Positions 1 to 64,000 of a stretch of 64,000 nt of DNA are shown piece by piece. Under the pieces are notes generated by a model. It made no database searches, was not told where the DNA came from, and saw nothing but the letters and a program-made list of their open reading frames with translations. The stretch is from Mobula hypostoma. Lineage: Eukaryota. Location: contig NC_086108.1 of the NCBI RefSeq assembly GCF_963921235.1, positions 17,050,001 to 17,114,000 on the forward strand. The letters are read 5' to 3'. The position numbers and the translations under genes are program-made. Every line of letters begins with the position of its first letter. Within the stretch, counting starts at the first letter, position 1.

Positions 1-3000
1 CTGGGAAACCTCCACAGCTGATTTCCACAGGGAACAACCAAGCCTGCCATCCCTTGTCTTTACACTCCTGCACTAAGGGCTGGTACTTCAAGGCCTCTCT
101 GTCATGGGCCTTTTCCCATCCCTCCTCCCATGGCACAGTCAGCTCAACCAGAATTATTTTCCTGTCTTCAGTTGACCACAGTACAATGTCCGGGCGTAGG
201 GTTGTGTTGACCACATCCGGGAACTGCAGCCTCCTTCCCACATCGACCCTCATCTCCCAGGACCTGGTTGTTAGCAACAGATTGGTTTTGGTTGTTTGGT
301 TACGAAAGGCCTAGCTCCCTCTTTGATGAAGGTGATGGCCTTCCTCAAATCTGTGCCAGCCGTCCCTTCTTGCATCTCTCCCGCTCTAGTGTGTCAGCAA
401 GAGCCAGAAGCACCTTATCATGGCACCACCTATACCGTCCTTGAGTTAGAGGTGTTTTACACCTGGACAGTATATGAGCCAGTGTCCCCTTTTGACCACA
501 GAGCTTACAGTTTGGGTCCCCTCTCATCCCCCATGTGTACAGATGTAATGGCGAAGGAAGGGTGTCATACACGGATCGCAAGAGGAAGGAAATACGGAAG
601 GGCTCCAGTCTCCATAACTCTGCCCATGAGATCTTGCGCTTGGGCAGATCCCATTTTATCCAGGCACCCTGGGACCCTTGTTCCACTGCCTTTGACATCC
701 ACTTCTCTTCCTCACAGATCCGTACTTCTGCCTGTACCATGTCTTGTCTGTTCCTTGTCATTTCTTCACTGCTGGAAGTGAACTGAGTCGAGGCCTTGCC
801 GTCCGATGCAGGGGTTGCTGATGATATCTCGCAGCTTCAGAAAACACACTGCCTGCTCCACAGCTGCGCTGGCTGCCCACTTGCGCCCAGATCTGGTTGT
901 AACGCCTGCTTGCTTTACCAAGACATCATTGGAATCTCTCAAGCTTAATAAGGCTCTGCATTTTGCCACCTTGAATTCCTCCACAACAGATGACAGGGGA
1001 AGCTGCAGTTGCCCAGAACAAATGTAGAGGCCCACTGAAGAGAAGCTTGGGGGAACTCCCAACCATCTCTGCAGGTGCTTGTTGGTTTTTCTCTCGATGC
1101 CCTCTACGACAGTCATGGGGAACTCATAAAGTGTGAAGAGCCAGAGAAGCCTGGGCAGAAGGCCGTATTGGTACAGCCAGGTCTTGAATTTACCGGGAAG
1201 TCCGAATTTGTCGATCTTCTTCAGCCATTCATCTGTCTGCTTCACAGCATTGGTGACATTGGCCCCATCTGTCAATGACACATTAAACCACTTCCCCAAG
1301 CATTTTATCGGGTTATCTTCGATGGAAGGGATGACCTCACCCTGAACTTGGAGGCTAAACTTGCTAGTAACTTTGCCCTTTCTGGTCACCATACACTTGG
1401 ACTTCTTGGCCTTGAAGGCCATCCTCACCCAAGTGGCTACATTACCCAGGGTATCCAATACCCATCTTGCTTCGACATGTGACACAGTTGTTATAGTGAT
1501 GTCGTCCATGAACCCTCATAGAGCCGGCTGAACAATGCCTGACTCCAGCATCCAGCGGGTTACATCTTCTGCTGCTGATAATAGGAGGTTCATTCCCATA
1601 ATAAATAGGGTGGGGGAGATGGTGCACGCTGTTGGAATCCCCTTCTGGAGCTCCTGCCAACTAGTTGTGAAATGGGCTGATGTAAATCTGAGTTTGAATC
1701 CTCCTAGGTAGCTGGTGATTATGTCTCGAATAGCTGAGGATGTAGTAGTGGTCAAGTCCTTCTAGGATGAGGTCATGTGCAATAGACCCGGAGGCGTTCA
1801 CGAGGTCTAACCAGACAACTGTTAGGTCACCTTTTTTCTGCTTGGCCTCACGGATCAAATGACTAATCATTGAGGTGTGTTCCAGACACCCCGAAAAGCC
1901 TGGAATACTGCCTTTCTGGATGGATGTGTTGGTATAGCTGTCTGCGTCATGTAAGAAGTCAGCCTCCTTGCGAGCACAGAAAAGAAAAACTTACATTCCA
2001 CATCCAGGAGAGAAATTGTCCTAAACTGGGCAATTGTGGAAGAACCCTCTTCCTTTGGAATCAAGCATCCCTCTGCCAATTTCCAACTTGATGGAATAGT
2101 ACCTTTGGCCCAGATCTTTCTCTTTTTTTTTTGGCCCAGATCTTTCTCATGACCTTCCACAGCCTCCGAAGAAGTTTTGGGCATTTCTTATACACCTTAT
2201 AAGGTATGCCGCTTGGGCCTGGGGCAGCTGATGCTTTAGCTTTCCGGATGATATCCTGGATTTCCTGCCATGTAGGCTCCTTCACATTCAGCTCAATTGA
2301 TGTTTTTTCCAGTCTACACACAGCCCGATTGGTTCCTAGCCCCTGACCCCTCCGTGGGTCGCTGTGTGCCTCCCGCAGGAACTCCTCTACCTCTGGCTTC
2401 GAGCTGGATAGTATACCAGATTTTCATTGGCCGAGAAGAGTCCTGGTGAAACTGAACAGATCTCTCACAAACTGTGCTCGCCTTTTCTCTTTCTTCCTTC
2501 TCTGCTTTCGTAGATGTTCCACCCTCTGGAGTTTGCACAGCTTTCCCCGCAGCATACTGGTTAAGTCCTTGATACCTTCTTTTTCAGCCGGTGAGCTGGT
2601 TTTAAACCTCTTGTTGAGTGTCTTTAATTCGACTCTCAAGTGACGAACCTCCCTTTTCCTTCTATTTGGTTGCCTCGGTAACTCGGGCTGGCTTGTCCGC
2701 TGCATTGGGCCAAATTTGGCTAAGTTTGCTGCCGATACGAAGATAGGTGGAGGGGCCGGTAGTGCTGAGGAAATGGAGAGTCTGCAGAGAGGCTTAGATA
2801 GGTTGGAAGAATGGGCAGAGAAGTGGCAAATGAAGTACAATGTTGGAAAATGTATGGTTATGCACTTTGGCAGAAGAAATAAATGGGCAGACTATTATTT
2901 AAATGGGGAAAGAATTCAAAGTTCGGAGATGCAACGGGACTTGGGAGTCCTCGTACAGGATACCCTTAAAGTTAACCTCCAGGTTGAGTCAGTAGTGAAG

Positions 3001-3990
3001 AAGGCAAATGCAATGTTGGCATTCATTTCTAGAGGAATAGAGTATAGGAGCAGGGATGTGATGTTGAGGCTCTATAAGGCGCTGGTGAGACCTCACTTGG
3101 AGTACTGTGGGCAGTTTTGGTCTCTTTATTTAAGAAAGGATGTGCTGACGTTGGAGAGGGTACAGAGAAGATTCACTAGAATGATTCCAGAAATGAGAGG
3201 GTTAACATATGAGGAACGTTTGTCCGCTCTTGGACTGTATTCCTTGGAGTTTAGAAGAATGAGGGGAGACCTCATAGAAACATTTCGAATGTTGAAAGGC
3301 ATGGACAGAGTGGATGTGGCAAAGTTGTTTCCCATGATGGGGGAGTCTAGTACAAGAGGGCATGACTTAAGGATTGAAGGGCGCCCATTCAGAACAGAAA
3401 TGCGAAGAAATATTTTTAGTCAGAGGGTGGTGAATCTATGGGATTTGTTGCCACGGGCAGCAGTGGAGGCCAAGTCATTGGGTGTATTAAGGCAGAGATT
3501 GATAAGTATCTGAGTAGCCAGGGCATCAAAGGTTATGGTGAGAAGGCGGGAGAGTGGGACTAAATGGGAGAATGGATCAGCTCATGATAAAATGGCGGAG
3601 CAGACTCAATGGGCCGAATGGCCGACTTCTGCTCCTTTGTCTTATGGTCTAATCGTTCCTTAGCTAGATTGTACGCTACGGCTGTGAGTGAGTCGATCTT
3701 TCTGTGTACTGGACCTGCTAAGGCAACTTCCAGGATGCCGTCTAGATCATCATCGAACTGCATCCGGGCGATGTTGTCTGACGACCTAGGCCATTTGATC
3801 CTGTCTTTCCTTGACAAATGGGTTGGGGTAGCCGAAGAGGACTGGTCTGTTGCTTGGTGCTGAGGCAACTCAAGTGCGGAGAGATCTTCAGCTCTGTGGG
3901 GAGCTTCCTGGTTGAAACTCTCCTTCGTCTCACCGGCCACTAAGTCTGCGCGCTGCACTTGGGTCACCATTGATCCACATCTGGACCTGC
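1..3990 (-). mobile_element. HERO/NeSL-type (R2-superfamily, RLE endonuclease) non-LTR retrotransposon, degenerate; runs off the left edge; interrupted by a CR1
   Basis: Minus-strand ORF fragments give RT motifs (APGPSGIPY, FRTISLL, VWLDLVNA, MDDITI), a CCHC knuckle (CKLCGQKGTLAHILSRC) and an RLE motif read near 130-210 (TTLRPDIVLWS...ELTVPWE). Many frameshifts and stops. Confidence 0.9.
2716..3650 (+). mobile_element. CR1 LINE, 5'-truncated, inserted into the HERO element
   Basis: ORF 2716-3513 has KFAADTK, RPHLEYC and RGDLIE motifs, followed by a 3' tail ending cttatggtct. aat is duplicated at 2713-2715 and 3651-3653; excision restores the HERO frame AKERFGPMQRT. Confidence 0.92.
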
Positions 3991-5029
3991 TCTGATGTAC
4001 CACCATACCTACCTGCACTTCCATACCACCTTATCCACATGTACTGCCACCTTCAGGAACCTTTAGACAAACACTAAGATCTTTTTGTTCCTCAGCCCTA
4101 CCATTCATTGAGTGTATCCTGAGATCAAGTCAAATTTTGAACAACACAGGCATTGGTAATAATGGATCACAAGTTTCCAGCTATGCCAGAATGTCTGGGT
4201 ATTTTTAATACTTCATTTTATCTTCTATTTTTGTTTACAAAATCCTGTGGATTTTTTTCCATCAGGTTTTCAGAGTTCTAAGAGGAGTTTAATTATTAAG
4301 AAAAGTAACTGGCATTTGGAGTTTCAGATCTCCTTAATCTCATAACTTGAGTATGGAGCATTAAACTATCAACGTGAGTTTTTGTTTCGTTAAAACATAA
4401 TTTGTTTCGTTTTGACTAATCTTATTAGAAACAATTAAAGGTTATCTCATTATAGTTACCTAATTATTTCTTAAATGAGTCTAAGATGGTGATTTCGGAT
4501 TCATTAACTTCTTCAGGCACCTTAACTTTATAAAACAATAAAAATTCATTTAATGTAGTGTAGGACAAAATGTGGAGCTTGCCACTGCCCCAGCCATCAA
4601 CACACTCATTCTTCTCTTGTTACAGGTCTATGTTTTGTGAGCCACAATGTTGTAAATTCCTGGTCATTTCCTTTTGAAAGTGTGCAGATTAGAATTGTTT
4701 GTTTTCCTGATTGCTTCTTTACTTTGGCAGTTAACATGTTGGTGGCTGTCTCTCACTTCACTCTTAGCTAATTGATGACATTCTGAGTTTGATTGGACAA
4801 AGCACGGAAATTATATTCACTTTTGGGAGAGATCATCGCTAGAGACCATGAGTCCAAGGAGGTGAGAAATGAATGAATAGAAAATTGAGCAGAAATATCT
4901 TTATCCAGTGTGAGGCGCTGAAATATGGAACTTGCTACCATAATGGAGTCAATTAGTCAAACAGCAAAGATGTATTTTAAGAGAAGTTAGATAATCAAGA
5001 TAAAGAAAATGCTAAATGAAGAATTGGAA

Positions 5030-7095
5030 GTAGATTTGTCACGTATACCGGTATCTCAATACAGTGAAAAGTTTGTCTTATGTTACTGTTCATACCGATC
5101 AGATCATTACATAGTGCATTGAGGTAGAAAAATGTACAATAATAACAATGTAATAATAACAAGTGTAACAGTTACAGAGAAAGTGCAGTGCAGATGAGGT
5201 GCGAGATCATGTCAAGGTAGATTGTGAGGTCAAGAGTCCAACTATCATATGAGGAACTGTAAGAAGTATAGGCAGAGTCCATTTTCTGTGCTGAGCTGAG
5301 CTGTGTCCACAACTCTACTAAGCTGTGATGCATGCATATAGGATTGGTAAAATTTGGTTAGGCCCAACGGGAATATGCCAAATTTCTTTAGTTTTCTGAG
5401 CAAATATCGTATTGGTGAGCTTTCTTGGGCTGTATAGGCCGATCCCCTGTATAGTGGGTACAATGGATTACAGAAACATTAGTGAACTCCAACCATACCA
5501 TCGGCTTTGTCATCGAGTGAGCACATGACACAGTGCAGGGCAGGTCATCAGGATCTTGCACAGCTGACTAACTCTTTGGTGATCAAAGCCCACATCTACC
5601 TAGAATGTGAGAATCATGTACCAAGCTGGAAAATCCACCATCATAGAAAAAATGCAGATTTTCATCAACCAGTGGCTGAGGAGGATCCTAAACATCAGCT
5701 GGACTGACAAAGTATCTAGCCAGACACTGTGGGAAAATGACAACAAGGAATCCATAGAGATACAAATAAGCATACGGAAATAAAGGTGAATTGGCCACAC
5801 CTTCAGGAAGCCAACCAACAACATCACTAGGCAAGCATTAAAACGGAATCCACAAGGAAAGAGGAAAGATGGACATCCAAAGAACACATGGAGGAGAGAC
5901 ATTGAGGCTGATAATAGATAATGGGACACTCCTGGTCCGCCCTCAGAAAGTGGCTCAAACAGAGGATGATGAAGATGGGTGGTTATCGATGGCTCTTGCT
6001 CCACTGAGAACTAAGGGCTTAAGAAGAAGAGCTTTCTTGGCATTTCATCTATGCGGTTGGATCAGGTGATGTTCAGAGCTAGGAACTTGAAAATCTCAAT
6101 CATCTCAACCTCAACACCATTGATATAGGAACATGTGCAACCACTGCCCTCCACCCTTTCCTGAAGTCAATAACTGCTCTTTTGTTTTGTTCCTTTTGAG
6201 GAAAAGATTGTTGTCTTGATACTGTGGCACAAAACTCTCCCTCTCCTTATACTCCTAATCATCATTATTTGTGGCCTGCTACTGTGGTATTATTTGCAAA
6301 CTTGCAGACAGAGTTAGAGTGGAATTGGATCACACAGTCAGGCGAGTACAGGGAGTAGAGAAGCGGGCTGAGGACGTAATCTTGTGGAATATGTGTTCAA
6401 AATAATTGTGGCAGAGGTGTTGCTGCATACCCTTACTAATTGCAGTCTGTTGGTAAGAAAGTCAAGAATCCAGTTACAAAGAGAGATGGATGGTGATGAG
6501 TTTACTTGTGTTGAAGGTGGAGCTGTATTCAATAAACACTGGTCTGTCAGAGATGTCTTTATAATCAAGATAGTCCAGAGGTGAGTGTAGGGCCAGGAAG
6601 ATGGCCTCCACTGTAGACCTGTATCACTGGTAGATGAATTGCAGTGGGTTCAGTTGTCTGGAATGCAGGGCCATGACCTGTCTCTCGAAACACTTAATGA
6701 TGGTAGATTGCAGAGCCACTGGGTAGTAGTCATTAAGGCACATTATCTTGTTTTTCTTAGATGATGTTGCCTTCTTAGAGCAGGTTGGAACCACAGATTA
6801 AAGCAGGAAGAGGTTAAAAATGTCTGAAAATACTCTTGTCAGTTGATTTACACAGGATCTAAGGACACAGTCAGGGACACATCCATGCCAAATTATTTCC
6901 ACAGTTTCACTCTCTGGAAGATTGTTCTTAGATCTGTAGTGGTGTCTGAGGGTTCAGGTGCACCGGTTGTTGACATTTCCTTTGGTTCAGAACATGCATA
7001 GGATGTATTAAGCTCATCAGGAAGGGATTTACTGTTGCTGTCGATGCTGCCTGATTTGGTTTTGTAGCCTGATTATAGTATGTAAGCCTTGCCAT
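5030..7095 (-). mobile_element. Rex1/Babar-type LINE, heavily decayed, interrupted by an RTE fragment
   Basis: Minus-strand remnants LRKLKKFG and SLCNWILDFLTNR, the same family as the elements at 9.2, 16.9, 30.5 and 61 kb. Confidence 0.7.
5429..6028 (+). mobile_element. RTE-clade LINE 3' fragment
   Basis: Decayed LRRILNISWTDKVS...IGHT.RKP...ALK.NPQGKRK motif and an (aag)n tail. 12-bp TSD gagctttcttgg at 5417-5428 and 6029-6040. Confidence 0.85.
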
Positions 7096-7189
7096 GGAAT
7101 TGAAAGAAAAACAGAAAATGCAGGAAAATTAAGGTCGTGGGGCACCTGAAGAGACTTAAGTTGATGAATTTTATTAGAATTGGGAAAAT

Positions 7190-7485
7190 TTTTGGATTGA
7201 CTTTATTTCTTGCATCCCTCACATACATGAGGAGTCAAAATCTTTACGTTATGTCCCTGTCTAAATGTGCAATGTGCAATCATAGTAATTTATAATAAGT
7301 AGAACAGTCAATGTAACATAAAAACTACACTCAAATCTGTGTGAGTTAATCAGTGAGTTTCTGGTAGAAGAAGCTGTCCCAGAGCCTGTTGGTCCAGGTT
7401 TTTATGCTGCAGTACCGTTTCCCTGATGGTAGCAGCTGGAACAGTTTGTGGTTGGGGTGACTCGGGTTCCCAATGATCCCTTTTT
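7190..7485 (-). mobile_element. Rex1/Babar-type LINE 3' end fragment
   Basis: Reverse complement of the 3' part of the element at 9246-9965. Confidence 0.7.
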
Positions 7486-7806
7486 AGAGATAAAATAAAT
7501 TTAACATTTAGGGAATAGGCAGCAAGGATGGTATAGAGGGAAACATTTGTGAGAGGGTAGAGGGTAGGATGATTAAAGGATGATAGTCGAGAATTTAAAA
7601 GAGTGTTGGTCTAGGGGAAGTTTAAAAGAGAAAAGAAAAATAATTGTTCAAGAATACCAGAAAGCTAGAATTGTGAAATGGAGAAATGTTGATTGTCTAA
7701 TACTATTGAAAACAACATTGAGTTTAGAAGGCTGTAATGCACCTGGTTGGAAATAAGATTTTGTACCTTGAGTATATTAAAGCAGTATTGGTATCTCAGG
7801 CAAGAC

Positions 7807-8519
7807 TGTAAGGGGTTTCTTCTCTTATGTTATCGCATAGTCTAATTAAAATGGCTGCTTTGTTATGTTATAATTGAAATGGCTTCTTTGTTATGTTAAC
7901 TGCTGAGGAAGTCCTCCCACTAGCAGTTTGTTTGGATTATGTTGCAGATAAGAGGATGAACAAACCAACTGGAATAGATGTTCTTCTTTCTGTGTGTCTG
8001 TAAGTTACTGTGATGCGTGGGTTTTTGGGGAAAAGCCGGGAGAGAGAGAGAGACAGAGGATGGACCAGGTGCTGTGAGTCCGCTAATGGGGTCGGACCCC
8101 GAGCAGGAGTCCGAGGTCCAGGGTGTTCGGCGAGGAGAGGAGACAGAGACGGACTCACGTGGAGCGTCTGGTTGACCACCGTTGTTGGTCCCAGGCGGCA
8201 GGTGGAGGTGGTCTGAGAGGAAACACAGGTTGAAGAAGGTGGGTCCTGAGCTCCAACTGATTGTGCACGAAGAGATTGAACTTTGATAAGTGTAGTGCCT
8301 TTTATTTTCCTTTTATATTTTATTATCAATTATATAGTTCCAGTATTATCTATAAACTGCAACTCATTTAATCGTATTTGGTGTATTGGGTGTTATTTGG
8401 GCGTGGTGGGGTACATCACACAGCATCCACACAAACTATTACCCAGTTTGGCGGGGCTGAGGGCTGATTCCCTAGACGACAGCGAGCTGAGCAATCCTGA
8501 GGCTGGCCGGGGGGCTACA
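7807..8519. mobile_element. Solo LTR (probably Gypsy-like)
   Basis: TGTA...TACA termini and a 4-bp TSD agac (7803-7806, 8520-8523). The 5' part is similar to the LTR at 20076. Confidence 0.85.
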
Positions 8520-9245
8520 AGACAAAATACTTAGAGTAGAAGAATGAAAAATGAAGTCATGGCAACTGAAAGCTCAGGCGCATGTTTGTGGGTTAAACAG
8601 CTATTGTTAAATTTTTAAATGACAGTGCAAAACAGGTTTGTAAGAGAAAGATTTTTTTATTTATTCAATTATCATGACAGTTGCATAATACATGTTAAAC
8701 CAAGCAGGTACACAATCCAAGCAATCACAGCCTTAAAAAAAACAAATTGAACTGAATGCTGGTGTTAGTATACTTGTGTGTCCCCCACGGCTTTTAGTTT
8801 GGCCTGGTATGGAGAGGGAGAGAGAGAGAGAGTGAGAAAAGTTGGAGATGTGCCTTCTGTTACACATAATTCTTCTAACCAATGTTAATTGTAAGGTTTA
8901 AAAACAACATTGTTGGATTCCAATGGGTTGTTTCACTTTCAGTGGTTTCTGTTTTATTCTGCAAAACACACAAAATGCTGGAGGAACTCAGCAGGTAAGG
9001 CAGCGAAAGGGAAAGTAACTGTTGATGTTTTGTGTCAATAGCCTTCATATTGATCTGAAACATCAACTGTGTATTTTTCCCCTTCCATTGGTTAACGTGA
9101 TCCATGGTGTAGGTGTCCAGTGTGTAAGGGGTCCATGCACACTGTACAAAGTCTCAGACAGGATCCACTGGCAAGTATGTTTCCCTCAGGAGTATACAAT
9201 TTTATGATGACGAATAAGATATTCCGATGTGAGTCCTCAGCACTA

Positions 9246-9965
9246 AATTCATACTTTACCTCTCCCTCAATGTCGCAAAAACAAAGGAGCTGGAGGAATG
9301 GAGACAGGCTGACCCCTATTGATGTCAATGGATCTGGGGTTGAGAGGGTAAACAACTTTAAGTTCCTCGGCATCCACATCACCAAGGACTTCACGTGGTC
9401 TGTATACACCAGCTGTGTGGTGAAAAAGGCACAGCAGTGCCTCTTTCACCTCAGACAGTTGAGGAAGTTTGGGATGGGCCCCCAAATCTTTCTACAGGGG
9501 CATAATTGAGAGCATCCTGACTGGCTGCATTACTGCCTGGTATGGGAACTGTACCTCACTTAATTGCAGGATTCGGCAGAGAGTGGTGTGGACAGCCCAG
9601 TGCATCTGTAGTTGTGAACTTCCAAATATTCAGAACGTTTACAAAGACAGTTGTGAAAAAAGGGCCTGAAGGATTACTGGCGATCTAAGTTACCCCAACC
9701 ACAATCTATTCCAGCTGCTACCATATGGAAAACGGTACCGCAGCATAAAAGCCAGGATCAACAGGCTCCAGGACAACTTCTTCCACCAGGCTATCAGACT
9801 GATTAACTCATGCAGATCTGAGTGTATTTCTATGTTACATTGACTGTTCTATTTATTATAAATTACTATGATTGCACATTGCACATTTAGACAGAGACGT
9901 AATGCGATCTTTACTCTTCATGTATGTGAAGGATGTAAGAAATAAGAGTCAGTTCAATTCAATTA
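9246..9965 (+). mobile_element. Rex1/Babar-type LINE 3' fragment
   Basis: FKFLGIHIT...KKAQQCLFHLRQLRKFG and IESILTGCITAWYG motifs, with a ttcaa-repeat tail. Confidence 0.85.
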
Positions 9966-10039
9966 TTACCTCCCCAGTCATTTTCTTCACCTCAGTTCAC
10001 ACATTGATAATGCCTTTACTTACAACACTCACATAAAAG

Positions 10040-10400
10040 CTGTTTCTAGCCTTGATCATCCTCATCTCCTTTTTCTTTCTCTCTCCTTCTTTTACTCACT
10101 GTGACATTCCACCGCCTGTATCCCTCTATATCTCTATCAGTTTCTCTCTCCTGTTATCTCTCCTTTCTTTCTATCAGTGTCTACCTTCTCCTCTTTCTAT
10201 TTCTGGGGGATATGCTTCTTCTTCCTCGCTTATCATGTTTCTCCAACTACTTTCCTGTATCACTTCTCTATCTCACTCTTCATATGCCTCTCTCCCTCTC
10301 AACATGGTTCTTCCACAAACTGCCTTCACCTCTCCCTCCTCCTTTGTATCCCCAATTTTTCCCACTTTCTCTCTCCTCCCTCCCCATACTGAACCAAACT
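10040..10400. repeat. CT-rich low-complexity tract
   Basis: Strong pyrimidine bias on the + strand; the ORFs here are compositional artefacts. Confidence 0.7.
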
Positions 10401-10686
10401 AAAACCAATGGATGAACCATGAGACTTCTAGTCTGCTGAGGGCTACATCTGTGGCATTCAAAACCTGTGATCAAGAACTATACAAGAAGTCCAGGTACAA
10501 CCTACAGAAGGCTATTTTAAGAGTGAAAAGAAAATTCCAATTGAAGTTAGAGATGGAGTTGGATGCGTGTCAGTTCTGACTGGGTTTGCCATGGCCTTGC
10601 TTCCTACAACGTGAACCTAACATCGTGAAGATCTGTGATGCTTCACTCCCAGATAAGCTCAACACCTTTTATGCACACTTTGAAAA

Positions 10687-11140
10687 TTATCCTGGTGGAG
10701 CTCACAGTACCAAGGGAGGAAGGATGTGAAAGGAGGAAAGCACTGGAGTACTAGTCCTTAGTCCAGGAGTGCAGGGATAAAAGATGGCAGAGGTGGCTAT
10801 TCCCCGTGGAGATTGGCTGTAGAGGATTCCTTGCAAGGTCAGTATGGAGGTTGTTGTTTGTGCTGGGAAATTGATGAAAAGAGCAAAAACCAAGCAGCTG
10901 GCAAGATGGGGAGAGGAGGCAGAAAGATCATCTTGCTGGATACGGAGCAGGTGAGAGGAGTTGAGCTGGAATTCAGAGGCAGATGGGCAGTGACTTGGCC
11001 ACCACTGCTGATCCACCTACTGGAGAGTGTAGCGGTTAAGCGTCAAAACACTCTTTGAAGGTTGGGCATCTGACGACATCTGCTCCTGGCCGAAGGCTAC
11101 GATCACCTCATCAGGTAACTGAAGAGAGCACTCCGGTGAA
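10687..11140 (+). mobile_element. HERO-type element 3' fragment (RLE C-terminus and 3' UTR)
   Basis: Reads IILVELTVP...WLFPVEIGCRGFLARSV; near-identical to 15212-15600 from 10747 onward. Confidence 0.8.
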
Positions 11141-12081
11141 TGATGGAAGCTTATTGTAGATATAGTTTTTGTTATTATGGATTGCAATGTACTGCTGTTG
11201 CAAGACAACAAATTTTGTGACAATGGGTACTTATAGATGGATGAAGCCCATGTGAATGGATACAACTTGGATTTAATAATTAATGCAGCAAGTGTACAAT
11301 TTTCCATTCGATGTGATCCTTATCCATTCTTTTATAATGTTTAACAGGATGTTTCTTTGATGAGATTAATACACTCTCTTGAGAGCAGTCTAGGCTACCA
11401 CGTCATGATTGCATATTGAATTATCTAGGCTACTTTTATGGAGTCTGTTACCAGAAAATGTTCACTGCTGCCAGTAACAGTCTGCTGTAATTAGTCTCTT
11501 TAAAACATTTTCTGAATTAATGTCCCCACCAATAATGAATTAAAATCTTTAAAGTCTATTTACTGTAGAGATAACTTATTTTCAAAAATTGTATAGAAGG
11601 AGTACAACATAAGAGCCATCAGCCACTGGATCAAGAATCCTTTGTACATGTGAGGATCTTTTTCAGGATGCCATCACACTTCAAGATGGCAAATGTCACA
11701 AGGGCAGGTTGTTTTTCATACCTTGCAGTTGCAAAATTCTATTGGTTTGAAATTATTGTTTGGAGAAGACTCATTGAGGTGCAGAGATATATATATGTTT
11801 GAAGCACATTATTGCAGAATTACATGTACTCTTTACTTCACAGAGGCTTTGTAGAGCATTTAGATAAGAGTATGACCATCAAAGTATGATGTTAGGATTA
11901 TAATTGTATGGATGCTTCATTCTTAAACATTTTGTTTTAGGAGCAATGCTTTAAGCCTAGACCTTTGAAAGAAACATTTTAAAGCCTAAATTGTTGGTAT
12001 GTTTGTTGATAAACCTTTAAAACTTTTCAATCTGCCAGGTCTCTTGCCAAGTCTCGTCAATATCCAATCTCTTCAATGACA

Positions 12082-15000
12082 GGACTGGAAATACATTAAT
12101 GAGAAGGCTCAAGCAAACAATGCTGACTGGGGAGGCCTTCATTGCAAAGTGCCATTGCAGCAAAATCTCAAAAACATCAAAGGCCTCAAGATATACCAAA
12201 GCTGTTCCAAAGCTGGAACGAAGAAAACTCAAGTGCAACACATGCATTCAACATCTGGTGAGACGATGGAGAACTCAAACTAGGGATCACCTCATAGAGC
12301 TGAAGATCCCTCCACACCTGTGCCACCCCAGTGCCAAAGAAGAGACCGAGTGAGTGCCCTTTTTGACACCCTAATCTATTCATTAAGGAAAGAGAGGATC
12401 AGATGGCCTAGATCATCGGACAGTGTATCTTGGAAGCAGTTCAATTATGACCTGGATTGCATCTTGAAAGCTACATTGGCAGGACCTGTCTCCTGGAAAA
12501 TGTCTCCCTCACAGCCATTGTATTTAACTTTGCTAAAGAGCCATTCAGCCCAATGGAGAAGAATCAGGATCTTAAACCATCACGGCAACCAAACAGGAGA
12601 CTTGTCACCTGAGAAGCAAGATAAAGACCCTGAACAAACAATTTAAAAACTGTTCACCTGATGAAAAAGAAGATATCCAACACACTGCAGGAAAAACTGC
12701 GCAAGCTCAGGAGTGTGGAGCAGCTGCAAAAGTGATGAAGGGAAAAAGAGAGGAGAGCGCAGTTGGTTAAAACCCCAATTAGGTTCACCAGGGCTCTTCT
12801 CAGCCAGCAAAAATCTGGCAGCCTAACCAGCGCAAAGCAGGAGGTGGAAGAATTTCAGCAGGAATCACACAGTGATCCCCGAAGGAATCAGGGACTAGAA
12901 TTCAATCCAAAAGTCCCCCGACCAAGAATCCCAGAGTGGAACATGGCAGAGCCCACGTGGCAGGAGGTGTGAGATATCATCAAGAGAGCAAAGTCATCTG
13001 CTGCCCCGGGACCAAGTGGTTCACCCTACAAGGTATGTAAGAAATGTCCAAAGCTCCTCCAGAGGTTATGGAAGATAATGAAGCAGATTTGTACCAAAAG
13101 ATCTATTCCACTAAACTGAAGGATACTTTGATCCCAAGGAAGAAGGTTCCTCCACAATCACCCAGTTTAGGACAATCTCCTTCCTTAGCGTGAAGAGCAA
13201 GGTATACTTCTTGGTACTTGTGAGAAGGCTGACCTCTTAACCACTATATCACCAAATCCATCCAGAAAGGTGGCATCCCGGGTTTCTAACACAAGTCATT
13301 AATTAGCCTATTGATCCGCGAGGCCAGGTAGAACAAAGGTGACTTAACAGTCATCTGGATAGATCTAGCCAATATCTACAGATCAGTTCCATACATCCTC
13401 ATCCAGGTTGGCCTGGACCACTACCATATCCTGCCAGTAACATGAGACATGATCACCAGCTACCTAGGAGGACTGAAGCTACGCTTCATTTCAACCCACT
13501 TTACAAACAGGTATCAAGACCTCCAAAAAGGGATTCCGACTGGCTGTATCATCTCCCCATCTTGTTTGTTATGGGTATGAGCCTCCTCATATCAACAGCA
13601 GCAGGCGTAACCCAAGGCCCAATGTTGGAGCCCTGGATCTGACAACCTGCATTAGGGGGGTATGGATGAGATTACAGTAATCACTGTAACCCATGTCCAA
13701 GCAAGATGGGTATTGGAAATCCTGGATTATGTAGCTTCCTGGGCTAATATGACCTTCAAGGTCAGGAAGTCCAAATACATGGTGATCAAAAAGGGTAAGG
13801 TTACTAGCAAGTTCAGTCTTCAAGTATAGGGAGAATTCATTAGAGGACAACTCAGTGAAGTGTCGTGGAAAGTAATTTAATGCAGCAATGACAGACAGTG
13901 CCAAAATCACCGACACTGTAAAGCAGACTGAAGAGTGGGTGAAGAAAATCGACAGAACTGGACTCCTTGGTAAATTTAAGACATGGCTGTACCAACATGG
14001 TCTTCTACTAAGACAGCTCTGGCTTTTCATGGCAACAAGTTCCCCATGACCCCTGTAGAAGGCATTGAGAGGAAAGCCAACAAGCATGTGCGGAGGTGAT
14101 TAGGGATCCCCCCAAGGTTTTCTTCCGTGCGGCTCTACATAAGATCAGGCCAGCTACAGCTCCCATTGTCATCGGTAGTGGAGTTCCAGGTGGCAAAGTG
14201 TAGAGTTGTGTTAACACTGAGGGGCTCCGATGAAAAGCTAATAAACAAAGCTGGAGTCACAACAAGATCGGGCTGAAAGTAGGCCACCATCTCAGCTATA
14301 AACCAGACAGTGAACTCCCTTCAACTGAGAGACGTCATCGGCAACCCATGCTTGGGATGGCAAGGCCTTGGCTCTGCACACTCCCAATGATGGGGGGGGG
14401 GTGCGGGGGGGGTGCAAGTGAAAGGGATAGGCTTGACGTGGTCCAGGCAGAAGTGCGGAACCACAAGGATGAAAGGCGAGTATCAAAGGCAGAGGAGTTG
14501 TGGTCACAGGGTGCCTGGACAAAGTGAGATCTTCCCAATCATAAGATCACTTGGGCAGAGCTTTGGAGACTGGAACTCTTCCGCATTTTGTTCCTCCTGT
14601 GGTCCGTGTATGACATGCTCCCTACAACTTCACAGCTGCACACATGGAGGCTGAGAGAGGAACCTAACTGCAAGCTTTGTGGTCATTGCTTTAATTTACT
14701 GGCATAATTAACATATTACTATTTAATTATTTATGGTGCAACTGTAACAAAAACCAATTTCTCCTGGAATCAATAAAGTATGACTATGACTATGACTACT
14801 ATGACATTGGGGTTCACTGGCACACATACTATCAGGATGCAAAACAACTTTAACACAAGGATGGTATAGGTGGCACTATAACAAGGTCCTGCTGCCCCTT
14901 GCTGACACACTGGAGCGGGAAAGATGTAAAAAGAGACAAGCTCGCAGAAGGGCAAACAGGGCAGTCATTTTCATCAAGGAGAGGGTCACGCCAGTCATAT

Positions 15001-15600
15001 CAAAGATCCCTAATCCAATTTGCTGCAAACTGCCAAATCATGGGAGATGAAGGTTGATGTGGAGAGGAAGCTGCAGTTCCCAGAGGTGATGCAAAACACA
15101 CTTCGACCAGACATCATACTGTGGTCCACCAAAGACAAGAAATCATCATGTTGCAGCTCACAGTACCATGGGTGGAAGAATTTGAGGAGGCTCGCGAGAG
15201 GAAAGCCCTGAAGTACTAGTCCTTAGTCCAGGAGTGCAGGGTAAAGGATGGCAGATGTGGCTATTCCCCGTGGAGATTGGCTGTAGAGGATTCCTTGCAA
15301 GGTCAGTATGGAGGTTGTTGCCTGTGCTGGGCAATTGATGAAAAGAGCAAGAACCAAGCAGCTGGCAAGATGGGGGGAGGAGGCAGAAAGATCATCTTGC
15401 TGGATACGGAGCAGGCGAGAGGAGTTGAGCTGGAATTCAGAGGCAGATGGGCAGTGACTTGGCCACCACTGCTGATCCACCTACTGGAGAGTGTAGCAGT
15501 TAAGCGTCAAAACACTCTTTGAAGGTTGGGCATCTGACGACATCTGCTCCTGGCCGAAGGCTACGGTCACCTCATCAGGTAACTGAAGAGAGCACTCCGG
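12082..15600 (+). mobile_element. HERO/NeSL-type RLE retrotransposon, near full length, degenerate
   Basis: RKERIRWPRSSD, AEPTWQEV, RT remnants, a CKLCG knuckle and LRPDIILWSTKD. Related to the element at 1-3990 but diverged and in the opposite orientation. Confidence 0.88.
14689..14804 (+). mobile_element. Short LINE/SINE 3' tail insertion with an (atgact)n end
   Basis: caataaagta(tgacta)n tail; cattg is duplicated at 14684-14688 and 14805-14809. The same tail recurs at ~45138-45175. Confidence 0.7.
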
Positions 15601-16854
15601 TGAATGATGGAAGCTTATTGTAGATATAGTTTTTGTTATTATGGATTGCAATGTACTGCTGTTGCAAGACAACAAATTTCGTGACAATGGGTACTTATAG
15701 ATGGATGAAGCCCATATGAATGGATACAACTTGGATTTAATAATTAATGCAGCAAGTGTACAATTTTCCATACAATGTGATCCTTATCCATTCTTTTATA
15801 ATGTTTAACAGGATGTTTATGATGAGATTAATACACTCTCTTGAGAGCAGTCTAGGCAACCACGTCATGATTGCATATTGAATTATCTAGGCTACTTTTA
15901 TGGAGTCTGTTACCAGAAAATGTTCACTGCTGCCAGTAACAGTCTGCTGTAATTAGTCTCTTTAAAACATTTTTTGAATTAATGTCAGCACCAATAGTGG
16001 ATTAAAGTCTTTAAAGTCTATTTACTGTAGAGATAACTTATTCTCAAAAATGGTGTAAAAGGAGTACAGTATAAGAGTTATCAGCCACTGGATCAAAAAT
16101 CCTTTGTACATGTGAGGGTCTTTTTCAGGATGCCATCACACTTCAAGATGGCAAATGTCACAAGGGCAGGTTATTTTTCATACCTTGCAGTTGCAAAATT
16201 CTATTGGTTTGAAATTATTGTTTGGAGAAGACTCGTTGAGGTGTAGAGATATATATATGTTTGAAGCACATTATTACAGAACTTAAATGTACTCTTTACT
16301 TCACAGAGGCTTTGTCGAGCATTTAGATAAGGGTATGTCCATCAAAGTGTGATGTTAAGCTTTATTCTTAAACATTTTGTTTTAGGAGCAACGAATAAAT
16401 TTGAATACTTTAAGCCTAGACCTTTGAAAGAAACATTTCAAAGCCCAAATTGTTGGTATGTTTGTAGATAAACCTTTAAAGCATTTCAGTCTGCCAGATC
16501 TCTTGCCAAGCCTGATCAATATTCAATCTCTTCAATGACATTGTGATGTGTTTGATGGATGAGCTCAAAGGATTATTGTGTTGATTCAGAAGCAATATGA
16601 TTCAGTGGGCAAAATTAGCTCAAATATAGTAAAACACTACATTAATTAATACTTACAAGGCATAAATCTACCCACTCTTAATACATAATAATCATATCTT
16701 GGAACTAAAATTAGCCATAATTTATCAGATAAGAACATTTTCAGATAATCATAATAATACTTTTTTTTCTTTCTTCAGGTACATTCCAAACAATTGTTTC
16801 AATAGAAATAAAAGTTGTAAGTTGATCTCCATATAGCAAGAGAATGCTGACACT

Positions 16855-17620
16855 GTAGTGATTCAGCAACTTTAAATTCCTCAGTGTTATCATTTCCAAG
16901 GACCTGCTCTGGGCCCAGCACACAAGTGAAATTACAAAGTAATTACGCAGTCCTTCTACTTCCTTTGGAGTTTGTGAGGATTCAGCACAACATCTAAAAC
17001 TTTGGCAAACTTCAATAGATGTGGAGTGGAGAGAATATTGACTGGCTGCATCACAGCCTGGTATGGAAACACCATTGCCCTTGAATGGAAAATCCTACAA
17101 AAAGTAATGGATATGGCCCAGTCCATCATGGGTAAAGCCCTCCCCACCACTGAGCACATCTACATGAAATGCTGCCACAGGAAAGCAGCATCCATCATCA
17201 GGACATACTCTCTTCTAGCTGCTACCACCTGGAAGAAGATACAGGAGCCTCAGGACTCACAGCACCAGGTTCAGGAACAGTTATTACCCCTCAACCATCA
17301 TGCTCTTTAACCAAAGGAGATAATTTCGCTCAGCTTCACTTGCCCCATCATTGAAATGTTCCCACAACCTATGGACTCACTTTCAAGGATTCTTTAGCTC
17401 ATGTTCTCAGTATTTATTGCTTATTTATTTATTTTTATTTCTTTCTCTCTTTGCACAGTTTGTTGTCTTCTACACTCTGATTGAACACCCAAGTTGGGTG
17501 GCCTTTCATTGATTCTGTTATAGTTATTATTCTGTAGATTTTTTTTGAGTATGGTCGCAGGAAAATGAATCTCAAGATTGTATGCATATCTGTACTTCTA
17601 TAATACATTTACTTTGAATA
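16855..17620 (+). mobile_element. Rex1/Babar-type LINE 3' fragment with 3' UTR
   Basis: VERILTGCITAWYG motif in ORF 17002-17310. Confidence 0.82.
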
Positions 17621-17776
17621 AAAGAAAGAGTTGAGCATCGACCCTGAAAATTAACAGTTTTCTTTCAAAAGAACGTAATAAATTGAAGTATTCCTACAAT
17701 GAATCATTAAAAACAAACAGAATATGTATCATTTCCATCAAACTATTTTTATTGCTCACAAACATACTTTACAAAA

Positions 17777-20040
17777 CATACTTTCCCTCCGCACTAATCC
17801 TAACATTATTATTAAACCCGCTGATAAAGGGGGTGCTGTTGTAGTCTGGCATACTGACCTCTACCTTGCCGAGGCACAGCGACAACTCGCGGATACCTCC
17901 TCTTATTTACCCCTCGATCGTGACCCCACCAAGGAGCACCAGGCCATTGTCTCCCACACTATCAACGACTTTATCCGCTCAGGGGATCTCCCATCCACTG
18001 CTACCAACCTTATAGTTCCCACACCCCGCACTTCCCGTTTCTACCTCCTACCCAAGATCCACAAACCTGCCTGTCCTGGCCGACCTATTGTCTCAGCTTG
18101 CTCCTGCCCCACCGAACTCGTTTCTGCATACCTCGACACTGTTTTATCACCCCTTGTTCAATCCCTTCCGACCTATGTTCGTGACACTTCTCACGCTCTT
18201 AAACTTTTCGATGATTTTAAGTTCCCTGGCCCCCACCGCTTTATTTTCACCATGGATGTCCAGTCCTTATATACTTCCATCCCCCATCAGGAAGGTCTCA
18301 AAGCTCTACGCTTCTTTTTGGATTCCAGACCTAATCAGTTCCCCTCTACCACCACTCTGCTCCGTCTAGCGGAATTAGTCCTTACTCTTAATAATTTCTC
18401 CTTTTGCTCCTCCCATTTCCTCCAAACCAAAGGTGTAGCTATGGGCACCCGTATGGGTCCTAGCTATGCCTGCCTTTTTGTTGGGTTTGTGGAACAATCT
18501 AGGTTCCGTGCCTATTCTGGTATCTGTCCTCCACTTTTCCTTCGCTACATCGACGACTGCATTGGCACTGCTTCCTGCACGCATGCAGAACTCGTTGACT
18601 TTATTAACTTTGCCTCCAACTTTCACCCTGCCCTCAAGTTTACCTGGTCCATTTCCGACACCTCCCTCCCCTTTCTAGATCTTTCTGTCTCTGTCTCTGG
18701 AGACAGCTTATCCACTGATGTCTACTATAAGCCTACTGACTCTCACAGCTATCTGGACTATTCCTCTTCTCACCCTGTCTCTTGCAAAAACGCCATCCCC
18801 TTCTCGCAATTCCTCCGTCTCCGCCGCATCTGCTCTCAGGATGAGGCTTTTCATTCTAGGACGAGGGAGATGTCTTCATTTTTTAAAGAAAGGGGCTTCC
18901 CTTCCTCCACTATCAACTGCTCTTAAATGCATCTCCCCCATTTCACGTACATCTGCTCTCACTCCATCCTCCCACCACCCCACTAGGAATAGGGTTCCCC
19001 TGGTCCTCACCTACCACCCCACCAGCCTCCGGGTCCAACATATTATTCTCCGTAACTTCCGCCACCTCCAACGGGATCCCACCACTAAGCACATCTTTCC
19101 TTCCCCCCCTCTCTCTGCATTCCGCAGGGATCGCTCCCTACACAACTCCCTTGTCCATTCGTCCCCCCCATCCCTTCCCACTGATCTCCCTCCTGGCACT
19201 TATCCGTGTAAGCGGAACAAGTGCTACACATGCCCTTACACTTCCTCCCTTACCACCATTCAGGGCCCCAAACAGTCCTTCCAGGTGAGGCATCACTTCA
19301 CCTGTGAGTCGACTGGGGTGATATACTGCGTCCGGTGCTCCCGATGTGGCCTTTTATATATTGGTGAGACCCGACGCAGACTGGGAGACCGCTTTGCTGA
19401 ACATCTACGCTCTGTCCGCCAGAGAAAGCAGGATCTCCCAGTGGCCACACATTTTAATTCCACATGCCATTCCCATTCTGACATGTCTATCCACGGCCTC
19501 CTCTACTGTAAAGATGAAGCCACACTCAGGTTGGAGGAACAACACCTTATCTTCCGTCTGGGTAGCCTCCAACCTGATGGCATGAACATCGACTTCTCTA
19601 ACTTCCGCTAGGCCCCACCTCCCCCTCGTACCCCATCTGTGACTCATTTTTATGCACACATTCTTTCTCTCACTCTCCTTTTTCTCCCTCTGTCCCTCTG
19701 AATATACCTCTTGCCCATCCTCTGGGTCACCCCCGCCCCCCGTCTTTCTTCCCGGACCTCCTGTCCCATGATCCTCTCGTATCCCCTTTTGCCTATCACC
19801 TGTCCAGCTCTCGGCTCTATCCCTCCCCCTCCTGTCTTCTCCTATCATTTTGCATCTCCCCCTCCCCCTCCAGCTTTCAAATCCCTTACTCACTCTTCCT
19901 TCAGTTCGTCCTGACGAAGGGTCTCGGCCTGAAACGTTGACTGCGCCTCTTCCTATAGATGCTGCTTGGTCTGCTGCGTTCACCAGCAACTTTGATGTAT
20001 GTTGCTTGAATTTCCAGCATCTGCAGAATTCCTGTTGTTT
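17777..20040 (+). mobile_element. Penelope-like element (RT + GIY-YIG endonuclease + pseudo-LTR), 5'-truncated, young
   Basis: ORF 17724-18926 has IKPADKG, LPKIHKP, GRPIVS, MDVQSLYTSIP, GVAMGTRMGP and RYIDD. After one frameshift near 18920 the frame continues to GVIYCVRC...LLYIGET (GIY-YIG) and a stop at 19611. 13-bp TSD atactttacaaaa at 17764-17776 and 20041-20053. Confidence 0.95.
19902..19943 (+). ncRNA. Minimal type I hammerhead ribozyme motif in the PLE pseudo-LTR
   Basis: gtc-CTGACGA-agggtctcggcct-GAAA-cGTT-gac: conserved core boxes, a short helix II hairpin, a palindromic ACGT helix III, and helix I gtc/gac. Confidence 0.8.
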
Positions 20041-20075
20041 ATACTTTACAAAAGTTCTCTTCACGAAAATTCCAG

Positions 20076-20632
20076 TGTAAGGGTTTTTTCTTTCATGTTA
20101 CTTGCTAAGGCTAATAATGAAATGGCTTCTCTGTAATGTTAACTGATGAGGTAATGTTCTCTGTAGCAGCGTGTTTGGGTTCTAATTAGTGTGGGATAGA
20201 TGTTATTCTTTCTGTCTGTGTGAAAGCTGTTAGTTTGCGCGAAGAGGATGACGAGAGAAGAGGTGGCTTGAAGAGACGGTTGCCGGACCCGCTGGGCCTG
20301 GGCTCGGGGCGGGAGCCCAGGGGTCAATGACGAGCGAAGGAGGATCAGCGACAGGGAATCCGTGAGCTCCAATGTTTGTGCACTGGACATGTTTATGAGA
20401 TTATTGGCACCTTTTATTTGTTTTCCTTTTCTTTTGTTTCTCTGCTAACCCCATACTTAAATACAAAATCTTAATCGTTTAACTGCACATTGTGGACTGA
20501 ATGTTATTTCGGGGTACTGATGTTACACAGGGGACACAACACGCAGCATCCACCCAAACAAGAGTGCTAAAGTTTGGCCGGGTAGGGGGCGCCACCCCAG
20601 AGATCATGCCACTAGGCAAAGCAAGTCTTACA
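20076..20632. mobile_element. Solo LTR (probably Gypsy-like)
   Basis: TGTAAG...CTTACA perfect inverted termini; 4-bp TSD ccag (20072-20075, 20633-20636). Confidence 0.88.
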
Positions 20633-21519
20633 CCAGCGAGACCACATATTGAAAATTGATTATGAAACAAAGTTTACTCTTAAATGTAAACCAGTCAAAC
20701 AAAACACTTGGGAGTGTTGATTGAAAACCAATACTAACCTATAACTGCAACTTCATTTTTTTCTTAATTTGAAAATTATCTTTGGAAAATAACTTCTACT
20801 ATTTTACACATTAATTTTTTTTTAAAACCTTGCATCAAAAGTTACACCAGTACCTTTCTTTTGAATTCTATCCCCCAACACAGCATACAAACTAAAACCA
20901 TTAACAATCAGATTCACACTTTCCAAACTTTGAAGAGTGAAGATGATAGTAGATAGAGTAACCATGGAAACTTTGCATAAAGACATTCTAACAAAAGAAT
21001 ACTGCTCACGTACACAGTTAAATCACACTTACACAGAGACGAGACAAGGTCATGTCTAAAAACTGATCCATTTGGGCTATATTTTATGTATAGTTTGCAC
21101 ATAAAGAAATTTTTACCAAGAATAGAATCTGCTATGATTAATTAACAATCAAAACACCTGGAGTAGGATTAAATAGGTGAAAAACACAAGATATTTTGCA
21201 AATACTGGTAATCTTGAGGAACACACACAAAATGCTGGAGGATCTCAGCAAGTCAGGCAGCATCTATGGAGGCGAATAAACAATCACTGTTTCAGGCTCC
21301 AGCTCTATTACTAGAACTACCCTTAGTTCGAGAGTACAGTTGTAAATCAAACAATTTACTGTTTGATCTGATTAGATCTTATCAACCCCACTGATTAAGA
21401 TCACTCTCAATTCCCTTCACATTCTCCTAAAAGGTAATGCCAAAGCTAAAGCCCACCCTATTTCTTGGAGACTAGATGTTGATGGAAACCTCACTCCATC
21501 CTCCGTGGAGGATGGACTC

Positions 21520-21600
21520 ACTAGATTCCCAAACTTTTTTATGCCATGGATCTCTACCATTATCAAAGAGGTTCATGGAGCCCAGGTTGGGAACACCTGC
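21520..21600. mobile_element. Small hAT/Charlie-like MITE remnant
   Basis: ttcccaaact...aggttgggaa inverted ends about 80 bp apart; no clear TSD. Confidence 0.45.
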
Positions 21601-22077
21601 TCCAGACCCATGCCAATTTGCCATTTGGTACTGAAACAAGACAAGACAGTAAAGGCAGAATCTAACCGGCTGACACATTAGTCTGCAAGTAAGCATCTTT
21701 GGTGTCTATTGCTGCTGGGAAGTGAGGAGATCTCAGAGAGTGGGCAGAAGGGAAGAACATCAGAGATAGGGAGAGAAAGGGCCAGGATAGGGTGTAGAAA
21801 AGGAGAGAAAAGGGTAAAAAAAATTAACGTGAGAGAGGATAAAGAGAAAAAGTGGTAAATGGGAGGTGGAGAGAGAATGAGGTCAGAGAGAGGGGTAAAA
21901 AGAGAAAAAGAGAGACTCAAGAAGCAAGGACTTGCAAACACAATATTGAAGCAGCTCTTTTGATTGGAATGAGGTGCTTGGTTTGATTCTTTGCTCACTG
22001 ACTGATAATTTGACCTTTCCTCTCTTCTCATGTCTCGCTCCCCTACTACCTCTTGATCCCACCTTCCAGCATGCAAT

Positions 22078-23800
22078 ATAGAAACATAAAAATTAGGTGC
22101 AGGAGTAGGGCATTTGGCCCTTCGAGCCTGCACCACCATTCAGTACGATCATGGCTGATCATCCAACTCAGAACCATGTACCTGCCTTCTTTCCATACCC
22201 CCTGATCCCTTTAGCCACAAGGGCCATATCTAACTCCCTCTTAAATATAGCCAGTGAACTGGCCTCAACTGTTTCCTGTGGCAGAGAATTCAACAGATTC
22301 ACCACTCTCTGTGTGAAAAGTTTTTCCTCATCTCGGTCCTAAAAGGCTTCCCCTTTATCCTCAAACTGTGACCCCTCGTTCTGGACTTCCCCAACATCGG
22401 GAACAATCTTCCTGCATCTAGCCTGTCCAATCCCTTTAGAATTTTATACATTTCAATCAGATCCCCCCTCAATCTTCTAAATTCCAGAGAGTACAAGCCT
22501 AGTCGATCCAGTCTTTCATCATATGAAAGTCCTGCCATCCCAGGAATCAATCTGGTGAACCTTCTTTGTACTCCCTCTATGGCAAGAATGTCTTTCCTCA
22601 GATTAGGGGACCAAAACTGCACACAATACTCCAGGTGTGGTCTCACCAAGGCCTTGTACAACTGCAGTAGTACCTCCCTGCTCCTGTACTCGAATCCTCT
22701 TGCTATGAATGCCAGCATACCATTCGCCTTTTTCACTGCCTGCTGTACTTGCATGCCCACTTTCAATGACTGGTGTACAATGACACCCAGGTCTCATTAC
22801 ACCTCCCCTTTTCCTAATCAGTCACCATTCAGATAATAATCTATTTTCCTGTTCTTGCCTCCAAAGTGGATAACCTCACATTTATCCACATTAGATTGCA
22901 TCTGCCATGAATTTGCCCACTCACCTAACCTATCCAAGTCACCCTGCATCCTCTTAGCATCCTCCTCACAGCTAACACTGCCGCCCAGCTTCGTGTCATC
23001 TGCAAACTTGGAGATACTGCATTTAATTCCCTCATCTAAGTCATTAATATATATTGTAAACAACTGGGGTCCCAGCACTGAGCCTTGCGGTACCCCACTA
23101 GTCACTGCCTGCCATTCTGAAAAGGTCCCGTTTATTCCCACTCTTTGCTTCCTATCTGCCAACCAATTCTGTATCCACATCAATACCATACCCCCAATAC
23201 CGTGTGCTTTAAGTTTGCACACTAATCTCCTGCTTGTCAAAAGCCTTTTGAAAATCCAAATATACCACATCCACTGGTTCTCCCCATCCACTCTACTAGT
23301 TACATCCTCAAAAAATTCTGTGAGATTCGTCAGACATGATTTTCCTTTCACAAATCCATGCTGACTTTGTCTGATGATTTCACCACTTTCCAAATGTGCT
23401 GTTATGACATCTTTGATAACTGACTGTAGCATTTTCCCCACCACTGATGTCAGGCTTACAGGTCTATAATTCCCTGGTTTCTCTCTCCCTCCTTTTTTAA
23501 AAAGCAGGATTACATTAGCCACCCTCCAATCCTCAGGAACTAATCCATTATCTAAAGAGTTTTGAAAAATTATCACTAATGTATCCACTATTTCCTGGGC
23601 CACTTCCTTAAACACTTTGGGATGCAGACCATCTGGCCCTGGGGAGTTATCTGCCTTTAATCCCTTCAATTTACCTAACACCACTTCCCTACTAACATGT
23701 ATTTCCCTCAGTTCCTCCATCTCACTAGACCCTCAGTTCCCTACTATTTCCGGAAGATTATTTATGTCCTCCTTAGTGAAGACAGAACCAAAGTAGTTAA
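22078..23800 (-). mobile_element. CR1 LINE ORF2 (RT) and 3' end, 5'-truncated
   Basis: ORFs 22818-23720 and 22299-22766 contain [36 protein letters not shown] and RPHLEYC. Confidence 0.95.
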
Positions 23801-23889
23801 TGCTCCAGGTCACGGCTTTTCAAAGTAGTTAATGCTCCAGGTCACAGCTTTTCAAGTACAGATCCAACTACAAACGTACTTTTAGGGTG

Positions 23890-25970
23890 TGATAAGCGCA
23901 GCAAAATGTATGGAAGAAATGTGGCAAATGTTCAGGGGATATTTGTGTGGAGTTCTGTAAAGGTACATCCCAATGAGACAGGCAAGGGATGGTAGGGTAC
24001 AAGAATCTTGGTGTACAAAAGCTGTTGTAACTCTAGTCAAGAAGAAAAGAAGAGCTTACGAAAGGTTCAAAAAACTAGGTAATGATCGAGATCTAGAAGA
24101 TATATAAGGCTAGCAGGAAGGAGTTTAAGAATGAAATTAGGAGAGCCAGAAGAGTCTATGAGAAAGCCCTGGCGAGCAGGATTAAGGAAAACCCCAAGGC
24201 ATTGAACAAGTATGTGAAGAATATGAGGATAAGATGTGAGAGAATAGGACCAATCAAGTGTGACAGTGGAAAAGTGTGTATGGAACTGGAGGAGATAGCA
24301 GAGGTACTTAGTGAGTACTTTGCTTCAGTATTCACTGGGGAAAAGGATCTTGGCAATTGTAGGGATGACTTACAGCAGACTGAAAAGCTTAAGCATGTAG
24401 ATATTAAGGAAGAGGCCCTGCTGGAGCTTTTGGAAAGCATCAAGTTGGATAAGTCACTCGGACCAGATGAGATGTATCCCAAGCTACTGTGGGAGGTGAG
24501 GGAGAAGATTGCTGAGCCTCTGGCAATGATCTTTGTATCATCAGTGGGGACAGGAGAGATTCTGAACGATTGGAGGGTTGCAGATATTTTTCCCTTATTC
24601 AAGAAATGGAGAAGAGATAGCCCAGGAAATTATAGACCAGTGAGTCTTACTTCAGTGATTGGTAAGTTGATAGAGAAGATCTTGAGAGGCAGGATTTATG
24701 ATCATTTGGAGAGGTATAATACGATTAGGAATACTCAGCATGGCTTTGTCAAAGGCAGGTCGTGCCTTACGAGCCTGATTGAACTTTCTGAGGATGTGAC
24801 TAAACACGTTGATGAATGAAGAGCATTTGATAAGTTACCCCATGCAAGGCTTATTGAGAAAGTAAGGAGGCATGGGATCCAAGGGGACATTACTTTGTGG
24901 ATCCAGAACTAGTTTGCCCACAGAAGGCAAAGAGTGGCTGTAGATGAGTCATATTCTGCATGGAGGTCGGTGACCGGTGGTGTGCCTCAGGGATCTGTTC
25001 TGGGACCCTACTCTGTGATTTTTATAAATGACCTGGGTGAGGAATTGGAGGGATGGGTTAGTAAATTTGCTGATGACACATAGGCTGGGGGGTGTTGTGG
25101 ATAGTGTGCAGGACTGTCAGAGGCTACAGCAGGACATCACTAGGATGCAAAACTGGGCTGAGAAGTGGCAGATGGCGTTCAACCCAGATAAGTGTGAGGT
25201 GGTTCATTTTGGTAGGTCAAATATGATGGCAGAATATGGTATTAATGGTAAGACTCTTGGGTGTGGAGGATCAGAGCGATCTTGGGGCCTGAGTCCATAG
25301 GACACTCAAAGCTGCTGCGCAGGTTGACTCTGTGGTTAAGAAGGCATACGGTGTATTGGCCTTCATCAATCATGGGATCGAGTTTAGGATTAGACAGGTA
25401 ATGTTGCAGCTATATAGGACCCTGGTCAGACCCCACTTGGAGTACTGTGCTCAGTTCTGGTCGCCTCACTACAGGAAGGATGTGGAAACCATAGAAAGAA
25501 TGGAAAGGAGATTTACAAAGATGTTGCCTGGATTGGGGAGCATGCCTTGTGAGAATAGATTGAGTGAACTGGGCCTTTTCTCCTTGGAGCGACGGAGGAT
25601 GAGAGGTGACCTGATAGAGGTCTATTAGATGATGAGAGGCATTTATCGTGTGGATAGTCAGAGGCTTTTTCCCAGGGCTGAAATGGCTAACATGAGAGGG
25701 CACAGTTTTAAGGTGCTTGAATGTAGGTACAGAGGAAATGTCAGCTAATTTTTTTACGCAGAGAGTGGTGAGTGTGTGGAATGGTCTGCCGGCGGCAGTG
25801 GTGGAGGTGGATACGATAGGGTCTTTTAAGAGACTCCTGGATAGGTACATGGAGCTTAGTAAAATAGAGGGCTATGGGTAACCCTAGGTAATTTCTAAGA
25901 TAAAGACATGTTTGGCTCAGCTTTGTGGGCCGAAGGGCCTGTATTGTGCAGTAGGTTTTCTATGTTTCCT
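23890..25970 (+). mobile_element. CR1 LINE (different subfamily), degenerate ORF2 and 3' tail
   Basis: PGNYRPVSLTS, QHGFVKGRSCLT and RPHLEYC motifs; tail ggccgaagggcctgt...ttctatgtttc. Confidence 0.95.
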
Positions 25971-27799
25971 TGAATTCTATATACCCTGTCACCTTCTGGG
26001 TTTAAAAACTTTTCATCACCTCCCTTTAATCCTTCTCCACTTGCTATATTCCCTAATTTTTGACATATCTGTTGGGGAAATAGGTACCTAATTTTGACTT
26101 CTTTGCTAGAAGTAATAGGTCTTCCCTATGTAAAGTATATACTGTACTTGGTCTCTCAATATTTTATGCAACTCAGTTAAGTCTGCATTCAAATTCTCTG
26201 AAGTCCCAGCCTATCCAATTTTTCCTTGCTGCTATCACTTCTCAGTCTTGACAAAATGTTCTGCATACAAATTGGGCAGATTGGTTTTCTGCAATTGTGC
26301 ATCAACTTCTCAAAAGTCCCTTTGACAGTCATTCCCATTTTCATTCCTTGCAATTGCTTTTAACCTTTCAGAACTGGGATGAAAGATCTACATAAATCTG
26401 TGAAAACAATCATTAAATGTTTTGTTTGTACACAGCATTCCTTTCCACCTGCTTTCCTTTTAAAATGTACCTCCACTGGAGGGTGAATACTTTAAACAAT
26501 CACTGGCTCTATCATTAGCACGGGAAGAAATTGGTACTGAAAGAGGATCTAGCACTTTCCTGGTGTAAATGATGAATAAACACTTCACGGGGTACCAGCT
26601 GGGTAACAGGTTTCGATTATAACAGACATTTCAATGATAAACTCTGCCATCTTCTTTAGGGATGAACTGGTTGAGGTTTACTGTGTATTGGATTTGGGCA
26701 AATACCAGATATACTTACTTACAGTGTTTCATTGAAATTACTTTTGATCCAATAACCAGTAGATATTCTTGTCATCCATGCTGCTACGTCATTATGAAGA
26801 TGCTCCCAAATGCAAGGGCCCCAAGGACCAACTATCCATAAGAACATAAGAAATAGGAGCAGGAGTTGGCCATCTGGCCCATTGAGCCTGCTCTGCCATT
26901 CAATAAGATCATGGCTGATCTGGTCATGGTCTCAACTCCACCTACCTGCCTTTTCCCCATTACCCTAATTCCCTACTACTCAAAAATCTATAGAAAAACA
27001 TAGAAAATAGGTGCAGGAGTAGGCCACAAGGCTATCTGACCTTGTCTTAAATATATTTACTACGGTGGCCTCCACTGATTTATTGGGCAGAGAATTCCAC
27101 AGATTCGCCAATCTCTGGGAAAAGCAGTTCCTCCTCATCTGCATCCTAAATCTACTGCCCCGAATCTTGAGGCTATGTCTCCTAGTTCTAGGCTCACCCA
27201 CCAGTGGAAATAACTTTCCTGCCTCTATCATCAATCCCTTTTATAATTTTATATGTTTCTATAAGATCTCCTCTCATCCTTCTGAATTCCAGTGAGTAGA
27301 CCCAGGCGACTCAATCTCTCCTCATAGTCTAACCCCCTCATCTCTGAAAAGAACCTGGTGAACCTCCTCTGCACCGCCTCCAAAGCCAGTATATCCTTCC
27401 TCAAGTAAGGAGACCAGAACTGCATGCAGTACTCCAGGTGTGGCCTCACCAGTACCCTGTATAGTTGCAGCATGACCTCCCTGCCCTTAACTTCAATCTC
27501 TCTAGCAATGAAGGCCATTTGCCTTCTTGATAGCCTGCTGCACCTGCAAACCAACATTTTATGATTCATTCACAAATATTCCCAAGTCCCTCTGCACAGC
27601 AGCATGTTGCAATTTTTTGCCATTTAAATAATAATCTGCTCTTTCATTTTTCCTTCCAAAGTGGATGACCTCACATTTACCAACATTGTACTCCATCTGC
27701 CCACTCACTTAACCCATCTATATCTCTCTGTAGACTCTCTGTATCCTCTGCACAATTTGCTTTTCCGCTCAACTTAGTATCATCAGTAAACTTAGATAC

Positions 27800-28465
27800 T
27801 GTCATGGTCTCCTAATTCCCTTTGATTGTGGCACACCTGATTCTCATCTAAACCTGCAGCATAAAAACCCTGGCTTTGCATCCACTCATTGCCAGATCGT
27901 TGCTTCAGTTTGTGTGGTTGTTCACGTTCTAGGCCGCTTAGAATTGTGTATTCTCATTTTTGTTTCCGTACTGTTTGCCTGTGTTAACCCTGTCTCTCAG
28001 CCACATAGAATTGCGTATTCTAAATTTTGTTCCCGTGCTGTTTGCCTGTGTTAACCCTGTCTCTCAACCGCTTAGAATTGTGTATTCTAAGTATTGTTTC
28101 CGTACTGTTGTTTGCCTGTGTTAACTCTGTCTCTCCATGTTAATAGGGGCGCTGCATGCCATCTGCCTTCCCGTTCATCCTTCTGCCTGCTGTTCTCCTC
28201 AATCCACGCTTGCACCTTGGTCTGCATCCCTGCTCTGCCTCATTCCGCTGCCCGCCTACATTCTCTGTTGGCTTGGTGGTTAAACGTCGCGTTCCTACCG
28301 CAGTGACCCGGGTTCGATCCCTGGTCAAGCCTCGCTTACTCCTCGGCTTTCCTCTGCCTAATCCTCGCTCCCCGGCCTTCCCTGCTACCATTAATAAACA
28401 CTCTTTAGATTACGCTACCTCCATGTCTGTGTCCTGCATTTGGGTTCACCCGTTCTACTGCAACA
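27800..28465 (+). mobile_element. Solo LTR with internal tandem repeats and a tRNA-like module
   Basis: TGTCA...CAACA termini; 5-bp TSD gatac (27795-27799, 28466-28470); TATA-like cataaaa at ~27860; AATAAA at 28393; three ~65-bp direct repeats at ~27934-28136. Confidence 0.88.
28262..28330 (+). pseudogene. tRNA-Glu-like sequence (Pol III A and B boxes) inside the LTR
   Basis: A box TGGCTTGGTGG (28269-28279), B box GGTTCGATCC (28311-28320), T-arm CCGGG/CCTGG. Colinear with vertebrate tRNA-Glu as I recall it; acceptor stem and anticodon arm are degenerate. Confidence 0.7.
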
Positions 28466-30474
28466 GATACACTACACTCGGTCCCCTCTTTTAATCATTA
28501 ATCTATATTGTGAATAGTTGTGGACCCAGCACCAACCCCTGTGCAACACCACTCACTACTGATTGCCAACCAGAGTAACACCCATGTATCCCCACTCTCT
28601 GCTTTCTATTAGTTAACCAATCCTCTATCCATGCTAATACATCACCCCCAACTCTATGCATCCTTATCTTATGGATAAGACTTTTATGTGCACCTTATCG
28701 AACGCCTTTTGGAAATCCAAGTAAATAATGCCCATCTGTTCCCCTCTACCCACTGTGCTCGTTATATCCTCAAAGAACTCCAGTAAGTTTGTCAAACAGG
28801 ACCTGCCTTTGCTGAATCCATGCCTTGCTATTTCTTCTTTAATGATAGCTTCAAGCATTTTCCCAACTACAGACTTTGGCCTTTAGTAACCTGCCTTTTG
28901 ACTACAGCCTTTTTTGAACAGTGGCGTGACATTCGCCATCTTCCAATCTGCTGGACCTGCCCAGAGTCCAGAAAAGTTTGGTAAACTGATCACCAAAGCC
29001 AGGTGGGCTGCCAGCGACGGTGGTGGAGGCTGATACGATAGGGTCTTTTAAGAGACTCCTGTCTAGGAGACTCCTACATGTCGCTCAGAAAAATAGAGGA
29101 CTATGGGTAACCTAAGGTAATTTCTAAGGTAAGGACATGTTCGGCACAGCTTTGTGGGCCGAAGGGCCAGTATTGTGCCCTATATTTTTTCTATGTGTTT
29201 TATATGTTTCTATAACTTCTGCCCTATCTTTCAGTACCCTAGGATGCATTCCATCAGGACCAGGGGACTTATCTATCTTCAGGCCCACCAGTTTGCTCGG
29301 CACTACCTCTTTAGTGTTAGCTATTGTATCAAGGTCCTCACCTCCAAGGCATCCATAACATCTCTCTTTGGGTATGTTAGATGTGTCCTCCACCATGAAG
29401 ACTGACACAAAATAGTCCTTCAAAGCTTTGGCCATTTCCTCCTTACCGAATATAAATTCCCCCTTCTCGTCCTCCAAGAGACCTAAGTTCACTTTAGCCG
29501 CATTTTTCCATTTTATATAATTATAAAAACTTCTACTATCAGATTCTATATTTTGTGCTAATTTATTTTCATAATCTACTTTCCCTTTCTTTATTGCTCG
29601 CTTAGTGGTACTTTGTTGTTTTTAAAAGTTTTCTCAATCTTCGTTTCCCACTACTCTTGGCACTTTGTATGCACGAGCTTTTAGTTTGATGTCTTCTTTT
29701 ATTTCCCTCGTTATCCAAGGCTGGTCTTCCGCACCCTTATCCTTGCTTTTAACTGGAATATACTTTTGTTGAGCACCGTGAAAAACCTCTTTGAAAATCT
29801 TCCATTGTTCCTCAACTGTCCTACCATATAGCCTGTGTTCCCAGTCTACACTAGCCAAATCCTCCCTTGTCCCAATGTAGTCTCCATTGTTTAGCCATAA
29901 TACACTGGTTGAGATCGAACTATTGCACCCCCATTTGTATGAGGAAGTCAATTATCCATGAGGAGGAGGAGCTGGAGTGGGTTCACTGGAAGAAGAGGAG
30001 GAGGAAGAGGAGGGGATGATTATAATGATAATGACTGTAGTACCTCATTGCGCCTGACATCCTGCATCATATCAAAGGAGAAAAGTAGATGTTACAGCAA
30101 TGAAGTTCAATTAGGAGATGTACTCAACACCAATATGCCTGGCACATGTCAGAGAGTATCTGGTATGGGAGCTTATTGCAAAGAAGGTCCACTGATCCAC
30201 CCTGTCTAAGGACTCTGATAATGTCCATAATTGAAATGTTTTCTTGACAATGCTGATACGAGTGCACATTTAGGTGGAGTGCTGGCTATTAGGCCTACTT
30301 CAGCAAATGCAAGAGGTGATGAGGAGCACAAAGAATTCCATTTACAAGCTCTCATCAGAAGTAACAGGCAGCCAGTAGATGCATCCGCAGGTTATGCAAA
30401 AGTAATACGCAGTCAGCAGACACACTCTGCAGATCATGTGCACAACTATACTGGGGATGATTAATAATCCTGCT

Positions 30475-32235
30475 AGAATCAGAATCAGGTTTATTATCAC
30501 CGGCATGTGATGTGAAATTTGGTAACTTAGCAGCAGCAGTTCAATGCAATACATAATGCAGAAGAGAGAAAAATATAATTTAAAAAGTAATAAGTAAGTA
30601 AATCAATTACAGTATACGTATATTGAATAGATTAAAAATTTTGCAAAAAACAGAAATAATATATATTTAAAAAGTGAGATAGTGTCCAAGGGTTTAATGT
30701 CCATTTAGGAATTGGATAGCAGAGGGGAAGAAGCTGTTCTTGAATCACTGAGTCTGTGCCTTCAGGCTTCCGTACCTCCTACCTGATGGTAACAGTGAGC
30801 AAAGGGCATGCCCTGGGTGTTGGAGGTCCTTAATAATGGACACCGCCTTTCTGAGACACCGCTTCCTGAAGATGTCCTGGGTACTTTGTAAGCTAATAGC
30901 CAAGATGGAGCTGACTAGAATTACAATCCTCTGCAGCTTCTTTCGGTCCTGTGCAGTAGCCAACCCCACCCCCCCACCTCCATACCAAGGCAGTGATGCA
31001 GCCTGTCAGAATGCTCTCTACGGTACATCTATAGAAGTTTTTGAGTGTATTTGTTGACATGCCAAATCTCTTCAGACTCCTAATGAAGTATAGCCGCTGT
31101 CTTGCCTTCTTTATAACTACATCGATATGTTGGGACCAGGTTAGATCCTCAGAGACCTTGACACCCAGGAATTTGAAACTGCTCACTCTCTCCACTTCTG
31201 ATCCCTCTATGAGGATTGGTATGTGTTCCTTCATCTTACCCTTCTGGAAGTCCACAATCAGCTCTTTCGTCTTACTGACATTGAGTGCCAGGTTGTTGCT
31301 GTGGCACCATTCCACTAGTTGGCATATCTCACTCCTGTACGCCCTCTCGTCACCACCTGAGATTCTACCAACAACGGTTGTATCATCAGTAAATTTGTAG
31401 ATGGTATTTGAGCTATGCCTAGCAACACAGTCATGTGTATGTAGAGAGTAGAGCAGTGGGCTAAGCACACATCCCTTACGTAGTTTTCTTCTTTCGATTG
31501 TTCTTTCTTTCCTCTTCTTTCTATGAGTGTATACCTCAGATAAATATTATGTGGAGATTTGTGACAAATATGATTATATGATATATATGTACAGTATCTG
31601 AAATACATCTTATAGATATGTTTGTTTGATGATGAAATTCAATAAAAAATAAATTACAAAAAAAAAGCACACATCCCTGAGGTGTGCCAATGTTGATCGT
31701 CAGTGAGGAGGATATGTTATCACCAATCCGTACAGACTGTGGTCTTCCGGTTAGGAAGTTGAGGATCCAATTGCAGAGGGAGGTACAGAGGCCCAGGTTC
31801 TGCAACTTCTCAATCAGGATTGTGGAAATGATGGTATTAAATGCTGAGCTATAGTCAATGAACAACATCCTGACATAGGTGCTTTTGTTGTCTAGGTGGT
31901 CTGAAGCCATGTGGAGAGCCATGGAGATTGTGTCTGCCGTTGACCTATTGTGGCAATAGGCAAATTGCAATGGGTCCAGGTCCTTGCTGAGGCAGGAGTT
32001 CAATCTAGTCATAACCAACCTCTCAAAGTGTTTCATCACTGTTGATGTGAGTGCTACTGGGCATTAGTCATTAAGGTAGCTCACATTATTCTTCTTAGGC
32101 ACTGGTATTAATTGTTGCCTTTTTGAAGCAAGTGGGAACTTCCGCCATTAGCAGTGAGAGGTTGAAAATGTCCTTTAATACTCCCACCAGTTGGTTAGCA
32201 CAGGCTTTCAGAGCTTTCCCAGGCACTCCATCGGG
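30475..32235 (-). mobile_element. Rex1/Babar-type LINE (RT), relatively well preserved
   Basis: [45 protein letters not shown] and VESILTGCIT motifs; (ctgatt)n tail at 30475-30490. Confidence 0.92.
31477..31664 (+). mobile_element. Polyadenylated retro-insertion (L1/Tx1-like 3' end)
   Basis: AATAAA followed by an A-tail; 14-bp TSD aagcacacatccct (31463-31476, 31665-31678); it splits the RT motif GCV/LSP. Confidence 0.8.
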
Positions 32236-32249
32236 ATCTGGATCAGCAT

Positions 32250-32910
32250 ACAGAGGGAGGAGAAGATGGCGACGCGACGCAGCTCGCAGTGGCCATTCCA
32301 GTTGTGATGTCTGTTATTTGTCAAGTAGGGTGCCATGCAAAACCCTGATTTGATGGAGACGGATGTGACAGCACGGAGGAACATCTGGTGAAACTTCTGA
32401 AATGCCTGCTTCGCTGCTGCTACTACTGTGTGGTCCAGAATCTCCGGAGGAGGAGGCCCGGAGTCCTTGGCGGCCGGGGCAGGGTCGAAGCGCTCGGCAG
32501 AGGATGGTGCTCGGAGAGGCTGTGTTGGAGGGGTTGATCAGAGGCTCAAAGTTTTCAGACGGACTCAGAGTCCACTGCAGTCAGGTGTTTCCAATGGTGA
32601 TGCATCAGCAAGTTGGCGGCGCTTGGAGGTTCATGGCAGGGAGAGTTTCTCCCTTCTGCTGCCTGCATGAGATGGTGAGTCTATTGGGACTTTGAGACTC
32701 TTTTTACCATGCCCATGGTCTGCTCTTTATCAAATTATGGTATTGCTTTGCTCTGTTGTAACTATATGTTATAATTATGTGGTTTTGTCAGTTTTAGTCT
32801 TGGTTTGTCCTGTGTTTTCTTGTGATATCATTCTGGAGGAACGTTGTATCATTTTTAAATGCATGCATTTCTAAATGACAATAAACAAGGATTGAGTGTC
32901 CTCATAATGT
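32250..32910 (+). mobile_element. Non-autonomous LINE-derived/SINE-like element
   Basis: GC-rich head beginning aagatggcg, T-rich body and a gacaataaa tail; no credible ORF. Confidence 0.55.
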
Positions 32911-32911
32911 A

Positions 32912-33292
32912 ACTAGTAGAGTGGATAGGGGAGAACCAGTGGATGTGGTATATTTGGATTTTCAAAAGCTTTTGACAAGGTCCCACACAGGAGATTAGTG
33001 TGCAAACTTAAAGCACACAGTATTGGGGGTAAGGTATTGATGTGGATAGAGAATTGGTTAGCAGACAGGAAGCAAAGAGTGGGAATAAACGGGACCTTTT
33101 CAGAATGGCAGGCAGTGACTAGTGGGGTACTGCAAGGCTCAGTGCTGGGACCCCAGTTGTTTACAATATATATTAATGACTTGGATGAGGGAATTAAATG
33201 CAGCATCTCCAAGTTTGCGGATGACACGAAGCTGGGCGGCAGTGTTAGCTGTGAGGAGGATGCAGGGTTAGGTGAGTGCGCAAATTGGTGGA
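32912..33292 (+). mobile_element. CR1 RT internal fragment
   Basis: Near-identical inverted copy of ~22910-23300 ([13 protein letters not shown]...KFADDTK). Confidence 0.9.
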
Positions 33293-34825
33293 GCAACTGA
33301 GAGCAATGATACCCAACCTGTAGCAGGAAAAATATCTAACTGACTTCTGCCACAATGTCACTACTGAAACTTCCATTAAATGTCAACAGCTAAGTGCAGG
33401 GGAAAAAACATTCCCTGCTGTGAATTCTGAGAATGCCCAGTCAACCTGATACAAGAACAGAAATTGCCTAAACCACTCTGTGTTTTGATTTTTAAGCCTT
33501 TTGAAGTCTGTGGTGTGTCCCTTAACAGACGCAATTGCAACAAAGTAGAGCAGTGCCCTCTCAGTTGTACAGTGAGTGATCAGCAAAAGGCTTTAGAATG
33601 GGAACAGTCCCTTCAGCCCATTAAATTTATGCCAACTATCCACCAATCTTTTACACTAAGTCTTTATTAAATCCATTTTTTATTCTCATCAACTTTCCCC
33701 ATATTCTACCACTCATTAATCTTTGGGATGTGAGAGGAGACTCACAGTCACAAGGAGACACGGAGACTCCACCCAAGTGGGACCTGAGGTTAAGAATGAA
33801 TCCTAGTCTCAGGACAATGAGGGAACTGCTCAATTAACAAAACAATGAAATTAGTTAACTTTAATATGTTTACACAACAAGTCTATTCTTACATAAACTG
33901 CAGGCATATTGACTCTATTCAAATTATATTGATTGTAAGTTTATTTTACATGACAGAATAAGATTTTGCACAATGTAAACAAATGTAATCAAAGCCCCAG
34001 TTACACTTATCTGTTGTGCAGCTTGCTTTCAGATCCTCTGTACAAATGAAGAAATGCTGTGGTTCTGTGTGCACACCCCCTGAACATACATAGTGCGGTC
34101 AGAGAGCACTCGATACAGGTTCTGTGCAGAGACCCCCTGAACATACATAGTGCTGTCAGACAGATTTTGATGTCAGTTATAAATGATTCATTTGCACATA
34201 TCTGAGCCATTAAAGGTGTTGGTCAGTGCTTTAAAATTAACCCTTCTTCATTATTCCATAAAGGGAACCAGCCCGACCAGGCTTAGAATGAATCCTCCTC
34301 GAGGTAAATATCATTAAAAATGTTGTTATGGCTTCCTCCCTGCAGGTTAAATATAGATCCCTATCATCAGACCCCAACCAGCTCATGTCCCAGAGCCCCC
34401 AAACTCTTCATTTAATTATGAGACCTCCTCTCATTCTTCTAAACTGAAAGAGTCGATGCCCAGTCTGATTAATCTGTGCTGACAGGACTAAATCCACTTC
34501 CTGGGAATCAATCTAGAGAACCTTTGTTCCACTTTCTTTCTATCCTAGGCACACACTAAATTTCTACTCAAATCTTCTTGCAATAAAGGCCAGCGTAATG
34601 TTTGCATTCACAATTGCTCATTGTACTGTCATATTAACTTACAGTATAAAGACAATCCGACGTTCCCCATAAAGACAGCTGGGCATTTTTGAACACCATT
34701 ATTTTCAAACTCTCATCATTTAAAAGACAATCTGCCTTTCTGTTTCACTGATCAAAGTGGATGATCTGACATATTCCCACATTATATTCCATTTGCCATT
34801 CTTTCATCCTTTCAATTAACATGAA

Positions 34826-35305
34826 AGATTCTGCAGATGCTTGAAATCCAGAACAACACACGCAAAATGCTGGAGGAATTCAGCAAGTCAGGCAGCATCT
34901 AAGGATGGGAATAAACAGTTGATGTTTCTGGCCAAGACCTTTCATCAGAACTGGAAAGGAAGGGAGAATAAAAAGAGTACAAGCTGGCAGGTGATAGTGG
35001 AGAGCAGGTGAAGGAGGTGGGTGAGCAGGAGATAGGTGGTGATAGGTGGAAGAAATGAAGGACTGAAGAAGATAGAGTCTGGAAAGAAAGGCAGTGGATC
35101 ATGGAAGAAAGGGAAGGAGGATGGGAGTCAGAAGGATGTAACAGGGAGGTGAGAGAAGAGAAGGGGTGAGGGGGGACCAGAATGAAGAATAGGAAAAGAG
35201 AGAATGGAGAAGTGGGAAAATTTACCAGAAGTTAGAGAAATTGATGTTCATGCTGTCAGGTTGGAGGCTAACCAGAAAGAATATGAGGTGTTGCTCCCAT
35301 GCAAG
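34826..35305 (-). mobile_element. PLE pseudo-LTR and ORF C-terminus, decayed
   Basis: Reverse complement of 19530-20040, with a hammerhead-like core at ~34917-34952. Shorter pieces of this family occur at ~8960, 21190, 36000, 50900 and 55190. Confidence 0.75.
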
Positions 35306-35528
35306 GGTTTAGAACGGGAGATATTAGTATCAAGAGAAAAGCACACTCATTAAGACTGAAATGAGAAGGAATTTCTTCTGAGGGGAAGGATGTTTGAACC
35401 TCAGAGGAATTAAGATCAGACAGAAAACTGGAGTTGGGCAAAAAGATCATATCTGACATAATTTTACCAAATGATGGTGCTGAATTGAGGGCCACATGTC
35501 CCAATCCAGCTCTTAATTCTTCGGTAGT

Positions 35529-35815
35529 TGGGGCATCATGGTAGTGTAGAAGTTAGTGTGACACCTTTTCAGCTGGGGACGTCAGAGTTCAGAGTTCAAT
35601 TCCAGTGGCGTCTGTAAGAAGTTTGTACGTCCTCCCCTGGATGTGTGGATTTCCTCCAGATGCTCCGGTTTCCTCCCGCATTCCAAAGATCTACCAGTTA
35701 GTCAACTATTTTATTATTGCAAATTGTCCTGCCATTAGACTAGGGTTAAATAGATGGAATGCTGGAGCTGTGGCTAGGCTATGTGAGCCTGTTCACACTT
35801 CATCTCTAAATAATT
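35529..35815 (+). mobile_element. tRNA-derived SINE
   Basis: A box tggtagtgtag, B box gagttcaattcc, and a body motif tgctccggtttcctcccgcattccaaaga. A related fragment lies at ~51290-51535. Confidence 0.7.
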
Positions 35816-37659
35816 AGAATCTAGAGAAACAGAAAGAGTAAGAAAAAATAATCAGGCAGCTTTTACATCTCTAAAAAGTTTTTTGGTTAAGTTATGAGAT
35901 TCTGCAATGTCAATTTTTCCCTCTGTAATTGGAAAGAATGTTTGAGATTACGTCAACGTTAATCATTAATTTAAGAGGTTGGGAAGGGAGAAACTCTCCA
36001 GGCAGCATCTATGGAAAAGGGTAACTTTTCAAGCTGAGTCCTGACTTCAGCTCCAGCAATCTGTGTGTGTTACTTGGAATTTCCAGCATCTGCAGATTTT
36101 TTCATCTTTGAAGTTTATAAAAAGGTAACATGGAAAATTGAATACCTATATTGTAAGAAACCAATGATGAGAAGCAAGTTTAGAAACCAGCATATGTTGC
36201 AGATTCACCACTTGTGTCTGTTAGTTCTGTGAGCTTCCTGGGCAGTTCATGCATTTGTAACAGTGTACACCATTATTTTCAGCTGAATATTCAGCCCAAC
36301 ATACCTTCAGGCAGGATTCTTACTAACTGGGCTTGTTTTTTGTTGGGCAGTATGATTGGTAGCAACCACTCTCACTAAAAATAGCACAGCTTTGTTGGAA
36401 AAGAAATGAGGCCAGTCGACAGTGAAATGGTATTAATCTTTTATTTGGTTTATTTAATGTGTGCTAGATATTATCCAAATAAACACTGGCAGAAATATCT
36501 ACAATACATCAAGCAGGTCTACAGATGTAATGTTCCTTCAGACATACACAGGGCAGTATCAATGGATTAAGAATCTTCTGCACATGGAAACAAATCAATC
36601 CTGTCTTTCTTTTTCAAAAATTGCACTGTAGACCGGTGTGTAGAGGCATTTGCTGTGAAAAGGACAAAATTGGCTGAGAAACCAAAGCTACCGAAAAGGG
36701 AGATATGAAACATAACTCACTTCTTTCTTCATGATGAAGCAATTTTAATGTCTTGCTTTTAGTACCATTCCAGTTGGTAAACAACAGCTGCTTCTATCTG
36801 GAAGCTGCATATAGTTTTTGAAAAAAACAGATTCCATTCGAGAAATGGCAGGCTTTCAGTGATTATACAGATTAAAGCAATTCGGGCACTGATGCTGGTA
36901 ACTGCACACTGAAAAAAACACACACAAATCCTGTGCAACATTTGAAGGGATTAGTAAAGCAATCAGAAATATTATGCTTTCAGCAGAACTTCAAACCTAA
37001 CTGGGTATTCTGGGGCTTGCTGATAAAGAGAGGTCACTGTCAGACAGAGGCAGAGAAATCATCGGCAAAATAGTTGAATGTTCTCAGTGGAGCAGAGATA
37101 ATTAATTGCAAAACTAATTTTTATTAATGTCTCTCATCTAATAGATAGGGTATAAAAATCTACATTTGGCAAGTGGTTTAATATTATTCTAAGGCCCTTA
37201 AAGTAATTAACTGTATGTGGTTAGCTGCAGCAATGAATAGACTGTACTGCCCGGATGTGAGAGTTTCTGAAATTGAGTTGAACTGTTGGCAAAGTGCTGG
37301 GTTTTTGTCCAAAAGGAGCAGTTAGAAAACTGCCATTCTGGTAAGTGACTAACAATTTTTAAATCATTTTCAAAGATGTGTTGTGATATATGAAACCTCA
37401 TGTATAAAGTTACTTTTTATTGCATATCTACATTAACTCACCACCAGGCATAGGAGAATGTTTAGTGATTCATTAATTTGCTACTTCATGAATGACTCAG
37501 TACTTTTCTAGGATAGGGCAAGCACACCCATGCACCTGATTGATCTTTGAGAGTTTTTGTAGTGCCAAAATTGTCAGGCAGAATTTCCATATCAGTTGGA
37601 ATTTGATTAACAGTGATCATCGGGAGTGATGTTGAGGAATATTATGCTTGGTCATTTGA

Positions 37660-39016
37660 CTGACTACAAACATTGCCCTTATATTGCCTACTTATTCTTG
37701 ATGTGTATCCATCATGTCAGTGCAGTTAATTTTTTTTAAACCCATTATATCAATCCACATGGTTGAATGAAAAGCTCTAGTAGTCATTAAACAAATATCA
37801 ACTCCATCCAATCATGGTGCCACATCAGCCTTGCAGTTAAAGCACCCAATCTTCATCTCTCATACAGGCAAAATAAAAAGTAATTCTGAATGCTATTTGC
37901 CTTAACTTATTATTGTTTGCATGATTTGAAGTTATCAGAAGATTGATACTGATGAGAGAGATAAGGGAGACAATGGAGAAGCGTTCAAAATGTTAATGAG
38001 AGAGGAGAGAGATTAACGAAAACAGACACAGTTCCGAGTATTGACAGACCAGTTGCCTTGAATCTGAACTGTTTAAAGTTTGATGGACAGGCAATACCCC
38101 AGCAGGGGGATAAAAAGAACAGGTTCGCTAAGGCAAGACAGACACCACGAGATCACGAGATAACGAGACCTTGGAAAAGCGGTGTGCCCCCCACAAGTTG
38201 GTGGGAGTTTGGAGGAATGGTCGCGGGAACTGCCCATAGACGCACAGGGTGAAAAGGTACGATCGGTGGGAACCTGGTGTGTGTGTCCGCCCTTGCTTGG
38301 GTGCCGGGTTCACCGCGGAAGAACGGTCGTATCCGGAATGGAGGGGTCACAGTCGGTGACCACAGAAGACATTAAAAGGGTTCGCCCGAAAGCTAACTGC
38401 GAAGAACAAAGGTCTGTGTGAATCAGATCTGCATATCATCCTCTCTCCCTCTCTCCAACGGCACAACAGCGATTACTGTGAACTGTACTCAGCTGAACTG
38501 AACTCTGCGTCACTTGAGACTGATCATTTTACCCCTAGACTGCAATAGAGCTTGATTGATTCCTATTATCCTAGTTCTGTGTACATGTGTTGTTTTATCA
38601 TTGCTAACCTGTTGCATTTATATCCTTACGATTAGAATACTGTGTTACTTATTTCTTTAATAAAACTTTCTTAGTTCCAGTAATCCAGACTCCAACTAAG
38701 TGGTCCATTTCTGCTGGTTTGGCAACCCAGTTACGGGGTATGTAACACTAACTACAAACATTGCCCTTATATTGCCTACTTATTCTTGATGTGTATCCAT
38801 CATGTCAGTGCAGTTAATTTTTTTTAAACCCATTATATCAATCCACATGGTTGAATGAAAAGCTCTAGTAGTCATTAAACGAATATCAACTCCATCCAAT
38901 CATGGTGCCACATCAGCCTTGCAGTTAAAGCACCCAATCTTCATCTCTCATACAGGCAAAATAAAAAGTAATTCTGAATGCTATTTGCCTTAACTTATTA
39001 TTGTTTGCATGATTTG
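37660..39016 (+). repeat. 269-bp direct duplication (37660-37928 and 38748-39016) flanking an LTR
   Basis: The two copies differ at only two positions that I could find. Confidence 0.95.
37929..38747 (+). mobile_element. LTR with an intact 3' end and a missing 5' end
   Basis: Ends in TGTAACA; TATA-like gataaaa at ~38109; AATAAA at ~38659. No matching TGT start or short TSD at the left junction. Confidence 0.72.
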
Positions 39017-39134
39017 TTCTTTTTTCTGCACATTGGGTATTTGGTAGTCTTCTTTTTAATGGGTTCTATTGGGTTTCTTTATTTTGTGGCTGCCTGCAAG
39101 AAGATGAATCTCAAAGTTGCATATAGTATACATA

Positions 39135-39936
39135 TGTAACACCCTGGTTACTGCGATGCTGTAGGTATTTCATTTTAGCAGTTCTGTATGAGCAATTAGT
39201 TCCGCTTTAAGTGTGTCTGATTTTGAGTTAAAGATAGGGGGCTATGTTGTTCATCTTAGGAATGGTGTGTCAGCCAGTCAGGATGGTGGAATTGGGAGAA
39301 GGTGTCAGAGAATGCTGGGCAGAGATGTTTCTGTGAGGACACTGGTGTGGGTCAAGGTCTTTTTGGTAGGAGCAAGAAGACAGGAGGAAAGATGGCTGAG
39401 GATGCTGTCTTTGTGCAGATGAATGACTTCAAGGAGAAAGGTCCGTTACTCCCATGGGGGAGCCCGTTTGTTTGAGATGGATTTCAAGTGACATTTGGAA
39501 GGTGGTGTGTGCTTTCACGCAGACAGTGGGTCCAGCAACTGAGTTAAAGACAACTTCAAGATGAGTTCCAACTTATGTGCACATTTGGACTGGGTTAACT
39601 GTAACTGGAAATATTTTTTCTTTTCTTTTTCCTATTAACTGTTCCATAAAACTGAAATCTGTAAATATGCTTTCTTTATAATTGTATGCGGGATATGATC
39701 TGTTATTTCTTGCCTATGGGTAATTGCAATTGGCAGCATTTACACGGTATTTGCTCAGATTGAGGTGTGAGTGGTCAAAACATCCTGGCTCTCCCGGTCC
39801 AGTGGGACCCAAGTCAGATCGATGCTAGGCGTATAGAGTTCGAGAAAGGTAGTTTTCTCACCACTGAGTCCATTGGTTTGTTAGTCAGGGGCTAACCACC
39901 TATGTTTCTCGATACACCTGGTAAAAAGGGGTTTCA
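39135..39936. mobile_element. Solo LTR (probably Gypsy-like) nested in a LINE/SINE tail
   Basis: TGTAAC...GTTTCA termini; 4-bp TSD cata (39131-39134, 39937-39940). The host tail resumes with aataaa...(tttgaac)n. Confidence 0.85.
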
Positions 39937-40342
39937 CATACTTGCTAATAAATGTACTTTGAACTTTGAACTTTGAGACTGGGTTAAAAAGGGTAAAAAA
40001 ATTCTCTGGAAAATAGTTCAAATACTTTTTCATACAAAGCTATAACTCACACTTGGACTACCTATTGCTATTCATAGACATTTAAGAATTTTGCTTGCGG
40101 TATTTCTACACTGAGAGAATTGCAAAAAATTAATTTTGTCCAGTATAAGCAGTCAGTGTCATGAAGAGGGTGATCCTAGGTGACATTAACTTTGCACGTG
40201 GCCTATCAGTGGCATCGACAGAGCTTTAGCAAGAGGGATTTCCTGCAGGTCAGTGGTGGTTATTTAATAAGGGAGCTATGAGTGCATTTGTCCATTGTAA
40301 GTGGCCTATCAGGGGCATCAACAAAACTCTACGAACTAAATA

Positions 40343-40885
40343 AAAGTACAGAAGAGATAAGCGGAGCGGCCATTGTACGGGAGCAGGCCAGTGGCAAAAG
40401 TAGAAGCTTTGGCTCAAAAGAGGCTTTGGCTCAGAGGAAGTATTGGCTCTGTGTAAAGCATCTGTTTAGGTTTCCTTTTTGTTTTTTTTTTGCCCTCGCT
40501 TACTGTACCATTTAAATGGCTGTGGTGTGCTCTTCATGCCAGATGTTGGAGAACTGGGAGACCCAGAGTCTCCCAGGGAATGGCATCTGCATGAAGTGCA
40601 TCTGGCTGCAGCTTCTTGAAGACCATGTTAGGGATCTGGAGCAGCAACTGGATAACCTTTGCCTTGTACGGGAGAGTGAGGATATAATTGATCAAAGTTA
40701 CAAGGAGGTAGTCACCCCGAAGTTGGAGGAGGCAAATAGCTGGGTGACCGTCAGGAGAAATGAAAATAGGCAGTTAGAGCAGAGCACCCCTGTGGCCATT
40801 CCCTCAAAAATAAGTATACCGCTTTGGATACTTTTGTGGGGGATGACCTCCCGGGAGAATGCCACGGTGACCGGGTTACATTAGC
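40343..40885 (+). mobile_element. CR1 5' UTR and ORF1 N-terminus
   Basis: CSSC...CICMKC followed by a leucine-zipper-like LEDHVRDLEQQL and WVTVRR, typical of CR1 ORF1. Confidence 0.75.
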
Positions 40886-41264
40886 TATATTTTGATTTCT
40901 CACAAATCTCAGTCATTAGGTTATCTGGCTCCAGCTGTCAGGATACGACTTATTTTGGCACTAAACTAGAGGATTAAATACCAGCCATATACTGTATAAT
41001 CAGAGACAAAAACTCCACTCATTTTATTTTGGCTTCTTTCCCAACTTTCTTCCCTTAGGATGAAATTTAGATCCAGGGTGTTATGGTTGTCTGCAGTAGG
41101 TAATTGAACACCCCTGACTTCCAGAGTGGAAACCGATGGTGATTTGGACACTTTGATGGTGATTAGTCTTTATGGCAATACACAGATAGCAAAGGTTTTG
41201 AAGGATATGGGCCAAAAGCAGGCAAGTGGGACTAGCTCAGCCAGGCAACTTAGTCAACATGGAC

Positions 41265-41398
41265 CTGACGAAGGGTCTCGGCCTGAAACGTCGACTGCAC
41301 CTCTTCCTACAGATGCTACTTGGCCTGCTGCGTTCACCAGCAACTTTGATGTGTGTTGCTTGAATTTCCAGCATCTGCAGAATTCCTGTTGTTTGTTT
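41265..41398 (+). mobile_element. 134-bp PLE pseudo-LTR 3' tip insertion
   Basis: Near-identical to 19911-20040; 15-bp TSD ttagtcaacatggac (41250-41264, 41399-41413). Confidence 0.9.
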
Positions 41399-42589
41399 TT
41401 AGTCAACATGGACTGGTTGGACTGAGGGCCTGTTTGTTCAGTATAACTCTACGGCTCCATTTTCATTGTTGGACATTTTCAGTAAATGTAAGTTTTCATA
41501 CAGGAAGGAAAACTATTTATTGGGAGCTTCACCAGTGGAAATCTGATTGGGTGATCTTAATTTTTTTAACATTCATTCTCCCTTTTGCTTATTGTGTTTA
41601 CCCAATTCTCCATGGCCTCCTAAAGACACCCAGCCCTGGTTTCTAATCTACTTCCACTCCCACCACTCTGCGCTTTGAATTTCACAACCTCACAAGGCTC
41701 TGGTCACCATGTATGCCTTTCTGGAGTCCAGATCTCCACACAAGTGGTTTGACCCCTCATTGAAGCTTTCATCTCCAGGCTCTGCACTCTATCTCTCCAG
41801 CCTCTAGGCTTGCATTAGGGGTCAGAACATCTGCCCTCATCATCCCAATCAAAGTTCAAAGGTTCATCTATTGTCAAAGTATGCATGCAGTATACAGCTC
41901 TGAGACTCTTCTTCTCCAGATAGCCATGGAAGTCATTGAAAGAGAAACACCAAACTCCTCCCTGCACAAAAAAGAATAGCAGCACGATCATCAAGCCTGC
42001 AACCCCCATCTCCATGAACAAAACGCAACAAGAACATTGGCCCCCAAACCTCCCACCACTGCATGAAATGCTACAAGAACATCTGCCCTCAAATCCTCTC
42101 CCCAACAGAAAAAACAACAAAAACATAACAAGCACATCGGCTTCCAAATCTCCTGCCCCCTCCCCCTCACAAAAGAAACTAGAAAGTACAGGTGACAACA
42201 CAGAATATAAAGACCATAAGAATGAAAAAGTCCATAGTCTAAATCTATACCTGAAGAACCTTGATAACATCCTCCAACATCATCAAAAGAGAGAGAGACA
42301 CAACTCCAATGCAGTGGCCTACCCTCTGGGCCCAGTAATTGGCTCCTTTCACTCTGGCAGCAGAGGAACCCCATCAGTGATTAAAAGGCAGGAAGTCGGT
42401 GCTGAACCCTCGCTCGGCTTCCACATTCACTTCAGTGTTTTATTCTTCCTTTTTGCTTTATTTGGTGAATAATGAAAGTTTTAATAGTTGAAATGGGGTC
42501 AAACATCATCTCATAGTTTCTTCACTTTGAGGCTTGCGCTCCTTTCCCAGAATCTTCTCGGCACAGCAAAGTGCTGGATTGCTCAATCC

Positions 42590-44000
42590 ATCCACAAACT
42601 AAATCGCAGTCTCCATCGACCTCCAAATTGAAAATCGCAGGATCCATCGATCTCCAACTTGTAAATCGCAGGATTGCAGGCTCCATCAATCTCCAAATTT
42701 GTCATGGTCCTGTCTGGCTGTGCCCCATCTCGCTCCTATCTCCTTGATTATGCCTTAATTCCAGTCGTTAGATTCCCAATTGCTGCTAGTTCACTTAATT
42801 ACAGCACACCTGGTTTCCATCAGAGACTGCAGGATAAGAGCTCTGGCATCACAACCACGGGTTGCCAGTTCGTTGGTCTATTCCTGAGTGATAACTTTGT
42901 TTCTAGACCACCTAGAACCGTTAGTTCTAAGTTCAGTTCTAGTTTCAAGTTATTCCATGAAAACTTGACGTCTCCATGTCAAGACTCTATATCAGAGCTC
43001 CGTGTCAAGATTCCTCCTGGTTATCTGTTGCATGTTCGCGAACGTGCAAGCACCTCTTAACCCTATCTTCGTGCCTGTGTCCTGCACTTGGGTTCGCTTC
43101 AGTTGCTCCGTGTAACAAAATTATAAATTGCGGGCTCCATCCATCTCCAAACTGTAAATTGCAAGCGCCATTGATCTCCAAATTGTAAATCACAGGCTCC
43201 ATCCATCTCCAGATTGTAAATCACAGGCTCCATCCATCTCCAGATTGTAAATCACAGGCTCCATCCATCTCCAAATTGTAAATCACAGCTTCATCGATCT
43301 CCAAATTGTAAACTGCAGACTCCATCGATCTCCAAATTGTAAACTGCAGACTCCATCGATCACCAAATTGTAAATCACAGGCTCCATTGAACTCCAACTT
43401 GCAAATCACAGGCTCAATCAATCTTCAAACTGTAATTCGCATGCTCCATCGATCACCAAATTGTAAATCACAGGCTCAATCAATCTCCAAATCGTAAATC
43501 ACAGGCTTCATCAGTCTCCAAATTGTAAATCACAGGCTCCATTGATCTCCAACTTGCAAATCACAGGCTCAATCTATCTCCAAACTGTAAACCGCAGGCT
43601 CCATTGATCTCCAAATTGTAAATCGCAGCTCCATCCATCTCCAGATTGTAAATCACAGGCACCATTGATCTCCAAATTGTAAACCGCAGGCTCAATCAAT
43701 CTCCAAACTGTAAATCGCAGCTCCATCGATCTCCAAATTGTAAATCGCAGCTCCATCCATCTCCAGATTGTAAATCACAGGCACCATTGATCTCCAAATT
43801 GTAAACCGCAGGCTCCATCGATCTCCAAACTGTAAATCGCAGCTCCATCGATCTCCAAATTGTAAACCACAGGCTCCATCGATCACCAAATTGTAAATCG
43901 CAGCTCCATCGATCACCAAATTGTAAATCACAGGCACCATTGATCTCCAAATTGTTAATCACAGGCTCTATCGATCTCCAAATTGTAAATTGCCGGCTCT
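42590..44000. repeat. 30-31 bp minisatellite, interrupted by an LTR
   Basis: Unit tgtaaatcacaggctccatcgatctccaaat; roughly 28 copies at 43118-44000 and ~3 degenerate copies before 42700. Confidence 0.95.
42700..43117 (+). mobile_element. Solo LTR related to the LTR at 27800
   Basis: TGTCA...TAACA termini; 5-bp TSD aaatt (42695-42699, 43118-43122). Shares tgtcatggtc, gcacacctg...ctgcag and gtcctgca(c/t)ttgggttc with the 27800 LTR. Confidence 0.85.
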
Positions 44001-44292
44001 AATAGTTCCAGAAACACATTTAAGTTGAAAAGCAGATGCAAAAGAAGTGAAATAAACAGTTCTGTGGTCTATCCAGAAGATGTTGACTGAGGCAGGCACC
44101 ATCTTGTCCCCCATGTGCCTTCCCTAGTTCTGCAATGTATAAAGATAATTATGACATAGAAGTTTATAGTGGCAGAACCATGATTAAAATAGTCACTGGT
44201 ATGTTGTGCAACAGGCCTTTGGCAGGTGTTTAACAGTATTGACCAATTTCTAGGCATTATTTTGATTTGAATTATATTCATTCTTGTGTCAT

Positions 44293-44833
44293 CATTATCA
44301 CAGTGTATTGGATATTTATTTATAATCTAGATGCTCTGGGAAGGTGGATGGTACGTCTTCCATTTGACCCATATTTTGAAATAGTTAAAAGTCAATGTTG
44401 GTGATATAATCTCGAAGCCAGGCCCACTGTAGATCCTGAAAGACATCTAACCTATCAAGGCTTTAATGGCAGTCTTACAGTTTCTGAGTCACTCCATATG
44501 ATAAACAAACGTGAATTCATGATGGGCATCTGTACTCCTAATCTCAGAGTTGCTGGTCAAGGAACATAGCCTCTGAACCACTGGATCTATGACTGGTACC
44601 TAGCTTATTGTCCTCATGCAGCAGCAACTCTTCACCTGTGATCTATTCACCTTAGAACCTCAGCAGCAAGTGCTTGAAAATTGTCTATTAACATTTGGCC
44701 AATGCAACCAACCCCTGGATGTTGTAAACTCATAGAGTATCCAAAATAGTAAATAATAGCAAATGAATGATACACCATCCACCTTCCTAGAGCATCTAGA
44801 TTATAAATAAATATCCAATACACTATGATTATG
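44293..44833. repeat. 60-bp inverted repeat pair around a ~420-bp spacer
   Basis: 44293-44352 is the reverse complement of 44774-44833, with 3 mismatches. Confidence 0.9.
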
Positions 44834-45251
44834 TTTGAATGTAGAATTGTGATGGATTCACTGTCCAGGGCCAGATGACCTTTCTAAAGCAGCAACTGAA
44901 ACTTCTAGAAATCAATAGGTTATTCTTCAGTAAGATAAATTTCCAACCAATATACTTTGTACAGCTTCTTGTTGTAAATGAAAGCCTGTCTTCAGTTTTT
45001 AATGTAAAGACAAACAATAATCAGTCTGAAGTTGAAAGGACAGCATTGCAAACAAAGAGTGTCTACAGAACATGGGATTCTGGTTCAGAGCACCTGTGCT
45101 GATTTCTCAGGGGTTGTAGTTTAAGACTATGGGGTTATTTCCCCCAGGATCAATAAAGTATGACTATGACTATGATTTGATTGGGCTTGTTTCAATCCAG
45201 ACAACATGGCTAAGTTATTTAGTTCAATGAAGCTTGCAGACCAGATTGATA

Positions 45252-46931
45252 CAGGTTTCCCCCACCATCCGAAGGTAGAGCGTTCCTATGAAATGGTTCG
45301 TAAGCCGGAATGTCATAAAGCGAAGAAGCAATTACCATTTATTTATATGGGAAAATTTTGTGAGTGTTCGCAGACCCAAAAATAACCTACCAAATCTTGC
45401 CAAATAACACATAAAACCTAAAATAACAGTAACATATAGTAAAAGCAGGAATGATATGATAAATACACAGCCTATATAAAGTAGAAATGCTTTTCCACAA
45501 TCATTGCCTGCACTGTTCACCGTAGTGAAAATCTCATGCAAGCGCTCTCGGCAGAAACATGGCACAAGCGCAATCAGCAAAAACACGGCGCAAGCACTCT
45601 CGGCAGAAAATCTCACGCAAGCGCTGTTGGCAAAAACACTCTCTCCAGTAAGCTATGAAGCTGCCAAATCATACCAAATAACACGTAAAAATACACAGCC
45701 TATATAAAGTAGAAATAATGTATGTACATTGTAATATCACTTACCGGAATCGGGAAGACAGCGCAGAGCACACTGATGATGGTGTGTTAAGCTGAGTCGT
45801 TGGAGGGTGGAGTGGTGCAGTGGCTCCCACCCTCCAGGCAGTGACCCGATATGATCCGCGAAGCATGCAGGGGTACAGCAGTAGCCGGGAGGCACACAGC
45901 ACAACTTTAAGAAAAAAGCTGAAATAAACATGCTAATTAATTAGGTGCCACCCGGCACATAAATGTCGGCCCAGATCAGAGGCAATTGCCGATTGCATCC
46001 CCTCTGATCTGGGCCGACAATTACGTGCCGGGCGGCATGTTTATTTCAGCTTTTTTCTTAAAGATGTGCTGTGTGCGTCCTGGCTACTGCTGCATTCTCC
46101 GCAAATCGGTATCTGTCCGCGGCCTGGGGGTTGGGGTGGTGGGACACTGGGGTGTCATCTCATCGTCATCTGTTTCCATTAGGGCAGGCAGCTCATCTTC
46201 TCCTATGACTGCCCGCCTCGATGTCGAAGATCGAGGTTTGTCGTCTGCTGTGGCTGAAGTGGAAGGCTTGAAAAACGACCGTACGCTTGACTGCTAGCCT
46301 CGCGCATTTTTCTATCATACAGTTCTTTGTAAGAACTCAAACCATCCTGCAAATATGCCCTAAACCAACCTATCCTTTCAAAATTAAAGTCATACTTTAT
46401 CATTGCAGTGAAAATCTCACGCAGTCACTTTCGGTCTGTTCGCTACTGCATTCGGTTTCGATTGTTATCCTTTCCTCTTCCAATTGCATCAGCTCTTCAT
46501 CTATCAGTTCTTGGTAATGGGATGCCAAAACTTCTTCAATATCATCTTCGTCAGCTTCCACAAGCCAAACTCACTTAGTCCTTACTTCGTTCACCACGAT
46601 CGAAACGCTTAATTATGTCTAGTCTTACACTAAGTGTAACACCCTTACAAGCTCTTTTAGGCTTTTCCGATACCTTAGAACTCATCTTGCTAACGGCTGC
46701 TCACAGGCACGTGTTTAAGCAATGCCGGTGAGAATGCAGTTCCGAATCCGGGGGAGAGCGGCTGCTCGGGGCGCGTACTGCTTTTTTTTTTCGCGTGCTG
46801 CCTTCTTTGTGCGCTGCCTTCTTTTCTTAACAGTGAAAACACCTTCTGTTCATGAAAACAGGTAACTAATGTAGGTCTTTCGTAACAGTGAGGTTTCGTA
46901 AAGCGAACGCTTGAAAAGCGGGGGACACCTG
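45252..46931 (-). mobile_element. Internally deleted Tigger/pogo (Tc1-mariner superfamily) DNA transposon
   Basis: TIRs caggtttccccc / gggggacacctg and a TA TSD (45250-45251, 46932-46933). The minus strand gives an N-terminal HTH remnant (MSSKVSEKPKRACKGVTLSVRLDIIKRFDRGER) joined to an acidic C-terminal remnant (DIEEVLASH.QELIDEELMQLEEER...YKELYDRK). Confidence 0.88.
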
Positions 46932-48339
46932 TACCATCACTTAGCACATCAAAAGGCTGATCTGTTAATAGTTGGAAGGTTTGTCTGCCCAGAGAGTCAG
47001 CATTCGCAGCATTAATTGTGGGAATCTCGGAACTCTTGTCTCCAAAAGCTTTTAGACTGTTTGAATAAAAAGGTATCTGAAGAAGTCTGAAGTCACATAA
47101 CTCGCAGAAAAACAGCATAAATCTAGAGTAGTCTGGCTTATTAGGAATGGTCAATGAACACTAAGAAGAATGACAGAAAGACGGGGAACTAGAATCCATT
47201 CTTCTGCTTTAAATTTTTGCAATGGATGATTCGTTCATCTGTGACTCATTGGTGCATCTTTTTAAATTATAGGAATTATGTTTCTGTTTTGAAAATTTTT
47301 ACTGTTTTATAAATCATTTGTAATTTGGAAGTGGTTTTTAAGATAGAAAATCTCTATGATCTTTAAATGTATTTTAAGAATTTTGTCTAGATTTAAACGT
47401 GTACCACTAAAATTAAATGAACTGTGTTCAAGCTGCTTTGTTAGCTGAGAGTATCTCTTCCTTGGTGGGAGCAGGCTCACTACTCAAATAGTGAGCATTG
47501 GCAGCTAAACTTGCCATGGAGGATAAACAGTGAAGTTAACTAGTTTTTGAAGGGTAGGTAGCTACAGTATAATCTCCCTTTAGTGAGAGTATGTTTCTTG
47601 TGGTTGATTGGTGAGTGGGTGATCTGTTAATTATTTGTGTGTTGGGGGGGTTGCAGGTTTTGGTACTATTGTTGCTGTTCTTTTCTGCGAGTGAGGAGGT
47701 AGAGGATTGTTATTGTCGCTGTTTTTACTGCGGAGGAGGATTTGGGGATTTGTTATTGTCACCTCTGTTTTTTCTGCAGGGGAGGGGAGATTTGGGGGTT
47801 TGCAAGTTTTGTTTATTTTTCTTTTTCATGCCAGGGGTGGAGAGTTGATGTCTTTTTCTTTCAACAACCCTGTGGTCTCTGTATTTCATGGCTACCTGGA
47901 GAAGACGAACATCAGAGTTGTATTGTACATACCTACTCTGACAATAAAATGTCCTTTGAACCTTTGACCTTTGATCTTCCAAGTGTTGCAGCTTATCACA
48001 GACTATCATTTTTTGCTCTCTTCTTTTCCCCTGTGTTTCTGTGTATTAGTTTATTTCCAACTTTCCCCAAATCTAACAAAAATCATTAAACCGAAACATT
48101 AACTCCTCCAAAGGTGCTGGATGACTAGACTATTTCTAGAGTTTTTTGGGTTCTTTCCTTTGTCAGATTTACAGTATCCATAGTGTTTTGCATTTTCAAT
48201 CACCTAATCCATGACTGGGAATAAAATGTTAAGATGCAAATCTAATAATGAACTGGAATACATATGTACTTCATAGTTGGAAGAAGAAATTTACACTTTT
48301 GAGTGGCTTAGAACCTCTGGATTTATAAAGAATTCATGG

Positions 48340-48640
48340 TCAATTGTATTTTAAAGTGTAGACGGGTCGTAGAATAGGAAATGCAGCAGCCAAATGAAAA
48401 TATGTGAAGGTCACAAAAACATCAATGTGATAATGACCAGGTGAGTTGTTCTTGTAGGCCCTGATGGGATGATAAGTATTCTCTAGGACACTGGCGGGGT
48501 CTCTCCTGCTCACCTTTAAATGGCATTCTTGGGTCTTTTACCACCCTCTGCGAGAGCAGACGGTGCCTCACTTATTGTCTCATATGAATTATATAATCTC
48601 CAGAACTATCTGGTACTATATTGTCAATGTCAATGCAGAT
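48340..48640 (-). mobile_element. Ancient Deu-domain SINE (SacSINE1/AmnSINE1-like)
   Basis: The reverse complement reads ...gaggcaccgtctgctctc...gtaaaagaccc...gagcagg...gtgtcct..., matching the Deu core as I recall it. A + strand 3' portion lies at ~56390-56545. Confidence 0.62.
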
Positions 48641-49590
48641 ATCGCCTTCAATTTGATAAACCTGTTATCTTCAGAGCCTTGTGTAAGTCTGTGATAACTG
48701 ACTCACAGCTGATACACAATTCCGAAATCGAAAGAAATGCAGAACGAAAAGCACTTTTTAAAATGATCTTTCAGATTCACTGCTGATATCACATCAACAT
48801 TGCTTTCAAATGATGAAATGAATTGAAATACCAGGTTGATTCCTGGCGAAATGTCAGCTTTATGTTGCATCTGCCTTAAATGAAATGTCTATCTTGTTCA
48901 CTTATTATTTACCCATTGGTCCCATTTTGGATTTGGTGACTAATCCGATCAATTATTCTACAGTAAAGCCAGACATGTGGCACTGAAAACCCCAGTAACT
49001 GAGAGCAGGGCCAAGGTTATCTTTTCCTCATCCAAGAGTTTTCTAACAGCAGTGTAAAAGCTATTCCTGAGCCCTGCGGTACTGTTCTCAAGATTTTGTA
49101 TCTTCTGCCCAACAGAGAGGGGAGAAGCAAATATGACTGGGGAGGGAAGGGTCCTTGATTATGTTATCTGCTTTCCTGAAACAGCGAGATCATAATGATT
49201 TTTGTGGATTCGTTTGATTGAGCTCATTTAAGAACAGGTTGCATGCTCCAGTTTCTTGAAACTGAAAGCAATCTTTAAACAATTAGATATTTTCATTTTC
49301 TATCCCTAATATTGTGTTTGCATCTTTTTAGGCACTTTGAGTCATTGTATCCCTTTGATTAGAGGTGACTGTGGGATGTCAACATGGCAGGACGTGAGAT
49401 CTCAGATGATTAGCAGCTTTCAAGCTCACATAACCATCACTGGAATGTTGGTACTGCTTCTTACAAGGACAAGTGTGCAACAAATTCGGCTCGCATATTG
49501 GACAGAAATGACTATTCTGAGCTCTCCAAAAGATATCCCTGATTCAGTCACTGGATACCAAATCCAAATGCTGTTACGCTCCAGAGAAAA

Positions 49591-50437
49591 ATGCAGGTCT
49601 TAAGAGGTAATGGGTCATCAAATAGAGATGCCAACCAACTGCTTAGGAATAGAACCTGCCTTGAACAGAACAAATCAAGAGACTGCATCCCTTCAGGAGG
49701 TGGCCTTGGGGACAACCATTATGAAGAAGAGATGAGCTCTGGTTTATGTCAATGTACTTACTTAACAGACAGCATCCTTAACCTTGAGGAGGGCCAATTC
49801 AATGGGGGCAAGAAATTCCCTTGCAAAGGCAACAAACAGGATCTGCCAAGAAGGATTGTGGAAGCAGTCACTTTGGAAAACTCTCCTTCAGTAAATGGGA
49901 AGAATCCTGCACAAAAAGGCAACACAAAAGATTGGAGTCCTGAAAAAGGATCCTGGAAAAAACTTGTAATAGAAAATATAGGACCAGTTGGTAGTGCAGA
50001 GAGACTTGATGATGAGATTCTTTCCGAGGAAACCTTTAATATTAGTGACTCTGGGGTTTGCAGAAGTCATTACATAAATGACTCTGGACCAAAGACTCTA
50101 TCAGAGAACCTTTCAAAAGTTAACACTTTAGATGATTCTGCTCTAAGGACTGGAGAGTGGAGTGTGGAAAATACAGACACGCTTGCCCATCTGAGTGGCC
50201 TTTGGAGGACAGATAGCTGGGAGGGTGTTGGCAGTAATGCCAGCTTGTTCTTTCTGTCAGAAAAGGTAGAACTCAACCATACCAAACTCAGACGAATGCT
50301 GTCGTCCTCTCATCGCCAGAGTGAACCTGGTATTGGCATTGAAAGCCATCCGCAGGAGAATCTTGCACAATCCAGCTCCCAACTTCAACCTTGCTTACTG
50401 GCTGACAGCTTCTCTAGGAACAAATATATCAAGCAAG
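49591..50437 (+). CDS. KIAA1614: Large coding exon of a KIAA1614-like gene (exon probably begins at 49332; coding start uncertain)
   Basis: Non-repeat open frame ending at the donor AAG|GTAAAT (50437). LSGLWRTDSWEGVGSNASLFFLSEKVELNHTKLRRML resembles recalled human KIAA1614 [37 protein letters not shown], and VTLQRKMQVLR resembles SVLESKVRALK. Acceptor catctttttag| at 49331. Confidence 0.75.
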
Positions 50438-53400
50438 GTAAATCATTTTCTGTCCAAAGACCCTTGTTATATTGTTTGGTTTGTTCATTTTTGTGTGATT
50501 CATTATCATTGGATTCCCTTCTTGACGCTGTCAATGTAACCCTTTGCTTCAAGGTGCAAATGCATACCGCTGGAGAACCTCAGCTGCGTCTGTGAAGGCA
50601 AAGTGATGGTTAATGTACTAGTTTGAGGTCCTGCATCAGGACTGAAATGAAGTTTAGTCTTTGTTGCAGAAAGAAACAGAGGGCCCAAGATTTTTCAGAT
50701 GGGAGATGGAGGTGTAGACTTCTCTACATGTAGAGATCCATGGTAAAAATGAGGTTCATGAGGAATTAGAAATGTTTAAAATGATAGAGGGCGTGAGATA
50801 TAGCTGGGAAGAGAAATGTTGAGAGGTAATAGGGTGGATTCAATCTTTTAAAAGATAAGTTCTGTGTGATCTGATGGAGGGTCTTGACTAAAAATATCAA
50901 CCATCTCTTTGCTTCCACATATGTTGTTTGACCCAATGATTCCCTCCAGCAGTTTATGTTTTCACTGCGGATTTCAGCATCTGCGGTCTCTTGTGTCTTC
51001 TCTACTTCAAAGTTTTGTCATTTAGCCAATTATAAATTTTGTCTTGACCCACGTTTCCCTCAACGGGATAAAGTAAAAAGAATGAGTTCATGACAGGGCT
51101 GACTATGGAAATTGAAGTCAATAGTTATTCTATCCACAGCAGTGCTTTTGTGTTCAAGCAGCAATTGAAAATATTGTTTTATTGCAATTTTTTTTCAGTT
51201 ACAATGAATTTATTGGAATTAGTTAGTGACACAGTACTTCAACGATTTGTGCTACTGCCACACTACTCCAGTATTTCATCCTGAGATGCTTTCTATGTGG
51301 AGCTTTCCCATTCTCCCTGTGGCTATGTGCTTCCTTTGGATGGTCCGGTTTTCTCCCACATGCCAAAGACATGCTGGTAGGTTAATCAGCTACTGTAAAT
51401 GATCCCTCAGGTAGGTGGATGACAAGAGAATTAGTAAGGAATGCATGTAAGAGAATGGACTTATTGGGAAAATAAATTGGTGGAATAGGATTGATGGGAA
51501 TCCTCTGAGAGGGAGCATCAGCTTGATGGGCCATGTCATGTTTTATAACTTCAAAACATTAAACTAATTCAAAGGAAGACACGGGAGTCGGAAATGTGTC
51601 TAACTTTGTGTTTACTTATTAAGATTACTCAAATATTACTGTAATATTAAATATACAGCAGGCCAGATGCTTTCCAACAGCAAAAAGATAAATATGAAAA
51701 TAAGATATAAAATATAAAGCTCTGTATAGAATATGTATACGTACATGTATCTGAATGCTGGGAAATCACGTTCGTGGGCTCGGGTAGTGGGGACAGAAGA
51801 GACTCACTACCAGTAAGTAGGTTAATTATTTATTTACAGGACACAACAGACATTAAATGTTCAGAAAACCCTTCAAGCTGAACTCAGTTACAGATGCTGA
51901 GCGCCCGAAGTGGCAGGACAAAACAGACATGGTGGCAAATACTGATATAAAGTGTGCACCTGGGCCCCTTTCACTGCAACACACTCTACTGTTTCTGTGG
52001 CACCCTCGACTACCAGGTCCGTATGGTCTGAAAAGAGTTACTGCACATTAGATTTAAACACTACCAGCACTATGATGTCATCAGCTAAATGTCAAGTAGT
52101 GAGAGGGGCTGCAGTGCTCCTTACACAGGCCAATCCTTAGCTAGTAAGTGGGGAGCAACTTACGCTGAACAGGTAAGATGGACACTTACTGCAACAGCTG
52201 GCCAGCAAGTTTAAAGACAGCTCTTATTTGTAGAAAAAGAGAAACAAAGAAATAAACTTATTGCTGAAGACAAGTCTCCCCTGTACTTTATACTTCATAG
52301 GCTGGGGAACTCTCATATCTATCAGTAAATTAATTACATTTTCTCCCTGTATTGCCTGATTATAGATCCTCTTTCCATGATGTCATTTGTTTTTCTCAAC
52401 CTTTGGAATGTGATTGGACTCAGATGCCACCATATATAGAATTATCTCAATGCTCTGAATAGAAAGTGCTAGAAAAATTCATCAGGTTAGGCATCTGTAG
52501 AAAAAGAAACAGGTCAAAGACTCTTCATCTATAGTGAAGAGATATGGAGTTATTGGTATTTAATAGGATATGTGGGAAGGTCTATTTGGCTTATATACTA
52601 TATCCGTAGATTCCCCTTTTCTCTTCATACATTCCTTGGAATGAAGCTGAAACAGATTCCCAAGCATTGTTTATCCTCTTTAATCCAGCTAAGTATTCAC
52701 TTTTAATTTCCTTTATCCTCTCCCATCCTGTTGAACTTAATTTAGTAACTAACTAGTACCTGGTGAAGTCCTGTTTACTGAACACCAGTGCAGCCACATT
52801 CAACAATCAACAGTTAGGTGGAGGGTGAGCAGCCAGAGGTTACTAATGACCTAGGTAGAAATGGGAAGTGGTCCTGTGTAGTGAGTATAAGGAGTTAGGA
52901 AAGAGGCTGAAGAAGTTAGTCTTCTCTGGATTACTCCAGGATTAAGTACTAGCATGGCAGCAATAGGATGATAGTACAGATGAACTGGTGCAGGGGACAG
53001 GCTTTCTAGCTCTTGGATCATTGGAATCTCCTCTGGGGCTCAGGTGACCTGTACAAGAGGGATGGTTGCACCTAAATTGGACGGGAATCAATACCCTGGC
53101 CAGAGGTTTGCAAGTGTTGCTCAGGACGGTTTAAACTAGTCTGGCAGTCTGGTTTGACCTGAACAAGAGCTCCAGGTCAGAAAGTAGAGGAATAGAGAGG
53201 AAGGTAGCTGGCAGGGCCAATAAAAACAGGCAGGAGCAAAGCAATACATATTTGACGGGACGGATAGTTTGAAGTTTGTGTATTTTAATGCTCAGAGTAT
53301 TATTAATGGTAAAAGTGATGAAAGAGCATGGATGAAAGAGCATGGAACATGGAACTACGATTGAGAAATAGTTTGTCCTCAGAAGATGGAGGGTAGTGGT

Positions 53401-53978
53401 CAAAGGGACTTATTCTAGTTAGAGATCTATAATTAATGGTGTACCACAGGGATCTGTACTGGGACCTCTGCTGTTTGTGGGGTATATAAATGACCTGGAT
53501 GAAAATGTAAATGGGTAAGTTAGTAAGTTTGCAGATGATGTGAATATTGGTGGTGTTGTGGATAGTATAGAAGACTGACTGGCAAGGAATGCAATGGGAT
53601 ATAGATCAGTTGCAGAGATGGACAGAGAAATGGCAGATGAAGCTTAACCTGACAAAATGTGAAATGTTGCTCCTTGGTAGGTTAAATGTAAAGAGACAGC
53701 ACACTGTTAAGGGCAAGACTCTTAATAGTGTTGATGAACAGAGGGATCTTGGGGTCCAAGTTCATAGCTCCCTGAAAATGGTAATACAGTTTGGTGGGAT
53801 GGTTATGAAGCTCGCCTTTATCAGTCGAGTTGTTGAGTTCAAAAGTCAGAAAGTTATGTTGCAGCTTTATAAAACTCAAGTTATGCTGATCTGGAATATT
53901 GCATACAGTTCTGGCCACCTCATTACAGGAAGGATGTGGAGGCTTTGGAGAGGGTGCAGGAAAGGTTCACTAGGATGC

Positions 53979-54741
53979 CCGCAACACACATAAAAATTGC
54001 TGGTGAACGCAGCAGGCTAGGCAGCATCTCTAGGAAGAGGTACAGTTGACGTTTCGGGCCGAGACCCTTCGTCAGGACTAACTGAAAGAAGAGATAGTTA
54101 GAGATTTGAAAGTGGGAGGGGGAGAGCGAGATCTGAAATGATAGAAGAAGACAGGAGGGAGAGGGATGGAGCTAAGAGCTGGAAAGTTGATTGGCAAAAG
54201 GGATATGAGAGGACAGAGGGAGAAAAAGGAGAGAGAGGAAAAAAATAATAATAAAAGATAAATAACGGATGGGGTACGAAGGGGAGGTGGGGCATTAACA
54301 GAAGTTAGAGAAGTCAATGTTCATCCGCTATTTATTTATCTTTTATTATTATTATTATTATTACTATTTTTCTCTCTCTCCTTTTTCTCCCTCTCACTAT
54401 ACTCCTTGCCCATCCTCTGGGCTTCCCCCCTCCCCCTTTCTTTCTCCCTAGGCCTTACGTCTGTCCCATGATCCTCTCATATCCCCTTTGCCAATCAGCT
54501 TTCCAGCTCTTGGCTCCATCCCTCCCCCTCCTGTCTTCTCCTATCAGTTTGGATCTCCCCCTCCCCCTCCCACTTTCAAATCTCTTACTAGCTCTTCTTT
54601 CAGTTAGTCCTGACAAAGGGTCTCGGCCCGAGACGTCGACTGTACCTCTTCCTAGAGATGCTGCCTGGCCTGCTGCGTTCACCAGCAATTTTTATGCGTG
54701 TTGCTTGAATTTCCAGCATCCGCAGATTTCCTCGTGTTTGT
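53979..54741. mobile_element. PLE insertion made of two inverted pseudo-LTR segments
   Basis: A minus arm (53979-~54325) and a plus arm (~54326-54741) are reverse complements of each other over ~230 bp. 14-bp TSD gttcactaggatgc (53965-53978, 54742-54755). Confidence 0.9.
54041..54084 (-). ncRNA. Minimal type I hammerhead ribozyme motif
   Basis: The reverse complement reads cagttagtc-CTGACGA-agggtctcggccc-GAAA-cGTC-aactg. Confidence 0.75.
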
Positions 54742-55315
54742 GTTCACTAGGATGCTGCCTGGATCAGGGGTATTTGCAATAACAAGAGGTTGGTCAAACT
54801 TTAGTTGTTTTCCCTGGAGCGTTGGAGGCTAAGGGGAGATCAGGTAGAGTTTTACAAAATTATGAGAGGCACATAGAGTAGACAAACAATACCTTTTTCC
54901 AGGAGTTAAAATGCCCAATACCAAAGGACATGAATTTAAGATGAAAAGGGGTAATTTCAAAAGAGGTGTGAGGGTCAAGTTTTTTTGCACAGGGAGTGAT
55001 GGGTGCCTGGAATGCACTGCCTGAGATGGTTGTAGAGGCAGAAACATGAGAGATGTTTAGATAGACACATAAATGTGAGGAAAATGGAAGGATATGGACA
55101 TTGTGTAGGCAGAAGAGATTAATTTCATTAGCTATTTGATTACTAATTTAATTGGTTTGGTACAACATTATGGGCCAAAGGCAAAAAAGGGAAAATCTGC
55201 AGATGCTGGAAATCCAAACAACACACACAAAATGCTGGAGGGACTCAGCAAGTCAGGTAGTATCTCGGAAAAGATGTTTCAGGCTGAGACACTTCATCAG
55301 GACCTGATGACTGAA

Positions 55316-56130
55316 GGACCTGTCCCTGAACTATACTGTTCTGTTTCAATCTGGCCAAGGGACCTGTCCCTGAACTGTACTATTCTGTGTCCAATCTGGC
55401 CAAGGGACCTGTCCCTGAACTATACTGTTCTGTGTTTCAATCTGACCAAGGGACCTGTCCCTGAACTATACTGTTCTCTGTTTCAATCCGGCCAAGGGAC
55501 CTGTCCCTGAACTATACGGTTCTCTGTTTCAATCTGGCCAAGGGACCTGTCCCTGAACTATACTGTTCTCTGTTTCAATCCGGCCAAGGGACCTGTCCCT
55601 GAACTATACTGTTCTCTGTTTCAATCCGGCCAAGGGACCTGTCCCTGAACTATACTGTTCTATGTTCCAATCTGGCCAAGGGACCTGTCCCTGAACTATA
55701 CTGTTCTATGTTCCAATCTGGCCAAGGGACCTGTCCCTGAACTATACTGTTCTATGTTCCAATCTGGCCAAGGGACCTGTCCCTGAACTATACTGTTCTA
55801 TGTTCCAATCTGGCCAAGGGACCTGTCCCTGAACTATACTGTTCTATGTTCCAATCTGGCCAAGGGACCTGTCCCTGAACTATACTGTTCTATGTTCCAA
55901 TCTGGCCAAGGGACCTGTCCCTGAACTATACTGTTCTATGTTCCAATCTGGCCAAGGGACCTGTCCCTGAACTATACTGTTCTATGTTCCAATCTGGCCA
56001 AGGGATCTGTCCCTGAACTGTAGTGTCCTCTGTTTCAATCCGGCCAAGGGACCTGTCCCTGAACTGTAGTGTCCTCTGTTTCAATCTGGCCAAGGGACCT
56101 GTCCCTGAACTATACTGTTCTATGTTCCAA
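55316..56130 (+). repeat. 46-bp minisatellite, ~17-18 copies
   Basis: Unit ggccaagggacctgtccctgaactatactgttctatgttccaatct; the central copies are identical. Confidence 0.97.
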
Positions 56131-56589
56131 TATGGCTGCTGGTTTTTTTCTCTCATGATGAGAACATTGTTTTATTCCCCCCTCCCCCCAACTTACTTCA
56201 GCAAATCCCTTACTGTCTTGTACTGCTTACGTAATAGTTGCCAGCAAAAGTCTTTCTGCAATTGGTCCATGCAAGCACTAAATGAAACAAGTCAACTGTG
56301 CAGAGCATGTGACGTTAAACTGTTGGATTGTTGAGGTACTGAGGTCTCATGCTTCTACTTTTCGAAACTCAGGACCTTAACTATTCATATCCTGGCTATT
56401 ATTTATCCCACAATCAACATTTCTAAAAACATATTATCTGATGATTATCATGTGGTTGCTTGTGGGAGTTTACCCAGATTGGCTTCTGCATTTCCTCCAC
56501 TGTGACTGCACTTCAGGAGTATTTCAGTATCTGTGAAGTGGTTATGATGTTGTTAAAAAAAATATGTGGCAGACAATATGTAAGTGAAA

Positions 56590-57665
56590 AAGCAACACAC
56601 ACAAAATGTTGGAGGAACTCAGCAGGTCCAACAACGTCTATGAAAATGAACAAACAGTCGAATGTTGCAGGTTGAGACCCTGCGTCAGGACTGGAAAGGA
56701 AGGAGGAAGATGCCAGAATAAAGAGGTTGAGGGAGGAGAAGGTGATAGGTGAAGCCAAGTGGGTGAGGGGGTGATGAAGTGAGAAGCCAGGAGGCAAAAG
56801 ATAAAAGGCTGAAGAAGATGAAACCTGATAGGAGAGGAGAGTGACCCATGGGAGAAAGGGAAGGAAGAGGGGCATCGGGGGAGGGAATAGGCCGGTAGAA
56901 GAAGAGAAGAAATAAGAGGAAAGCCAGTTTGGGGAATGGAAAAAGAGGGAAGGGGAGGAGGAAATTACTGGAAATTAGAGAAATTAATGTTTATGCCATT
57001 AGGTTGGAGGCTACCCAGATGGAATATGAGGGGTTGCTCCTCCAACATTAGAGTGCCCTCATCATGAGGGTAGAAGAGGCCACAGACTGGCATGTCAGAA
57101 TGAGATTGGGGATTGGAATTAAGATGGTTGGCCATTAGGAAATTCTACTTTTTGGAGATGGAGTAAAGATGTACAACTTCACAACAGTGGTCCCCCAATT
57201 TATGATAGGTCTTACCAATGTAGAGGAGACTGCTTTGGGAGCACCAGACACAGTAGACGACCCCAACAGATTTGCTGGTGAAGTCACTTGGAAGGACTAT
57301 TTAGGGCCCTGAATGGAGGTGATAGAGGTGGTGAGTGGACACGTATAGCACTTTGGCTAGCTGCAGTGATAAGTGCCAAGAGGGAGATTAATGGGGAGGG
57401 ATGAATGGACAAAGGAATTGTGGAGGGAGTGATCGCTGCAAAAAGTGTGAGCGTTGGGGAGGTAGAGATATGTTTGGTGCAGGATCCCATTGAGGATGTC
57501 GGAAGCTGCGGAGAATGATTTGCTGGTTGCGGAAGATCATGAGGTGTTAGGTAAGGACAAGAGAAATTCTATCCTGGTTAAGGCAGTGGAAAGCTTGGAG
57601 AGGGTTTATCCAGAAGATGGAGGAGGTGCAAATGAGGGCAGAGGAAGAAGAACTCCATTCTTTCA
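56590..57665 (-). mobile_element. Old Penelope-like element 3' portion (GIY-YIG remnants and pseudo-LTR)
   Basis: Diverged reverse complement of ~18870-20000. Confidence 0.78.
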
Positions 57666-58333
57666 AGAAGAAAATCAACAGTAGACGAAAGGAATCCCTT
57701 CCTTTCATATAAGTGTAAGTTCTGTTTAACAGAAAGAATAAATGTATGTACATTTAAAAAACTACAGATGCTGGAAATCTCAGGTGAAATATAAAATGCT
57801 AGAAATATAAAGTTGGGTAGCAATTACGGAAATAGAAACGGAACCAATGTTTCAGGTTGGGAATTTATTTAATTCTCCTTATAATTTTCCACGTAATTCT
57901 CCAGGCATGTCGGAGAATACTGGACTTAACATTAAATTCAACAAATTCAGGTCACTTGCTTTTTCTGTTTGTGTTAGAATTACCAGTTCTGTTGTAGGCT
58001 ACGCCCCTGTAATATCGGCTCAGTTTTAATGTCTCTACTGCCTTGGTCTGATCTGCTGGAAATTTTCTGGAACTCAATATTCCAGAACTATATTTGTTCC
58101 TTTGTTTTTTTTTCTCTCTCCAAGGGTTCTCAATGACTTATCAACCAGATGTCTTTATCCACAAATTATCCCCTCAGTAATTTTGGTCTCATCATATTTA
58201 CTTGTCCTATTTATCCCTCCCCCATTCTCTCTACGACAAAACTAAAGTTGTTTTTTCTCTTCCTGTTTTGTCAAAGGATCATCATCTTGAAATGTTACCT
58301 TAGATGCTGCCTTTCCTGAGTATCTCCTATGTA

Positions 58334-58797
58334 TGCTCAGTGGCCACTTTATTAGGTACACCTGAATACCAGCTCACCAAAGCAAATATCCAATCAGCCA
58401 ATTCTGTGGCCTCAACTCAATGAATAAAAGCATGCAGACATGGCCAAGAGATTCAGAATGGAAAAGAAATGTGATCTAGATGACTTTGACCATGTAATGA
58501 TTGTTGGTGCCAGATGGGATGGTTTGAGTATCTCAGAAAATGTTGATCTCCTGGGATTTTCACACACCGCAGTCCTAGAATGTACAGAGAATGGTGCAAG
58601 AAACAAAAAAAAAATTTAGTGAGCGGCAGTCGTGTGGGCACAAATGAGAGAGGTTAGAGGAGAAATGGCCATCTAGTTCAACTTGACAGCAAGGTGGCAG
58701 GATCTTAAATAACCATCAGTGGTCAATGCACAATGTGAAACCTTGAAGTGGATGGGCTACAGCAACAGGAGCTAGCTAATAAAATAGCCACTGAGTG
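58334..58797. mobile_element. Tc1-derived non-autonomous element (MITE)
   Basis: TIRs ctcagtggccactttattag / ctaataaaatagccactgag, flanked by TA on both sides. Confidence 0.8.
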
Positions 58798-58839
58798 TAT
58801 ATGTATGTTTTGATAATTTCAACAATTTGATTAAATTGT

Positions 58840-60055
58840 GACCCGAAGGTGGCTAGAGCAGGGATCCAAGTGAGGACTGGCAGGAAGTGGAGGGCAGAGG
58901 AAGCTGTTCAGGAGGCAGAGGCGAGGCTGCGTCACAGGAGGCTGGTGGGAGTGGTCACACGAGGCCGAGCTGGGCTAGGATCCTTTCCAACTCCCCAAAT
59001 GGACACCAGAGGGAAGGAAAGGTGTTGTCTAGTTCAGGAGGAGGTGAGAGTTGTAGTGGAGGAGACGAAAGTCTACAAGGCGGTGGGAATGAAGCAACAA
59101 GGAGCTTGGACAAAATGGGAGAACGTGGTTGAGAGGAAAGTGACCTGGGCTGATCTTTGGAAAGCCGAACCACACCGCATCCAATTTCTCATCCAGGCAG
59201 TGTACGATGTGCTTCCAAGCCCATCAAACCTGCACACATGGGGCAAGCCGAGTCATCTGCGTGCCCACTGTGCTCCAAGAGAGGAACTCTGGAGCACATC
59301 CTCAGCGGCTGCGCAAGGGCACTTGTTGAAGGACGGTACTGATGGAGGCATGATCAGGTCCTGAAGACCATCGCTGAAGCCATCAGCACAGGAGCTGGGT
59401 GGGCGAAGCGGTCCCGACCCTCCAAGCAGACCATTGCCTTTGTCAGAGCTGGGGAGCAGCCAATACCTGCCAAAAAAACATCTGCAGGCATCCTGACCTC
59501 TGCAAGGGACTGACAGCTGTTGGTGGACCTTGAACAGCAGCTAAAGTTCCCCAGCTGTATCGCAGCCACCACCCTGCGACCAGACATTGTCCTAGTGTCT
59601 GAGTCGACTAAGCAAGTGGTGCTGCTGGAGCTGACAGTCCCATGGGAAGATAGCTTGGAAGAAGCCTTTGAAAGGAAGCTCTCCAAGTACGCAGGACTGG
59701 CCAGCAACTGTCAGCAGGCTGGATGGAGAGCGAGGTGTCTCCCAGTGGAGGTTGGTTGTAGGGGATTCGCAGCCCATTCCTTAGTTAGAGCCTTCAGCAT
59801 TTTGGGCATCAAGGGAGAGAGGAAGAGGAGAGCCATCTGCAGTACCACCGATGCGGCAGAGAGAGCCTCAAGATGGCTGTGGCTCAAAAGAGAGGAGCCA
59901 TGGAGTCATAAGTAGCTAGCCATCCGGACACAAGCTGGGGTCTGGTCATCCCCTCTGGGTCACCTGGAGGAGGTTGTATGATGTTGAAAGACCCGAAACA
60001 CCCAGTGATTCCAGGAACATCACTGAAAATGTTTCCAGAAGCATCAGTAGATGTA
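58840..60055 (+). mobile_element. HERO-type RLE retrotransposon (second family), 5'-truncated
   Basis: RTGRKWRAEEAV, VYDVLPSPSNLHTWG, CPLCSKRGTLEHILSGC, LRPDIVLVSESTKQVVLLELTVPWE and PVEVGCRGFA motifs. Confidence 0.9.
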
Positions 60056-60478
60056 TGTACACAGCTAACTCCTGCTCCTTATTCAAGAAATGTGGAGGTA
60101 CATACTTTGCATGCAGCACAGTACTGTATTGAATTACAGAATAAAAGCAACGACAGAACATTGCTACAACTAGGAAAGTTAACAGAATGTTATTGTTTAT
60201 TCCTGAGAGAATTGATTACAAAGTAAGGAGCTTTTGCTTCAGTTAGCAGGAGCATTAGTGACACCATACTTGTAGTCCTGTGCTCTGCATTGATTTCATT
60301 TAAGCAGACTTCAGACCTCAATTCTTGCTGTTCCTACCAACCTGCCATTATCCAGTCTAAATCTGTCCTCTTTAATGTCTTTCATCAGCTCTCTAGATAG
60401 TTCTACAACCACCTGGTTTTCTCAATTGAAGTCCAAGCCACAGATGTAAATATTTTATTACATGTGTCCTTTTCCTAG

Positions 60479-60551
60479 GCTGTAGAATAAGTGAAAATGT
60501 CAGTGACTGTGACTCCAGGATTTTGCTACAGAAGTCTGATCGTGGACTGAG
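60479..60551 (+). CDS. KIAA1614: 73-bp internal exon of the KIAA1614-like gene
   Basis: Acceptor ccttttcctag| and donor AG|GTAAGG. Phase 1 entry matches the donor at 50437. It encodes (G)CRISENVSDCDSRILLQKSDRGL, resembling the recalled next KIAA1614 segment DVDWASGTSLQDSGQNR. Confidence 0.75.
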
Positions 60552-61007
60552 GTAAGGCGTGTGCTGCTTTTGACCACCCTTGAGTTTTACAGTAATTCAT
60601 GGTTGAGGCCCTCACTGCTCTGATAGACAGCAAATGCTTTGAACTGGAGTTATACACAGAACCAGAAGAATGTTGTTCTCTGTCATTTCTCTGTAAATGC
60701 TGTTATTCACATTTACTCAGTTTTGCTCCATAATTCTTGACATCCTTATCCAATAACGTTGTATCATTTTGAGTCTTAAAAGATTTAATCGACCCCAGAA
60801 GCATTCACTGTCAACTGCAAGAACACTTTCCAGAAATCCTTCACCCGGTGAGACTATAATGCTTCAACTGTCTTGAGCCATTATAACCCACCAATACCCA
60901 CCCAAACTGATTCTGGCATCCTGATCTTCTGAGCCAAGATAATTTCTCACTACAGTGCTAATTAACAGAAACATCCAACCTTCCTTTCCTTTCTAACTAT
61001 CCTTCTG

Positions 61008-61975
61008 AAATTGAATTGACTTTATTACTACTTCATATACATGAGGAGTAAAAATCCTTACATTATGTCTCTGTCTATGTGTGCAATGTGCAATTTATAG
61101 TAATTTATAATAAAGAGTATGTACAACAGTACAATAGTATGGCAAAATAACATAGAAATATAAGTGTATCAGCATGAATTAATCATTCGATAGCCTGATG
61201 GAAGAAGCTGTCCTGGATCCTATTGGTCCTGGCTTTTACGCTACAGTATTGTTTCCTGGATGGTAGCAGCTGGAACAGTTTGTAGTTGGGGTGACTTGGC
61301 TCCCCAGTGATCCTTTGGGCCCTTTTTACACACCTCTCTTCGTAAGTGTCCTGAATGGTGGGAAGTTCACATCTACAGATGCGCTGGGCTGTCCGGACCA
61401 CTCTCTGCAGGGTCCTGCGATTGAGGGAAGTACAGTTCCCATACCAGGCAGTGATGCAGTCAGTCAGGATGCTCTCAATTGTGCCCCTGCAGAAAGTTCT
61501 TGGGATTTGGGGGCCCATACCAAACTTCTTCAACCGTCTGAGGGGAAAGAGGTGCTGCTGTGCCTTTTTCACCACACAGCTGGTGTGTACAGACCACGTG
61601 AGGTCCTTGGTGATGTGTATGCCGAGGAACTGAAAGCTGTTCACCCTCTCAACCCCAGATCCATTGATGCCAATAGAGGTGGGTCTGTCTTCATTCCTCC
61701 TGTAATCCACAACCAGCTCCTTTGTATTTGCAACATTGAGGGAGAAGTTGTTTTCTTGACACCACTGAGTCAGGGTGATGACTTCCTCTCTGTAGGCTAC
61801 CTCAGTATTATTTGAGATTAGACCAATCAGTGTAGTTGTGTCAGCAAATTTAATTAGCAGATTGGAGCTGTGGGTGGCAACACAGTCATAGGTATACAGA
61901 GAGTAAAGGAGGGGGCTTAGGACACAGCCCTGGGGGACTCCTGTGTTGAGGGACGGGGGGCAGAGGTGAGGGACC
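61008..61975 (-). mobile_element. Rex1/Babar-type LINE 3' part
   Basis: ORF 61183-61710 (FQFLGIHITKDLTWS, IESILTDCITAWYG); same subfamily as 9246-9965. Confidence 0.88.
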
Positions 61976-62074
61976 CCATTCTACTCACTGTCAAATACTC
62001 TGCAAAATTTAGTTTCTAAACTATATTCTCCCAGAATCTATTTTTATAATGTTTATTCTACCAGTTGATCACGT

Positions 62075-62920
62075 TCAAGTTCTAGTTTAATTGTTATTCA
62101 ACCATACATGAATGCCCATGAATACAGCCAAATGAAACAGTGTTACTCCGGGACCACGGTGCAAAATACAGTACCAAAAGTCATACACAGCACAAGGCAC
62201 ATATACGGTAGTACATACTGTATAAGATAGGAAGCACATATAAGACAACAGTAAAATAAACTCATACAACAAAAAATGGTCCAAGTCTCTGAGTCCATTA
62301 ATGTTGCAGCAGTCTGCAGTCAAACACAATAGTGAAATTTAAGAGACTACTAGACAGGTATATGAAGCAATTTAAGGTGGGGGTTTATATGGGAGGCAGG
62401 GCTTAAGGGTCGGCACAACATTGTGGGCCATAGGGCCTGTACTGTGCTGTACTATTCTATGTTCTATGTTCTATCTAGTCTTCTGCCAAGCAAACACTGG
62501 AGGGCAGCACCAACTCCAGCTTTTAAGCCGTTGCCACACTGCCTCAGGCACTCTGCTGGAACGCACAGACTGTGTGGCTGCAAACAGGCGACACTGCAGC
62601 TTGAGGCCTAGTCCTTGCTATGACCGAGGCCATGCAGCTCCCCCGTCATTCACCTTTGCCGTTCTCCAATAAACAGTGAGTTGGATCCACAGCATTCAAC
62701 ATTAACAATGTCCAACAGGGTCTCATGATCATATGAAAAGCGACTAAGATGACCACTCACTGTTGGATAACACAACTCCTTTGCACACCCACTCCAATCC
62801 AGGCAGCAGCATATTCGCACCATGTCCAGCTCCTTCAGTTTCTCTGCCAACGAGCAACTCACTGATGGGGTAAACCTGCAGTACTTTAAATTCTCAAGGT
62901 CCAACAAGGTCCTGTGATCA
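62075..62920 (-). mobile_element. Non-autonomous LINE-derived element with a + strand CR1 3' tail nested at ~62335-62475
   Basis: SINE-like tail at 62075-62330; CR1 tail gggcctgtactgtgctgtactattctatgttctatg; YDHETLLDI remnant. Boundaries are approximate. Confidence 0.45.
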
Positions 62921-63481
62921 TAAAAATACCTTTAAAAAAATAATAGGACATTTGGTTGGCCCCACAGAAGCTGCTGCATCTGAATATGCCACCATCTTAC
63001 CAGAAGTTTCTAGTATTTCTAGTCATGCCATCAATTTATCTATCTTGCTGTGAATGCTGCAGGCATTCAGATCAAAATCATTTCATCTGGCAATTTTGCT
63101 CCTTGTGGTTCTATTTGCAGGTGTTCTCTTACGTTTGTGTGGCCTGTCCTTTCCTGTCAAATGGTGTCTACTGTTCTCCATATTGCTTTCCTGTTCTTCC
63201 AACAAATCTTTATCTTCCCAAATTTCCCTTCATCAGAACCTGAAACCTTCCCACTAACTTCAAACTATTCAGTTTACAATGTATTTAACTCTCTGTGTCA
63301 ATCTCAAACCCCAACCCTAAATATCAAACCCCAACTCTAAATACTAAAAGTAGAATTCTAACTGTAGCCCAGTTCATGTAAAGCCTTTTCCATTGGGAAA
63401 CTCCCACTTTCCCAAGTACGGGGGGTGACAGTGGCCCATGTACTGAGACCTATTTCTCCCACATCAATCTCTATGCCATGT

Positions 63482-64000
63482 AACAGACACAAAATGCTGG
63501 TAGAACACAGCAGGCCAGGCAGCATCTATAGGAAGAGGTACAGTTGACATTTCGGGCCGAGACCCTTCATCAGGACTAACTGAAAGAAGTGGTAGTAAGA
63601 GATTTGAAAATGTGGGGGAAGGGGGAGATCCGAAATGATAGGAGAAGACAGGAGGGGGAGGGATGAAGCTAAGAGCTGGGAAGTTGATTGGCTAAAGGGA
63701 AACAAAGCTAGAGACAGTCCTTCCAGGTGAGGCGACACTTCACCTGTGAGTCGACTGGTGTGATATACTGCGTCTGGTGCTCCTGGTGTGGCCTTCTGTA
63801 TATTGGTAAGACCCGATGCAGACTGGGAGACAGTTTCGCTGAACACCTACACTCTGTCCGCCAGAGGAAGCAGGATCTCCCAGTGACCACACATTTTAAT
63901 TCCACATCCCATTCCCATTCTGATATGTCAATCTATAGCCTCCTCTACTGTCGAGATGAAGCCACAATCAGGTTGGAGGAAACAACACCTTATATTCCGT
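63482..64000. mobile_element. PLE insertion with an inverted 5' pseudo-LTR followed by a + strand GIY-YIG segment; runs off the right edge
   Basis: 63482-63708 is an antisense pseudo-LTR with a hammerhead-like core at 63541-63580. 63709-64000 matches 19270-19560. Confidence 0.88.

Follow-up and report, generated by a model that had tools for sequence, protein, structure and literature searches.

A tRNA-derived module shared by copies of a long terminal repeat family, seen in a solo LTR inserted into a CR1 LINE of Mobula hypostoma

The stretch of DNA analysed here (the window; 64,000 nucleotides) is a repeat-rich eukaryotic sequence whose long open reading frames resemble pieces of LINEs. At positions 27800 to 28465 of its forward strand it contains a solo long terminal repeat (LTR) of 666 bp, which begins with TG, ends with CA and is bordered by the 5-mer GATAC on either flank (27795 to 27799 and 28466 to 28470). 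The sequences on both sides are consecutive pieces of a single decayed reverse transcriptase frame (ORF2) of a CR1-type LINE on the minus strand, whose portion downstream of the insertion lies at 27028 to 27794 and whose upstream portion lies at 28471 to 29339; with another CR1 copy of the window, itself recognized by RVT_1, as tblastn query, residues 166 to 235 matched to the right of the LTR and residues 239 to 277 to the left. Parts of the LTR are also present in twenty public runs under ten organism labels, and four of these runs were compared over positions 27700 to 28570 at 80% likeness. X1, X5 and X9 are DNA-type runs under three organism labels (the kind of X9 is not on record), for which 24 contig pieces are listed, with the longest favoured, beside 9622 further ones. 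Contigs in which the CR1 element is uninterrupted (59, 59 and 33 in X1, X5 and X9, respectively) show loose ends at 27799, beyond which their sequence runs on as that of the right flank. Because they rejoin past the right duplication, the target-site duplication is 5 bp long. The termini, the flanking 5-mers and the empty sites thus bear out the claim of the initial annotation that the LTR is bounded by a target-site duplication, and the locus is a true solo LTR inserted into a CR1 LINE. At the 5' end of the LTR, other copies commonly have a longer part, as X1 and X5 each contain 30 contigs with loose ends before 27808 and X5 has 22 with loose ends before 27834; the copy studied here may be a member of a shorter subfamily or may have lost sequence close to its 5' end.

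A second, related solo LTR of 418 bp lies at 42700 to 43117 (forward strand) within a 31-bp minisatellite; it has a 5-bp duplication (AAATT) and no AATAAA. Since a global alignment of the two LTRs is misleading past the promoter block, they were compared by local blocks, which shows that they have in common their first 10 nt, a block of 157 nt (27809 to 27965 in the longer LTR; 66% identity) and a 3', U5-side block of 36 nt (28412 to 28447; 30 of 36 positions, 83%). The 157-nt block includes a TATA-like box, CATAAAA, at 27860 to 27866, which likely belongs to a Pol II promoter. An initiator-like site identified by eye follows at 27886 to 27901 together with a 12-mer (27890 to 27901), which we regard as a candidate transcript start and self-primer; the 12-mer is identical at 11 of 12 positions in both LTRs of the window and lies 30 nt past the TATA-like box in each. 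The 5' part is rich in T (35 to 43%). Towards the other end of the longer LTR, at 28393 to 28398, is an AATAAA polyadenylation signal, so that the tRNA-shaped segment noted initially indeed lies between these two signals, both of which were found as described. The LTR at 42700 had been said to share its ends with the longer LTR and to lack this segment; the latter is correct, while the common 157-nt block goes beyond the ends. As this relative possesses the promoter and 3' blocks and no tRNA-like module, the module is dispensable in the wider group. The minisatellite that it splits (42601 to 43999) has about 28 units after the LTR and 2.4 before it. Between the promoter region and the module, the longer LTR includes an internal tandem repeat of 2.9 units of 67 bp with 86% matches (27939 to 28135). 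In this region a joint from 27908 to 28068 omits 159 bases in X1 and X9, and the sequences suggest that the number of 67-bp units differs between LTR copies.

The tRNA-derived module itself extends, in the classical register, from 28262 to 28332, with an A box at 28269 to 28279 and a B box at 28311 to 28321, the latter within an intact T arm (28308 to 28324). The Rfam tRNA model (RF00005) matches positions 28270 to 28332 with 31.3 bits, i.e. 2.3 bits above the gathering score of 29, and the covariance model check proposed for the module thus gave a significant result (E-value 2.9e-4 on 1.3 kb and 0.014 on the whole window). In the classical register and with G-U pairs included, the T stem is paired at all 5 positions, the anticodon stem at 4 of 5 and the D stem at 2 to 3 of 4, against 3 of 7 in the acceptor stem. 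The A box, the B box and the T arm have accordingly been kept, in agreement with the initial annotation, which had also described the acceptor and anticodon stems as eroded; this holds for the acceptor stem, while erosion of the anticodon stem is only mild. The small excess over the Rfam cut-off, a negative ARAGORN result for the module region and folding z-scores between -1.2 and -2.1 might suggest that the likeness to a tRNA arose by chance in a C/T-rich stretch of the LTR. We consider this hardly tenable in view of both E-values and of the occurrence of the A-box to B-box pattern (defined after the site had been seen) in only 5 of 2000 dinucleotide-shuffled versions of the LTR; in addition, other copies are more tRNA-like at 28287, at 28322 and in the anticodon arm.

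As ARAGORN called no tRNA and the acceptor stem is paired at only 3 of 7 positions in the classical register, the module is not functional as a tRNA here, and a functional tRNA gene was rejected. In an alternative register, a helix with 7 of 7 pairs forms between 28270 to 28276 and 28325 to 28331, in which the A-box strand pairs with the 3' end of the module. This helix closes a fold without a D arm, which is the register used by Rfam; its z-score is -2.09, and equal stability was reached in 7 of 200 shuffles. Two positions of the helix differ in five X9 contigs. Insertion of a tRNA-derived SINE (SINE2) was likewise discarded: neither an A-tail nor CCA follows 28332, the 7-mers flanking the module match worse in other copies, and a second copy of the module was not found within the window. 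LTR copies of this kind pass the Rfam cut-off for tRNAs and can thereby inflate counts of tRNA genes or pseudogenes.

The initial annotation derived the module from tRNA-Glu. At the anticodon position the copy studied here reads CCT, and most copies have C at the third position; some support comes from three X9 contigs, which have CTC. By the genetic code, an anticodon CTC or TTC denotes Glu. Compared by eye, the anticodon arm with CTC matches a tRNA fragment that is shown without a label in PMC12025293 and has CTC in its loop; read in this way, the fragment would likewise be of Glu type. Similarity to annotated phage tRNAs was uninformative for the isotype, with short matches only (E-values of 2 to 7). 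From the sequences available, a Glu origin of the module is plausible.

The tRNA-like segment could also be a single-copy accident, namely a SINE head or tRNA retrocopy that landed after the LTR had inserted. This would fit the neighbouring LTR at 42700, which has no module, and the 7-mers at 28253 to 28259 and 28333 to 28339, which match at 6 of 7 positions in the copy studied here and had been considered as a possible decayed duplication around the module. C is, however, present at 28337 in over 90% of the depth in all three DNA-type runs, and with this majority letter the match falls to 5 of 7, so that the proposed mini-duplication did not hold; the missing A-tail and CCA also count against an insertion of this sort. 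Summed depth, which is no measure of copy number, is 6- to 8-fold lower at 28270 to 28299 than at 28330 to 28359, and 3 of 15 among the joints listed (77 further ones exist) skip the module, which speaks against complete fixation. Dips of similar size are nevertheless found at 28000 to 28029 and 28150 to 28179, and the clipped ends within the module dip are tRNA-like. Of the 24 pieces listed, 14 (5 of 8 in X1, 6 of 8 in X5 and 3 of 8 in X9) bridge the module and extend at least 31 letters past it in both directions. The bridging pieces show 29 to 55 differences and 0 to 4 gaps relative to the LTR at 27800 (81 to 86% identity), which indicates that they represent other loci. They refute a one-off insertion unless they are orthologues or segmental duplicates, which is opposed by the degree of identity and by the presence of several distinct contigs per run. 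We therefore regard a one-off origin as very improbable indeed: the module is, as the initial annotation had asked, a feature of the LTR family, present under three organism labels.

The other copies also show how the module has changed. At each of the positions 28261, 28266, 28287 and 28296 a difference from the LTR at 27800 is shared by 37 to 52 contigs per run; at the upstream comparison positions between 28148 and 28217 shared differences occur in 15 to 54 contigs, and the counts in the module are equal or higher. Altogether the module of the LTR at 27800 differs from most of its relatives at at least five positions. In most copies C occupies both 28287 and 28322, so that one G-U pair each in the anticodon and T stems becomes a G-C pair, and the 3' half of the A box is closer in five X9 contigs; C at 28266 in other copies breaks one acceptor pair. 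The better-kept T and anticodon stems of the other copies fit a young capture, and they also fit selection on the module. X18, a run guessed to be RNA, has shallow cover over parts of the LTR and none over 28150 to 28299, and thus provides no evidence either way.

We consider it reasonably probable that a piece of a tRNA, either a tRNA-Glu gene or a SINE head, was captured once in the R region of a likely Gypsy (Tf1/sushi-type) LTR and has since been inherited as a passenger, while the predicted Pol II promoter upstream would drive the element. Judging from motifs only, the transcript would start near 27888 to 27890, about 370 nt before the module, and would end past the AATAAA, and with these predicted borders the module would lie within R. 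An ancestral element may have gained the tRNA-Glu gene piece or SINE head in R by template switching or by insertion. Since each round of reverse transcription places a copy of R in both LTRs, such a piece could spread with the family, and a function would not be needed. Pol II transcription would still proceed from the upstream box to the AATAAA, and if the element is self-priming, an RNA starting at the module would be without a primer. Recombination between two LTRs would then have generated the solo copy at 27800, which would have decayed beyond its relatives afterwards.

The assignment of the LTR to Gypsy/sushi elements is likely, judged from its sequence. Sushi-type elements make 5-bp duplications, the length also found here, and the reverse complement of the 12-mer at 27890 to 27901 presumably resembles the primer sites of fish sushi-type elements. 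Sushi LTRs are described as having a 5' TGTYANR, a TATA-like stretch, a T-rich U3, an AATAAA near the 3' end and a 3' motif CNTNACA (PMC3601003, accessible text). Both LTRs of the window begin with TGTYANR (which fits rGmr1, too), and the TATA-like stretch, the T-rich 5' part and an AATAAA close to the 3' end also agree with Tf1/sushi LTRs; the 3' motif, in contrast, has two mismatches in the LTR at 27800 and one in the LTR at 42700. In Tf1/sushi elements, the opening bases of the element's RNA themselves serve as the primer for reverse transcription (PMC6317226, PMC4600332, 10.1101/2022.12.06.519325, each in its accessible part), and the conserved 12-mer is located at the predicted transcript start, which is where such self-primers lie. 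The pretzel model of self-priming predicts a side duplex, which was not supported, as a duplex just as good was obtained with 623 of 3000 random 20-mers for the LTR at 27800 and with 1985 of 3000 for the LTR at 42700. The accessible text of these descriptions (PMC3601003, PMC6317226, PMC4600332, 10.1101/2022.12.06.519325) makes no mention of a tRNA-derived segment in the LTR.

An internal region was found neither in the window nor in the fetched loci, and the loose ends listed for the public contigs include none at the 3' side. Searches of public collections for relatives or a full-length element returned 0, 0, 0, 3, 3 and 0 loci from viral contigs, 3 from metagenome contigs, 9 from prokaryote genomes and none from plasmids, and all 18 fetched loci (L001 to L018) proved unrelated to either LTR. 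The three metagenome contigs (L001 to L003) have only the B-box stretch in common with the module, L004 to L006 have 24-nt matches in antisense orientation inside long viral open reading frames, and L007 to L018 have no BLAST match to either LTR. A primer site and pol did not turn up either, so that the superfamily, the autonomy and the self-priming of the element are putative. The metagenome contigs contain tRNA-like segments with A and B boxes at L001 77 to 98, L002 6665 to 6686 and L003 10001 to 10022, for which ARAGORN was negative; these may be heads of SINEs, or pieces resembling Helenus, from unrelated eukaryotes.

Rather than being a passenger, the module might contribute to a Pol II-driven element through a B box that is under selection, acting either as an insulator to which TFIIIC binds or as an additional promoter for a short Pol III RNA. 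Consistent with this, the B box and T arm are intact in an old copy that has diverged by 14 to 19% from its relatives, the module is common to copies under three organism labels, and its observed/expected CpG ratio is 0.98 compared with 0.30 for the window. The whole LTR is, however, also richer in CpG than the window (0.67), this copy departs from most relatives at five or more module positions, and a relative of the type at 42700 has spread without the module. Selection on the B box thus seems quite unlikely to us. A more specific form of this idea, namely a self-priming, Pol II-transcribed vertebrate Gypsy lineage with a selected tRNA-Glu-derived module in both LTRs that either binds TFIIIC or, mimicking a D-armless tRNA, is cut, appears rather improbable. 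If it were true, every insertion and every solo LTR would bring along both a Pol II promoter and a Pol III box or insulator, and TRIMp3, described for miniature non-autonomous elements, would come to include full-size LTRs and cartilaginous fishes as hosts.

The idea of an LTR/SINE hybrid, put forward in the initial annotation, has already been published, vertebrates included, so that an earlier description, one of the refuting conditions named there, exists for the kind of element. Helenus or TRIMp3 elements (Kojima 2024, PMC10886601, accessible text) are miniature LTR elements with tRNA-derived segments in their LTRs, known from fungi, animals and one plant, and their vertebrate hosts comprise coelacanth, sturgeon, paddlefish and ostariophysan fishes. 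Their LTRs measure 104 to 323 bp and the complete elements 311 to 1263 bp, the underlying screen having been directed at elements below 1000 bp; animal Helenus elements have 4-bp duplications and tRNA primers (PMC10886601, accessible text). Capture of a SINE or tRNA was proposed as their origin, and promoter or insulator roles were proposed for the captured part (PMC10886601, in the part accessible). The present family is not in the accessible table of PMC10886601, and its Table S1, as far as accessible, includes no cartilaginous fish.

The LTR at 27800 could be a large Helenus-like, non-autonomous element, in which the module acts as a working Pol III promoter and the RNA is copied by the enzymes of another element. 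It resembles Helenus in having a tRNA-derived segment in the LTR with the A and B boxes kept and the cloverleaf eroded, most clearly at the acceptor, in being multi-copy and in occurring as a solo LTR. TRGCY and YGG, the A-box motifs of Helenus, are present together with its B-box motif GGTTC, the module is better kept in relatives, and both vertebrate hosts and solo LTRs are on record for Helenus (PMC10886601, accessible text). Downstream of the module the LTR lacks a stretch of four T (the first is at 28489) but has an AATAAA; the coelacanth Helenus LTR shows both features as well, so that they are compatible with Pol III use. In contrast to Helenus, the LTR measures 666 bp (532 bp minus two tandem units), and two such LTRs would add up to 1332 bp, more than the longest Helenus element as given in the accessible text, or to 1064 bp minus two tandem units. 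In addition, the duplication is 5 bp long rather than the 4 bp of those animal Helenus elements for which a value was determined, and a TATA-like block lies 400 nt upstream of the module and is common with the module-less relative. Outside the boxes, inspection by eye revealed no likeness to the accessible vertebrate Helenus LTRs. Owing to its size and duplication length we do not class the LTR as Helenus, and a Pol III-driven element of this kind is conceivable but unlikely.

Insertion of a small-RNA gene piece into an LTR also links the family to Cassandra and Ajax, short TRIMs with a piece of 5S rRNA in the LTR; in Cassandra transcription starts in this module (PMC10886601, accessible text). 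The two differ from the LTR at 27800 in being short and in containing 5S rRNA instead of a tRNA. Repbase LTRs other than TRIMs with tRNA-like parts were set aside in section 3.1 of PMC10886601, in which the families are unnamed as far as the text is accessible, and the family described here may be of this kind; it may also be already catalogued in Repbase or Dfam. In the literature covered by our search, which comprised few subscription journals, tRNA-bearing LTRs are described only as Helenus, and there is no report of them from cartilaginous fishes or among sushi-type LTRs. The family is known in concept and distinct from Helenus in size, in duplication length and in its retained predicted Pol II signals, and probably also in its host group.

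Capture of tRNA sequence by LTRs is thus not confined to the miniature Helenus elements, as it is here found in a full-size LTR with Pol II signals and in several related genomes. The family could represent an intermediate between an ordinary LTR and a TRIM driven by Pol III, a route that has been proposed by Kojima (PMC10886601, accessible text). As module-bearing copies exist beside module-less relatives in one genome, it becomes testable if selection maintains a captured B box or if the box is simply carried along. If the module is a passenger only, as we favour, the family is a modest addition to repeat annotation.

Several other features were noted in the window. Two segments at 10684 to 12081 and 15140 to 16540 form a direct duplication of 1.4 kb with 92% identity at a distance of 4.46 kb. 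A stop-free frame of 350 codons on the forward strand (49543 to 50595), for which no Pfam match was obtained, may represent a large host-gene exon. An inverted pair at 53981 to 54704, with arms of 233 nt that are 93% complementary and 258 nt apart, yields sub-threshold matches to plant miRNAs in Rfam and probably consists of two repeat copies arranged head to head. Finally, positions 55316 to 56136 are occupied by a minisatellite with 17.9 units of 46 bp and 95% matches.
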